This document shows, piece after piece, positions 1 to 64,000 of a stretch of 64,000 nt of DNA; within the stretch, counting starts at the first letter, position 1; the number at the start of each line of letters is the position of its first letter. A program made the position numbers and the translations under genes. This DNA is from the human T2T-CHM13v2.0 reference genome, Homo sapiens, in the NCBI RefSeq assembly GCF_009914755.1, contig NC_060946.1; one strand, given 5' to 3'. The notes beneath the pieces are model-generated. The model was not told the origin of the DNA. It was given only the letters and a program-made list of their open reading frames with translations, and did not search any database.

Positions 1-263
1 TAATTAAGATTCTTCAGGTATAAGAAAATATTTCAATAACTAAGTTTGTGCATAAACACATTAAGGTCAAATACCCATGACATTATTGTGTGTTTCTGTG
101 TACTAGAGACAAAAACTTCAAAAAAAATTTTAATGAATATACGTTAAATTAAAAAATGCTTTCATTAAACTGAGATAATCTTCCCTCAATGCATGAATAC
201 CTTCAGAATTCACATAGACCAAAGAATTGTATAAAGTATAATAGCCTTAAAAATCTTATTTGT

Positions 264-565
264 AGCTGGCACAATGACTCCCACCTGTAATCCCAGCACA
301 TTGGCAAGCCGAGGTGGGCAGATCACCTGAGGTCAGGAGTTCAAGAGCAGCCTGGCCAACCTGGTGAAACCCCATCTCTACTAAAAATAGAAAAATTAGC
401 AGGGTATGGTAGCACGTGCATGTAGTATCAGCTACTCGAGGGGCTGAGGCAGGAGAATTGCTTGAACCCGAGAGGCAGAGGTGGTAATGAGCCAAGACTG
501 AGCCACTGCACTCCAGCCTTGGTGACAGAGCAAGACTCTGTCTCAAAAACACAAATAAACAAACA
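264..565 (+). mobile_element. Alu (AluS-like)
   Basis: Dimeric Alu consensus (cacctgtaatcccagcac...gaggtcaggagttcaag...cactccagcct) with A-rich tail. Confidence 0.95.
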
Positions 566-2044
566 ACCTAATTTTTCCCATATAAGTCTATGTTCATACA
601 AGATCTGAAGAGTACACAACACCGTGAGACAGGACAGACATATATTTTAAAAGTTATATTCCTGGTTTCTGTAAAAATAAAATAGTTGAATTTAAGCTTT
701 CAAGACAAGTCAACGAAAAGAGAATGCAAAAGTGAAACTCGAAGGGTCATTTCCCCATCAAGGGCTCATGATCACTGGACATTCACAAACTATACTGTTC
801 AAAACATTAGATCTGAATTTTGATCCGAGTATCCCTTTAGTAGCAGTTTCATTCAAGGATGTCCAAGAGGTAAAATAAGACAATATCATTTGCTATTTTC
901 AGTTTTCTTTTCTGAGAACAGCCCAGCATTCTTCTTCAGAGAAATGAATTGTGCTAACTTCATAGGCTAAAGGCTCATGAGTCATAGTTCTAAGGGTATT
1001 AATAAAATATGGTGGTGTATGCTTGTATTCTGAACTTTTCAGGTTTAAACTCTCATATAGTAAACGCTAATAGATACAAACCAATTAAAGAAAAGCCCTC
1101 TTAATCTGACATTATTTTTCTTTTTATTTCTTCATTTATCAGCAACAGGAGAGTCTAACTAAATGTGGTAAAGTGGTATGAGGGAATACAATGAACAGTG
1201 TAAAATGAATTAAACCAGGGATAATCACACCAATGTGGGTACAAGTGGAAAATATAATACAAAACACACCAAAGAAAGTGGCAGAAAGGTATATAAAGTG
1301 TATAACCACTCACATACCATTTTAGGACACAAAAAATTCTGCATATTATTTCTGAGCATCACAATGTAATTAAAGATTTCAAAAGGGCATTGAAATGAAA
1401 AACAACCAACTTATGATGTTGGTAGCCTCTATGCAATCATGTTTTAAAAACTTTAACACCAAAAAGGCTCAAAATCACCATTTTAAAAGACTGTGTCTAC
1501 CAGTCATAAATGAATCATTACTTTCGTCATTTGTAATAGTCAAAGATGCCACAAGCGCACGCATACACACATCTATATATACACCTACACACACAGTCTT
1601 GCTCATTAGAACATCTGATAGGCTTCAGATCATCAGTGTAATAACACTAGCAGCAAGCCTCTGAAGTTAAAACAGAAACTGACACTTTAATAAGTAAAGC
1701 TTTCCTCTAGGTAAAGATCAGAACTCCAACTAGCACTTAACTCACTGGAAATATCTTAAGAGTCTCAAAATTCACTGCTTTGAATCCCTGACAAGTATAA
1801 AAATTTTATACTGAAAACTTCATGCTATTCAAAACATTTAAACAGAAACATCTGACTTAAAGCTTACATTTTTAAAATCTTTTTTATGCTTCTAAATTTG
1901 TTTTTATTCAAATATGGATACCAACAATAACATTTATGTCAATGCCTTCTGTTCAATATTGAACAAATAGAATTAGGAATAAGAATAATATGAGTACATC
2001 CAATCATTGAATGTACTTTATTTCCAGTATTCCATTAAATGTAC

Positions 2045-2117
2045 CTGCTCTCAATGTCTGTACATTCTTTCTTTGTACTGCTCCTTTCACAGCAGGATCT
2101 TCCACTTCAGTGCTAGG
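2045..2117 (-). pseudogene. ANKRD20A-like: ANKRD20A-family pseudogene exon (73 bp), PSTEVEDPAVKGAVQRKNVQTLRA
   Basis: Minus strand cattcag|CCTAGCACTGAAGTGG...GAGAGCAG|gtac with canonical AG/GT; the peptide matches ANKRD20A as I recall it. Confidence 0.88.
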
Positions 2118-2208
2118 CTGAATGGGTTTTAAAAGATAACGATTCATAAATCATATATATTTTATACAACATGGAGTTAGTGATTCAAAAATATACATAA
2201 TTAATTAC

Positions 2209-2237
2209 ATTCAAGGAAGGATGTTTTGCAGGAGGCC
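2209..2237 (-). pseudogene. ANKRD20A-like: ANKRD20A-family pseudogene exon (29 bp), GPPAKHPSL(N)
   Basis: ttgtag|GGCCTCCTGCAAAACATCCTTCCTTGAAT|gtaatt; the 29-bp + 73-bp exon pair is typical of the ANKRD26/20A/30/36 family. Confidence 0.85.
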
Positions 2238-4613
2238 CTACAAAGCAAAGGGGATATGTCATCAATTATATGTAAGTATGACAAGGCCAACCAAACATTC
2301 ATGCAGTGTTACTGTCGAGCTGAATTCTCAGGCCTGGCTATAAAAATAATTACTTAAGGTTTTGAGGGTTCTTCTTGGCTTCTTCTTTTCATTGCCTAGG
2401 ACAGCAACATGACAGAAACACAATGAGGAAAATAGGAATATAGGATTCCCAAAATGCACAGTTTATATTTCAGTAGTGAGATTATGTTTCAAATGCCTAT
2501 ACTTAAAATAGAAAAGCATTGATATAACCGTGAACATGTGGACTGATGAGGAGAAAAGGGACCATTAAACAGAGGGGCAAATCAAACCTGAGAGAATCAA
2601 TGTCAAAGCTGATGGTGAATGTACAGAGTATTTTAACTCCACACACCAGAGGCATTGCTGCCAGCACAGCACAAATAAATTCCCCTTGTCTTGTCACTGA
2701 GGAAATACGCAGTTGAGATGACAGTTCAGGTGAATGTGTGATTCACCTCTCATCAAAGAAAGGGTTCTACATTGATCAGCTAGGATACACACTTATGAAA
2801 TAACAGCTAATCAAACTACTCATTTTTCCCATGATCACATGGGCTACTGCAGCACCTACATTTCTCCTATCCCCTCATTTGGCCTTGAATTAGAGCTCCT
2901 TGATCCACTCATGCAAGGTGGTCCATAAAACACATCAAATAAACCATGTCGAATAAGCTTCTGATATGAAAATATTTATCAAAAAAGAAAACATTGAATG
3001 ACCACAGACTTGCTGGATATTAATACATATTTATATTTCAAAATCAGTGCAGTATTTATTGAAAATGATGATTTTGGTTTTCATGGAATGAATTTTATGA
3101 TTACTTCTAAAATTAACTGAGTTTGGTATATTATCTTACACTGTAAAGGACTTTTATAAAACAGCTATCATATCGAAGAACTGGCTGTCTCAAAAAAATT
3201 TCACCAAAGCATCTATATGCAACTTAATCATATCTTATTCACTCATGTCAGTGAAACTTCTCTCCCTGAGGCCTGACAGTTATCAAGTGAAATGAGCTGC
3301 TGTGGTTTACCCCAACTCTAGCACTCCCTCCTGTCTCCAGTACTCTCCACAGCAATAACCTCTTTTGTGAGACTGGGCATATGCTGAAGCAACTGGAAGT
3401 GAGTTGTCTCAAGTTAACTTGCTTTAACTCCCAATACCCCAGCAAATGTCTTTCTTTCCTCCTTTTGTGTCCTTTCACCATCCCTCTTCCTTTGAAAAAA
3501 TGATTATCAGAACTGTCATCCTGATGCTTCCCTTCCTAACTGCTTTTTATGGATGATTGTGACCACTTTTTTCATCTGTATTCAGCAGTAGTATACACCT
3601 GTAATCTCTCTTTTTTCATCTCATTTTCCTTCCCCTGTGGCTAGAATCATGCTCAGAAATAAAAGGAAATTAAAGCTTTCCCTGGATTCTGTTATCTTTT
3701 AAATTGCTCTCCAGTGGTTCTTTTTCCAGATTTCTCTAAAGGAAGGCTATTCCCTTGCTATTCAGAGCTGTGTCCAAGGACCGTGCACTTTCCAGAAGCT
3801 CCTCAACGTATTCATGACAATTTGAATGCCTTGTTCTACACTGGTGTGCTTCCATATTGGTTTGCCCTAATTGGCCTTTTTGGCCTAGCCTCAACTTCTT
3901 TCCTATTATGTCCCTGAATTTAATACTACGTTATAAGCCATAATGTTTCTAATGAACTTTTAATCAGGCAAAGCTTCTCTAATTAATTTCTTCCCAATAA
4001 ATCACCCAACACTATTCTTTTCAATTATGTTAATATGATACTATCCTATGAAGTTACAACATTTTCTATGAAAACAAATTACAGTCATACATGGCTGACC
4101 ATTTATGGTGATGTTCATCTATGGTAGATAAAACACAGGTCTGCATGGTAAAGTACCTCAATCCTTAATGCCTCCCCAGTAGCGAGAATGACAGCAAGAG
4201 AAGGAAAATGTTACTGTAATTATATGACACATTTTGGTACTGGAAGCTCACTTTATCTTCCTTCCTATTTCTAACACCCTGTTCTTCCTTCTTCTACAGA
4301 TCAATTTGACTTTACTACCCTCCATTACATACATCCACTTTTTTTTTATTTATTCCATGTACACTCTGCCCTCCTCATTCTTTCTTTCTCTTTTATTCAT
4401 TTCCTCTTCCCTCTCTCCTGACTTGCCTCAGGTCTTAGAGTATGTTAAAATGGAACTCATAACTCACCTCCTTTAGTGGTACTTCCAATAGAATCAACTG
4501 CTGACCCTTGGTTAGAGACACCACTTATCACCATTTCATTTCTCTTTTACTTATGATACAGTTAATAGGACATTTTCTTTAGCTATTAAACTCTATTAGT
4601 GCTCATATTTTAA

Positions 4614-4925
<312 letters not shown>

Positions 4926-4964
4926 CTCCATCAAATGACTTTTTAAATAAAATACGGTTCTCAC

Positions 4965-5049
4965 CTTTTCCTTTTCCATTGACTATTCTGTTTCCTTTTT
5001 CATGAGAAGGTCCACGTAAAGGCTCTGACACTTTCTCGGGGACACACTG
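4965..5049 (-). pseudogene. ANKRD20A-like: ANKRD20A-family pseudogene exon (85 bp), QCVPEKVSEPLRGPSHEKGNRIVNGKGK
   Basis: ccttag|CAGTGTGTCCCCGAGAAAG...GGAAAAG|gtgaga; peptide resembles ANKRD20A QCVPEKVSEPLPGSSHEKGNRIVNGQGE. Confidence 0.88.
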
Positions 5050-5119
5050 CTAAGGTAATATCAAGAATTAGGTTCCATTTAAAATTATAATGAGTTGCAT
5101 CAAGAGTTTCTTATCAATC

Positions 5120-5418
5120 TCTTTTTATGAAACTGGGTCTCACTCTGTCAACCCAGGGCTAGAATGCAGGGGCCTGATTATGGCTCACTGTGGTCTCAAA
5201 CTCCTGACCTCAAGCAATCTTCCCACCTCAACTTCCTGAATAGCTGGAACTACAGGTGCATACCATCATGTCATGCTAATGTTTTTATTGTTATCTTTGT
5301 AGAGACAAGGCCTCATTATACCTCCCAGGCTGGTCTCAAGCTCCTGGGCTCAAGCAAATCTTCCACTTCTGCCTCCCAAAATGTTGAGATAAGCAGTGTG
5401 CACCACCACACCCAGCCC
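5120..5418 (-). mobile_element. Alu (old, AluJ-like)
   Basis: Diverged reverse Alu (ctcaagctcctgggctcaagc, gcctcccaaaatgttgagat). Confidence 0.85.
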
Positions 5419-5433
5419 TAATCAATTTCTTTA

Positions 5434-5745
<312 letters not shown>

Positions 5746-6107
5746 AATTTAAAAGAGAGATACAAACAAAAAACAAGCCTAATTAGTCAATGAAATATGA
5801 GCTTAAGCCAAGAAAGAAAACGAAAAACATGAAGTACAATAAAGTACATGGGGAAATAGATCTATAACAGAGCCTTCGGTCTTTCATAACTCTGATAATA
5901 CTAATTAATATTTATGCTGCAATTAGTTTTTTGTAAGTACTTCTGTGATAGTGTTTCTTACTATAAGACATTCAATTAGCTAAATATGGTCATCTACCAT
6001 TACCTGAAAGAACATTATTATAACAGAGAGAGAAAACTGGAACTTTCCATCAACTTTCCACCCAGAAAAAGAATTGGTCACCAGAATTCTAAAGAGTAAT
6101 GTATGGC

Positions 6108-6880
6108 AGACACATGAAAAAATGCTCATCATCACTGGCCATCAGAGAAATGCAAATCGAAACCACTATGAGATATCATTTCACACCAGTTAGAATGGCA
6201 ATCATTAAAAAGTCAGGAAACAACAGGTGCTGGAGAGGATGTGGAGAAATAGGAACACTTTTACACTGTTGGTGGGACTGTAAACTAGTTCAACCATTGT
6301 GGAAGACAGTGTGGAGATTCCTCAAGGATCAAGAATTAGAAATACTGTTTGATCCAGCCATCCCATTACTGGATATATATGCAAAGGATTATAAATCATG
6401 CTGCTATAAAGACACATGCACATGTATGTTTATTGCAGCACTATTCATAATAGCAAAGACTTGGAACCAACCCATATGCCCATCAATGATAGACTGGATT
6501 AAGAAAATGTGGCACTTACACACCATGGAATACTATGCAGCATAAAAAATGATGAGTTCATGTCCTTTGTAGGGACATGGATGAAGCTGGAAACCATCAT
6601 TCTGAGCAAACTGTTCCAAGGACAGAAAACCAAACACCACATGTTCTCACTCATAGGTGGGAACTGAAAAATGAGAACACTTGGACACAGGATGGGGAAC
6701 ATCACACACCATGGCCTGTCATGGGGTGGGGGGAGAGGGGAGGAATAGCATTAAGAGATATACCTAGTATAAATGACGAGTTAATGGGTGCAGCACACCG
6801 ACATGGCACATGTATACATATTTAACAAACCTGCACGTTGTGCACATGTACCCTAGAACTTAAAGTATAATAATAATAAT
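6108..6880 (+). mobile_element. 5'-truncated L1PA (ORF2 C-terminus + 3'UTR) with 17-bp TSD
   Basis: ORF 6099-6545 is the L1 ORF2 C-terminus ([14 protein letters not shown]...[13 protein letters not shown]); ends ccctagaacttaaagtataataat; TSD aaagagtaatgtatggc at 6091-6107 and 6881-6897. Confidence 0.97.
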
Positions 6881-7248
6881 AAAGAGTAATGTATGGCTTG
6901 AAATGGTGTATTTAATGGAACATGAGTTGGGTCTAATAAAAAGCTTAAGAAATATTAATCTAAAATCTCAATGTTAAGATTCCAGTTGAATGATACTAGA
7001 AAATATATTGTAACCCTCTTTGCTACCGATGACCTATTTCTATTTTATTTCCTTTTTAATTATGGCATAAATTCTCAACATAACATGTCAAAACTTATAC
7101 ACCGTTAAATATTAAAAAATAATACAATGTAAGCAATATTTTAAATACAATATTTAATGATTAGATACATTAGGTTTATTATATTACTTATAACATTCCA
7201 TTATATAAAAATTCATTTGTTTATTTATTCAGATTAAACAACTATTAA

Positions 7249-7545
7249 GGCTGAATGTCTCATGTCTGTAACCCCAGCACTTTGAGAGGCTGAGGCGAGC
7301 AGAACATTTGAGCCCAACAATTAAAGAAGAGCCTGGGCAACAAGGCAAAACCCTATCTCTACAAAACTCAGCCCAGCATGGTGACACAGGTCTATGGTGA
7401 CATAGCTCTATTGTTTCAACTACTTGGATGGCTGAGGTGTGAGGATCACCTGAGCCTAGGAAATGGAGATCGGAGTGAGCCAAGATCTCACCAGTGCCCT
7501 CCAGCCTGGGTGACAGAGTGAAACCCCATCTCAAAAAACAACAAG
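7249..7545 (+). mobile_element. Alu (diverged)
   Basis: Degenerate Alu consensus ending ccagcctgggtgacagagtgaaacccc plus A tail. Confidence 0.85.
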
Positions 7546-7724
7546 TAAAATGCTTCTTACATGGAAGACTGTATTCTAGGTACTCCAGGATACACACAAA
7601 TATGTTTACTGACCTCCAGTAGCTTATGGTATGCAGGAGCTTCCAATGATCATTTAAAAAACTAAATAGAAAACCTTCTGACATTCAAACTTTCAGAATA
7701 TGATATAAGGACTTTGAGTGGTTA

Positions 7725-8040
7725 TTTTATTTTATTTTATTTTTTAAGACGTAGTCTTGCTCTGTCACCCAGCCTACAGTGCAATGGTGCGATCTTGGCT
7801 CACTGCAATCTTTGCCTCCTGGGTTCAAGCGATTCTCCTTCCTTAGCCTCCTGAGCAACTGGGATTACAGGCATGCACTATCATGCTTGGATAATTTTTG
7901 TGCTTTTTTTTTTTTTTTTTTAAGAGACAGGGTTTCACCATGTTGGCCAGGCTGATCTTGAACTCCTGACCTCAGGTGAGCTACCCACCTCGGCCTCCAA
8001 AAGTGCTGGGATTACAGGTGTGAGCCACCACGCCTGGCCA
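7725..8040 (-). mobile_element. Alu (AluS-like)
   Basis: Reverse Alu with (tttta)n tail and gaactcctgacctcaggtga. Confidence 0.93.
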
Positions 8041-8982
8041 AGTAAATATTTTAAATAAACTACAATGACAAAATTATGATGATAAAGACTTACCATATTG
8101 GTATTAAGAGTCTCTGCTTCTAGAACTGGTTATTTGCAGGAAAATACATGTTATTCAATTAGATGAAGTGTTTTATATAAACTCTTCATGGACAACTCAT
8201 AAATCACATAAAAATCCCTTTGCAATACAAATCTTGAGAACATAAATTTAAATTTCTACATTTCCACAATTTATATTTTTAAATCAGATACAATGTTACC
8301 CAGGCTGTTCTCAAACTCCTGTGTTCAAGCAATCTTACTGTCTCAAACTCCCAAGTAGCAGGGACTACAGGTGTACACCACCAAACTCAGCTATTTTTCT
8401 ACAACTTTTAATATTTTTTTAGTCTCACTACAGAACCAATAATATAAGTAGAGAAACAATCTCTCCTAAAAACTATATGACACCAAAATCATAAGTTTCC
8501 AAGAACAAAAGCTATATGCTATGTGCTGAACATTTCTGCCACTAAAAATTACCAGGAGGATTCCATGATTACTGCAAACAATTTGATCCACTGAAGGTTT
8601 ATACAGGAATAAATATTAAGAAAGTCACACTCGTATGATTTAAAAGTCAAAGTATTAGTATTTATCCAAATAAACTTTAACCAAAGTTCATATTTCCTCT
8701 ATTGGAGAAAGCATTTCCTAATGTGATTTTCCTGTGACTACTTATTTTCCAGTTCATTTATTTTTCAGCTCCCACCCTGTCACAGTACTTACCAATCTTT
8801 ATTAGTTACCAAAGTTAAACACATTTTTTGAATCAACTAGCCATGTGTATGTTTTTCTCTGACCAACTTTCCATTACCACCATAAAACAATGATAGGTAA
8901 ACCACTGCTAAATTTGAAAAGTAAATACTATGCAAAACTACACCCAGAGTGAGAAGATTAATTTTACAAGAGACCACTTTAC

Positions 8983-9052
8983 CTTAGTAGCAACACTCAA
9001 GTCTTCATCATCCAATGTAGGCAATGAATCCACACACAGTTCATGCAAAATG
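8983..9052 (-). pseudogene. ANKRD20A-like: ANKRD20A-family pseudogene exon (70 bp), ILHELCVDSLPTLDDEDLSVATK
   Basis: ctcaag|CATTTTGCATGAAC...GCTACTAAG|gtaaag; resembles ANKRD20A IFHELRVDSLPASDDKDLNVATK. Confidence 0.87.
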
Positions 9053-11731
9053 CTTGAGAGCAAAAATACACAATGAAAATGAGCAAGTTGATTTCTTTAC
9101 AATTTTTTTAACTGCCAGTTTATATCCAGCTTCCCCCTCAAAAAAAGGAAAACATAATCTGGGGAAAAGTCAGTGATCTATATATTAAATTACGATTCTT
9201 GATATAATTAAAATATGTCCTCTGTTCTAAAAAGAGATTTTAGTTACCTATTTCTGCCTCCACCTGTCTAAATCTATAAAATATTCAATGAAAACTAACC
9301 TTGAGGTTTATAACAAATAGTGACAGTCAATATATTGGCAGAGCCTGACAATAATGTGCCCTCACAAATTATCTGTCCTGAAGCTGAACTTAAAATTCAA
9401 TTAATGGATGACATAAATTTTGTTCCCTAAACTGGAATAAAACTGATGACCTAAAACAAGGTAGAAAGATCCACTGTCTCTTTTCCATGATCTGTCTCTG
9501 GATAAAAGACTAATCTACATCACTTCAAAATGGTAGTCTTGATTCCTCAGCATGGATCCAACTTAGGAAGGTCCTATTGCTTTCCTTTACCCTAAATTGG
9601 TACAGGAAAACCCCCACAATATTTGAAATGTATGAAAGCTAAATGTACAGAAGTCAAATAGCAAAGATGTATGTTCTTATTGAGAATACTTTTCCCAGAA
9701 AGATTAAAATATTCACAATTATAAAATCCCATTATTTTCACTCTATAGGTCCTACCTTATTCAGGTCCACATAAACTAGCAATCCCTTAAAAATTTTCAT
9801 AGGCACTCAGACACCGAAGGAGAGAGACTGCCAGAAAAGAAACAGAGTCATGATAGTTGTACCTCTATTTCCCTAAGTACTATCTAAGTATATTTCTTCC
9901 TATGGACACCCACTTCCAGATTCTACTTCTGCAGGGTTCCACAGAAGTCTCCAATCTTTAAATCTTCAGTGTATGAAAGCACAGATTCCTGAAAGAATGG
10001 CCTCAAATGACCAGGAGTAGGAGCTCTCTATATCCCTGCTCCTGAAAAACAAGCTAACTGGAGTCTCCATCACCTGCCACCAGCTATACACACTACCAAC
10101 TACCCAACTGAACTCCATGACTGATTTGCCAGCTAATCATGCCCCTGACCCAGCCCACATGGACATGGGAAGGACATCAGTGAACTGTGAAAAGAGGCAG
10201 AGGTGAGGAGACACCTGCCCTGTGCCACACATCTATGTAGTTCAGCAATTTCCATCCCCTTAGTACTCCAGGGGCTCTAAGCCACCCCTTTGTAAGTCAG
10301 GATGGAAGTAGATGACACCACATTTCTATCTGCTGTAGACATTCTTCCCAGTGTCTCAAAATGTTTTGGCATCTTTCAGTAAAAATCTTCAAGTTTGTCA
10401 GTCCTTGATTTAAAAAAAAAAAAGCAGCAAAATTTTTAGAGCTCCCTTGAACCTTCTATTTTAATGTGCCTTTGTAGATAATTCCCAACATCTTGTGTCC
10501 TTCATTTTTATAATTTATCTTTATCAAACTTGTCATAAACCCCAATACTTTGATCTCTTGTAGAAGAGTCCGTACTCCTATCCAATCCAGTGTTGTTTAT
10601 CTTCAAACTTGGACTTCCCCTGCTAATTCCATTCTTATCTACTTCCATTGGGTTCACCAGCTAATTCCATTCTCATTCTATCCACAGAATCACTGCCGTT
10701 TGTATTATTAAAACACACGCCAATAGGACATAGAAAGAAGCAAGAGTACTGGGCTTTACCATGAGTTCAAATCTCATTTCTGCCAATTCCTATGTCTAAA
10801 AAAAAGCTTCGTAATCTCTTTGAGCCTCACATTCTCTATCTAGAGAATCACTTGACCAGAATGTTCAACGCAGAGAAAAATACTAGAAGGTATTTTAATT
10901 CATTCCAAGATTCCTTAAAATTCTGTAATTCTATGTCCTCTTGATTCTGTCTATAGAAAAACTTGGAATACATAGGCAGCAGAGTTTGAAAAAATAATAG
11001 AACAAAAGAAACACCAAGAAAAACAGAGAAGAAAGTTTTAAAAAATGAGGACAAGATTATATAAAAGTCATGGAAAAAGCAACAAGACTAAAAAATGTAT
11101 TATGGAAGTAAGCAGAAATACTTGCCTAAATGGAAAACCAAACTGTGAAGTCAAATAATTTGTCTCTAAGACTTGCCTAAACTTGCTTTGGTAAAACTTA
11201 CAGTCCTATGGCCAAAGCTAAGTCAGATCTGCCCTAGAGCCTTTGAAGGTAAAAATAAGATACTGGTTACCACTGAAATCGTCAAATTTATTAGGACTAA
11301 CCACATTCTAACAATAAACTTAAATGAGAGTTCAAGGTATTTAAACTCTCATTAATTTAGAAGTTAATCAAATTAATGAATCTGATTGATCTGATTCAGA
11401 CCTATACTTTGATCCAAGGGCTGCACAGATATCTATCAATCTATGCTGAGGAGCAAGAGAAAGGATTTGGAAGGCAGGCAGGCTGATGGTCAAACTGTAG
11501 GCCAGCTACTTTGTTAACTATGGGATCATGAGGCAATTAATCAGCTCTAATCCATAGTTGTTTATTTAACAGTAGGTTATAGGAACACAGATGTTATGAT
11601 GGCTTTATGAGATGATAAATGCATAGAACATATTAGGATGTCTAGCCCAGAATACAACACTCAACAGATATTAGTTTCTTCCATCTATATTTTCTTAGTT
11701 AACATAATTTTTTAAATCTATGAAATCTTAC

Positions 11732-11762
11732 CTGACTGCAGATTCATCAGAAATTCCAACAT
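11732..11762 (-). pseudogene. ANKRD20A-like: ANKRD20A-family pseudogene exon (31 bp), DVGISDESAVS; most 5' family exon found
   Basis: tctttaatag|ATGTTGGAATTTCTGATGAATCTGCAGTCAG|gtaaga; resembles DVGSSDESAVS; order is colinear with the four downstream exons. Confidence 0.85.
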
Positions 11763-12349
11763 CTATTAAAGAAAAAGGTAAAATGCATTTTAAATCAATA
11801 ATAAATGTACAGAATATTAAAATCATAAGAATGCACAGTGATGCATGTCTCTAATCCAAACTACTTGGCAGGATGAGGCAGGAGGATCACTTGAGGAGCC
11901 CAGAAGTTTGAGACCAGCTTGGGAAACATAGTAAGACTCTACCTTCATAAAAAAATTGTGCACACTTGTGTGTATGCTTTAGATCCTGTTTTTTGTTGTT
12001 GTTGTTGTTTTGGTTTGGTTTGGTTTTTTAAAGCATAAGACTGACGTTTTGTTACAAAGCATTCCTTTGGGAGCATGCCTGGGAACTTATTAGAATTAAC
12101 ATTCATTATAAGTATTGGTAGGTAATTAATGCAGTAAGAACTCTTCCCTCTGTATTTATTAGATGCAAAGAAGAATAAATTTATTAAAATTTGGTATCTA
12201 CAAGTGAACTGAAGTATACAAGTCATCCTAGCCAAAGCCTATGAGATTGAGTAAAAATGGTATTGTTAGCAGAACAGGTGTGATGAGTCAACAGTGTCAA
12301 AGAGCATGATTTCTGGACCAAAATATGAGGGGCCATTACAACAGAGTAT

Positions 12350-12695
12350 ACACTAGTACCCCTTATCCACTATATGCGCAGAAAGACATACTTGACACGT
12401 TTTTCTCTGCTGTCACACCACAGCAACAATCATCAACAAAGAAGGCTTCTGTAACCAAATGTGTGGAGAGTTTTTCCCCACCAACAAACAAGCAATCATT
12501 CCTGCTGATGACACAATTCAATTCTCACACCCTATCTACAGATAACATCAGATTTAATTTAATTTATAAATTAAACTTTGTCATAGATATGTATGTATAG
12601 GGAAAAACAGCTTGTGATTCAGTAATATTCATGGTTTCATGCATGCACTGGGGGTCTTGAAATGTATCTCCCACAGTTAAGGTGTAGTTACTGCA
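12350..12695. mobile_element. MER2/Tigger-like DNA transposon remnant, interrupted by an LTR-like piece
   Basis: Ends resemble MER2 (tagtaccccttatccac ... gggggtcttgaaatgtatctcccacagttaagg); internal 12390-12550 looks MER21-like. Confidence 0.5.
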
Positions 12696-13714
12696 CTTAT
12701 TTTGTTATAACACCACACAGCCTCTCTAGCTCTTCAGATCAAACTGTTTAGTTTAGAATAAAACATGCTATCGCCAGAAACCAACAAAACATAGGAATCA
12801 GACCAGAAACAGGAATCCTTGCAAATACTTTCCAGCCACCAGTGGAGAAGATCTCAAGAGAGATCAGTGTGTTACTCTGGCTAATACTCTTCTGGGTAAG
12901 GTGCTGGGTGGTTTCCTTAGTTGTAGCTATTTGCTCTGGCCTACGTATAACAAGCCCCAAATTCACCTGCCATTTTACCTCCCACAGAAAGAACCACTGG
13001 AAAGATCACTCCTTTAAGAGCTTATCCACATTCAGAGAGAAGCTGAATAAACACTGGGGAGGTATGGCAGGCTGCCGGGCAATATTATCTGATGTGAAAA
13101 AATATATAGAAAGGAAACTATCAATGCCCTTTTACTACCAGAATGTTCTAATGTTTGCCCATCTCCCTAGTAGGAGAAAAAAATTTTTTCACCTCACATA
13201 AAGCAAAACTCCCTTGTCATCTCTCATGACAGAATCTAGTTGTAGGTGAGCCATGCCATCATAATACAGGCTGTTGTCAACCTCATCCCTCAAAGGAAGA
13301 GGATCAGTGAGGAACTTATGTATTTACCTAATAGCATTCACTGCCTGGTCTTATTTCCAACCGAAGGTAAGTATGAAAGACTTTGTGATTCCAGTTTTAT
13401 AAAGCACAACACTTTGCACTTGTCCTCTTCCATTGCTAAAGAGTCTATCTGGACCCACCTCACAGAGCAAGATGCTCCAGGTTGTGCTGTGTAGTACGGC
13501 GTGGTGTCCTTTTCCTCAACCCTTTCTATTATGTGCCACATATCTATACAAATCATGTTTTCTAAGTATGTAAATCATATCTCATCAGAATACATCATTC
13601 TTTACAATGATAAAGAAGCAAAAGAAAAACAAAAGGACAAAGAACATCTTAAATGACTACATTCAACTGCCATGGAGCTTTAATTTTTTAACTACTCAAA
13701 AAGATATCCACTCT

Positions 13715-14160
13715 TCTTATTCCAACTATATGACTCTTCTGAAAAAAGTAAAACTATGAAGACAGAGTAAACATCAATGGTTGTCACGAGTTGCTAGGGA
13801 GAAAGGGAGAGATGAACAGGCATAGCACAGAGAATTTTTAGGGCAGTGAAACTGTTCTGTCGATAATATTACAGTAATAGATACATGTCATGTCATTATA
13901 TATTTGTCCAAATTCACAGAATGTACAGCATCAAGAGTGAGGCCTGATGTAAACTATGAGCTTCAAGTGATTATAATGTGTCAATGTAAGTTCATCAGTT
14001 GTAACAAATGGACCACTCTCTGGTGGAAAATACTAATAATGGGGGAGGCTATGCGTGTGTGGGAGGCATGGGATATATGAGAAATCTCTGTACCTTCCTC
14101 TCAATTTTGCTGTGAACCTAAAACTACTCTAAGAAATAAGGTTATTGATTTAAAAAAAAT
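13715..14160 (+). mobile_element. Old L1 (L1MC-like) 3' end
   Basis: attccaactatatgac...gaaatctctgtaccttcctctcaattttgctgtgaacctaaaactactctaa, typical of an L1MC 3'UTR. Confidence 0.8.
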
Positions 14161-14164
14161 ATTC

Positions 14165-14830
<666 letters not shown>

Positions 14831-15399
14831 TAAAAATAAAGATATTCACTGAACCTGTTACTATGATATATTTAAGCAAGACATGGCGACCCTAAAAATT
14901 AGAGATCATTGAAGACCAAAGTAACAACATGTGGTCATTATTTCTCAAATTGAAGTATATAAAATAAATAAATTTAATTGCATGCTTAGGTAAGAAAATA
15001 TTGATAAGAATGATTGAATATTTTATCTTATTTCATAATTCTAAGCAGGGCTTTAGCACAATATGAAAACTAGATTATTCATGTAATCCAAATAAAAGAC
15101 AATTTTTATTCTAATTTTAACTCAGAAATTATTTTGCTTATTTAACAATTTTACTGAAAGGTAAATGAGATAAATAGGACAGATTATAATTACCTAAATT
15201 GCTATGGTAACTTATGTACAAATAGCTGTTCGTCACTGAAAGTCAAAAAAGTAACCAGCGCTGCAACTTAAGATGGATCATACAACAGAAATTAGTACCA
15301 AGTTACCTTATCTTATAATATTATGTTATTAAAATGAAATTTTAAAACAACACCAAAAATTAAGTTGGGGTTATACAAAGTGTGCAGAAAAGATTTCAT

Positions 15400-15538
15400 A
15401 TAACAGGCAAGAGACTGCCATCCTTAGAAAGGCCTGCATGCAAGGCTGGCCCTTGGCTGGTGTTTAGGAAATTGGAATTGGGAGGGTTTCCACCATTCCG
15501 TGAGAAGAGTGGCTCACTGTGTCTAAAGTTTTTATAGA
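15400..15538. mobile_element. ERV LTR-like fragment abutting the ASNS break
   Basis: tagaaaggcctgcatgcaaggctggcccttggctgg...gagtggctcactgtgtctaaa resembles an LTR 5' part; family not determined. Confidence 0.45.
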
Positions 15539-15539
15539 A

Positions 15540-15717
15540 ACCGCCAATGGGTGAAATCCAAAGCAGCAGCTGGTGTATCCATTAACATTCTCAAAACAGG
15601 ATGCATCTGGACCCCTGTGTGCAATCTTCATAGCACACAGACACTAAACAGAAAGGCAGTCATTGCTGCCAAACAGGACCCAAATGTCACACACAGTGCA
15701 ATGAAGCTATAAGCTCC
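15540..15717 (-). pseudogene. ASNSP: Asparagine synthetase pseudogene fragment (first coding exon, unprocessed, 3'-truncated)
   Basis: Minus strand ctctccatag|GGAGC... then (GTG)[49 protein letters not shown], versus [58 protein letters not shown]>GTG at 15694; codon 17 is TAG (15646-15644). Confidence 0.93.
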
Positions 15718-17456
15718 CTATGGAGAGAAAAGTAGACAAATCAAAAATATTCAATATCCAATCCAAGTCCACATTAAATCTTGATTCCAGAAACGTGCAT
15801 TAACCACTTCAAAGACTAAAATTTAAGCCATCTTTTCTATAGCGATTTCCCATTTGGTTGGCAGGCATACAGGAGTAGAGAATGATTTAATTTACTTACA
15901 AGTATTCAGAAAAGATAGTGACCTCTACATTCAACCAGCTACAGCAGCTTAGCACCCAGCCAAAGCCTGCATCTCTCCCACCTTAAGATTTAGTGGTTGG
16001 CTAGAGTTAGCAGCATCCAGGCCACATCTATCTCTGCATTCTAAGTTTGCTTCCAAGATAAAGATACAAATGCAGGCTGGCTCCAACCTAGCCAGAGATC
16101 CCAGCCCCACTCTCTGCATCCCAAAATCCCTCAAAGACCCAAGAGACTTTCCAGATTTCTACAGTCTCCTAACAGGTCCCCTTGACAGTTAAATGCCCTC
16201 TCTTTACCTCAACTAGCTGCAGGTAGAATATAATGGGTACAGCAGAAAGTCACTGTAAGTGTAATATGAAGATACACAGCCCTTTTAAGCATTTCATTAT
16301 ATTACATCTAGCTTACTTCTAAGTGATTTATTCAGATGTGACTGAAGAAAGTCTAAAGGGAAAAAAAAACAATTTAATTTGATAAATTAAATTATCAATT
16401 ATAGCCAAATTATTTGGGTATAACAAATTAAACATTTTAAGCAGACAGAAGATGCAAACATTTTAAGTTTACAGAAGATATAAAATGTTCACTATCAAAA
16501 TGTCGCAACTGATAAAAATGTTCTCAAATATTTCTGTCTCAAACTTGCATTGTTCATTAAGGAAGCAAAATAGGTGGGACATACACAGCAACAACATCCC
16601 TCAAAAAACACCTTGGCTCATTCCTATAAGCCAGGCAGCAAATACATCATCCTTACATATGTTAATTACCTTCCAATTTCAAATTCTCAACTGTGAAATA
16701 AAGGACCATTTTATTTGGCTGCTTCCAGTTCAATATGACTGTTTTTATTAAAACATCTCTAACTTGAAAAATATTTGGTGTTTTCTAAAAAACTGCAAAT
16801 TGCCACAAATGGCCAGATAATTTGGAATAAACACCCTACAGAAAAAAATATATATTCAAGTTGCATAAGTCACTTTGAGCAATCCTTTGAGGATATTTCA
16901 TTTATATCTAAATGAACCACAGGTTTAGCTGGCTTTTCTGGAAAACCAGAAGCAAATAATGTATGATTATAATGAAAACCATCTCAAGCAATTTTGAAAT
17001 GAAGTACCACATGTCTTATGCTGTCCCTTCCATGCACTTGACAAAACAGCCTATAACAAATTGTTTACTTTGAGATTTAGCAGGAAAATTCCATGAGGTT
17101 TAAAAGAGATGACTAATAATAAGCCATCTACCTTTGACTCTATTCCAATTAAAAATGGGTTAGGAAAGTGCTTTGAAAATCAAGTGTGTTCATCAGGGAA
17201 TCATTTACCTAAGTCTTCTTAACACTGCTTAGTGAATATTAAGCCTGATATAGTAAATACACGCTAACCACTAAATTGAAGGGGAAAGAGGGAGAACAAA
17301 GAGACATGTAAAGTACACTTACTTTTTCTAGTAGGAAAAAGCCAATTAAAACTATCACCTATTAGTTTTATTGGAATCAGTCTTACAGGAGGTCAAACTT
17401 CCTACTGTTGCTACCTATTCTCAATATTTTTCTTATTTCTTCCTAAACTTCTAGAG

Positions 17457-17757
17457 CCGTGCTGTCCAATAAATATGTGAGCCACATATGTAATTTTAAA
17501 TGTACTAGTAAGCCCCATTAAAAGGTGAAATTAATTTTAAATATACTTAACTCAGTATGTCCCAAATAGTAATCATAGTAATAATTTTAACATGTAATCA
17601 ATATAAAAAATTATCAAGCAGATATTCTACGCTGTTCTTCCCACTCCAATGACAAAATCCAGTATATTTAACACAACACATCTCAATTAGGACTAGCCAG
17701 GATTTCAAGTGCTCAATAGTTACAGGTGGCTAGCGCCTACTGAATTGGACACTGCAG
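17457..17757. mobile_element. MER33-like hAT-Charlie DNA transposon
   Basis: Terminal inverted repeats gtgctgtccaat ... attggacactgc; internal gagccacatatgtaattttaaa. Confidence 0.8.
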
Positions 17758-19297
17758 TTTCAGTGCATTGAATTTCTATCCCACTTAGCGCTAATTAAAA
17801 CTTCACCCTCTCACCTGATAATTATGCTAAGATCTCAGAAAGTAACCCACTACAGGCAGTTTCAAGCCCTAATTTACCTCTAATTACTCTTACAGCAATG
17901 CGATGAATCATGATTTAAAATTTAAAAAAAAAATTGCTGTTAAATTATTAGTCAAGCGCCCAGGGCAATGGACAGTAAAGAAATAATGTAGGCCATGGGC
18001 CGAGATGACAAAACGGTCCTTTTATTTAAAGCTATAACAATAATCTGAAGCCAGCCCTGTAAAATAGACATCCATTGAAAAAGTCATGATAGTTCTTTTG
18101 CTTTTTTGTGTACTTGGCCTCCTGTGTCCCTAAACAGACCTCTTCTCAGCAGGGTTTGCTCAGCAAGTCACTTGTTGAGTCTTGCGGTCAGCAGAGGGGG
18201 TAGGGAATGGCAGGGACTGGCATAGGAGTGAGGGGGAGGAGGCCAGGTGAGGGGGGCCAGGTGAGGAGGGGGGCACTTCAAGGGGAGTTCAAGACCAGCC
18301 TGGGCAACATGGTGAGACCACCGCCCCTCACCGCCGCCATCTCTGGTCTCACTCTGGTCTCACACACATGCACAAATTAAATTTAATTTAAAAATTAAAA
18401 AATTGTTTTAAAATAAGTGGAATATTTACATGGATTATGTATACATTCATTTTGTAGAACTATAGATCCCATGTAACTGGTAACTCTTTACTCTTCTAAC
18501 ACAACATTTATTTAGCCACAAATGAAAGACCAGTGATGTAGCCTGTACACAAAAAAGTAAGAAAACACTGGTTAGGCTGGGGCAGGGGTGGGGGGAAGAG
18601 ATCTACAAATTTAAAATTTTATTGGGAAGGATCACTAATTAGAATCAGAACAATTACTGCTTTAAAGTAGTTAAGAACAGAGCACAAGGAACCCAGAGAA
18701 GAAGCAGATATGATTCAGAGCAGAGCTTACAGAGCAGATGGTATCTGAGCCGAGACTGATAGAATAACATTAATAAGGGCATTCACGGCCATTTATTATC
18801 ACTTAACTGCAATGCATTTTGTATAAGTTATTTCTACTCTTCATATCAACCATGGAAAATAATACTTATTCTTCTCTTTTGAAGTTAAAGAAGTGGTAAG
18901 TGGTCTAAGAAGATAAATTAACATACCAACACCAAATAGCTCAAGTTCAGTGACTCAAGAGGGCCCGCGTCTCCCCAAGAGGTTGCTCAGCAGGCAGACG
19001 AGGTAGAGAGCCCTTCCAAGAAGTGACAGTGAGATGTGAAAGGTCCCAGTGTGTCTCTGAGAACAACAGAAACCAGTATGTAGACCAAGTGGGAAAAGCC
19101 ACGGAAGAGGCAGGGATTTCCTCTTAAGATAGCAAGAATAAACAGAGCAGGGCTGAGGAAAGCCATGGAAAACGGGCAGAATGCCATGCATTTAGTGAGA
19201 AAAAGACAACTTTTACTTTAGAAAAGGGGAAAGAATGGTGGTGGTCTAGGTAAGCCTAGAAGCAGAGGAAAGGGCAATGGAGAAAAAATAAACAAAA

Positions 19298-19700
19298 TGT
19301 ATGAGTCAGGGTTCTCCAGAGGGACAGAACCAACAAGATACAGGTATATGTATAAGGGAGTTTACGAGAGAGAATTGGTTCACACGGTTAGAAGGCAGTC
19401 CCACAATAGGCTGTCTGCCAGGTAGGGAAAGAGAGAAGCTAGTAGTGGCTCAGTCCAAGTCCAAAAGCCTCAAAACCAGGAAAGCCCGCAGTGCAGTCTT
19501 CAGTATGAGGCCGAGGGCCTGAGAGCCTCGGGGAAGCCGCTGGTGCAAGTCCCAGAGTCCAAAGGCATAAGAACCTGGAGTCTCATGTCCGAGGGCAGGA
19601 AGAAGGGAAGCAAGTGTCCTGCACGGGAAGAAGAAAAAAAGAGAGCCAGAAGCTTCAGCTAGCAAGGTTATCCCATCTTCCTCCGCCTGCTTTATTCTAT
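19298..19700 (-). mobile_element. MLT2-type (ERVL) LTR, truncated by the satellite
   Basis: tgtatgagtcagggttctccagagggacagaac...tcccacaataggctgtctgc...ctgctttattcta. Confidence 0.8.
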
Positions 19701-19704
19701 ACAG

Positions 19705-21828
<2,124 letters not shown>

Positions 21829-21829
21829 T

Positions 21830-22372
21830 GAGTTTCTAGAATGTATTTGAGGAGGGTGACGGGCGGTGTGTGCATGCTTCATGGCCTTATTCAATTAAAC
21901 ACTCTGCTCTCAATTTATTGCTAAATCCTCCTTGAGCCCTTAGATTTCATAACGGTTGTCGCGACATTTTTCTGGATGTAGAAAACGTTCCTATTTCTTG
22001 CCACCTCATGGGCTACACCTTGAACTAAAGTTTTTATGTAGATACTTGTGCTTACTCTGCGGCCTTTCCAGGGTTTGCTGAAGATGGAGGTATTTAGGCT
22101 GGGCAAGAGGTGGTGAGGTAAATTGGGGTTTATCGATTATAGAACAGCCTCCTTTAGAGGGATATAAAGCACCGCCAAGTCCTTTGAGTTTTAAGCTGTT
22201 GCTTGTAGTGTTCTGGTGAACAGTTTTGTTGATCTAACTATTCGAGTTTAGAGTTAAGCATAGCGGGGTATCTACTCCCAGTTTGGATCTTAGCTATTTT
22301 GTCTTCAGAATATTAAAGGCACCTTCGTAGTTATTTCAGCTGGGGATTTTTTTACAACTTTTTTACAACTTA
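21830..22372 (-). pseudogene. MT-RNR1-like: NUMT: mitochondrial 12S rRNA fragment
   Basis: Reverse complement contains cacacaccgcccgtcaccctcctc, aaactcaaaggacttggcggtgc and aaactgggagtagataccccgctat, which are 12S landmarks. Confidence 0.95.
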
Positions 22373-22381
22373 TTTAGAAAC

Positions 22382-22431
22382 TTTCAGGTTTCTAAATATA
22401 TGAATGAACCATAATATAAGCCTCGGCCAAT
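22382..22431 (-). pseudogene. MT-CYB-like: NUMT: ~50-bp CYTB fragment
   Basis: Minus strand attggccgaggcttatattatggttcattcatatatttagaaacctgaaa = IGRGLYYGSFMYLETW (mt code), the cytochrome b GRGLYYGS...ETWN motif. Confidence 0.8.
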
Positions 22432-23477
22432 ACAATGCTGGTTAGGCCTCCTACTGTAAAAAGAAAAATAAATCCCCGGGCTCACAGCATTGCGGGGGAT
22501 CATTTGATATTACCGCCGTGAAGTGTAGCTAGCTAGTCAGCTAAAAACTTTGACGCTAGTAGGAATAGCAATAATTATAATAGCAGAGGTGAAGCAGGCT
22601 CATGTATCCACATCTATCCCTACCGTAAATATACGGTGGGCCCATACAATAAACCGTAAGGACCCAACTGATCCTATAGCTCACACTAGGCCCATATACC
22701 TGAATGGTTCTTTTTTCTTCCAGAATAGTATGTTACGACGTGGGAAATTATCCCAAAGCCCAGTGGGATGAGGATGTAGACTTCAGGGTGACCAAAGAAT
22801 CTGAATAAATGCTGAAATAAGATAGGATCACCTCCGCCAGCCAGATAGAAAAAAGTAGTATTAAGATTGCAGTCAGTTAACAATATAGTGATGCCGGCGG
22901 CTAGGACTCGGAGACAAAGGAGTAGAAGAACTGCTGTAATTAGGACTAATCAGATGAAGAGGGGTGTGTGATATTGGGACATGGCTGGGGGTTTTATATT
23001 AACAATTGTGGTAATAAAGTTAATAGCCCCTGAAGTAGAAGAAACACCTGTCAAGTGGAGTGAAAAGATAGTGAAATCTACAGAGGCGCCTGCATGTGTT
23101 AGGATTACTGCTAAGGGAGGAGAGACTGTTCAGCCGGTTCCAGTGCCGGCTTCTACTATAGTGGATGCAAGTAATAAAAGGAAGGAGGGTGGGAGGAGTC
23201 AGAAGCTCATATTATTTATGCAGAGAAATGCTATATCGGGGGCGCCAATTATCGGGGGACTAATCAGTTGCCAAGACCTCCAATTATAGTATTACCATAA
23301 AGAAAATTATGACAAATGCATAGGCTATAACAATGACATAAATTTGATAATCTAGTAGAGTTCAGCTCGAATAAGGCTTAAAGCTGTACTGACTATCCCT
23401 GCTCATGTGCCAAATAATAAATATAATGTCTCGATATCTTTATGGTTGGTTGAGAATAGTCAACTGTCAGCCAACAT
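22425..23477 (-). pseudogene. MT-CO1-like: NUMT: COX1 5' two-thirds, decayed
   Basis: ATG at 23477: MLADSWLFSTNHKDI...; contains [30 protein letters not shown]; indels present. Confidence 0.96.
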
Positions 23478-23496
23478 AAATGAAGTGAGAAAAAAG

Positions 23497-23768
23497 GGTA
23501 AAATGACTGAGTAGGGCATTAGACTGTACATCTAAAAACAGAGGTCAACGCCTGTTTTTACCAGTCCCAAGGTGATTTTCATGTTGAATTGTAAATTCAA
23601 AGAAGCAGCTTCAATCCTGCTTCTCTCACCTTTTTTCCCCCAGCTGCTGGAGAAGTAGATTCAAACCAGTTGACTAGGGAGTTTAGCTGTTAACTTTTCA
23701 TGGGTTTAAGTCTCATCAATTTAGTAAGAACTTAGCTTACTTAAAGTGATTGATCTGTATTCAATTGA
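23497..23768 (+). pseudogene. NUMT: tRNA-Tyr, tRNA-Cys, OL, tRNA-Asn and partial tRNA-Ala pseudogenes
   Basis: ggtaaaatgactgag...ttacca (Tyr 23497-23563); Cys-like with anticodon decayed to GTA; OL-like cttctc...gagaag; tagattcaaaccagttga (Asn); aagaacttagctta (Ala, truncated). Order matches mtDNA upstream of COX1. Confidence 0.88.
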
Positions 23769-23786
23769 CCAAGGGTGTTCTGTATC

Positions 23787-24750
23787 TGAGAAAGTACATT
23801 TCAGGGTCACCATACAACAACTGTTCAAAAAGGCCTCCAATATGGGACAGTCCTATTTATTATCTCAGAAATATTCCTCTTCGCTGGATTCTTTTGAGCA
23901 TTCTACCATTCTAGCCTAGCCCCTACTCCAGAATTAGGAGGGCATTGACCCCCAACAGGTATTTCTCCCCTTGACCCCCTGGAAGTACCTCTCCTGAATC
24001 CATCTGTATTACTTGCATCAGGAATTTCAATTACTTGAGCCCATCACAGCCTAACAAAAAATAATCAAAAACATACAATCCAAGCACTACTTGTTACAAT
24101 TATATTAGATATTTACTTCACCTTCCTACAAGTCTCAGAATACTTCAAAGCTCCCTTTGTTATTTCTGATGGTATTTATGGCTCAACATTTTTTTATAGC
24201 TACAGGCTTTCACAGAATTCACATCATTATTGGATCAACATTCCTCAGTCTGCCTTCTCCGCCAATTAAAATACCACTTTACATCTAGTCATCATTTTGC
24301 CTTTGAAGCCGCTGCCTGATATCGACACTTTGTAGATATAGTATGACTATTCTTGTATGTTTCTATTTATTGATGAGGATCTTACTCTTTTAGTATAAAT
24401 AGTACCATGATTTCCAAAGTTTTGATAGCATCCGAAAAACAGTAATTCACCTAACATTAACCCTAGTAATCAACACCCTATTAGCCCTGTTACTAATAAT
24501 TATTACATTTTGGCTCCCACAACTTAATATATATATGTAGAGAAGAGAGAAAAAAATATATATATGTATAAAATAAATATATATAGAAAAATCTAGCCCT
24601 TATGAATGCAGATTTGACCCTCTATCCTCTGCCCACATTCCCTTCTCCATAAAATTCTTTCTAGTAGACATCACATTTCCCCTATTTGAGTTAGAACTCG
24701 CCCTACTACTACCCTTACTGTGAGCCCTTCAAACAATCTGATACTAATAA
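23787..24750 (+). pseudogene. MT-CO3/MT-ND3-like: NUMT: COX3 3' part (to about 24382), tRNA-Gly (about 24384-24443), ND3 5' part
   Basis: [21 protein letters not shown]...[26 protein letters not shown] (mt code); actcttttagtataaatagtac (Gly); ND3 [11 protein letters not shown] with an AT-rich insertion at about 24525-24585. Confidence 0.95.
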
Positions 24751-27700
24751 TCCCTGCGATATGTGTAGTGACTTCATACTTCACCCCCCCCCGGATATTA
24801 CGGCCAATATCAGAGTGGAGTGTGCACCCCCTGCAATATGGGGAGTGATATCATCCTCTCCCCACTGGATGTTATGGACAATATCACAGGAGGTTTACTT
24901 TCTCTGGGTTATGGGGAAAAATATCCTCCTGTCCCCGCCTGGATGTTAGACATATTTAGAGGGGGGTGTCCACCCCCTGTGATATGGGGAGTAGTAATAT
25001 CCTCTCCTGCCCTGGATGTTATGGACAATATATAGGGAGATGTACAATCCCTTCGATATGGGGAGTAATATCATCCTCTTCCCCCTAAACGTTACGAACA
25101 GTATCACAGGGGGATGTACACCCCCTGCAATATCTGGAGTAGTATCATCCCCTTCTTCCCTAAATGTTACAGAGACTATCACAGGGGTGTGTACACCTTC
25201 TGAAACATGGGAATAATATTCTCTTCCCCTCTGGATGTTATTATGGACAACATTACAGCCGTGTGCACCCTCTATGATATGCAGAGTAATATCATCCTCT
25301 CCCCCCCGGATGTAAGTGACAATACCACAAACGGGTTTACATCCCCCGTGATATGGGGAGTAATATCATCCTCTTTCCCACTGGATATTAACAATATCAC
25401 TTGGGGTGTGCAACCCCTGTGATATTCGGGATAATATCTTCTAATCCACTGAAAGTTATAAACAATATCACCAGTGTACACTCCCTGTGATATTGGAAGT
25501 AATATCATCCTCTAATCCCCTAAAAATTATGAACAGTATCACAGGGGAGTGTATACTTCCTACTATATTGGGAGTAATATCATCCTGTCGTCTTCTAAAT
25601 ATTATGAACAATATTACAGGGGATGTAACACTCCCTGCCATATGTGGAGTAATATCATCCTCTCCTTCCCTAAATATTGTGAACAATATCACAGGAGGTT
25701 GTACACAATCTGCGATATTGTTTGTAGTATCCAGTGGGAAAGAGGATGCTATTATTCCCCATATCACAGGGGTTGTACACCCCCACTGTGATATATTCAA
25801 TAACATCCAGAAGTAATATTACTGACAAAATTGCAGGGGGTGTAAACCCCACCTGTGATAACGTTCCTAATATCCCTGGGAAGAGAGGATGATATTATTC
25901 CCAATATTGCAGGGGGTGTACACCCACCCTATGATATTGTTATTAATACCCAGGAGGGGAGACAATGGTATTACTCACAGTATCAAAGAGGTTGTACAGC
26001 CCCCCTGTGATAGTTTCTAATATCCAGGGGGTGTATACCACCCTTGTGATATTGTTTCTAATATGTAGGGGGAAGGACAATGATATTACTGTCCGTATCA
26101 CAGGGGGTGTACAACAAGCCGCCCGGGATATCATTCCTAATATCCATGGGAAGAAAGAATATTATAATATCACAGAAGTTGTACACCCCCTCTGTGATAT
26201 TGTTCCTAATATCAAAGACAGAAGGGTATGATGTTCTTCCCAAAATCACAGGAAGTGTATACACACCCTGTGCTATTTTTCCTAATATCGAGAGTGAGAG
26301 ACAATGATACTTCCAATATCGTAAGGAGTGTACACTCTCCCCATGATACCAGGTGGGGAAATGTTGATATTACTCCAAATGTCACAGTGGGTGTACACAC
26401 GTTTTGCGATATTGTTCCTAATAGCAAGTGGGGAGGAGGATTGTATTACTCCCACCATATTACTCCCCACACCCCATTATACTGTTTTTAATATCCAGAT
26501 TTGGAGAGGATGATATTACTCCCAAAATCTCAGGAGGTGTAGACCCCTTCTGTGATACTGTTTCTTATATCCAGGGGAAGACTAGATGATAGTACTCCCA
26601 ACAGTGCAGGGTGTTACACGCCACCCCCCATGATATTGTCTCTAATATCAAGTTGGGGAGAGGATGATATTGCTCCAAAGGTGCACACCAGCACTGTGAT
26701 ATTATTCCTAGTATCCAGAGAAGGAGAGAATGGTATTATTTTTAATATCACAGAGGGTGCACACCCCCCTTGTGATACTGCTCCTAACATCCAAGGGGTA
26801 GAGGATGAAATTACTCCCAATATCACAGTGGGTATAAACCCCCCGTGGTATTGTTCCTAATATCCAGGGGGTATAGGATGATAGTACTATAAATATCGCA
26901 AGGGGTGTACACCCTTCTGATATTGTTACTAATATCCGTGGGGGGAGTCGATGATATTACTTCCAATATCACAGGGCATGTACACCCCCCTTGTGATATT
27001 GTTCCTAATATCCTGGGAGGAGACTACGATATTACTGGCAATATCGCAGGGTGTGTGCATTCCCGTGATATTGTTCCTAATGTCCAGCAATGGAGAAAAT
27101 ATTACTCCCAATATGGTGGGGGTGTACACTTCCCATGCGATATCATTCCTAATATCCATGGGGGAAAAGGATGATATTACTCTAAATGTCGCAGGAGGTG
27201 TAAACCGCCCCTGTGATATTGTTCTCAATATCCATGGGGGGAGAGAATGATATTACTCCCAATATCACAGGTGGTGTACACCCCTCCTGTTATATTATTC
27301 CTAATATCCAGGTTGGGAGAGAATAATATTACAGGTAAAATAGCAGGGGGTGTACACTCCGCCTGTGATATTGTTCCTAATATCTCGGGGAAGAGTGGAC
27401 AATATTACTCTCAATATCGCAGGATGTGTACACCCCCTTTGTGATATTGTTCCTAATATCCATAGGGGGAGAGGGTGATACCACTCCCAATAGTGCAGAA
27501 AAGGTACAGCCCCGCTGTGATATCATTCCTAATATCCAGAGGGGACAGGATGATATTACTCCCAATATCACAGAGGGCATACACCCCCTCCCCATGATAT
27601 TGTTCATAATACCCAGGGGGTAGAGGATGATATTACTCCCAATATCGCAGTGGGTGTACAACCACCCTGTGATATTGTTCCTAATATCCATGTGGAAAGG

Positions 27701-28592
27701 GTATAAAGTTACTCCCAATATCACAGGGGTTGTACAACCCCCTTGTGATATTGTTCCTTATATTCGGGGGAGAGACAATGATATAGCTGTCCATATTGCA
27801 GGTGGTGTACAACCCCCTGGGAATTTGTTCCTAATATTCAGTGGGGAAGATGATATTAATTAAAATGTCACGGGGGGTATACAACCCCTTTGTGATATTA
27901 TTCCTAATATCCAGGGAAAGAAAGAATATTATTCCCAATATTGCAGGGGATGTACACCCCTCTCTGATACTCTTTCTAATATCCCTGGGGGGAGTCTATA
28001 ATATTACTGGCAATATCATAAGGAGTGTATACCCCCCGTTATATTGTTCCTTATGTCCAGCAAGGGAGAAAATATTAATCCCAATATGGAACAGGGTGTA
28101 GACACCCATGAGTTATTGTTCCTAATATCCAGGGAGGGAAAGGATGATATTACTCCCAATGTTGCAGTGGTGTATAACCCCCCGTGATATTGTTCCTAAT
28201 ATCTAGGTGGGGAAAGTACAGTATTACTCCCAATATAGCAGGGGTTGTACACCACCTTTGTGATATTGTTCTACATATCCATGGGGAAAGAAAATGATAG
28301 TACTCCCCAATATCACAGGTGGTGTACAACCCCTTGTGATACTGTTTCTAATATCCATGTTGGGGGAGGATATTACTCCCAATATTGCACGTGTTGCACA
28401 GACCCCCTTTGATATTGCTTGTACTATGCAGGGTGTGGGGGGAGAGGATGATATTGGGAGTAATATCACCCTCTCTCCCCGGATATTAAAAGCAACATTC
28501 AGGGTGGTCGACACTTCCTGCAATATTGAGTATAATATCCTCTCCCAACCTGGATATTAGGAACAATATCACAGGGGCATGTACACTCCCTT
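24750..28592. repeat. SATR1/SATR2-type satellite, right block
   Basis: Same ~73-bp unit; reverse orientation to about 25700, forward to about 28450, then reverse again. Confidence 0.88.
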
Positions 28593-30612
28593 CCTTTCAC
28601 CATATACAAAAATCAACTCAAGATGGATGAAGGACTTATGTAAGACCCAAAACTATATAAACCCTAGAAGAAAACTTAGGAAATATCATTCTGGACATAG
28701 GCGCAGGCAAATATTTCATGATGAAGATTCCAAAAGCAATTGCAACAAGAAGAATTGACGAGTGGGACCTAATGAAACTAAAGAGCTTCAGCACAGCAAA
28801 AGAAACTATCAACAGAGAACACCCTACAGAACAGAAGAAAATATTTTCAAATTACATATCTGAAAAAGGTCTAATACTTAGCATGTATAAAGAATCAATA
28901 AGCAAAAAACAAACCCACTACAAATAGGCAAAGAACATGAACCCCCACATTCACCATCCTCAAGTCCATGTGCAACTTCTTTCTGGATGCTGGACAAGGA
29001 CTTGGGTACCAAGAGGGCACTGAACGGGTTAACACTTAAGCCGTCTGTGGATTCTTTTTTCAAAAGACAACGTATGTATGGCAAACAACCATATGAAAAA
29101 ATACTCAACATCACTAATCATCAGAAAATCAGAACCATGAGATACCATATCACACCGGTCAGAATGGCTATTATTAAAAAATCAAAACATAACAGACGGT
29201 GCCAAGTTTGTGGAAAAAAGGGAATGCTTATACACTGCTGGTGGTGATATAGAAAGGAGACAGGGAAATACTGGGTAGAAGAGAGTGGTTCCCTGGCAAA
29301 GCCCTGCCCACAAGCCTGGAAACCCATGGCCCTAAATGGGAACAGGCATTCCTGCTTTTGCACCCAAAAGTTGTCTTTCAGCTCACCATGCACCCCCTGT
29401 CCTGTACCCATATATGCCCCAGACCCCAGGCTCCAGAAGCAGACAAGCAGATGAGGAGATGAACAGAAGAGGAGAATTGCAGAATGATGTGGCAGAAAGA
29501 AGAGAAGGAGCATCTGAATGCCAAGACGAGTTTGGCTGGCAGTGGTTGGAGAGATCAGCCTCTGGATGGCAAAGCTCCCGGGGAAGATCATCTTCCCATT
29601 CCATCCCCTTTCCAGCTTCCCATCCATCCCATTAAGTGCCACCTCCACCACTCAATAAAACCCCCACATTCACCATCCTCAAGTCTGTGTGCAACTTAAT
29701 TCTTTCTGGATGCTGGACAAGGAACGGGGTACCAAGAGGGCACTGAACAGGTTAACACTTAAGCCGTCTGTGGATGGCAAAGCTAAAAGAGTGCACTGTA
29801 ACACATGCCCACTTGGGCTGTGGGAGTCGCAGGAACCCACCCCTAGACAGTACCATGGCCACTTGCCCTGCCTATTGCACCTGCCTGTCTGCATGCCTCC
29901 CTGCCCAGTAAGGGGTTTGACAGCACACACGGTGGCCAGACAAGCCACACCCCTGTTGCACATCCTGCCAAGGGGAGTCAGGGAAGTCTCCAGTTTCATC
30001 AGGAATGTAAATTTGTTCAGCCATTGTGGAAAGCAGTTTGGAGATTTCTGAAATAACTTAAAACAGAACTACCATTCAACCCAGCAATCCCATTATTGGG
30101 TATATACCCAAAGGAATATAAATCATTCTGTCATAGACATATGTATGCAAATTTTCATTATAACACTATTCACAATAGCAAAGACACGGAATCAACTTAG
30201 ATGCCTGTTAACAGAAGACTGGATTAAAAAAATGCAGCGTACATACACCATGGAATACTACACACCTATAAAATAGGATGAAATAATGTCTTTTGCAGCA
30301 ACATGATTGGAGCTGGATACCATTATTCTAAGTGAATTAATGCAGGAACAGAAAACCACACAAACACTGCATGTTCTCACTTATAAGTGGGGGCTAAACA
30401 TTGAGTCCACATGGACACAGAGAAGGGAACAATAGACACAAGGTCTACTGTGGGTGGAGGGTGGGGGGAGAGTGAGGATCAAAAAACTCCCTATTAGATA
30501 CTACGTTCACTACCTGGATGACTACGTAATCTGTACACCAATCCCATTGACACACATTTTACCCATATAATAAACCTGCACATGTACCCGCTGAACCTAA
30601 AATAAATGTTGG
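28593..30612 (+). mobile_element. L1 (older L1PA/L1PB-like) ORF2 3' part + 3'UTR, interrupted by LTR sequence
   Basis: caccatatacaaaaatcaactcaagatgga...; resumes ggaatgtaaatttgttcagcc after 29998; ends aacctgcacatgtacccgctgaacctaaaataaa. Confidence 0.92.
29245..29998 (+). mobile_element. Solo ERV1 LTR (LTR1/LTR27/LTR28-like)
   Basis: TG...CA termini (tgatatagaaaggagacagggaaatactgggtagaagag ... cagtttca), internal AATAAA at about 29654; splits the L1 at ctggtgg/gaatgtaa. Confidence 0.8.
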
Positions 30613-32454
30613 AAGGAAATAAAGTTACAACCAACTCTTGTACTATTGTGAGGAAACAATCATATGTGTTGACAAAAAATCAGCTACTAATAGATTTATA
30701 ATAGTATATATGTAGCAGAAAAATATCAGATATAACTTATATACCCAAAAGTATGATTTAAAAACAGCATGACAATCTTTATGATGGGATATTGTGCAAC
30801 TACTAGAAGCACATTTTCAGAGATTATTTATTAACATATGATAATGACTACATTGAGTGGTTTTTAGAAGCATGAATTGAAACCATGTATAAGCATGACT
30901 TTATTGAACTTATATATAACATTACACACACGTTTACATAATTATAAAATAAGTATGCTCATGTTCATAATATGTATTTATTTATATTCATATGTAAGGC
31001 CAATAGGAAGTAATCTCTGTATCTGAGTTATTATTTCATAAATAATTTATGCTTGTTCTGTGAAAATAAAAACACTGCTATGGATCTTCCAAGTATCCTG
31101 AAAGGATACCGTTTATAATTAAACAATAACAATTTTAGAAATAATTATTTTAAATAAGGCTATGATAAATCTGGTTTCATTGCACACTTTAACTTTGGAA
31201 CATTTCATGAAGCGTCCCTTGATCACGACTCTCATATTCAGGAGTTTTTTGAGATCAAAATGGGACAATCAGTATGAATCTATTTTTTAGACATGCAAAT
31301 GGATAACTTTAAATAGCAGTAGCGATATAATCAGAGTGCACAGTTGCTCTGGGACAAAACTTGGAAATGAGCAAATTTTTAGATTCTTAATGTTTTACAC
31401 ACTTTAGCATTCCACAGCACCATTACATACTCATTTTTCTACTAGAATACCTTGGTAAAAATTCACAGTAGAGATCAGGCTTGTCCTTCATACATTAACT
31501 AATCAAGTAGGAAAGTGCAAATGAGAACATAGTGCCAAACATAGGCACCACATGGAAACAAGCATGGAACTGCCAGGAAGCCATTTTTGTAGCTTTGTAG
31601 CCCAATTATATTTTTCCTAATGTATTGCACACAAAACTTGGGGGAAAAAAAAGAGGCAGAGAGAAAACAGGTTATATCAGCCCTATCTCACAATCCACAA
31701 GTTCATCCTGTTAGAGGAGTAACTATGTAAAACAAATTTTATCTGTTGAATGTCCTATTTAGTTAATCGCAAAACTGTACGAGAACACACTTGTGACTTA
31801 TTTAGCAGCTTGTTTGTTCGCTTTCCACTGGCTTCACAAATGTCCTTTGGAAATAGAATGTACATTTGGAACCTTGTACACCTTTTCTTTCTCCAGTACC
31901 CTCTTGTCACTTCCATCACTAAGGTGACAGAAGCAACTAGGGGCAATGCATTTGTAGCACACCTGGGTCAGAGGTATCCTCCAGGGGAAGGATCAGACCT
32001 GCTTGAAAGCATGTCGTTGGAATTGGGAGGCTTCTAGTAGCTATAACATAAGCACTGATGTTTACTGTTCCCTGCCCTCCACTTTGATCACTCTGGGAAA
32101 CGTTTTTTTTTCTTAAAAAATCAATTGTATTGAAACATAATTTACATAAAATAAATACTATTTTAAAGTGCACAGTTTGCTGAGTTTTGCCAGGTGTAAC
32201 CATCCAGGTGAATGAAATTGATTAAACTGATCTTTCAAATAATAAATTAACTTTGCAATCTTGCTAGAAATTTAATTTGTTCACAGTTTATTATCCATTC
32301 TATGTACTGCTACATTCAATTGGTTATTATGTTTTAAGGACTTTTGAGTCTATGTTTATGAGGGATAAACATCAAAGTTGTATAATGCCTTTGTCTCGAT
32401 TTGGAATCGGCAATACTGGGTTCATAAAATAAGATAGGAAATGTCCCTTTAAAT

Positions 32455-32762
<308 letters not shown>

Positions 32763-32806
32763 TTAAATTCTATTTCTTAAAAAGAGTCCGTTCAAGATTG
32801 ATGTTA

Positions 32807-33152
32807 TAGATACTCCTCAACTTACAATTGTTTTATGTCTTAATGAACTCATCCTAAATTGAAAATATTGTAAGTCTAAAACGCATTTAATATATTTAAC
32901 CTACTGAATATCATGACTTAGCCTCGCCTACCTTAAACTTGCTCAGAACACTTACATTATCCTACAATTGGGCAAAATCATCTACCACAAGGCCCATTTT
33001 AAAATATTGAGTATCTCATGAAATTTATTGAAAACTATACTGATAGTGAAAAACTGGTCATATTGATGCTCATCATTAACGTACACAGATGAAAGCACCA
33101 TTATCAAGTAAGAAGAGCACAAGTCAAGCCACTGTAAGTTGAGGACTCTCTG
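32807..33152. mobile_element. MER47A-like Tigger MITE
   Basis: TIRs tagatactcctcaacttac ... gtaagttgaggactctctg flanked by TA; internal gcctaccttaaacttgctcagaacacttacatt. Confidence 0.85.
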
Positions 33153-34419
33153 TACTTTCTTAAATGTTTGATAGAATTCACCTGAGAAAGCATGTAGCCT
33201 GTAATTATAGAAATCTTTTTTAATTAAAAAAATTCTTCAATACATAGAGAAGCTATTACTTTTTCTAGTTCATTTTGCATTAGTTTTAAGAATTAGTTTT
33301 ACAAATAATTTCCCATGTTATTTTAATTGTCAAATGTATTGGCCTAAAGTTTTCATAATTATATTGATGTCTGTAGGTTCTGTAGTTACATCCTCTATTT
33401 AATTCCCATTATCTACATTATGTAGCTTCTGTAATTTTTTTCGAGATAAATCTTGCTAGCCATTGTTTATTAAAAAATTTTTTTCAAAGAACCAATTTGT
33501 GGGTATATTAATTAGCTCCACCTTTTGTTATTTGCTATGTTGTTGGTTTACATTTTTATCTTTATCATCTTCCTTCCTCTTAATTTGGATATACTTTGCT
33601 CATTTTTTAGCCTCTTAAAAAAGAACTTAAAGGTCATTGATTGAAGCCTTTTATTTTCAATATATTACATCTATAAATGTACCTTTAAGAAACGATTTAT
33701 CTGCATCCCACATTTTATTAAGTTTTTAAAAAATTTTCTTTCAGTTTAAACTATTTTTTTTGTGTGTGAAACTTTTCTTGGCCAATAGGTTTTTCTGAAG
33801 TATTTTGTGTAATGTTCAAATGTTGGGATGTTATTGTACATATCCTACTGTTGTCCATCTCTGGTTCATGATACAATGCATGTTCTCCATTGCACTTAGA
33901 TAACATACCTCCATGTCTCTGGAGAATTCCTCAGTCTTTCTAAAATGCTTTTGATGAATACTGGCAGTTATTTTGTAGAATGTCCCTCCTCAATTTCAGT
34001 TAGTCTGATGTTTTCTCACGGTTAGGACTAAAGTTATACATTTTGTCTAAGAATACCATAGAATTGATGTTTTGTCCTACTCAGTGCATCATATAAGAAG
34101 TTACATGAAGTTCATTTATCTTATTATTAGTAATGTTAACTTTGATCACTTGGCTAAGTTGACATCTCCACTTTGAAGTTACTATTCTGTAATTATCTTG
34201 TGGGAAGATACTTTCATATTATGCAAATATGTTCTTTCCCAACATATACTCACCACTAATCTTAGCATCCCTCCAAGGTTCTTTCTTGCAACAATTATTA
34301 CTATGATATTTGCAAAGTGATGATTCTTATATTTTATGTCTCCTACATTTAATGAAATCTTACTGTAATAAAATACTACCCATTCTCAATCTTTGGTTTA
34401 TTATTTATGTCAATATGGA

Positions 34420-34712
34420 TTTTTTTTTGAGTTGGAGTCTTGTTTTGTCATCCAGGCTGGTGTGCAATGGTGCGACTTCCGCTCACTACACTTCCACCTT
34501 CCGGGATTCAAGCCATTCTCCTGCCTCAGCCTCCGGAGTAGCTGGGACTACAGGCATGTGCCACCATGCCCGGCTAATTTTTGTATTTTTAGTAGAGGCA
34601 GGGATTCACCACATTGGTCAGGCTGGTCTCGAACTCCTGGCCTCAAGTGATCTGCCCGCCTCTGCCTCCCAAAGTGCTGGGAATACAGGCATGAGCAACC
34701 GCACCCGGCCTG
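34420..34712 (-). mobile_element. Alu
   Basis: Reverse dimeric Alu; source of ORFs 34310-34738 and 34393-34650. Confidence 0.93.
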
Positions 34713-36034
34713 GATTAATTGAAAATTTTCTTCTGTAGATTGTAATATATTACTATTGTTATCTATTTTATTGCCCCAATTTTCTCAAATTTGGCTATGG
34801 AAGTTTATTCAAAGTGGATCTGTTTCCCTTTCACATTTTCCCCATTTTGTGAGCATTTCCTTACTTCCTAACATGACAAAATATTTCAAACTAATCTTGT
34901 ATTTTCCCTGCCCAATCCTGATATCAAATATGTCCCCAAGGAGCCTTGGTTCCTTTAATTGGAGAGTGGTGTTCTCATTGTTACTGGGATGATGTTGTTT
35001 CTAGGCCCTTTTGTTAGAGGAGCTAGAAAATATATGTATGTATACTCACACATTTATACACATCTGTACTTATTTATACAATTATCCATCTGTACGTATA
35101 CTAAAAACAATGATTTCATGAAGCTTTTGATCCCAATCCAACACTAGATAAAGACTATATAGGCCCATTTATTTGCAAGTCAGCACATAAACATAGAAGA
35201 ATTATTAACAATATAAGCTGTAGCTTATGCTAAATGTTGGTAGGAACAGACAATAAGTTATGGAGAACTTCAGAGGACACTAAGGTTGGATGGGATTTTG
35301 GAAGTTGTACAGGTCAATGCCACTCCATCTATTGGCTGAGTTTCACTAGGTTAATACATGAACAACAACAAAAATAACCTAGATCAGAAGTTAAAGATCA
35401 TTTTATTGACTATCTGCCGTGTCTGTGCCATTGCAGTGTACTAGGTGCACTTACGAGTCCTCTACTTACAAACTGCTTTTCACAAAATATGAAACTCCAG
35501 GCAAAGGTTCAGACATACGACGTTTGTTTTTAAAATCTTTCTACAGCCTTGTATCCTTTTTCCTTTCCTTCCTTTTACCCTTTTTAAAATGTGTTATGAG
35601 TTTTATCTTAGACTAACATCATCTGAAATGTTGCTATACGCCAGTATTCAGTTGCTGTGTTTGATGAATCATAAAATGGTGTAAAACTTCAATTAGTGTA
35701 CTTTTTAAATAAAGTATCTATGAATGCATCCAGCAAAATGTTTATGATTTGAGTATTCACAAAATATTACTTTTCTCTGGATCTAACAATAATGTGAAAA
35801 CCCAAAATGAATATAAAATGTTAGCTAATAATAGATTTCAAAGTATTCTACAAGTACGAAAAATATATGATATTGTTACTTTCATATATGTAAAACACTA
35901 ATAATTTTTGTCAACATAAACATCATCTTTACACCTAAACTTGTATTAATTCAATTAAGATTTAATATAGTATCCTAAAGTCATCAAATATTCAAAAATA
36001 AGTTGTATTCTGACTTGAAATATACATAAAATTA

Positions 36035-36409
<375 letters not shown>

Positions 36410-37039
36410 CTAATAATCCTGAGTTTGGTTTTCTTGGTTTTATTTTTTCATTTAGTTTTGTTCACTTTGACCAGTGGGCTGGTGGTTCTTAGGTGCACCA
36501 AGGTTTTCATTTTTCAGTTCAAGATTTGAAAACCTTAATGTGGTAATTTCTCTAATTTTTTTGACAGTTACGTCCCAGGTTGCAAGTTAAAATAAAATTC
36601 CCATTTTACTAAAGTCCTTGGTTTATTAATGATTTTATAATGACTTAATATATAATTTAATGAGTAATGAGGGGTACTACATTTCAGAAATAAACACTGA
36701 AGAACTTATTCATGGAACCAAACACCACCTGTTTCTCAAACACCTATTAAAATAAAAATACATATAAATAATTTTTAAAAATAAACACTAAAAATAAAGT
36801 GAAAATGAAAAAATATATATCCAGGTTAAAAAAAAAACTACTTCAGTTAAACAATAAATACTTTTTGGGGGGACTCAACTCTACTACAAAATTATTCGTT
36901 ATTTATTATAATCAATAATACAGGTAAAATAATAAGTTTTTAAAAATTTAAAAATTGTAAAAAATAAAACGATATTAACAAACATTGGTATACTGGTGAA
37001 GGCCGGGCTCAGTGGCTGCTTTCCAAAGTGGTTACACCA

Positions 37040-37335
37040 GTCGGGCATGGTGGCACACACCTGTAATCTCAGCACTTCCGGAAGCTGAAGCAGGCAGATC
37101 ACTTGAGCTCAGGAGTTTGACACAAACCTGGGCTACATGACAACACCCCATTTCTACCAAAAACTGTAAAAATCAGCTGCTCATGATAGCATGCACCTGT
37201 AAGTCCCAGCTACTTAGGAGGCTGAGGTGAGAGGATCACTTGTGCCTGGAAGGTCACAGCTGCACTGGCCATGTTCATGTCACTGCACTCCAGCCTGCGC
37301 AACAGAGCAAGATTTTGTCTCAAAAAAAAAAAAAA
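37040..37335 (+). mobile_element. Alu (AluJ-like)
   Basis: Alu consensus with A tail; flanked by ccaaagtggttacac/gtgtaaccactttg L1 remnants. Confidence 0.88.
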
Positions 37336-37339
37336 CGTT

Positions 37340-38110
37340 GGTGACAATTGGAATACTTGGAACTCACATACATTACTGGTGGGAATATAAAATGGTGTAA
37401 TCAATTTGGGTGTTTTCTTGGCATTTGATTTTTTTAAAAAATCAAGATATTGTTTCCCTATGTTGCCCAGGGTGCTCCTGAACTCCCGAGCTAAGAAAAT
37501 CCTCCAAACTCAGCGTCTCAAATACCTGAGATTAAAGGTGTGAGCCACTGTGCCTGACCAGTGTAACCACTTTGAAAAACAACGTGGCAGTTTCTCAAAG
37601 ACTAAATGTATAGTAATCACATAATGCAACAATTTCACTCCTGAGTGTAAATCCAAGAGAAATAAAAATATATGTTCACACTAAAACTTACGTACGAGTG
37701 TTCATAGCAGCCTGACTCATGATGGTGAATACGCAAAAACAACACAAATGTCCATCAACTAATGAATGGATAAACATAAACTATTACTCAGCTACAAAAG
37801 GAAAGAAATCCTGATACACACTATAACATGAAAGAAATTTGAAAACATTCTGCTAAGAGAAAAAAAAGCAAATTACAAAAGATCACACATTGTACAATTC
37901 TATTTCTATAAAAGGTCCAGATTAGGCAAAACTACAATGACAGAAAATAAATCACTGGTTGCCTATGAACATGGGGTACGTAGGAGGTAACGGCTAAGAG
38001 GTGAGGGTTTCTCACTCATAAGTGGGTAACTCACAAGTGGGTAATCACTTCTAAGAAAGACTGTGGTGATGGATGCACAGCTCCTTGAATATTCTAAAAA
38101 CCACTCAATT
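37340..38110 (+). mobile_element. Old L1M 3' region interleaved with an Alu fragment
   Basis: caaatgtccatcaactaatgaatggataaac, attctatttctataaaaggtccagattaggcaaaact: L1MB/ME-like. Confidence 0.7.
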
Positions 38111-38619
38111 GTATACTTTCTTTTTTTCTTTAGTTATTTAAAGACGGTCTCCTTTTGTCACCCATGCTGTAGTGCAGTGGTGCCATCTGGTCTCACTGCA
38201 ACCTATGGCTTCTGGGCTCAAGTGATCTTCCAGTCTCATGTCCCCAAGTAGTTGGGACTACAGGCATGAGCCACCACACCCAGCTAATTTTTGTATTTTT
38301 GCTAGAGATGCTGTTTTGCCATGTTGCCCAGGCTAGTCGCAAACTCCTGAACACAAGCGATCCACCTGCCTCAGCTGCCCAAAGTCTTAGCGTTATAGGA
38401 ATTAGCCACTGCACCTGGCCTGAATTGTGTACTTTGATAAATGAATTGCATGATACGTTAATCATATTTCAATAACGTTATTATTTTAAAAATGGCTGGG
38501 CATGGTGTGGTGACTCACGCCTCTGATCTCAGCACACTGGGAGGCCAAGGTGGGTGGATTGCCTGATTTCAGGAGTTCGAGACCAGTCTGGCCAACATAC
38601 TGAAACTCTGTCTCTACTA

Positions 38620-39129
<510 letters not shown>

Positions 39130-39487
39130 TTATCACCTTCTGAGAGTAATCAACATTCAGGAGGAACATAGAAGAACAAAAGACCACTGAATGGTTGAGG
39201 GTGGGTTGCTGGTTAGGTTCAGTGGCCAGCTGAGTAGTATCTGAAAAATTCTTTAGTAAAATTATGGCACTAGGGGTGAGTCATGCAGTCGAAGGATGAA
39301 TACTAAATCCAGTACAAACACCCATGGTCTTTCTTTACATGAATTCCAGTGAAAAATTTCTAAGTGCCTAAAATAGCAAGTGGTCTGAAATGATGGCAGC
39401 AGTTTATTAAAGACTGAAAAAAGAGGCCAGGCACGGTGGCTCACACCTGTAATCCCAGCACTTTAGGAGTCCAAGGCCAGTGGATCA

Positions 39488-39787
<300 letters not shown>

Positions 39788-40714
39788 CTACTGATTTGAG
39801 TTAGCCAATATAACACTATCTTAGATAAAGTGTACAAACAACTCAATTTCATCTCCTCATTAATAACTGATTAGTCTAATATCAATTCTGATTTTTAAAA
39901 AGCTAATTAGAAAAAGAATTAATTATAGAACCAATAAGAGGTTTGAATAGTTACAAGCTATTCAAAGGAGAATTCAAAAAACCATTCAGGTATGAGGCCA
40001 TAAAGTATGATGAAATAAATTTCATTAATATATTTTAAAATAAACTGATTAGACAGGCAACAACACCTGGGCACGGGTCTCCTCACCTCCAGCAACACAA
40101 ACCCAATCGCGCAGCTATGGGGTTGCAAAGGCTGCATAGTGACAAACAGACTGCTCTGAGCTGAGATTTCTTTACTTGTATCTGTATTCTGAGACCGGGT
40201 CTCACTCTGTCACTCTGGCTGCAATGCAGGGGTGCACTCATAGCTAACTGCAGCCGTGACCTCCTGGGCTCCGGGGATCCTCCTGCCTCACCCTCACCAT
40301 AGCTACGGCTACAGATGAACACCAAAACACCCAGCTAATTTTTTTTTTTTTTTTTTTTTTGTAGAAAGAGGAGCCTTGCTATGTTGCCCAAGCTGGCCTC
40401 AAACTCCCGCCCTCAAGAGATCTGCCCACCTCAACAACCTAAGTAACAGGTTCTACAGGAAAATACCACTATGCCGGGATAATTATATTTTATTAATTTT
40501 TATTTGCATAGACAGGAAGTCTTGCTGTGTTGCCCAGGGTGGTCTCAAACTCCTGGACTCAAACCATTCTCCCATCTCTGCCTCCCAAAGTGCTGAAGCT
40601 ACGGGCATAAGCCACTACACCTGGCCCGACTTAAGATCTCTGTAATCTAGCATCCCATACTTCATATAATTGGGAAAAGCAGTAGTGGTTTTTTTTTAAT
40701 TACTTAACATTTCA

Positions 40715-41240
40715 ACAAGAATCAACCATCTCTCACCATTGCCAGGGCCCTGGTCAGAACCACTATCATCTCCCACCTGGAGGTTGCCACAGCATGGCCT
40801 CCCTGCTTCTACCCAAATCTTCCCACAATCTTTGTCAACTCAGCTGCCATGGGATGCTTTTAAATCAGTAGACAGTTCGTGTCAACTCTCTGCTCAGAAC
40901 CCTTCCGCATCTCCCATCTCAGACAGAATAAAAACCAAAGCCCCAGCAATAGCCTCCCAGGGCTTACACAATCTGTACTGATCTGAGTCCAACAACTCCC
41001 TGGCCTCCTTCCCTACTTCTCTCCCTCTCTCTACTCCACAGACCTCTTTCCTGAGCTTCAGACACACCACGGAGTTCCCTCTTAGCATCTTTATTCTGTT
41101 GTTTCTGCCTAAAATGCTCTTCCCTCAGTACCTTGGCCAGCTCCTTCCCCTCCTTCAAGTCTTTGCTCAATTTTCACTTAGGAGGCCAACCCTGACCACT
41201 CTATTTAATATTGCTATCTGTCCCTATTCCTGCCATGCTC
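40715..41240 (+). mobile_element. L2 fragment
   Basis: ccctggtcagaaccactatcatctcccacctgga...gcctccctgcttctac...tccttcaagtctttgctcaa, L2-like. Confidence 0.7.
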
Positions 41241-41554
41241 ACTCATTTCTTTTTTCTTTTTTTTTCTAAGATATAATCTCGCTGTGTCACTCAGACTGGG
41301 GTGCCATGGCACGATCACAACGCACTGAGACCTGGAGCTCCTAGGTCAAGAAATTGTCCTGCCTCAGGGCCTCTAGTAGCTAAGACTACAAGTGCATGCC
41401 ACCACACCCGCTAATTTTTTTTTTTTTCCATGTAGACAGGGTATCATTTTGTTGCCCAGACTTATCGTGAACTCCTGGGCCAAAGCAACCATCCTGCCTC
41501 AGCCTCCTAAATAGCTGGAATTATAGGTGTGGGCCACCAATTCTGGCTTCATGT

Positions 41555-41910
41555 TCATTTCTTCTTGCCGCTGTTACAAACTACCCTACATTGAGTGGCT
41601 TAATACACCACAAATCTACTCACTAAGAGGTCTGGGGGCCAGAAGTCCAAAATAGGTCTATTAAGGCTAAAGTCAAGGTGCCAGCAGGACTGCATCCCTT
41701 CTGGAGGTTCTGGAGAGAATATGTTCCCTTGCCTTTCCCAGTTGCTAAAGCCACTCCTATTCTTTGGCTCATGGCCCCTAACTGCATCTTCAAAGCCTGA
41801 AGCAAAGCATATTCAAATCTCCCTCTGTGACCTGTGCTTCCATCATCAAATCTCCTTCAATTCGGACTCTCTTACCTCCCTCTTTCACTTATAAAGACCT
41901 CTTGTGATTG
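41555..41910 (-). mobile_element. MLT1-type MaLR LTR
   Basis: gctgttacaaactacc...ggccagaagtccaaaat...aaagtcaaggtgccagcaggactgcatcccttctggagg. Confidence 0.78.
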
Positions 41911-42197
41911 CTGGACACAGAGGCCGTGGCTCACAACCATAATCCCAACAGTTTAGGAGGTCAAAGGAGGAGAAACGCTTGAGGCCAAAACTTCAGGACC
42001 AGCCTGGGAAACACAGCGAGACCCCCTCAATTAAACAACAAAAAGAAATAAGAAAAAATTAGCTGGGCATGGTAGTATGCATCTGTAGTTTCAGCTACTT
42101 GAGAGGTTGTGGTGAAAGGATCGCTTTAGCCCCAGAGTTCAAGACCAGCCTCGGCAATATAACAAGATCCTATCTCTACAAAAAAATACAACAATTA

Positions 42198-42287
<90 letters not shown>

Positions 42288-42361
42288 TTAGCTACAACAC
42301 CATCACTGCACTCCAGATTGGGTGAAACAGAGACTCTGTGTTCAAAAGAAAAAGAAAAGAA

Positions 42362-43865
<1,504 letters not shown>

Positions 43866-44002
43866 ACCGTAACTACTATTCATGAAAAAGTTCTACTCAT
43901 TAGAACTAAAAATCACAAAATTGTAAGTTCTACAAAAACAAATCAACCTTATCTACCGCCCAGTCCTACCGAACTACAGAATGTGAGAACAGAAGGTCTG
44001 AC

Positions 44003-44120
44003 CATGGAGTCGAGAACTGACAGGAATGTCACCACCATCCTGCTCTCCAAGGACTCCTCATCTTCAACAGACTCCTCATCTTCAATGGGCAGGATGGAAA
44101 CTGCAACTTGTGCCATGATC
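44003..44120 (-). pseudogene. GTF2IP: GTF2I/GTF2IRD2-type first coding exon, copy 1: [38 protein letters not shown]
   Basis: ttgtgcaag|GATCATGGCACAAG...TCCATG|gtcaga; resembles GTF2[34 protein letters not shown]. Confidence 0.9.
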
Positions 44121-44340
44121 CTTGCACAAGAAAAGTAGTAAGAAAATGAGTGGTAGAAATCCAGTGTCCTAAACTCACATCCAGAGCTGTGAGAGTTTTT
44201 TACTGGCTGGATAATTCACAGTTATCTTGAATCAGGGGAAAAATAAGACTCAGAAACTAGGAATTCATTTTGCCCAAAACTCTCATCAGATACAGAATCC
44301 ATCCGCTAACTATCTAGTATTATTTCCATAAGTTAGATCA

Positions 44341-44728
<388 letters not shown>

Positions 44729-45906
44729 TTACAACCCAGTGATGGGCTACCACAACTCAACACAGCAAAGAGTTGCCAAGCTCCCTTTCTCCCCTGCACA
44801 ACCAGACACAGAAGAGTTGGTGTAGTGGAATGAGGCTGGATGGAGAGAAGTTCTTCTTCTTTCTTTCCTTTTTTTTTTGAGATGGACTCTCACTCTGTCA
44901 CACAGGCTGGGGTGCAGTGGTGCAATCTCGGTCACTGTAACCTCTGCCTTATGGGTTTAATCAATTCTCTGCCTCAGCCTTCCGAATACTTGGGATTAGA
45001 GGCACCCCCCACCACACCCAGCTAATTTTTTTTTTTTTAGTGGAGACTGGGTTTCACTATGTTGGCCAGGCTGGTCTTGAACTCCTGACATTAGGTGATC
45101 TACTCACCTCGGTCTCCAAAAGTGCTAGGATTACAGGCATGAGCCGCTGTGCCCAGCCAAGAAGTTCCTCTTCTTACTTAGAAAACAGATCACAGGGCAT
45201 CAAGTAACACGTAAAATCCTCTATAATAAGCAGTATTATTTTTGGAAAACCTTTCCTAATATTTTGGTATCAGTGAAAAGCCTCAGATTAATTTCAAACA
45301 CTATAAAAATACAATACATAAACAGAAAATATTAACTGTCAGCAATGCTATAGAGAAATTGGAAGCTGTATGCATTGCTTTTTGGAATGTAAAATGGTAC
45401 AGCCCACTGTGGAAAATGGTTTAGCAGCTCCTTAAAAATATGAAGCATAGAATTATATGATCCATCAACACCCTTTAAGCGTATATACCCAAAAGAACTG
45501 AGAGCAGGGACTCAAACAGGTATTTGTACACCCAATTAACAGCAGCATTATTCACAGTGGCCAGAAGGTAGCCCAAACCTAATGCCCATCAGTAGGTGAA
45601 TAGATAAAGAAAATGTAATATATACATACACAGAGTATTATTCAGCCATAAAAAGAAAAATATCTGGCCAGATTCAGGGGCTTACACCTGTAATCCCAGT
45701 ATTTTGGGAGGCCAAGGTGGGCAGGTCTCTTGAGCCCCATATTTTGAGACCAGACTGGACAACATGGCACATTTGGTTAGAAGTGTTTGAACATAACTAC
45801 TATTCCAGAAAAAGATCTACTCATTAGAACTACAAATCATAAAATTATAAGTTCTACAAAAAAAAAATCAACCTTATCTACCACCCAGTTCTACCAAATT
45901 ATATCA

Positions 45907-46110
<204 letters not shown>

Positions 46111-46309
46111 CTAAACTCACATCCAGAGCTGTGAGAGTTTCTCACCGGCTGCCAAATTGTTTTTTGGGTCAGAGAAAAAAATAAAACTTGGTAACCTGGT
46201 ACTCGACTTGCACCAAACTCTCATCAGATAGAGAATCTATCCGCTAACTTTCTATCTAGTATTATTTCCATGAAGTTACATCAATATCACTCTCAAAATA
46301 AATCCAGGT

Positions 46310-48725
46310 GGAAGACTAAATCCAAAGCTAGCAGAAGGAAAGAAATAATAAAGAGCATAATTAGAGCATAAATCAATAAAACAGAAGGTTGGAGAGCAGT
46401 AGAATGAAAAAATGTAGATTCTTTGAAAGATCAAGCCTTTCACTATATTGACTGAGCAAAAGATGGAAGACTAATTATTAAAATGATAAATGAAAGCAGA
46501 GCCATTACTACCAACTTTACAGAAATACAAAAGGATTACAGGAGTATACTGTGAACAACTGTCTAGCAACAAATTAGGTGCCCTGGATGAAATGGATGAA
46601 TCGCTAGAAAGACACAAACTACCAAAGTGGCTCAAGAAGAAAGAGAAAATCTGAATAGACCTATAACCTAGGAGATTGAATTAGTAATCGAAAGCGATTA
46701 ACAAAGAAACATTTATGACCAAATAGCTGCATTAACTGGTGAGTCAACCTAACATTTAAAGAAGAATTAATACCATTTCTTCTCAAACTCTTCTGACAAA
46801 ATATATGAAGAAGGAATACTTGCTAATTCATTTTTTGATAACAGCATTATCCTTATACCAAAGACAAAGAGAGCACAAAAGAGAGAAATACAGCACTATA
46901 TCCCTTATGAATATATAAGCAAAAATCTCAGCAAAATACTAGAAATACTAGCAAAATACTAGCAGCAGCAATACTGTATAATCAAAGGATTGTAAACTAT
47001 CACCCTTTGAGATTTATCCCCAAAATGCAAGGGTGGTTCAACATATAAAAAATCAATCAGTGTAATATGCTGTAACAGTAAAATGAATAAGCACGTGATT
47101 ATTTCAATTGCTGCAGAGAAAACATTGATGAAATACAACACCCTTCTATAATAAAAATACTCAATAAACTAGGCATAGAAGGGATCTTCTGCAACATGAC
47201 AATGGGATGTACAAAAACCCAACAGTTAATATCATGATCAATGATGAAACACTGAAAGCTGTTTTCCTAACATCTAGAAGAAAAGGATGGTGCATTTGCC
47301 ACTTGTATTCAACGTAGCACTGGCAGTTCTAGCCAGAGCAATTAGGCAAGACAAAGAAATAAAAGGCATCTAAATTAGAAATAAAAAATAGGTGTAAAAT
47401 TATATCTACACATGATCTTATGGGTATAAAGCTCCAAACAAAACACAAAACCGATTATAACTAATAAAAGAGGCAGGATGCAAACAAACATAGGCAAATG
47501 AGCTATATTTCTATATAGTTGTAAAGAACTATGAAAACATTTTAAAAATTCCATTTATAATGACATCAAATAATACGTTATTCAGGCATAAATCTAACCA
47601 TGGTGGTATACATAAAACATTGCTGCAAAAAACTAAAGAGAGTGGAAATAAGTGGAAAGACATTCTGTGTTCACGGGTTGTAAGACAATATTGTTAAGAT
47701 GACAATACCATCTAAAGTAATCTACAGATTCAATGCAATACCATCAAAATCCCAAAGGCATTTTTGCAGAAACAAAGAAACTCATTCTAAAATCATACAA
47801 AAATTCAAAGGATCTGACAGACAAAACAGTCTTGAAAAACAACATTGGAAAACTCACATTTTTCAGTTTCACAGCCTACTACAAATCTACAGTAATCAAG
47901 AGAGTGTGGTACTGGAATAAGACCAATAGACTTTCAGACCAATACAATGGAACAGATTTGAGATCCTACAAGTTAGTCCTCACATATATGGTCAATGACT
48001 GTTCAACAAGGTGGCCAAGTCTAGTCAAGGGAGGAAAGAACAGTCTCTTCAACAACTGGATGTCAGTGCACAAGAGAGAAGTTAGACCCCTACTTTGCAG
48101 TATATACAAAAATTAATTCTAAATTAATAAAATACTTAAATGTAAGGACTAAAAATATGTAACTCTTAGAAGAAAACACACGGTAAACCTTTATGACCTT
48201 TGAGTTTTAAGTGTATTTTGAAATATGACAGAAAAGCACAGATAACAAAAGAAAATACACGAAAATTAGATTTAATCAAAATAAAAAACCCTTTATGTAT
48301 CAAAGGATACTATCAAGGAAGTGAAAAGACAACCCATAATATGTGAGAAAATATGTATCTGATAAAATCAAAATGTGTATCTGATAAAAGCTTAATATTC
48401 CACAACTCAACAACAGAATTTCTAAGATCCCAATTAAAAAATAGGCAAAGGACTTGAACAGACATTTCTCCAAAGAAGATACACAAATGTCTAAGAAGGA
48501 AAAGAAAAGATGCTAAACACCATTATTCATTAATAAAATGCAAGGCAAAACCCAAATGAGATGCCACTTTGCATCCACTAGTAAGGCTTTCATAACAACG
48601 ACACAGAAAATCAATGTTGCTAAGGAGGTGGAGAAACTGGAGCCCTCATGAACTGGCTGCTAGGAATAGAAAATGATGCACTTGCTGTGGAAAACAGTTT
48701 GGTGGTTCCTCAAAGAATCACACAG
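46310..48725 (+). mobile_element. Old decayed L1 ORF2 (L1M-like)
   Basis: A-rich, with ORF2 remnants (aatgcaagggtggttcaacat, IYRFNAIP, YYKSTVIKRVWYW); many stops and frameshifts. Confidence 0.88.
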
Positions 48726-48727
48726 AG

Positions 48728-49830
48728 AAACAGGCGCCGCTGGCTTGCGGGTTCTCCTGGGCTGGCGCGGGACGTCCCGGAATCACAGGCGCGCACTCCT
48801 TCCCGCCTGAGGGTCCGCCTGGCCGTGACTCCCGCCCCTCTCCTCCTCCGAAGAGAGATCGGGGCCGCCCCAGGGGCCGTCTGCAGCCACCGGGGATGGG
48901 GCTGAGGGTCGGTTCCTGCCCCGGTGCAGCCGCCCCTGGGCAGACCGCCTGGCTTGGTCGCAGCCATGGCGACATCTAGCTCCGGTTCTGCGAGGCTGGG
49001 CGCGCCAACCAGCTTGGGAGTCGCCCGGCGCCTGTAGCTGGGCTCCCAGGTGGTGAAGCATGCCCTGGGCGGCCTCTGGATCGCGGGTGCCCCTGGCCTG
49101 AGAGCCTGCCAGACCCTGCCCTGGCCCGGCTCCTCCTCTGTCAGAGCTCCAGATCTCTATCCAGGGGCCCTCTGCAGCCACCGGGGATGGGGCTGAGGGT
49201 CGGTTCCCGCCCCTGTGCAGCTGCTGCAGTACAGACCGCCTGGCTTGGCCACAGCCACAGGGACATTTGGCCCTGCTTCCAAGATGTGGGGAGTGTGGGC
49301 GGGCTCGGGAGTTGCCTGGAGGCTGCTGCCTGCATGCAGAAGGCGGCTGCAGCTCGGGTGCCCAGGCAGGCTGGAGGTGCATGGCCTGGTCGGCCTTGGG
49401 ATCGCCAGCGCGCCAAGCCTGAGGGCCCCCAGGCCATGCCTCCCGACCACTCCTCCACCTGAGGGAGATCGGAGCCGTTTATATGGGCACTCGGCAGTCA
49501 CCTCGTGTGGGGTTGAGCGGTGGGTTCTCAGTTCTCGCTCCTGTGCAGCTGCTGCCGCAGGGCAGAATGCCTGGCTTGGCTGCAGCCACTGGGACACGTG
49601 GCCCTGCTTCTGTGATGCTAGGAGCGCGAGCGGGCTCGGGGGTTGCCAGGCAGATGCTGCCTGCACACAGGGGGCGACGGCAGCTTGGGCGCCCAGATGG
49701 CAGAGCATGGTTTGGGTGGCCTCTGGAATGCGTGCGCGCCAGGCCTGAGGGTCACCCTGGTGGGGCCACATACCCCGGTCTTCCTCTGCTGGAGCCTGGA
49801 GCAGCTGGAATGGCCACTATTCCGTCACAG
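48728..49830. repeat. CpG-rich island made of about three degenerate 290-330-bp repeats
   Basis: Core ctgcagccaccggggatggggctgagggtcggttcc...cagaccgcctggcttgg.cgcagcca at about 48881 and 49172, and a diverged copy at about 49500; CpGs retained. Confidence 0.75.
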
Positions 49831-50074
49831 GGGATGGAGTTAAGTTTTCTTATCCCACCCATGCACCCAAAAGGTGACTATTCTGTGAGGTAATAAACGT
49901 GTTAATTGACTTCATTCATGCCACTCTGCATCCACAAGTAAGGCTTTCATAACAATGACACAGAAAATAAATGTTGCTAAGGAGGTGGAGAAGTTGGAGC
50001 CCTCATGATGTGGCTGCTAGGAATAGAAAATGATGCCCTTGCTGCGGAAAACAATTTGGTTGTTCCTCACAGAA

Positions 50075-52628
<2,554 letters not shown>

Positions 52629-52629
52629 A

Positions 52630-52942
52630 CCCCTGAACCTGACCCTGATCCCTAACCCCTGACCCTGATCCCTAACCCCTGACCCTGACCACTAACCCCT
52701 GACCCTAACCCTAACCCCTAACCCTAACCCTTAACCGTAACCCCTAAGCCTAACCCCTAACCACAACCCTCACCCTCACACTAATCCAACCCTAACCCCT
52801 TATCCCTAACCCCTAACCTCTCTTAACCTCTAACTCTAAACGTTGTCTCTTAACTCCTAACTCTGACCCCAACCCCTATCTCCAACCCCTAACCCTAAAC
52901 TTAACCCCTAACCCCTAACCCTAACACCAACCTTAACCCTAG
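52630..52942 (+). repeat. Interstitial degenerate telomeric repeat (CCCTAA/CCCTGA/CCCCTAA)n
   Basis: About 50 hexamer or heptamer variants, C-rich on the + strand. Confidence 0.96.
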
Positions 52943-53768
52943 GTTCTTTACTACGTTTGTACTATGTCAATGTTGATTATTATGATCTCTGTCTTAGGAC
53001 TGCATAGCAGCAAGGGGATTGCGGATCTTATATTAATATTTTTGTATTGAGGCAGTGCATTAGCATTACAGGTGCTTGTTACATGAGCAATGGGGGTGTC
53101 ATATTTTGGGTGTCATGTCTGCATTAGGAATGCTGCATTTGTCTTCCGAGGCTGCGGTGTGGATCTCGCACTGCGGCTGCCTTGGCTTGGCTGGGGAGAA
53201 CCTCGGTTGGCAGGATTCAGAGGGGCTTTTGGTTTCCCTTTTCCACACTGAGCCCTTCTAACTGGTCTCTGACCCTGATTATTCAGGGCTGCAAAAGGGA
53301 AGGATTTTATTCACCGTCTATGTGGTCCCGAGTTGTCCCAAAGCGAGGCAGTGCCCCAAAGGTCTGTGCTGAGGAGAACGCTGCTCTGCCTTAGCGGTGT
53401 CCCCCGGGTCTGTGCTGAGCAGAACGCAGCTCCGCCCTCGCGGTGCCCCCGGCCCGCCTGGGTCTGTGCTGAGGAGAACACTGCTCCGCCTTCGCTGTAT
53501 CTCTGAAGTCTGTGCAGAGGAGAACTCAGCTCCGCCCTGGCGATGCTCTCCTTGTATGTGCTGGGAAGAACGCAGCTCCGCCCTCGCAAAGGCGCACAGC
53601 GCCGGCGCAGGAGCAGAGAGGCCCACAGCGCTGGCGAAAGGCGCAGAGAGGCCCACAGCGCCGGGGCAGGCGCAGAGAGGCCCACAGCGCCGGCGCAGGC
53701 GCAGAGAGGCCCACAGCGCCGGCGCAGGCGCAGAGAGGCCCACAGCGCCGGCGCAGGCGCAGAGAGGC
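52943..53768. repeat. TAR1 telomere-associated repeat, with ~46-54-bp repeats (53355-53590) and about six 29-bp repeats (53595-53768)
   Basis: Directly follows (CCCTAA)n; units gtctgtgctgaggagaac...ctccgccctcgc and gcgccggcgcaggcgcagagaggcccaca. Confidence 0.9.
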
Positions 53769-55301
53769 AGAAGGCCCATGAGGGGAAGGTGAGACACCTG
53801 GGGCAAAGAAGAAAAAAAAATGCGCCGCGAAGCGGTGTCTGGGTCATCCGGGGACGAAAGTTTTTTCCCATCAGCCCTTGCGCTGGGCCCCAGGGACCCG
53901 GGCATCCCTGGTTCACGCCCAGGGTGTGCCTCAGGCGACTAGGGGTACCCCAACTTGGACAGAAGGCCCATGAGTGGAAGTTGAAGTTTGTGGGAGGAGA
54001 GGTGAGGCACCAGGGGCAGAAAAAAAAAAAAAAAAAAGAGGACCGCGTCTCAGAGAAGCGGGGCCTGGGTCCCCCACGGATGAAAGTGCCTTCCCATCAG
54101 GCCCTATGCTGGGCCTGGTGGACCCTGGCGACCCTGGTTCGAGCCCAGGGTGCGCCTCGGGACAGCTTGGGGTACCACAAAGCGAACAAAAGGTCCATGA
54201 GGGGAAGGTGAGGCACCTGAGGCAGAGAAAAAAAAACGCTCAGCCGAGAAGCAGTGCCTGCGTCCCCCACGGATGAAAGTGCCATCCCATCAGCCCCTTC
54301 GCTGGGCCCTGGGGACCCTGGCGTCCCTGGTTTGACCCTGGGGTACGCCTCGGGACAGTAGGGGTTCCCCAAGGTGGGCAGAAAGCCCCTAAGGGGAAGG
54401 TGAGGCACCTGGGGCAGAGAAAAAAAGAAAAACTTCGCCGCGGAGAAGCACGGCCTGGGTGCCCCACAGACGAAAGTGTCTTCCCATCAGTCCCTGCACT
54501 GGGACCCAGGGACCCTAGTGTCCCTCGTTCGAGCTCAGGGTGTGCCTCGGCCGCTAAGTGCACCCCAAGGGGGGCTTTGGGGACACAAAGCCCGTGAGGG
54601 GAAGGTGAGTTTTGAGGGAGGAGAGGTGAGGCACCTGTCACAGAAAAAGAAAAAAAAGAAACCCGCGCCGCGGAGAGGTGGGGCTTGGGTACCCCACGGA
54701 TGAAAGTGCCTTCCCATCAGCCCCTGCACTGGGCCCCGGGGAACCTAGAGTCCCTGGTTCGAGCTCAGGGAGAGCCTCGGGCCACTAGGGGTACCCCAAC
54801 GCGGTGGAAAGCCCATGAGAGGAAGGTGAGCTGTGAGGGAGGAGAGGTGAGACACTTGTGGCAGAAAAGAAAAAGAAACCGCGCCACAGAGAAGTGGGGC
54901 CTGGGTCTCCCATGGGAAAAAAGTGCCTTCCCATCAGTCCCTGAGCTGGGCCCCGTGGACCCAGGCGACCCTGGTTCTAGGCCTGGGTGCACCTTGGGCC
55001 CGCTAGGTGTACCCCAAAGCGGGCAGAAGGCCCATGAGGTAAAGGTGAGGTTTGAGGGAAGAGAGGTGAGGCACCTGCGGCAGAAAAAAAAAAAAACGTG
55101 CGGAAGAGAAGCGGGGCCTGGTTCTCCCACGGACGAAAGTGCCTTCTCATCAGCCCCTGCGCTGGCCCCCTGGACTCTGGCGACCCTAGTTCAAGGACCA
55201 GAAGAGACTCTGGCATGCTAGGGTACCCTAAGGAAGCCAGAAAGCCCACGAGGGGAAGGCGAGATTTAAGGGAGGAGAGGTGAGTCACCTGTGGCAGAAA
55301 A

Positions 55302-55372
<71 letters not shown>

Positions 55373-57118
55373 CATATATATATGTATATATATATATACA
55401 TATATATATATATGTATATATATATATATGTATATATCAGCACCTCGGAGAAGCCGGGCCTGGGTCCCCACTGATGAAAGTGCCTTCCCATCAGCCCCTG
55501 CGCTAGCCCCGAGAACCTGGCGACCCTGATTGGAGACCCGGCAGCGCCTCGGGCCTGCTCGTGGTACCCCAAAGCAGGCAGAAGGCCAATGAGGGGAAGG
55601 TGAGGCACCTGGGGCGGAGAAAAAAAACCGCAGCTTTGAGAAGCGGGGCCTGGGTACCCACGGATGAAGGTACCTTCCCATCAGCGCCTGCGCTAGGCCC
55701 CGGTGACCCTGGCATACATGGTTCGAGTCCAGGGAGCGCCTTGGGCCGCTAGGGGTACCCCAAGTCGAACAGAAAGCCCATGATGGGAAGTTGACGTTTG
55801 AGGGAGGAGAGGTGAGGAACCTGTGGCAGAAAAAAAAAAGAAAACAAGCCGCGCCTAGGAGAAGCTGGGCCTGGGTCCCCCAAGAGTGAAAATGCCTTCC
55901 CATCAGTCCCTGCGCTGGGCCCTGTGGACGCTGGAGACCCCGGTTCGAGCCCCGGGTGCGCCTCGGGCCTGCTAGGGGTAACACAAGGCGGGCAGAAATC
56001 CCAGGAGGGGCAGTTGAGGTTTGAGGAAGGAGAGGTGAGGCACCTGTGGCAGAAAAAAAAAACTGCACGACGAAGAAGCGGAGCCTGGGTCCCCAACGGA
56101 CGAAAGTGTCTTCCCATCAGCACTTGCGCTGGGCCCAAGGGACCCTGGCATTCCTGGTTCGAGACCAGGGTGTGCTTCAGGCCGCTAGGGGTACCCAAAA
56201 GCAAGCAGAAGGCCCATGAGGGGAAGGTGACGCACGTGGGGCAGAGAAAAAAACAACTGTGCCTCGGATAAGCGGGGCCTGGGTCCCCCACAGAAGAAAC
56301 TGTCTTCCCATCAGCGCTTGCACTGTGCCCCGGGGACCCTGGTATCCCTGGCTCGAGCCCAGCGTGCGCCTCGGCCTGCTAGGGGTACCCCAAGACAGAC
56401 AGAAGGCCCATGAGGGAAAGGTGAGACACCTGGGGCAGAGAATAAAATAAAAAACTGTGCCGCCCAGAAGTGGGGACTGGGTCCCACATGGACGAACGTC
56501 CCTACCCATAAGCCCTGCACTGGGCCCCGGAGACCCTAGCATCCCTGCCTCAAAACAACGGTGTGCCTCGGGTCGGCTAGGGGTACCTCAAGGCGGGCAG
56601 AAAGCCCATGACGGGAAAGTGAGGCAACTGGGGAAAAAAAAAAAAAAACGCCACAGAGAAGCAGAGCCTGGGTCCCCGAGGAAGAACGTGTCTTCCCATC
56701 AGCCACTGAGCTTGGCCCAGTGGAATCTGGCTTCCATGGTTCGAGACCAGGGTGTGCCCCGGGTCGCTAGGTGTACCCCAAAGCGTGCAGAAGGCACAAG
56801 AGGGGAAGGTGAGGCACATGGGGCAGAGAAAAAAAAAACCTGCCACGGAGAAGCGGGGACTGGGTCTTCCACACGGACGAAAGTGTCTTTCCATCAGGCC
56901 TTGCGCTGGGCCTCAGGGACACTGGAGTCCCTGGTTCGAGCCCACAGTGCACCTCGGACCGCTAGGTGTACCCCAAGGCAGACAGAAGACCCAAGAGGGG
57001 AAGGTGAGATTTGAGGAAGGAGAGGTGAGGGATCTATGGCAGGAAAAAAAAAAAACCGCGCCACGGAGAAGCAGGGCATGGGTCCCCCACAGACGAAAGT
57101 GCCTTCCCATCAGGCCCT
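53768..57118. repeat. Gamma-satellite (GSATII-like) array, about 16 GC-rich units of 190-225 bp
   Basis: Unit agaaggcccatgaggggaaggtgag(gtttgagggaggagaggtgag)gcacctg.ggcag(A)n...gaaagtgccttcccatcagcccctgcgctgggccc...ggggtacccc. The tandem structure is certain; the family name is from recall. Confidence 0.78.
55310..55437. repeat. (TA)n microsatellite with TG/CA interruptions inside a gamma-satellite unit
   Basis: About 64 dinucleotides directly following the unit's poly-A tract. Confidence 0.98.
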
Positions 57119-57494
57119 GATGGTTTGAGACAGAATGAGGAGTGACTAATGTCTACAGGGTTTTTCTCTGGTCGGGGGTGATAAGACGTTCTACAATGGA
57201 TTGCGAATTAAAATTGAATGTGCACAACCACAGGTATACTAAAAGCCACTCAATTCATGACTTTTAATGGGGAAATCTTATGTGGCGCACTCTAATGGAG
57301 ACCACGGCAGACATAGTGAGAGAGAAAAAGGTGAGTAAATATCTGAAACGGAGGCAGAAACAGAGAGAATGAAAAGCCCTGTGAATGGAAGGGAGAGCGA
57401 AAAGGGAAAATGGTCCTATTTACAAATGACAGATGTGAAACCGGGGTTCACATCAACAGTGTCACTGCCAGGAAGGAGGGTCATGCTAGCCATG

Positions 57495-60236
57495 TCACCG
57501 GTAGTGTGTCCCGCAGGGACGCCGACCTGCTGGAGCGTCGTGCCAGCATGGGCTCTGGCAGCCACGTGGGCCAGCAGGAGGGTCCTGCTGCACAGCTGTG
57601 GGGTGAGGATAGACTGGGTGGTGATATCGGCCATTACAGGGGCCTCTTCTGCTGGCAAGAGTGTGACAGTAGCAAGTAGATGGACAGGCCTGCGTGTGAG
57701 GACGGAATGCAGGAGGGGCTCTTGTGCGGCTGGTTGTGGGGCCCTCACCAGAAATGTGGAGAAATGGCCATGTAACTGCGTCATGTGGGCTAGTAGATTG
57801 GCCAGGGCTTCGAACTGAAGGACAATAACGGGGAGTAGCTGTCAGGCCCTGGGAGTGTCTGAGTGTAAGTGGAGATGGGTTTGGGGTCACTGAGGGATGC
57901 GTGGGAGCCATCCCTGTATAGGTACAGGTCATAGGGAGATAGTCTCGTGAGGCCTGTGAGTGTCTAGGGTTGTCCTGGGTGCCTGGGGCTGACTGTGGCA
58001 GAAATCCGGGGAAGGCTGGAGAGAAGCTGGGAGACCCAGGAGAGTCCCTGAAGGCAGGGGGTGAAGAGGTGAAAGAAATGGGGGAGGGTTGCAGTAAGGT
58101 CCGTGAGTTTGTAGGTGATTCCTGGGTGCGGGAAGCTGACTCCAGGTGAAATCTGGAGATGGTTGGAGAGTAGCTGAGAGAGACAGAAGAGTCCCTGAGG
58201 GCTGGGGGTGAGAACATGAGGGAGACTGGGGAGTAAGTCAGTGAAATTCGTGAGTTCGGTGGTGTATCGTGGGTGCCTGGAACTGACTCCAGCTGGAATC
58301 TAGAGAAGTTTTGACAGTAGCTGAAAGAGACACAAGAGTCCCTGTGGGCTGAGGGCAAAGACCTGAGAGAGACCAGGGAGGACCTCAGTGAAGTCTGTGA
58401 GTCTGTAGGTGATTCCGGAGTGTGGGAGGCTGACTCCCGCTGAAATCTGGGCGTGGTGGGAGAGGAGCTGGGACAGACAGGAGAGTCCCAGGGGGCTGGG
58501 GGTGAAGACATGAGAGAGACTGGGGAGTAACTCAGTGAAACTGCTGAGTTTGTAGGTGATACCTGGGTGCCTGGAACTGACTCCCGCTGAAATCTGGGCA
58601 TGGTAGGAGAGTAGCTGGGACACACAGGAGAGTCCCTGAGGGCTGGGGGTGAAGACATGAGAGAGACCGCGGAGTAACTCAGTGAAACTGGTGAGTTTGG
58701 TGGTGACTCCGGGGTGCCTGGAACTGACTGCAGCTGAAATGTGGGCGTGGTTGGAGAGTAGCTGGGACCCCCAGGAGAGTCCCTGAGGGCTGGTGAAGAC
58801 ATGAGAGAGACTGGAGAGTAATTGAGTGAAATTGGTGAGTTTGGTGGTGATTCCTGGGTGCCTGGAACGGACTCCCTCTGAAGTGTGGGCGTGGTTGGAG
58901 AGTAGCTGGGACACACAGGAGAGTCCCTGAGGGTTGGAGATAAAGACGTGCTAGAGACTGAGGAGTAACTGAGTGAAATTGGTGAGTTTGGTGGTGATTC
59001 CGGGGTGCCTGGAACTGACTCCAGCTGAAATGTGGGCGTGGTTGGAGAGTAGCTGGGACAGACGGGAGGGTCCCTGAGGGATGGTGAAGACATGAGAGAG
59101 ACTGGGGAGTAACGCAGTGAAATTGGTGAGTTTGGTGGTGATTTCTGGGTGCCTGCAACGGACTCCCGCTGAAGTGTGGGCGTGTTTGGAGAGTAGCTGG
59201 GACAGACAGGCGACTCCCTGAGGGTTGGAGATAAAGACGTGCTAGAGACTGGGGAGTAATTCAGTGAAAGTGGTGGGCTTGGTGGTGATCCCTGGGTTCC
59301 TGGAACTGACCCGCGCTGAAATGTGGGCGTGGTTGGAGAGTAGCTGGGACAGACTGGAGGGTCCGTAAGGGCTGGGGGTGAAGACATGAGAGAGACTGGC
59401 GAGGATCTCACTGAGGTCTGTGAGTTTGTAGGTGTTTCTGGGGTGTGGGGTAGAGACTCCTGCTGAAATCTGGGCGTAGTTGGAGAATAGCTGGGACAGA
59501 CAGGAGACTCATGGGTGGCTGGGGGTGAGCTGCTGGATGATGGCAGTAAGAACATATGGTATATTATTGATGAATGAGGTGACTGTGAAGAATCTCCAGA
59601 GGAGGACACGGGAGAACACAATGACATGAGTGACTGTCCTGCTTGGTTAGGAAAGGGAAACGTAAAGCTGTGGAATTCTGTTGATGATGGATGTGAGAGT
59701 GGTGAAGCCCTGCGGGGTGATGTAGAGTACTTCCACATCTCTGGTGAGGAGCTGCCCCTTGGGTCTGAGTTTCTGGGAGGGGAGAGGGAGAAGCTGGGTG
59801 AGGCAGGCATGAATCTTGAGGAGTCAGGGCTGGGGGACCGCTCATATTCTCCCGAGACCTGTGAGTCTCTGGGGGACTCCTGGGTGCATGGGACTGACTC
59901 CCGCAGGAACCTGGGGATGGCTGGAGAGTAACTGGGAGCCACAAGAGAGTCCCTGAGGCCTGGGGGTGAAGAGATGAAAGACACAGGGGTGGAGCACCGT
60001 GAGGCTCGTGAGTTTGTAAGTGATTCCTGGGTGTGGGGGACTGACTCCAGCTGAAATCTGGGGTTGTTTGGAGAGTAGCTGGGAGACACAGGAGACCCCC
60101 CGAGAGCTGGGGGTGAGCTGCTGGGTGATGGCAGTAAGAGCATGTGGTATATTATTGATGAACGTGGGGGATCTGAGGAATCCTCAGAGGAGGACACGGG
60201 AGAGCCCAATATCTTCATTGATTGCCCATCAATCAA
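57495..60236 (-). CDS. Putative 913-codon Ser/Pro/Thr-rich ORF spanning the ACRO1 array, with Pol II CTD-like YSPTTP motifs; 5'-truncated (track start is TTG, first ATG at 60218)
   Basis: Stop-free for 2.7 kb; 48-49-aa repeat PALRDSPVCPSYSPTTPTFQLESVPGTQESPPNSPISLSYSPVSLMSS; the upstream part of the same frame exists at 62389-62634 on +. Translation is unproven. Confidence 0.4.
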   Translation of the reverse strand: MIDGQSMKILGSPVSSSEDSSDPPRSSIIYHMLLLPSPSSSPPALGGSPVSPSYSPNNPRFQLESVPHTQESLTNSRASRCSTPVSFISSPPGLRDSLVAPSYSPAIPRFLRESVPCTQESPRDSQVSGEYERSPSPDSSRFMPASPSFSLSPPRNSDPRGSSSPEMWKYSTSPRRASPLSHPSSTEFHSFTFPFPNQAGQSLMSLCSPVSSSGDSSQSPHSSIIYHMFLLPSSSSSPPATHESPVCPSYSPTTPRFQQESLPHTPETPTNSQTSVRSSPVSLMSSPPALTDPPVCPSYSPTTPTFQRGSVPGTQGSPPSPPLSLNYSPVSSTSLSPTLRESPVCPSYSPNTPTLQRESVAGTQKSPPNSPISLRYSPVSLMSSPSLRDPPVCPSYSPTTPTFQLESVPGTPESPPNSPISLSYSSVSSTSLSPTLRDSPVCPSYSPTTPTLQRESVPGTQESPPNSPISLNYSPVSLMSSPALRDSPGGPSYSPTTPTFQLQSVPGTPESPPNSPVSLSYSAVSLMSSPPALRDSPVCPSYSPTMPRFQRESVPGTQVSPTNSAVSLSYSPVSLMSSPPAPWDSPVCPSSSPTTPRFQRESASHTPESPTDSQTSLRSSLVSLRSLPSAHRDSCVSFSYCQNFSRFQLESVPGTHDTPPNSRISLTYSPVSLMFSPPALRDSSVSLSYSPTISRFHLESASRTQESPTNSRTLLQPSPISFTSSPPAFRDSPGSPSFSPAFPGFLPQSAPGTQDNPRHSQASRDYLPMTCTYTGMAPTHPSVTPNPSPLTLRHSQGLTATPRYCPSVRSPGQSTSPHDAVTWPFLHISGEGPTTSRTRAPPAFRPHTQACPSTCYCHTLASRRGPCNGRYHHPVYPHPTAVQQDPPAGPRGCQSPCWHDAPAGRRPCGTHYR
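57930..60231 (-). repeat. ACRO1-type 147-bp satellite array (about 15-16 monomers)
   Basis: gagagtagctgggac recurs at 144/147-bp spacing (about 58607, 58754, 58898, 59045, 59189, 59336); the neighbouring L1 and MER21 pieces fit the ACRO composite unit as I recall it. Confidence 0.82.
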
Positions 60237-60504
60237 TACTTCTTTAACCTGACGGAAGAACTGATCTAAAGGCTTTAGTACAGTGCATGATTATGTGAGA
60301 TGTTTTGAGACAGAGTAGTACATTTGTGAATGAAATTTTATGGCTTATTTTCGCTTAGTAGGAACCATTGTGTGTGGAAAAGTGAGGAAATTGCTTTCTG
60401 CTGTAGAGTCTGGCATTCATTGTAGATTTAAGCTTATTTTCCTGTGAGCAAATCTTATTCAATAAAATACTACTCTTTATACTGAAAAACAAAAACACTG
60501 GTGA

Positions 60505-60830
60505 TGTGAGGTCATTATCCTCAGCAAACTAATCCAGGGAAAGAAAACCAAACACCACATTCTCACTTATAATGGGAGCTGAAAAATGAGATCACATGGA
60601 CACAGGAAGGGGAACAACACACACTGGGGCCTTTCGGGAGGCAGAGCGTTAAGAAAAACAGCTACTGCATGCTGGGCTTAATACCTAGGTGATGGGTTGA
60701 CAGGTGCAGCAAACCACCATGGCACACGTTTACCTTAGTAACAAATCTGCACATCCTGCACATATACCCCGAACTTAGAAACGAAACGAAACAAAAGAAA
60801 ACGAAAAAGCAGTAACAAAACGCTAAAGGC
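60505..60830 (+). mobile_element. L1PA 3'UTR fragment with (GAAAC)n tail
   Basis: cattatcctcagcaaactaa...gggcttaatacctaggtgatgggttgacaggtgcagcaaaccaccatggcacacg. Confidence 0.88.
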
Positions 60831-60974
60831 AAAATAAAGTTTCAAACTCAGAAAGTGACAGACCAATGTTTGGTTCAAATCATGGGTTCTCAACCCAGGT
60901 GCCATAAGGTCAGAATAAAAAATTTGATTATGTATTGTAAATAAGACATGCAGCAAATGACCAGAGAGATTATT

Positions 60975-61465
60975 CTCAACATATGTGTGTCTTCTAATTC
61001 AATGGTGACGCTATCTACCGGGACATAGCATTAGATTCCAAAGGGCCGAGTCCCACCAGACAGGCCTCCCACACTAATAACAATGGGAAGCCCCACGTTG
61101 TTTTACCTGTGCTTCTCAGCAACTGGCTATAAATCAGGTTGCCACCACTCCCAGATTTAGTTGCATTCATTTGCTGGAAGAGCTCACAGCACGCAGGTAA
61201 ACACTTACATTTGCCGTTGTATTTTAGCGGACATTGCAAAAAGTTCAGAAATAAATGTGGGGCCCGGCATGTGGGGAGGGGCGCACTACCTTCCAGGAAG
61301 TGTTATCCAGAAGCCCTCTGAACCCAGTCCTTTTGGGTTTTTATGGAGATCTCCTTCTATAGTCATGATGGGTTAAACCATAGGCTATTGGTGATCAGCT
61401 CCACCCGAGGCTCTCAACCCTCCCTGGAAATTGGGGTTGAGGCTTTGCCATTCTCAGTCTGACTC
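60975..61465 (-). mobile_element. MER21-like LTR
   Basis: ctaattcaatggtgacgctatctacc...tacctgtgcttctcagcaactggctataaatcagg...ccagtccttttgggtttttatggag. Confidence 0.68.
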
Positions 61466-61989
61466 AAAGAATTTACCCAAACGGAATTTTAAAACAGATG
61501 AGCATAACTGGAATCTTAATTACATGATTGGATTATCTGGAGCCACACCTTGATATTCCTAACCCGAGCACCCTCATCCAACGAATGCTCCACCCAACTG
61601 GCTCCCAAGTCTCTACGTGGTTCCAGAGCAAAAGAATGTTTATACAACGCATATCTCCACCTTTTCTTCAAAGTCTTTTCGTTTACACGGAAAGACTTCT
61701 TAAACTGCCATGCATCAGAGTCAGGGGGAGGTCTTGTTACAACACAGATCTGTGCATCTCCGGGGTTTGATTGTGGCAAGGATGCTGCTGGTGTCAAAAC
61801 CACAACGTGGGAACCACAGAACCACTAGTTGGTTTTCAGTGTTTCAGTGCATACAATTCCTAATATATCTGGCCAAGAAAACTTGTAAGTTCTTAGATTG
61901 TCCCAAAGGTGGCGCATGAAATCAAAGCAGGAGAACAGTTTCCTACCAGGTGTAGCCTGGGAAAGTTGGGGGTGACTGATGGAAAGGAG

Positions 61990-62388
61990 GAGTGAAGCTC
62001 CGCCCTTTCCGCTGCTAGGCTGCGCCCGAGGCTATTTAAACCCACCCTGGCTGGCCTGTACTCAGATCTTCGCGGAGCGGATCAGCGGCCGGAGCGTTTG
62101 GCGGACTCTGCGTGGACTTGGAGCTCACAGTGTCTTGCGACTTGGAAGCGGATTCAGAGGACAGGACAGAACACGTGGGCAAGTGAATCTCTGTCTGTCT
62201 GTCTGTCTGTCTCATTGGTTGGTTGATTTCCATTTTCTTAAGGGGCACATACCTCACACCGCACACACACAAACACACACCGCACACACAAACACACACA
62301 CACACACACACGCGCGCACACACACACTCCTTCCTTCTTCGAGTTAGAAAATTGGTACGGGCCCCTGGGAGCTGCAGGTTTCCTAATC
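61990..62388 (+). promoter_or_regulatory. Putative Pol II promoter, non-coding exon 1 and short intron of the ACRO1 unit
   Basis: GC box ctccgccc (about 61998), TATA-like ctatttaaa (62032-62040), CpG-rich ~62060-62178 ending in a GC-type donor GG|gcaagt, intron with (TCTG)n and (CA)n, acceptor ctgcag|G at 62377, ATG in aatcATGt at 62389. Confidence 0.55.
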
Positions 62389-63170
62389 ATGTCTGCACCT
62401 AAGAACAGTAGGGTCTTGTCTGGCTCTTCTTATGAACGGTCCCCCAGCCCAGACTCCCCAAGGTCCATGCGAGCCTCACCCAGCTTCTTCCTCTCCCCTC
62501 TCAGAATCTCTTGCTTAAGGGGAAGCTCCTCACCAGGGATCCGGAGCTACCATTCACCATCCCCTAGGGCTTCACCACACTCACCTCTGTCATCACCAGA
62601 ATCCCACAAGCTCCCATTTCCCTGTCCTCACCGTGATGGGCAATCAATGAAGACATTGGGCTCTCCCGTGTCCTCCTCTGAGGATTCCTCAGAGTCCCCA
62701 CGTTCATCAATAATATACCACATGCTCTTACTGCCATCACCCAGCAGCTCACCCCCAGCTCTCGGGGGGTCTCCTTTGTCTCCCAGCTACTCTCCAAACA
62801 ACCCCAGATTTCAGCTGGAGTCAGCCCCCCACACCCAGGAATCACCTACAAACTCATGAGCCTCACGGTGCTCCACCCCTGTGTCTTTCATCTCTTCACC
62901 CCCAGGCCTCAGGGACTCTCCTGTGGCTCCCAGTTACTCTCCAGCCATCCCCAGGTTCCTGTGGGAGTCAGCCCCATGCACCCAGGAGTCCCCCAGAGAC
63001 TCACAGGTCTCGGGAGAATATGAGTGGTCCCCCAGCCCTGACTCCTCAAGATTCATGCCTGCCTCACCCAGCTTCTCCCTCTCCCCTCCCAGAAACTCAG
63101 ACCCAAGGGGCAGCTCCTCACCAGAGATGTGGAAGTATTCTACATCACCACGCATGGCTTCACCACTCTC
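62389..63170 (+). pseudogene. 5' part of the ACRO1 ORF (MSAPKNSRVL...), with a CGA>TGA stop at 62857-62859 and truncation at 63170
   Basis: 62634-63170 is the near-identical reverse complement of 59695-60231, in the same frame as the 913-codon ORF; TNS* here versus TNSR there. Confidence 0.75.
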
Positions 63171-63705
63171 CTTACCATTAGAACACTCAGTAATCATATG
63201 AATTGTGCAGTTGTTGTTTTGCTTAACTCTTTTTGTTTGTTTATGCTTGGGGTTTTATTGTTGTTGTTTCACTTTTCTCCCATCTCTTCCTGACTTGGTC
63301 AAATCCAAAGGAATGTTCCAAATTATGGGGAGCAAGTCCTCTGAATTGGCTAAAACTCCTATGGCTGCAAAAAAACAAACAAATAAACAACAAAAAAAAG
63401 CATTCCAGTTAGCAGAAATTATTTTTTAAACCTTTTTTTTTACGTAACTGGTCTCATCTACATAAAAAGGTCATCCTTTTGCTAGCCAAGGCCAAACTGA
63501 AGGAGTAGTGGTGGTGACCCAATGTGAAGATTCTGCCCTGTTCACTACAGAAACCTGAGTTTGGTTCCTAAGTCTAGTTCTTTCTGTTTGATATTTGTGT
63601 TACTTTTAAAACGTCAGCAGTTTGTCCCAGCTATGATGTGGTAGTAAAAGATTCAAAAGGGGTTTCTTTACAGGTTCTATGATTAAAAGCTTAATTTAAA
63701 GCAAA

Positions 63706-64000
63706 TTTCTTTTTTTTTAAATTATACTTTAAGTTCTGGGGTACATGTGCAGAACATGCAGGTTTGTTACATAGGTATACACATGCCATGGCGGCTTGCT
63801 GCATCCATCAACCCATGATCTACATTAGTTATTTCTCCTAATGCCATCCCTCTCCTAGCCCCCCACGCTGACAGGCCCTGGTGTGTGATGTTCCCCTTGC
63901 TGTGTCCATGTGTTCCCATTGTTCAACTCCAAGTTATGAGTGAGAACATGTGGTGTTTGGTTTTCTGTTCTTGTGTTAGTTTGCTGAGAATGATGCTTTC
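63706..64000 (-). mobile_element. L1PA 3' end, running off the window
   Basis: ttttttttaaattatactttaagttctggggtacatgtgcagaac...tatgagtgagaacatgtggtgtttgg. Confidence 0.95.

What the first reader, a model, noticed from the sequence alone, without database searches (positions are those of the whole stretch)
59695..63170. Invertible-promoter architecture: flipping a 2.4-kb spacer between 537-bp inverted repeats would assemble a 993-codon gene
Seen: 59695-60231 and 62634-63170 are near-identical inverted repeats of equal length (537 bp). The spacer between them carries a GC box, a TATA-like box, exon 1, an intron, the ATG (62389) and 82 codons. These currently read into the right arm, which has a TGA at 62857 and is cut off at 63170. 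The left arm continues on the minus strand as 911 more open codons but has no recognisable promoter or N-terminus. Both arms share the frame (HR-DGQSMKTL versus LI-DGQSMKIL). Inference: a crossover in the first ~220 bp of the arms (before the TGA) inverts the spacer and yields promoter + 82 + 911 = 993 open codons, an OFF/ON arrangement like bacterial phase variation. Established: short inverted repeats mediate recurrent inversions by non-allelic homologous recombination. The simpler reading is a one-off fold-back rearrangement of an ACRO composite array.
Basis: partly seen in the sequence, partly recalled or inferred. Interest (0 to 1): 0.88.

Follow-up and report, generated by a model that had tools for sequence, protein, structure and literature searches.

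The report
Old rearranged ACRO repeat, not a switch
The inverted repeats are real, but they are the scar of an old one-off rearrangement that split one copy of a common 6-kb acrocentric repeat, and nothing suggests that the piece between them flips as a switch.

Summary
Arms 59695-60231 and 62634-63170 are 537 nt, gap-free, with 14 mismatches (97.4%). ATG 62389, the 82 codons, TGA 62857, the 911 open codons and the shared frame are all correct.

The switch reading does not hold. The block is one solitary ACRO (ACRE) composite unit in two overlapping head-to-head pieces. In ACRO tandem arrays on chr3, 4, 13, 14, 15 and 22 the same parts lie colinear with a single arm. Their ORF from the same ATG reaches 944-1091 codons in 6 of 10 units whose end was seen.

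Both novel junctions occur at exactly four loci (chr22, chr21, chr14, chr1), all in the same orientation. Arms group by side, not by locus, with five fixed left/right differences and no mosaic sites. The longest perfect tract is 112 bp.

The junctions look like end-joining: a 4-nt insert and a 4-nt microhomology. The promoterless frame is frameshifted in the chr14 and chr1 copies, and dN/dS between arrays is 0.86-0.99.

Verdict: an ordinary, fixed rearrangement relic. Rare flipping by recombination between the arms cannot be excluded from one haploid genome.

The parts
57119..59694 (-). Part 'c' of one ACRO composite unit: the rest of the 147-bp ACRO1 array plus the non-repetitive tail. Stop codon at 57495-57497 and an ATTAAA 229 nt downstream of it.
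   Evidence: 96.9-97.4% identical together with the left arm (window 57119/57122-60231) to colinear units of the chr3, chr14 and chr22 arrays. TRF period 147. Stop and ATTAAA.
57495..60290 (-). Open frame of 931 codons stop-to-stop with no promoter or start context. 911 codons counted from the arm.
   Evidence: Pfam finds 0 families. PDB search gives only weak hits to the RPB1 C-terminal repeat region.
59695..60231 (-). Left arm of the inverted repeat. It equals codons 82-261 of the canonical ACRO ORF.
60232..60235 (.). 4-nt filler ATCA at the novel head-to-head junction J, between the arm start and the start of unit part 'b'.
   Evidence: junction compared with the canonical unit. J was found full length at only 4 loci.
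60236..62633 (+). Part 'b' of the ACRO unit, which is the 'spacer'. It holds an L1 3'-end fragment (about 60513-60780), the promoter-like patch, putative exon 1 and intron, ATG 62389 and the first 82 codons.
   Evidence: 95.2-96.2% identical together with the right arm (60236-63170) to colinear units. L1 pieces: (I12, I13).
61525..61535 (-). TAATCCAATCA, a match to the DUX4 site consensus (consensus recalled from memory). Seen once per unit in most loci and identical wherever it occurs.
   Evidence: It is the only match in the 64-kb window, but 61 of 100 shuffles give at least one.
62000..62040 (+). GC box (62000-62005) and TATA-like TATTTAAA (62033-62040) inside a CpG-rich patch (61976-62180).
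   Evidence: Motif level only.
62389..62859 (+). Truncated ORF: ATG, 156 codons, then TGA. The TGA is a derived CGA>TGA change found only in the acrocentric right arms. The chr1 copy reads 270 codons.
62634..63170 (+). Right arm of the inverted repeat. The ACRO homology stops at its outer end.
63167..64000 (+). Start of an unrelated, widely dispersed pericentromeric/short-arm duplicon ('Z'), joined to the arm through a 4-nt microhomology (TCTC). It carries the last exon of lncRNA LOC124908441 (63173-63364, minus strand; hub annotation).

Best explanation
This is a fixed, old structural relic and not a working device.

**What it is.** One unit of the 6.3-kb ACRO (ACRE) composite repeat is present as two overlapping fragments joined head to head.
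- The left fragment, on the minus strand, runs from codon 82 of the unit's long ORF to the end of the unit.
- The right fragment, on the plus strand, runs from the start of the unit through promoter, ATG and 82 codons to codon 261.
- The 537 bp that both fragments contain are the 'inverted repeat'.

**How it probably arose (inferred).** It formed in a single non-homologous event. Either an inversion with a staggered break duplicated the sequence between the nicks, or replication switched template. This happened while this mosaic of short-arm/pericentromeric duplicons was being built. The whole block was then copied to chr1q and exchanged among the acrocentric short arms.

**What has happened since.** It has drifted neutrally.
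- A CGA>TGA stop arose in the right arm.
- Frameshifts arose in the left frame of the chr14 and chr1 copies.
- There has been no exchange between the arms.

**Expected expression (inferred).** If the ACRO promoter fires here, it makes a transcript with a 156-codon ORF that runs into unrelated sequence. ACRO1 in general is reported to be transcribed at the 4-cell stage and after DUX4 induction.
For: **Shown**
1. Colinear units exist. In loci from chr14, chr22, chr3 and chr15, window 60236-63170 and the reverse complement of 60231-57119 map onto one continuous unit, overlapping in a single 537-bp stretch. The period is about 6292 bp.
2. The ORF from the homologous ATG is 993, 993, 1042, 1091, 945 and 944 codons in 6 of 10 units whose end lies in the fetched DNA. 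The other four stop at 84, 209, 288 and 662. A further 19 units are open (187-689 codons) to the end of the held locus.
3. The virtual flip gives 993 codons, with 937 of 993 residues identical to the chr3 unit.
4. Junction J and the arm|Z junction each give exactly 4 full-length matches in the genome: chr22 (this window), chr21:7.63 Mb, chr14:5.83 Mb and chr1:127.77 Mb. All are colinear with the window across both arms and the spacer: 99.46%, 99.64% and 95.99%.
5. The eight arms form one clade (94/92). Left arms group together (85/81), and the three acrocentric right arms group together (98/94). Within chr1 the arms differ at 19 sites, while chr1-right differs from window-right at only 10.
6. 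Five columns are fixed different between all left and all right arms (61, 62, 213, 518, 523). No column shows a mosaic pattern.
7. Junctions: a 4-nt insert ATCA at J and a 4-nt microhomology at arm|Z.
8. The left frame from the arm is 911 (chr22), 911 (chr21), 762 (chr14) and 131 (chr1) codons. It is broken by a 13-bp and a 1-bp deletion in chr14 and by 1-bp insertions in chr1.
9. dN/dS between arrays, and between arrays and the window, is 0.86-0.99, with substitutions spread evenly over codon positions.
10. An independent head-to-head ACRO junction, with promoter and ATG in a 1.5-kb spacer, exists on chr13.

**From print**
- ACRO is a 6-kb composite of ACRO1, L1PA10, MER21B and L1MB8 (10.64898/2025.12.22.696095, section read).
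- Staggered-break inversions leave inverted duplications, median 321 bp and up to about 1.9 kb (PMC1885836, passages).
Against: - Only one haploid genome was examined. Three of the four loci are at least 99.4% alike, so there are effectively two independent lineages (acrocentric and chr1).
- No reads, haplotypes or other primates could be examined, so rare germline or somatic flips are not excluded.
- A 537-bp, 97.4% inverted repeat 2.4 kb apart is physically able to recombine.
- The genome search scores only the best 40 of about 570-770 candidates, so '4 loci' is a lower bound.
- The exact route of formation is unresolved. Both ACRO fragments end exactly at the two edges of the 783-bp linker that separates units in every sampled array and is absent here. 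Neither model explains this unless the source unit predated the linker.
- The left frame is still open for 911 codons on chr22 and chr21. That is compatible with chance. About 3-4% of substitutions make a stop, and I estimate about 35 lineage substitutions by halving the 71 window-versus-chr3 differences. This gives P(no stop) of roughly 0.2-0.35 (inference).
Confidence: 0.9

Rival explanations
1. The spacer is a rare, non-functional inversion polymorphism. Occasional recombination between the two arms flips it in some human haplotypes or cells, with no regulatory role.
For: The geometry allows it: 537-nt arms, 97.4% identity, 2402 nt apart. ACRO arrays do change copy number between generations (PMC12746033, passage).
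Against: - The same orientation is seen in 4 of 4 loci.
- No exchanged patches appear between the arms in either lineage.
- The longest perfect tract is 112 bp. In mouse cells, cutting uninterrupted homology from 232 to 134 bp lowered intrachromosomal recombination 20-fold (PMC2583991, passage).
Confidence: 0.06
2. One reading: a programmed ON/OFF switch in which inversion of the promoter-bearing spacer turns a 993-codon gene on.
For: Flipping would restore a 993-codon frame behind a promoter-like patch.
Against: - The same gene arrangement is already present colinear in many array units.
- There is no detectable purifying selection on the ORF.
- Frameshifts occur in the chr14 and chr1 copies.
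- No recombinase domain was found in the 7 spacer ORFs of 80 aa or more.
- There is no orientation difference among the 4 loci.
- The arms are not homogenised.
Confidence: 0.01
3. The inverted repeat acts as an RNA hairpin source. Read-through of the minus-strand lncRNA that is annotated to end 3 nt from the right arm would carry both arms. It would fold into a 537-bp duplex homologous to ACRO1 transcripts.
For: - The lncRNA's last exon is 63173-63364 on the minus strand (hub annotation).
- The nearest AATAAA lies about 80 nt upstream of that end, not the usual 10-30 nt (usual distance recalled). The model's end may therefore mark the limit of unique mapping.
- The arms are 97.4% complementary.
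Against: There is no transcript or small-RNA evidence. The structure is explained without any function. The arms drift like neutral sequence.
Confidence: 0.03
4. Assembly artefact: a mis-join in a repeat-rich short arm.
For: The region is a repeat-rich short arm.
Against: The same three junctions are present at four separately assembled loci, one of them on chr1q at about 96% identity.
Confidence: 0.005

Closest known systems
ACRO / ACRE 6-kb composite repeat (ACRO1 147-bp satellite with L1PA10, MER21B and L1MB8 pieces)
   Same: 147-bp monomers. 95-97% identity to array units over 3.1 and 2.9 kb. Same ATG and frame. The translation weakly resembles the Pol II CTD, as Boots et al. reported (PMC7714431, sections 7 and 12). 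Here all 13 PDB hits at E<=1 are RPB1 C-terminal regions, best E 5.7e-05.
   Different: It is solitary, not tandem. It lacks the 783-bp inter-unit linker. It is split into two overlapping head-to-head pieces and flanked by unrelated duplicons.
Inversions made by staggered breaks, which leave inverted duplications at the breakpoints (Ranz et al. 2007, PMC1885836)
   Same: A short sequence (537 bp, within their 46 bp to about 1.9 kb range) is duplicated in inverted orientation at the two ends of an inverted segment. Only one of the two breakpoints is duplicated. The joints look like end-joining.
   Different: The second break would have to fall exactly on an older junction (start of the unit | Z). 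A one-step template-switch origin fits equally well.
Recurrent human inversions by non-allelic homologous recombination between inverted low-copy repeats
   Same: Inverted repeats flank the segment.
   Different: The arms are short and lack a long perfect tract (112 bp at most). They show no sign of conversion or exchange. A single orientation is seen in 4 of 4 loci.
Bacterial invertible promoters (fimS and hin type; recalled from general knowledge)
   Same: A promoter-bearing segment lies between inverted repeats, and orientation decides whether a downstream frame is served.
   Different: There is no site-specific recombinase. The arms are hundreds of bp of diverged coding repeat, not short recombinase sites. 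No second orientation is seen. The 'ON' product is not unique in the genome.
D4Z4/DUX4-type macrosatellites with one ORF per unit (recalled)
   Same: The parent ACRO arrays are kb-sized tandem units. Each has a promoter-like patch and a long ORF, and they are reported as transcribed in cleavage-stage embryos (PMC6545021) and after DUX4 induction (PMC8990217, introduction).
   Different: The ACRO ORF shows no purifying selection between arrays. The window copy is a broken off-array unit.

Membership tests
ACRO/ACRE composite repeat | Arrays of 147-bp ACRO1 monomers | tested here: met
   TRF finds period 147, 10.6 copies, at 57973-59528. The 147-bp unit is stated in PMC7714431 section 7.
ACRO/ACRE composite repeat | Homology to the whole roughly 6-kb unit, including its non-satellite parts | tested here: met
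   57119-60231 and 60236-63170 align at 95-97% to units on chr3, 14, 15 and 22.
ACRO/ACRE composite repeat | Head-to-tail tandem arrangement with the inter-unit linker | tested here: not met
   The 783-bp linker has no match anywhere in the window. No further ACRO sequence is found in the window or the next 20 kb.
Invertible-promoter switch (phase-variation type) | Promoter-bearing segment bounded by inverted repeats | tested here: met
   The promoter is supported at motif level only.
Invertible-promoter switch (phase-variation type) | Dedicated site-specific recombinase | tested here: not met
   7 spacer ORFs of 80 aa or more were scanned against Pfam. No recombinase family appeared at E<=1. 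A factor acting in trans cannot be tested.
Invertible-promoter switch (phase-variation type) | Both orientations occur | tested here: not met
   4 of 4 loci have the same orientation in one haploid genome. Populations and tissues are not testable here.
NAHR-mediated recurrent inversion | Long uninterrupted identity between the arms | tested here: inconclusive
   14 mismatches in 537 nt. The longest perfect tract is 112 bp, and 80 bp before the TGA. This is below the 134-232 bp range discussed in PMC2583991, but there is no absolute threshold.
NAHR-mediated recurrent inversion | Arms homogenised by exchange or conversion | tested here: not met
   Arms cluster by side, not by locus. There are 5 fixed left/right differences and no mosaic columns.
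One-off non-homologous inverted duplication (staggered-break inversion or template switch) | The un-rearranged colinear arrangement exists | tested here: met
One-off non-homologous inverted duplication (staggered-break inversion or template switch) | Junctions with a short insert or microhomology only | tested here: met
   ATCA insert at 60232-60235 and TCTC overlap at 63167-63170.
One-off non-homologous inverted duplication (staggered-break inversion or template switch) | Structure inherited unchanged by descendant copies | tested here: met
   The same junctions occur at 4 loci, including chr1 at about 96%.
Protein-coding gene under selection (the ACRO ORF at this locus) | Intact start-to-stop frame and purifying selection | tested here: not met
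   The frame is split between strands. dN/dS is 0.86-0.99. Frameshifts are present in the chr14 and chr1 copies.

The most novel reading that the evidence does not exclude
The fixed inverted repeat is exapted as a hairpin-RNA locus. Read-through of the minus-strand lncRNA that is annotated to stop 3 nt from the right arm would produce a 537-bp, 97.4% paired duplex made of ACRO1 coding-repeat sequence. That duplex could feed small-RNA or RNA-editing pathways acting on the many ACRO array transcripts made in cleavage-stage embryos.
Probability: 0.03. Interest if true: 0.55.

Novelty: new member of a known kind. Interest (0 to 1): 0.14.

Why it matters
- It removes a highly scored candidate. A split ORF with a promoter between inverted repeats looks like a switch, but here it is the footprint of the rearrangement that broke the gene. 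The inverted repeats are the product of an inversion-type event, not a substrate kept for flipping.
- The same pattern arose independently on chr13. Such look-alikes should therefore be expected wherever ORF-bearing macrosatellites rearrange.
- The locus offers fixed marker sites: 14 arm differences, the TGA and three junctions. These could tell its transcripts and reads apart from those of the arrays.
- It may preserve a form of the ACRO unit that lacks the inter-unit linker.

Tried and rejected
- **Pfam scans.** The 931-aa frame and the 156-aa ORF gave 0 families at E<=1. The 7 spacer ORFs gave only sub-threshold hits: DUF6227 at 0.17, Homeodomain at 0.062 and SCIMP at 0.49. I treat these as chance.
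- **Linker and flanks.** I searched for the array linker in the window and found none. I searched for ACRO sequence right of 64000, or the left part of the Z duplicon, in the window plus 20 kb and found none.
- **DUX4 motif.** One match in the window is not significant by shuffling (61 of 100 shuffles give at least one). It is nevertheless conserved across the loci examined. I keep it only as a note.
- **Full census of array units.** A 40-kb sample was fetched instead. ORF counts therefore come from a sample of 29 colinear units, 10 of them with a visible ORF end.
- **Coding constraint among monomers.** dN/dS is 0.67-0.69 in the ORF frame, against 1.20-1.24 and 0.74-0.85 in the shifted frames. 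This is too weak, and the pairs too non-independent, to claim selection.
- **Route of formation.** I could not decide between a staggered-break inversion and a template switch. I found no linker-less array that could have been the source.
- **Supplements.** I did not open those of PMC7714431 (SI Fig. S3, ACRE map). Those of the bioRxiv preprints are closed (Supplementary Fig. 11 of PMC12746033, which may name the putative ACRO gene). They may bear on how far the ORF is already annotated.

Full report
**1. The observation**

- The repeat finder reports arms 59695-60231 and 62634-63170, 537 nt each, 97% complementary, 2402 nt apart.
- The pairwise alignment has no gaps and sharp ends on both sides. 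A direct count gives 14 mismatches (97.39%). Perfect tracts are at most 112 bp, and at most 80 bp within the first 223 arm positions that precede the TGA.
- The ATG at 62389, the 82 codons before the arm, and the TGA at 62857-62859 are as stated. So is the 931-codon stop-to-stop frame 57495..60290 on the minus strand, which has 911 codons from the arm onward. The two arms share the same frame.
- A GC box (62000), TATTTAAA (62033) and a CpG-rich patch (61976-62180, CpG o/e 0.81) are present.
- Exon 1 and the intron can only be supported at motif level.

**2. What the arms are**

- They are not free-standing repeats. They are part of a 147-bp, 49-codon tandem array.
- This is the ACRO1 satellite. 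It sits inside a 6-kb composite described in print as ACRO or ACRE: ACRO1 with L1PA10, MER21B and L1MB8 pieces (10.64898/2025.12.22.696095, section 5 read; PMC7714431, sections 7 and 12 read).

**3. The normal arrangement**

- The promoter-to-ATG segment of the window has at least 40 full-length copies in the same genome. They lie in tandem arrays with a period of about 6.3 kb on chr22, chr14, chr3 and chr15.
- In loci fetched from these arrays, window 60236-63170 and the reverse complement of 60231-57119 map onto one continuous unit. The two overlap in a single 537-bp stretch. A 783-bp linker follows before the next unit. That linker has no match in the window.
- The 'gene that flipping would assemble' is therefore the ordinary colinear ACRO unit.
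- I examined 29 colinear units. In the 10 whose ORF end lay in the fetched DNA, the ORF from the homologous ATG is 993, 993, 1042, 1091, 945 and 944 codons in six, and 84, 209, 288 and 662 in four. The other 19 are open (187-689 codons) to the end of the held locus.
- Joining the window's 82 codons to its left array in a script gives 993 codons, with 937 of 993 residues identical to the chr3 unit.

**4. Structure of the window copy**

- From left to right it reads as follows:
  - a satellite with 194-217-bp units;
  - the reverse complement of (arm + rest of unit), 57119-60231;
  - ATCA;
  - (start of unit + arm), 60236-63170;
  - Z.
- Z (63167 onward) belongs to a duplicon found at 20 or more other places. 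It continues leftward there into sequence that is absent from the window and the next 20 kb.
- The head-to-head junction carries a 4-nt insert. The arm|Z junction has a 4-nt microhomology. These are end-joining or template-switch signatures, not homologous recombination.

**5. Tests for flipping**

- Each novel junction gives exactly four full-length matches in the genome: this window, chr21:7.63 Mb, chr14:5.83 Mb and chr1:127.77 Mb. The tool scores only the best 40 candidates, so this is a lower bound.
- All four are colinear with the window through both arms and the spacer, at 99.46%, 99.64% and 95.99% identity. The orientation is therefore the same in 4 of 4.
- Three of these loci are near-identical, so there are effectively two independent lineages.
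- In a tree of the eight arms and nine array homologues, the eight arms form one clade (94/92). Left arms group with left arms (85/81), and the three acrocentric right arms group together (98/94). Within chr1 the arms differ at 19 sites, whereas chr1-right differs from window-right at 10.
- Five columns are fixed different between all left and all right arms: 61, 62 and 213 near the inner end, and 518 and 523 near the outer end. The remaining differences are lineage-specific, and none is mosaic.
- The TGA is a derived CGA>TGA change confined to the acrocentric right arms. The chr1 right copy reads 270 codons.
- There is thus no trace of crossover or conversion between the arms since before the chr1/acrocentric split. 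By the 2-4% divergence I infer that split to be of the order of ten million years old.
- For scale, cutting uninterrupted homology from 232 to 134 bp lowered intrachromosomal recombination 20-fold in mouse cells (PMC2583991, passage). Here the longest tract is 112 bp.
- No recombinase domain is found in the spacer ORFs.

**6. Is anything being kept?**

- The promoterless left frame is open for 911 codons on chr22 and chr21. It is cut to 762 on chr14 by a 13-bp and a 1-bp deletion. It is cut to 131 on chr1 by 1-bp insertions, and that copy has also lost one 147-bp monomer.
- Between arrays, and between arrays and the window, dN/dS is 0.86-0.99 with even spread over codon positions.
- About 3-4% of random substitutions would create a stop in this frame. 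With about 35 lineage substitutions (half of the 71 window-versus-chr3 differences), I infer that staying open by chance is not unlikely.

**7. How it formed (inferred)**

- One route is an inversion whose one breakpoint was staggered by 537 bp. The stretch between the nicks would be filled in and end up at both ends of the inverted piece, as described for Drosophila inversions (PMC1885836, abstract and passages).
- The other route is a one-step template-switch event.
- Either way the inverted repeat is the product of the event that separated promoter and frame.
- One point is unexplained. Both ACRO fragments end exactly at the two edges of the linker that all sampled arrays carry (chr3, 4, 13, 14, 15, 22). 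The eight arms are also a sister group to all array arms. The source may therefore have been a unit that predated the linker.
- An independent head-to-head ACRO junction on chr13, with promoter and ATG in a 1.5-kb spacer, shows that such layouts recur.

**8. Known context of the parent repeat**

- ACRO1 expression peaks at the 4-cell stage (PMC6545021, abstract and passages).
- ACRO1 is hypomethylated in the male germline (PMC5832720, passage).
- DUX4 activates ACRO1 (PMC8990217, introduction passage; PMC12776069, passage).
- The array is said to include 'a putative protein coding gene' (PMC12746033, passage).
- Boots et al. noted that the translated monomer resembles the Pol II CTD (PMC7714431). 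Here all 13 PDB hits at E<=1 are RPB1 C-terminal regions, best E 5.7e-05, while Pfam gives nothing.
- RefSeq annotates no gene between 49862 and 63173 in this window (hub table).

**9. Verdict**

- The sequence facts are right.
- The invertible-switch interpretation is not supported.
This is an ordinary, fixed rearrangement relic of a known repeat.
- What remains open is rare, non-functional flipping, which needs population long-read data, and a speculative hairpin-RNA role.

Noticed in passing
L025 (chr3:95.838 Mb), L028 and L024 (chr22:80-129 kb), L026 and L042 (chr15), L041 (chr22:7.565 Mb): Colinear ACRO units carry a 944-1091-codon ORF behind the same ATG. Length steps are whole 49-codon monomers (993, 1042, 1091), and monomers are 48 or 49 codons. 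The ORF frame has 0 stops, against 12 and 17 in the other two frames. Yet dN/dS between arrays is about 0.9-1.0. So the frame is open with no detectable present constraint.
   Followed up: partly
window 61525-61535 (-), and once per unit in most of L021-L028 and L039-L042: TAATCCAATCA, a perfect match to the recalled DUX4 site consensus, lies about 500 bp upstream of the TATA-like box. It appears in every ACRO locus examined and is identical in each occurrence. This fits the reports that DUX4 activates ACRO1.
   Followed up: partly
L040 (chr13:10,457,001-10,467,000), about 7995-9499: An independent head-to-head junction of two ACRO units. A minus-oriented unit cut just after the ATG meets a plus-oriented unit starting inside part b. 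This leaves promoter and ATG in a 1.5-kb spacer between inverted copies.
   Followed up: partly
window 57119 and 60236: Both ACRO fragments end exactly at the edges of the 783-bp linker that separates units in all sampled arrays but is missing here. This locus family may derive from a linker-less ancestor of the ACRO unit.
   Followed up: partly
window 63167-64000 and beyond (L037): Z is part of a duplicon present at 20 or more sites (chr1, 4, 9, 13, 14, 15, 18, 20, 21, 22) at 92-97% identity. Eight copies were fetched, and all continue leftward into sequence absent here, so the duplicon is broken at 63167 in this locus.
   Followed up: partly
window 52638-52941 and 53361-53768: A degenerate interstitial telomere-like (CCCTAA)n tract is followed by GC-rich 46/100-bp and 29-bp tandem repeats. 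This looks like a relic of a subtelomeric end inside the short arm.
   Followed up: no
   Followed up: no
window 61528-61770 (+): An 80-aa stop-to-stop frame gives a sub-threshold Pfam Homeodomain hit (E 0.062, 13.6 bits, helix-3-like WFQ..KR). It is probably chance.
   Followed up: no
window 63173-63364 (-): The last exon of predicted lncRNA LOC124908441 ends 3 nt from the outer edge of the right arm, with no poly(A) hexamer in the usual position. The model's end may mark where reads stop mapping uniquely.
   Followed up: no

What the first reader, a model, noticed from the sequence alone, without database searches (positions are those of the whole stretch)
57495..60236. A 'non-coding' ACRO1 satellite array is one uninterrupted 2.7-kb ORF with RNA Pol II CTD-like heptads
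Seen: 913 codons without a stop across visibly diverged monomers, and the monomer lengths I measured are multiples of 3 (144/147). YSPTTP occurs five times and YSP about 15 times, with two Tyr motifs per 48-49-aa unit, compared with the CTD heptad YSPTSPS. The other minus-strand frames break into short ORFs. Established (from recall): ACRO1 is annotated as a satellite, and its CTD-like translation and Pol II-binding RNA have been remarked on before. Inference: together with the promoter, intron and ATG at 62.0-62.4 kb, ACRO1 looks like the coding VNTR of a multicopy primate gene. Its disordered, SP/TP-rich product could be a CDK substrate or a CTD mimic or decoy.
Basis: partly seen in the sequence, partly recalled or inferred. 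Interest (0 to 1): 0.82.

Follow-up and report, generated by a model that had tools for sequence, protein, structure and literature searches.

The report
Long open frame in ACRO satellite
The 2.8-kb open reading frame is real, but here it is a beheaded copy of a roughly 1,100-codon frame carried by a repeat found in well over a hundred copies on human acrocentric chromosome arms; that frame has stayed open since before the human-marmoset split while its amino acids drift almost freely, so it may be an unrecognised early-embryo gene family.

Summary
Observation confirmed.

The window copy is not the gene-like form. It is a rearranged copy of the about 6.3-6.6-kb ACRO/ACRE macrosatellite unit. 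It has lost the canonical first 93 codons and the ATG to an inversion at 60231/60236.

Canonical units carry a 1,003-1,101-codon frame with an invariant ATG and stop. Of 150 scored copies, 112 are open for at least 1,002 codons.

Against coding:
- Among human copies substitutions look neutral (dN/dS about 0.9).
- All 7 small indels shift the frame.
- No translation evidence was found.

For coding:
- Older branches carry only 3n indels.
- Frame-breaking variants stay rare.
- A marmoset predicted protein keeps the same start, architecture and tail.

The CTD-like translation is already published (Boots 2020). The array-spanning, family-wide, cross-species ORF was not found in the papers I searched.

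Verdict: probably (about 0.5) a coding or recently coding, DUX4-linked macrosatellite ORF. A composition and 3n-periodicity by-product remains a serious rival.

The parts
57495..60290 (-). Stop-to-stop open frame of 931 codons (stop codon at 57495-57497); a 5'-truncated copy of the canonical ACRO/ACRE unit ORF
60216..60218 (-). First ATG of the window ORF (907 aa downstream). It corresponds to an internal Met near codon 97 of the canonical ORF, not to the canonical start.
57973..59528 (-). Regular ACRO1 array: 147/144-bp monomers, each seven heptads (49 or 48 codons), with 291- and 438-bp higher-order periods
59529..60231 (-). Degenerate monomers and 'spacer' codons; part of an old 588-bp (196-codon) internal duplication of the ORF
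57498..57977 (-). Non-repetitive C-terminal 160 codons, rich in Cys and His. Present in all 150 scored copies of the genome (296 first-look candidates) and 74% identical to the marmoset protein.
57119..57494 (-). 3' flank still homologous to the canonical unit; the ACRE-derived segment ends near 57119
60231..60236 (.). Inversion breakpoint: collinear homology to the canonical unit (position 2479 onward) ends and inverted homology (unit position 91) begins
60236..63170 (+). Inverted partial second copy of the unit: canonical upstream spacer (about 60236-62345) plus the first 271 codons of the ORF
62242..62859 (+). 205-codon open frame holding the canonical ORF start (ATG at 62389-62391), ended by a stop
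61525..61535 (-). DUX4-type motif TAATCCAATCA. It is in the canonical position, about 0.85 kb upstream of the plus-strand ATG, and is present in 35 of 35 canonical copies examined.
62262..62327 (.). (CA)n microsatellite that lies just upstream of the ATG in canonical units

Best explanation
The window ORF is an inherited, 5'-truncated and probably dead copy of the single long ORF carried by each unit of the ACRO (ACRE, '6kbHsap') macrosatellite. That is a 6.3-6.6-kb composite repeat arrayed on the acrocentric short arms and near the chromosome 3 centromere.

The canonical ORF has 1,003-1,101 codons. It consists of an ATG-led N-terminal part built on an old 588-bp duplication, 12-15 ACRO1 monomers of seven CTD-like heptads each, and a unique 150-160-codon tail.

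I read the family ORF as having been kept open by selection along the trunk lineage since before the platyrrhine-catarrhine split. The amino-acid sequence is almost free to change, and individual copies decay.

The most likely mechanism is as follows. In cleavage-stage embryos or DUX4-expressing cells a DUX4-type site and a CpG-richer stretch upstream drive sense transcription. The RNA is translated into a Ser/Pro-rich, disordered protein whose repeated aromatic-Ser-Pro heptads make it a bulk substrate or mimic for the machinery that reads the Pol II CTD.

Shown here: the ORF, its architecture, the rearrangement in this window, frame retention, and neutral-like substitutions. From the literature: expression timing and DUX4 induction. 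Inferred: the promoter, translation, and any CTD-related function.
For: 1. Family-wide ORF. Of 39 fetched paralogues, 23 keep the full 1,003-1,004- or 1,101-codon frame. Of 150 scored copies, 112 are open for at least 1,002 codons. No variant hits the ATG (35 copies with the canonical 5' end) or the terminal stop (40 copies).

2. Non-array parts, about 483 codons, hold 0 stops in frame 0 against 9 and 14 in the other sense frames.

3. Old branches avoid frameshifts.
- 15 monomers: 153 distinct substitutions, 1 indel of 3 bp.
- 588-bp duplication: 136 differences, no net indel.
- Diverged chr21 copy, 5' 1,470 nt: 107 differences, 1 indel of 3 bp.
- Young or dead branches: 10 small indels, none 3n.
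- Fisher P = 0.0035. At the young rate 10.9 frameshifts are expected on the old branches, so P(0) = 1.8e-5.

4. Frame-breaking variants stay rare: 8 of 11 are singletons against 101 of 275 syn+missense (Fisher 0.024), none has 5 or more carriers against 91 of 275 (0.019), and Mann-Whitney gives 0.005.

5. The ORF has fewer ordinary small indels than its own spacer: 7 in 3.3 kb against 11 in about 1.8 kb. Substitution density is similar, 85 against 94 per kb.

6. Marmoset 832-aa predicted protein: same start and tail. The N block has 262 of 369 identical residues with 1 gap column, and the C block 118 of 159 with none. My rough estimate is about 250 substitutions in these blocks without a stop or frameshift.

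7. Weak coding signature in the old duplication: differences by codon position 33/45/58 (P = 0.03), and Nei-Gojobori dN/dS 0.54 against 1.74 and 0.88 in the control frames.

8. A DUX4-type motif lies about 0.82-0.86 kb upstream in 35 of 35 copies, and a CpG-richer stretch lies 200-400 bp upstream.

9. Literature passages: a 4-cell expression peak, DUX4 induction, and hypomethylation in spermatogonial stem cells and sperm.
Against: 1. No amino-acid constraint in recent evolution. Among 280 distinct substitutions in 40 copies, missense is 193 against 192.6 expected and synonymous 82 against 75.5. The diverged chr21 copy gives 73 against 71.8 and 32 against 29.9. The monomers give 102 against 103.5 and 50 against 44.4. 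Missense variants are if anything commoner among shared variants.

2. The nonsense deficit (4 against 10.9 expected) is matched in the control frames (4 against 7.9 and 1 against 7.7). It therefore reflects my mutation model and not selection.

3. All 7 small indels among paralogues shift the frame, and every dispersed solo copy I looked at is broken.

4. The strand is stop-poor in all frames, and monomers are 3n by construction (7 x 21 bp), so the regular array's openness is cheap.

6. Boots et al. found no stable ACRO1 transcripts in HeLa. They showed that 1.1-1.4 kb of ACRO1 in the sense orientation nearly abolishes reporter RNA, which argues against easy production of a full-length mRNA.

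7. No gene is annotated here in RefSeq (hub table), no Pfam family matches, and no peptide strings were found in print.

8. The marmoset evidence is one predicted model whose DNA and exon structure I could not see. The baboon and colobus models break after about 250-275 residues.

9. Singleton 1-bp indels could include assembly errors, which would mimic point 4 of the evidence for.
Confidence: 0.5

Rival explanations
1. Non-coding satellite whose ORF is a by-product. A 21-bp (3n) subrepeat grew into 147-bp monomers on a C-rich, purine-poor strand that rarely makes stops. A recently amplified master copy happened to be open, and about 200 young copies inherited that. Any function lies in DNA or RNA, for example nascent-RNA Pol II-binding aptamers that silence transcription in cis, or heterochromatin or nucleolar organisation.
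For: The monomer consensus has 0, 1 and 0 stops in its three sense frames. In the regular array the other frames carry only about 3-5 independent stop events. dN/dS is about 1 at the paralogue, monomer and diverged-copy levels. All 7 recent small indels shift the frame. The window copy's openness needs no selection: it differs at 47 sites with 1.9 nonsense expected. In Boots 2020, SELEX reads are 1029 sense against 1 antisense, with sense-specific loss of reporter RNA. There is a look-elsewhere cost from genome-wide scanning.
Against: It does not explain 0 stops against 9 and 14 in the roughly 483 non-array codons. It does not explain the absence of frameshifts on about 396 old substitution events when 10.9 are expected. 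It does not explain the collinear, stop-free marmoset N- and C-terminal blocks totalling 528 codons with one 3n gap. It does not explain the low frequency of frame-breaking variants, or the lower indel density than in the spacer.
Confidence: 0.28
2. Relic of a once-coding gene. An anthropoid gene with a coding Ser/Pro-rich VNTR exon was captured in the ACRO composite and amplified. Its frame was under selection in the past. The human arrays are now a decaying pseudogene family that still looks open only because the amplification is young.
For: There is a coding-like signature only in old comparisons: dN/dS 0.54-0.71 in the ancient duplication and 3n-only old indels. Recent variation is fully neutral-looking. 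Of 39 fetched paralogues 16 are truncated or broken. There is no human annotation and no Pfam match (hub table).
Against: The human trunk stayed open up to the recent amplification, and the marmoset frame is open too. So selection must have lasted until at most a few per cent of divergence ago. Frame-breaking variants are still kept at low frequency within arrays. The ATG, the stop and the upstream DUX4-type motif are invariant in the copies examined.
Confidence: 0.17

Closest known systems
ACRO1 satellite within the ACRE / ACRO composite (6kbHsap) repeat (Boots et al. 2020, PMC7714431; ape acrocentric preprint 10.64898/2025.12.22.696095)
   Same: 147-bp monomers in 1.3-2.4-kb arrays inside an approximately 6-kb higher-order unit on acrocentric arms and chromosome 3. 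The consensus translates into a CTD-like sequence (23 of 49 identical in their alignment, 22 of 49 in mine).
   Different: In what I read of those papers the monomer consensus is treated as a translation curiosity or as an RNA aptamer ('open reading' occurs 0 times in Boots 2020). Here the frame is shown to run through the whole array plus unique N- and C-terminal parts, with a fixed ATG and stop across the family and in marmoset. The window copy is a rearranged fragment, not a canonical unit.
D4Z4 macrosatellite encoding DUX4 (recalled knowledge; not tested here)
   Same: A kb-scale unit in tandem arrays, one ORF per unit, long regarded as non-coding repeat, expressed in cleavage-stage embryos. 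Most copies are silent or dispensable while the ORF is conserved across species.
   Different: DUX4 has recognisable homeodomains and clear amino-acid constraint. The ACRO ORF has no Pfam domain and dN/dS near 1. Its translation is unproven. ACRO appears to be a DUX4 target and not the activator.
C-terminal domain of RNA polymerase II subunit RPB1 (YSPTSPS heptads)
   Same: Heptad periodicity with Ser-Pro opening 5 of 7 heptads and an aromatic residue before it. All 13 PDB sequence hits are RPB1 CTDs. The in-register identity of 22 of 49 is reached by 0 of 20,000 shuffles.
   Different: No RPB1 body and no Pfam CTD-repeat match. phmmer E-values are weak and bias-dominated (5.7e-5 for a fission-yeast CTD, 0.05-0.65 for human RPB1). 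Heptads 3, 4 and 7 of each monomer are not CTD-like. Descent from POLR2A is not shown.
Automatic 'DNA-directed RNA polymerase II subunit RPB1(-like)' gene models in marmoset, baboon and red colobus (database names)
   Same: They are translations of the same element starting at the same Met. The marmoset model (832 aa) spans the N-terminal part, the array and the unique tail.
   Different: They are unreviewed predictions named after a compositional best hit. The two Old World monkey models stop after about 250-275 homologous residues. None is linked to ACRO1 in the papers I searched.

Membership tests
ACRO1 satellite / ACRO (ACRE) composite macrosatellite | Tandem array of about 147-bp monomers | tested here: met
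   TRF finds period 147 at 57973-59528 with 10.6 copies. Eleven monomers are 147 bp and three are 144 bp.
ACRO1 satellite / ACRO (ACRE) composite macrosatellite | Array embedded in an approximately 6-kb higher-order unit that is tandemly repeated on acrocentric short arms | tested here: met
   Copies lie 6.28-6.6 kb apart on contigs 13, 14, 15, 21 and 22 and on contig 3. Two adjacent chr15 units are 99.9% identical over 3.8 kb. The window copy itself is a rearranged solo fragment.
ACRO1 satellite / ACRO (ACRE) composite macrosatellite | Match to the curated ACRO1 repeat model (Dfam/Repbase) | not testable with these tools
No repeat library is on hand.
RNA polymerase II CTD heptad repeats | Tandem heptads matching YSPTSPS | tested here: inconclusive
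   22 of 49 residues are identical in one register, with 0 of 20,000 shuffles reaching that, and Ser-Pro spacing favours multiples of 7. But only 4-5 of the 7 heptads per monomer resemble the consensus.
RNA polymerase II CTD heptad repeats | Recognised by the curated family model, or significant sequence similarity to human RPB1 | tested here: not met
   Pfam gives 0 families for P0001, P0101 and P0003. phmmer against human RPB1 chains gives E 0.05-0.65.
RNA polymerase II CTD heptad repeats | Attached to the RPB1 catalytic body | tested here: not met
   The ORF has no other domain. Its N- and C-terminal parts are unique to this element.
Functional protein-coding gene | Long ORF with a start and stop conserved among copies | tested here: met
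Functional protein-coding gene | Reading frame retained across species | tested here: inconclusive
   One marmoset model is collinear over 528 codons with one 3n gap. The two Old World monkey models break early. No DNA from other primates was available.
Functional protein-coding gene | Purifying selection on amino acids (dN/dS below 1) | tested here: not met
   About 0.9 among paralogues and monomers and about 1 in the diverged chr21 copy. There is only a weak signal (0.54-0.71) in the old duplication.
Functional protein-coding gene | Sense transcript and translation product | not testable with these tools
   Only second-hand literature on ACRO1 RNA. No strand, Ribo-seq or peptide data could be examined. 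Peptide-string search gave 0 papers.
Coding macrosatellite (D4Z4/DUX4 type) | One conserved ORF per kb-scale tandem unit | tested here: met
   There is one 1,003-1,101-codon frame per 6.3-6.6-kb unit.
Coding macrosatellite (D4Z4/DUX4 type) | Demonstrated protein product with a recognisable domain | tested here: not met
   No Pfam domain. No product is known from the searches.

The most novel reading that the evidence does not exclude
The ACRO macrosatellite is a gene family of well over a hundred copies. Its unit encodes a DUX4-induced, cleavage-stage, disordered protein made of CTD-like heptads. Selection keeps the frame, the start, the tail and the heptad pattern, but not the residues. The protein acts as a CTD mimic at human genome activation, for example as a sink or scaffold for CTD kinases, phosphatases or Pol II condensates. 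That would make ACRO a second D4Z4-like case of a 'satellite' that is really a gene array.
Probability: 0.3. Interest if true: 0.9.

Novelty: new member of a known kind. Interest (0 to 1): 0.62.

Why it matters
ACRO is described as the repeat class most specific to ape acrocentric short arms (passage of 10.64898/2025.12.22.696095), and its RNA appears at the 4-cell stage and after DUX4 expression. If each unit carries a translated frame, a large block of supposedly non-coding satellite would be a primate-specific gene array. It would be active at human genome activation and possibly in FSHD muscle, and its product would resemble the Pol II tail.

The result also makes the question directly testable. 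The canonical ATG, stop, unique N- and C-terminal peptides and upstream motif are now defined in T2T coordinates.

If the frame is instead a by-product, it is a useful warning. 3n-periodic, stop-poor satellites can produce kilobase ORFs that gene predictors name after RPB1 and that contaminate protein databases.

Tried and rejected
The region is an inverted partial unit whose ORF start faces the other way.
- **Nonsense deficit as evidence of selection.** Rejected. The control frames show the same deficit.
- **Descent from POLR2A CTD mRNA (suggested by Boots 2020).** Not supported by sequence. Human RPB1 matches at E 0.05-0.65, worse than fungal CTDs.
- **Known domain in the unique N- or C-terminal parts.** Pfam found none.
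- **ACRO138 of the rDNA distal junction (PMC3847771).** It is a different repeat, and the ORF remark there concerns other transcripts.
- **Hendrickson 2017.** Could not be read, so DUX4 induction of ACRO1 is cited second-hand.
- **Deeper human copies (chr4, chr1, chr13, chr14 solos).** Seen only through open-frame lengths, plus the chr1 and chr21 loci. More could not be fetched.
- **Not attempted.** Structure prediction and complex prediction were not run. A Ser/Pro-rich repeat is expected to be disordered and no binding claim is made.
Full report
**1. The observation**

The minus strand of the window is open from 60290 down to the stop at 57495-57497, a run of 931 codons.
- The first ATG is at 60216-60218, leaving 907 residues.
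- Within the same span the other minus-strand frames reach at most 216 aa and the plus-strand frames at most 159 aa.
- TRF reports a 147-bp array at 57973-59528 with 10.6 copies, 79% matches and 1% indels, plus 291- and 438-bp higher periods.
- YSPTTP occurs 5 times and YSP 15 times. The product is 22% Ser and 18% Pro.
- Frame-blind Markov chains of order 1, 2, 3 and 5 trained on the ORF strand gave 0 of 2000 sequences each with an open frame of 931 codons. Medians were 212-322 and the maximum was 910.

**2. What this copy is**

A 601-base probe from the array found 210 matches in the window's own assembly, from 249 first-look candidates of which 40 were scored. The full-length matches at 98-100% identity were spaced about 6.3-6.6 kb apart on contigs 13, 14, 15, 21, 22 and 3. 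A 51-base probe from the unique tail matched 192 places at up to 3 mismatches, and its reversed control matched 0.

I fetched 39 paralogues of 6 kb each.
- In 23 of the 39 the longest frame has 1,003-1,004 or 1,101 codons. It runs from a shared start (Met-Ser-Ala-Pro-Lys-Asn...) to a shared end.
- The other 16 are shorter, at 658-1,058 codons.
- In a wider census with the C-terminal 160 residues as query, 150 copies were scored out of 296 candidates. Of these, 112 lie in open frames of at least 1,002 codons, 12 in frames of 900-1,001 and 26 in shorter ones.

Mapping the window onto two adjacent chr15 units shows three things.
- Window 60231-57119 is collinear with unit positions 2479-5882.
- Window 60236-63170 equals unit positions 91-3015 in inverted orientation.
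- The canonical ORF occupies unit positions 2201-5506.

So the window copy has lost the first 93 codons, the canonical ATG and its upstream region. What lies upstream of it is an inverted partial second copy. The canonical start sits on the plus strand at 62389-62391 and heads a 205-codon fragment that ends in a stop. The same arrangement, at 99-100% identity, is on contigs 21 and 14.

The window copy differs from the family consensus at only 47 sites, with 1.9 nonsense changes expected. Its openness is simply inherited.

**3. Anatomy of the canonical ORF**

- A short leader comes after an in-frame stop, then the ATG.
- An N-terminal part follows, built on an old 588-bp (196-codon) duplication. 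Each copy holds about 98 'spacer' codons and two monomers.
- Then come 12-15 ACRO1 monomers of 49 or 48 codons.
- A unique tail of 150-160 codons, rich in Cys and His, ends the frame.

Each monomer is seven heptads. Ser-Pro opens five of them, and an aromatic residue precedes three.

The monomer consensus is identical to the Pol II heptad consensus at 22 of 49 positions in one register. None of 20,000 composition-preserving shuffles reached that (mean 12.4, maximum 21). A phmmer search of PDB sequences returned 13 hits, all RPB1 CTDs. The E-values were weak and bias-dominated: 5.7e-5 for a fission-yeast chain and 0.05-0.65 for human RPB1. Pfam finds nothing in the window, canonical or marmoset proteins.

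So the CTD likeness is a real pattern, as Boots et al. 2020 already published (23 of 49; section 7 and passages read). It is not membership of the CTD family, and descent from POLR2A is not shown.

**4. Is the frame more than an accident?**

*Against.*
- The sense strand is stop-poor in every frame. The family consensus has 0, 14 and 19 internal stops in its sense frames and 102, 50 and 54 in the antisense frames. Composition is C 40% and G 17%.
- The monomer consensus has 0, 1 and 0 stops in its three frames. An open regular array is therefore cheap.
- Among 40 copies (34 distinct sequences) I counted 280 distinct substitution events. I compared them with expectations that respect base change and CpG context.
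  - Frame 0: missense 193 against 192.6, synonymous 82 against 75.5, nonsense 4 against 10.9.
  - Control frames: nonsense 4 against 7.9 and 1 against 7.7. The nonsense deficit is therefore a model artefact.
- Monomers give the same picture: 153 events, missense 102 against 103.5, synonymous 50 against 44.4.
- So does a copy on contig 21 that is 7-14% diverged.
- All 7 small indels among the paralogues (six of 1 bp and one of 13 bp) shift the frame. The only 3n change is a 291-bp gain or loss of two monomers.
- By the usual dN/dS criterion this is neutral DNA.

*For.*
- The roughly 483 codons outside the regular array have 0 stops in frame 0 against 9 and 14 in the other sense frames.
- Old branches carry only frame-preserving indels.
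  - One 3-bp deletion among 15 monomers.
  - No net indel between the two copies of the 588-bp duplication, despite 136 differences.
  - One 3-bp indel in 1,470 nt of the contig-21 copy with 107 differences.
- Young or dead branches carry 10 indels, none of them 3n.
  - Fisher's test on 3 of 3 against 0 of 10 gives P = 0.0035.
  - At the young rate, 10.9 frameshifts would be expected on the 396 old substitution events, so P(0) = 1.8e-5.
  - This second figure is conditioned on my having noticed an open frame. It measures how unlikely such a frame is under neutrality. It is not an independent test.
- Three tests are less exposed to that ascertainment.
  - Frame-breaking variants stay rare within the arrays. 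Eight of 11 are singletons against 101 of 275 other variants (P = 0.024). None has 5 or more carriers against 91 of 275 (P = 0.019). Mann-Whitney gives P = 0.005. Assembly errors among singleton 1-bp indels could contribute to this.
  - The ORF has 7 small indels in 3.3 kb. Its own upstream spacer has 11 ordinary ones in about 1.8 kb, leaving out the alignment edge and the CA microsatellite. Several of the spacer indels are shared by many copies. Substitution density is similar, at 85 against 94 per kb. The spacer is AT-richer, so this is only suggestive.
  - The old duplication shows a weak coding signature. Differences by codon position are 33, 45 and 58 (P = 0.03). Nei-Gojobori dN/dS is 0.54 against 1.74 and 0.88 in the control frames. 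Type-aware synonymous changes are 49.5 against 38.7 expected.

**5. Other species**

The protein database returned six proteins of near length and 93 shorter ones.
- Most come from short unnamed contigs and look like human sequence.
- One is exactly a diverged human copy on contig 21.
- Two are annotated as Plasmodium ovale wallikeri proteins and are evidently contamination or chimeras.
- Three are named primate models: marmoset (832 aa, named RPB1), baboon (282 aa) and red colobus (291 aa, both 'RPB1-like').

All three start at the same Met. The marmoset protein aligns with the human one in two blocks.
- N-terminal block: 369 residues, 262 identical, one gap column.
- C-terminal block: 159 residues, 118 identical, no gap.
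- In between it has fewer monomers and one stretch that reads like frame 1 before returning to frame 0.

From 148 amino-acid differences in 528 codons, and a missense share of 0.69, I estimate about 250 nucleotide substitutions in these blocks. At the rates seen among human paralogues that predicts roughly 4-10 nonsense changes and 7 frameshifts. None is present. This is my inference. I could see neither the marmoset DNA nor the model's exons.

The two Old World monkey models break after about 250-275 homologous residues. A search with the C-terminal part found no further long proteins. The amino-acid identity of 71-74% is about what neutral drift would give, so again only the frame, and not the sequence, looks constrained.

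**6. Context and expression**

- Every one of 35 canonical copies has a DUX4-type motif about 0.82-0.86 kb upstream of the ORF. No variant touches the ATG (these 35 copies) or the terminal stop (all 40 aligned copies).
- A single such motif is not significant in itself: one is expected by chance per 64 kb.
- The 200 bp lying 200-400 bp upstream are the most CpG-rich part of the unit (GC 0.61, observed/expected CpG 0.81).
- A (CA)n tract lies just before the ATG.

From passages I read:
- ACRO1 RNA peaks at the 4-cell stage (PMC6545021).
- It rises after DUX4 expression (Hendrickson 2017, cited in PMC11467316 and 10.64898/2025.12.22.696056). The original paper was not held.
- ACRO1 is hypomethylated in spermatogonial stem cells and sperm (PMC5832720).
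- ACRO is a 6-kb composite of ACRO1, L1PA10, MER21B and L1MB8, almost exclusive to ape acrocentric arms (10.64898/2025.12.22.696095). See also the T2T repeat preprint.

Against easy expression:
- Boots et al. detected no stable ACRO1 transcripts in HeLa.
- They found that 1.1-1.4 kb of ACRO1 in the sense orientation, the CA-rich ORF strand, nearly abolishes reporter RNA. The reverse complement does not.

**7. Reading**

The simplest account of all this is a multicopy element whose single long frame has been under selection for continuity, start, stop and heptad pattern along the lineage that seeded today's arrays. Individual copies, including the one in this window, are free to decay, and the residues drift. 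That is what one expects of a redundant, disordered, repeat-built protein. It is also close to what a lucky stop-poor 3n satellite looks like.

My weights are:
- about 0.5 that the family ORF is, or was until the recent amplification, translated
- about 0.28 that it is a by-product
- about 0.17 that it is a relic now decaying

Translation, the promoter and any CTD-related activity are inferences.

**8. Novelty**

The CTD-like translation of the ACRO1 consensus is in print, and so are the Pol II-binding RNA, the 6-kb unit, the embryonic expression and the DUX4 link.

I ran five searches:
- 'ACRO1': 59 papers, 30 listed
- '6kbHsap': 3 papers
- 'ACRO_COMP': 2 papers
- 'ACRO1' with 'open reading frame': 10 papers, 8 listed
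- four peptide strings: 0 papers

Of the 8 papers listed by the 'open reading frame' search, I read ACRO1 passages in four (PMC6581058, PMC3847771, 10.64898/2025.12.22.696056 and 10.64898/2025.12.22.696095), but the ORF mention itself only in PMC3847771. In what I read, no paper describes an array-spanning ORF with a fixed start and stop across the family and in a New World monkey. I did not read all the listed papers or any supplements.

If coding, this is a new member of the class of gene-bearing macrosatellites exemplified by D4Z4/DUX4.

Noticed in passing
window 55638-57008: A second, unrelated tandem array with 194- and 214-bp periods (about 5 and 2.7 copies, 75-76% matches, GC about 0.6) lies just beyond the 3' end of the ACRE fragment. 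It is not part of the canonical unit.
   Followed up: no
window 63173-63364 (hub gene table) against 63170: The annotated last exon of the minus-strand lncRNA LOC124908441 ends 3 bp from the outer edge of the inverted ACRE fragment. The lncRNA's 3' end therefore abuts the repeat junction.
   Followed up: no
proteins P0006 and P0014: Two public 'Plasmodium ovale wallikeri' proteins are ACRO1 translations. One is 540 aa and named hypothetical or PIR superfamily, and it is fused to an AT-rich parasite-like tail. The other is named RPB1 partial. Both look like human contamination or chimeric assembly in that genome record.
   Followed up: partly
G000 contig 14 about 6554-7033, contig 22 about 168534-169013, contig 21 about 2362631-2363110: Some array units carry longer open frames (1,485, 1,248 and 1,149 codons). 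Common classes differ by about 49 codons (1,003, 1,052, 1,101). This means monomer-number variation that always preserves the frame.
   Followed up: partly
proteins P0007, P0016, P0028, P0035, P0074, P0087, P0097 (one 43.7-kb contig) and P0038, P0059, P0064, P0066, P0094 (one 74.9-kb contig): Two unnamed public contigs carry many ACRO1-derived ORFs. In the three I fetched (P0007, P0016, P0038) the frame switches every few dozen residues. That looks like an indel-rich (error-prone) assembly of this repeat, not real divergence.
   Followed up: no
window 57498-57700 (minus strand); P0101 residues about 1035-1100: The ORF tail is rich in Cys and His and is partly conserved in marmoset. It has no Pfam match. 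I did not test whether it could bind metal or derives from one of the transposon fragments of the unit.
   Followed up: no
L048 = G000 contig 21:5613097-5617917: A solo copy on contig 21 is 7% diverged in its 5' 1.5 kb and 14% in its 3' 0.6 kb. It is open for 674 codons and then broken by three 1-bp deletions. The uneven divergence suggests a mosaic or gene-converted history.
   Followed up: partly
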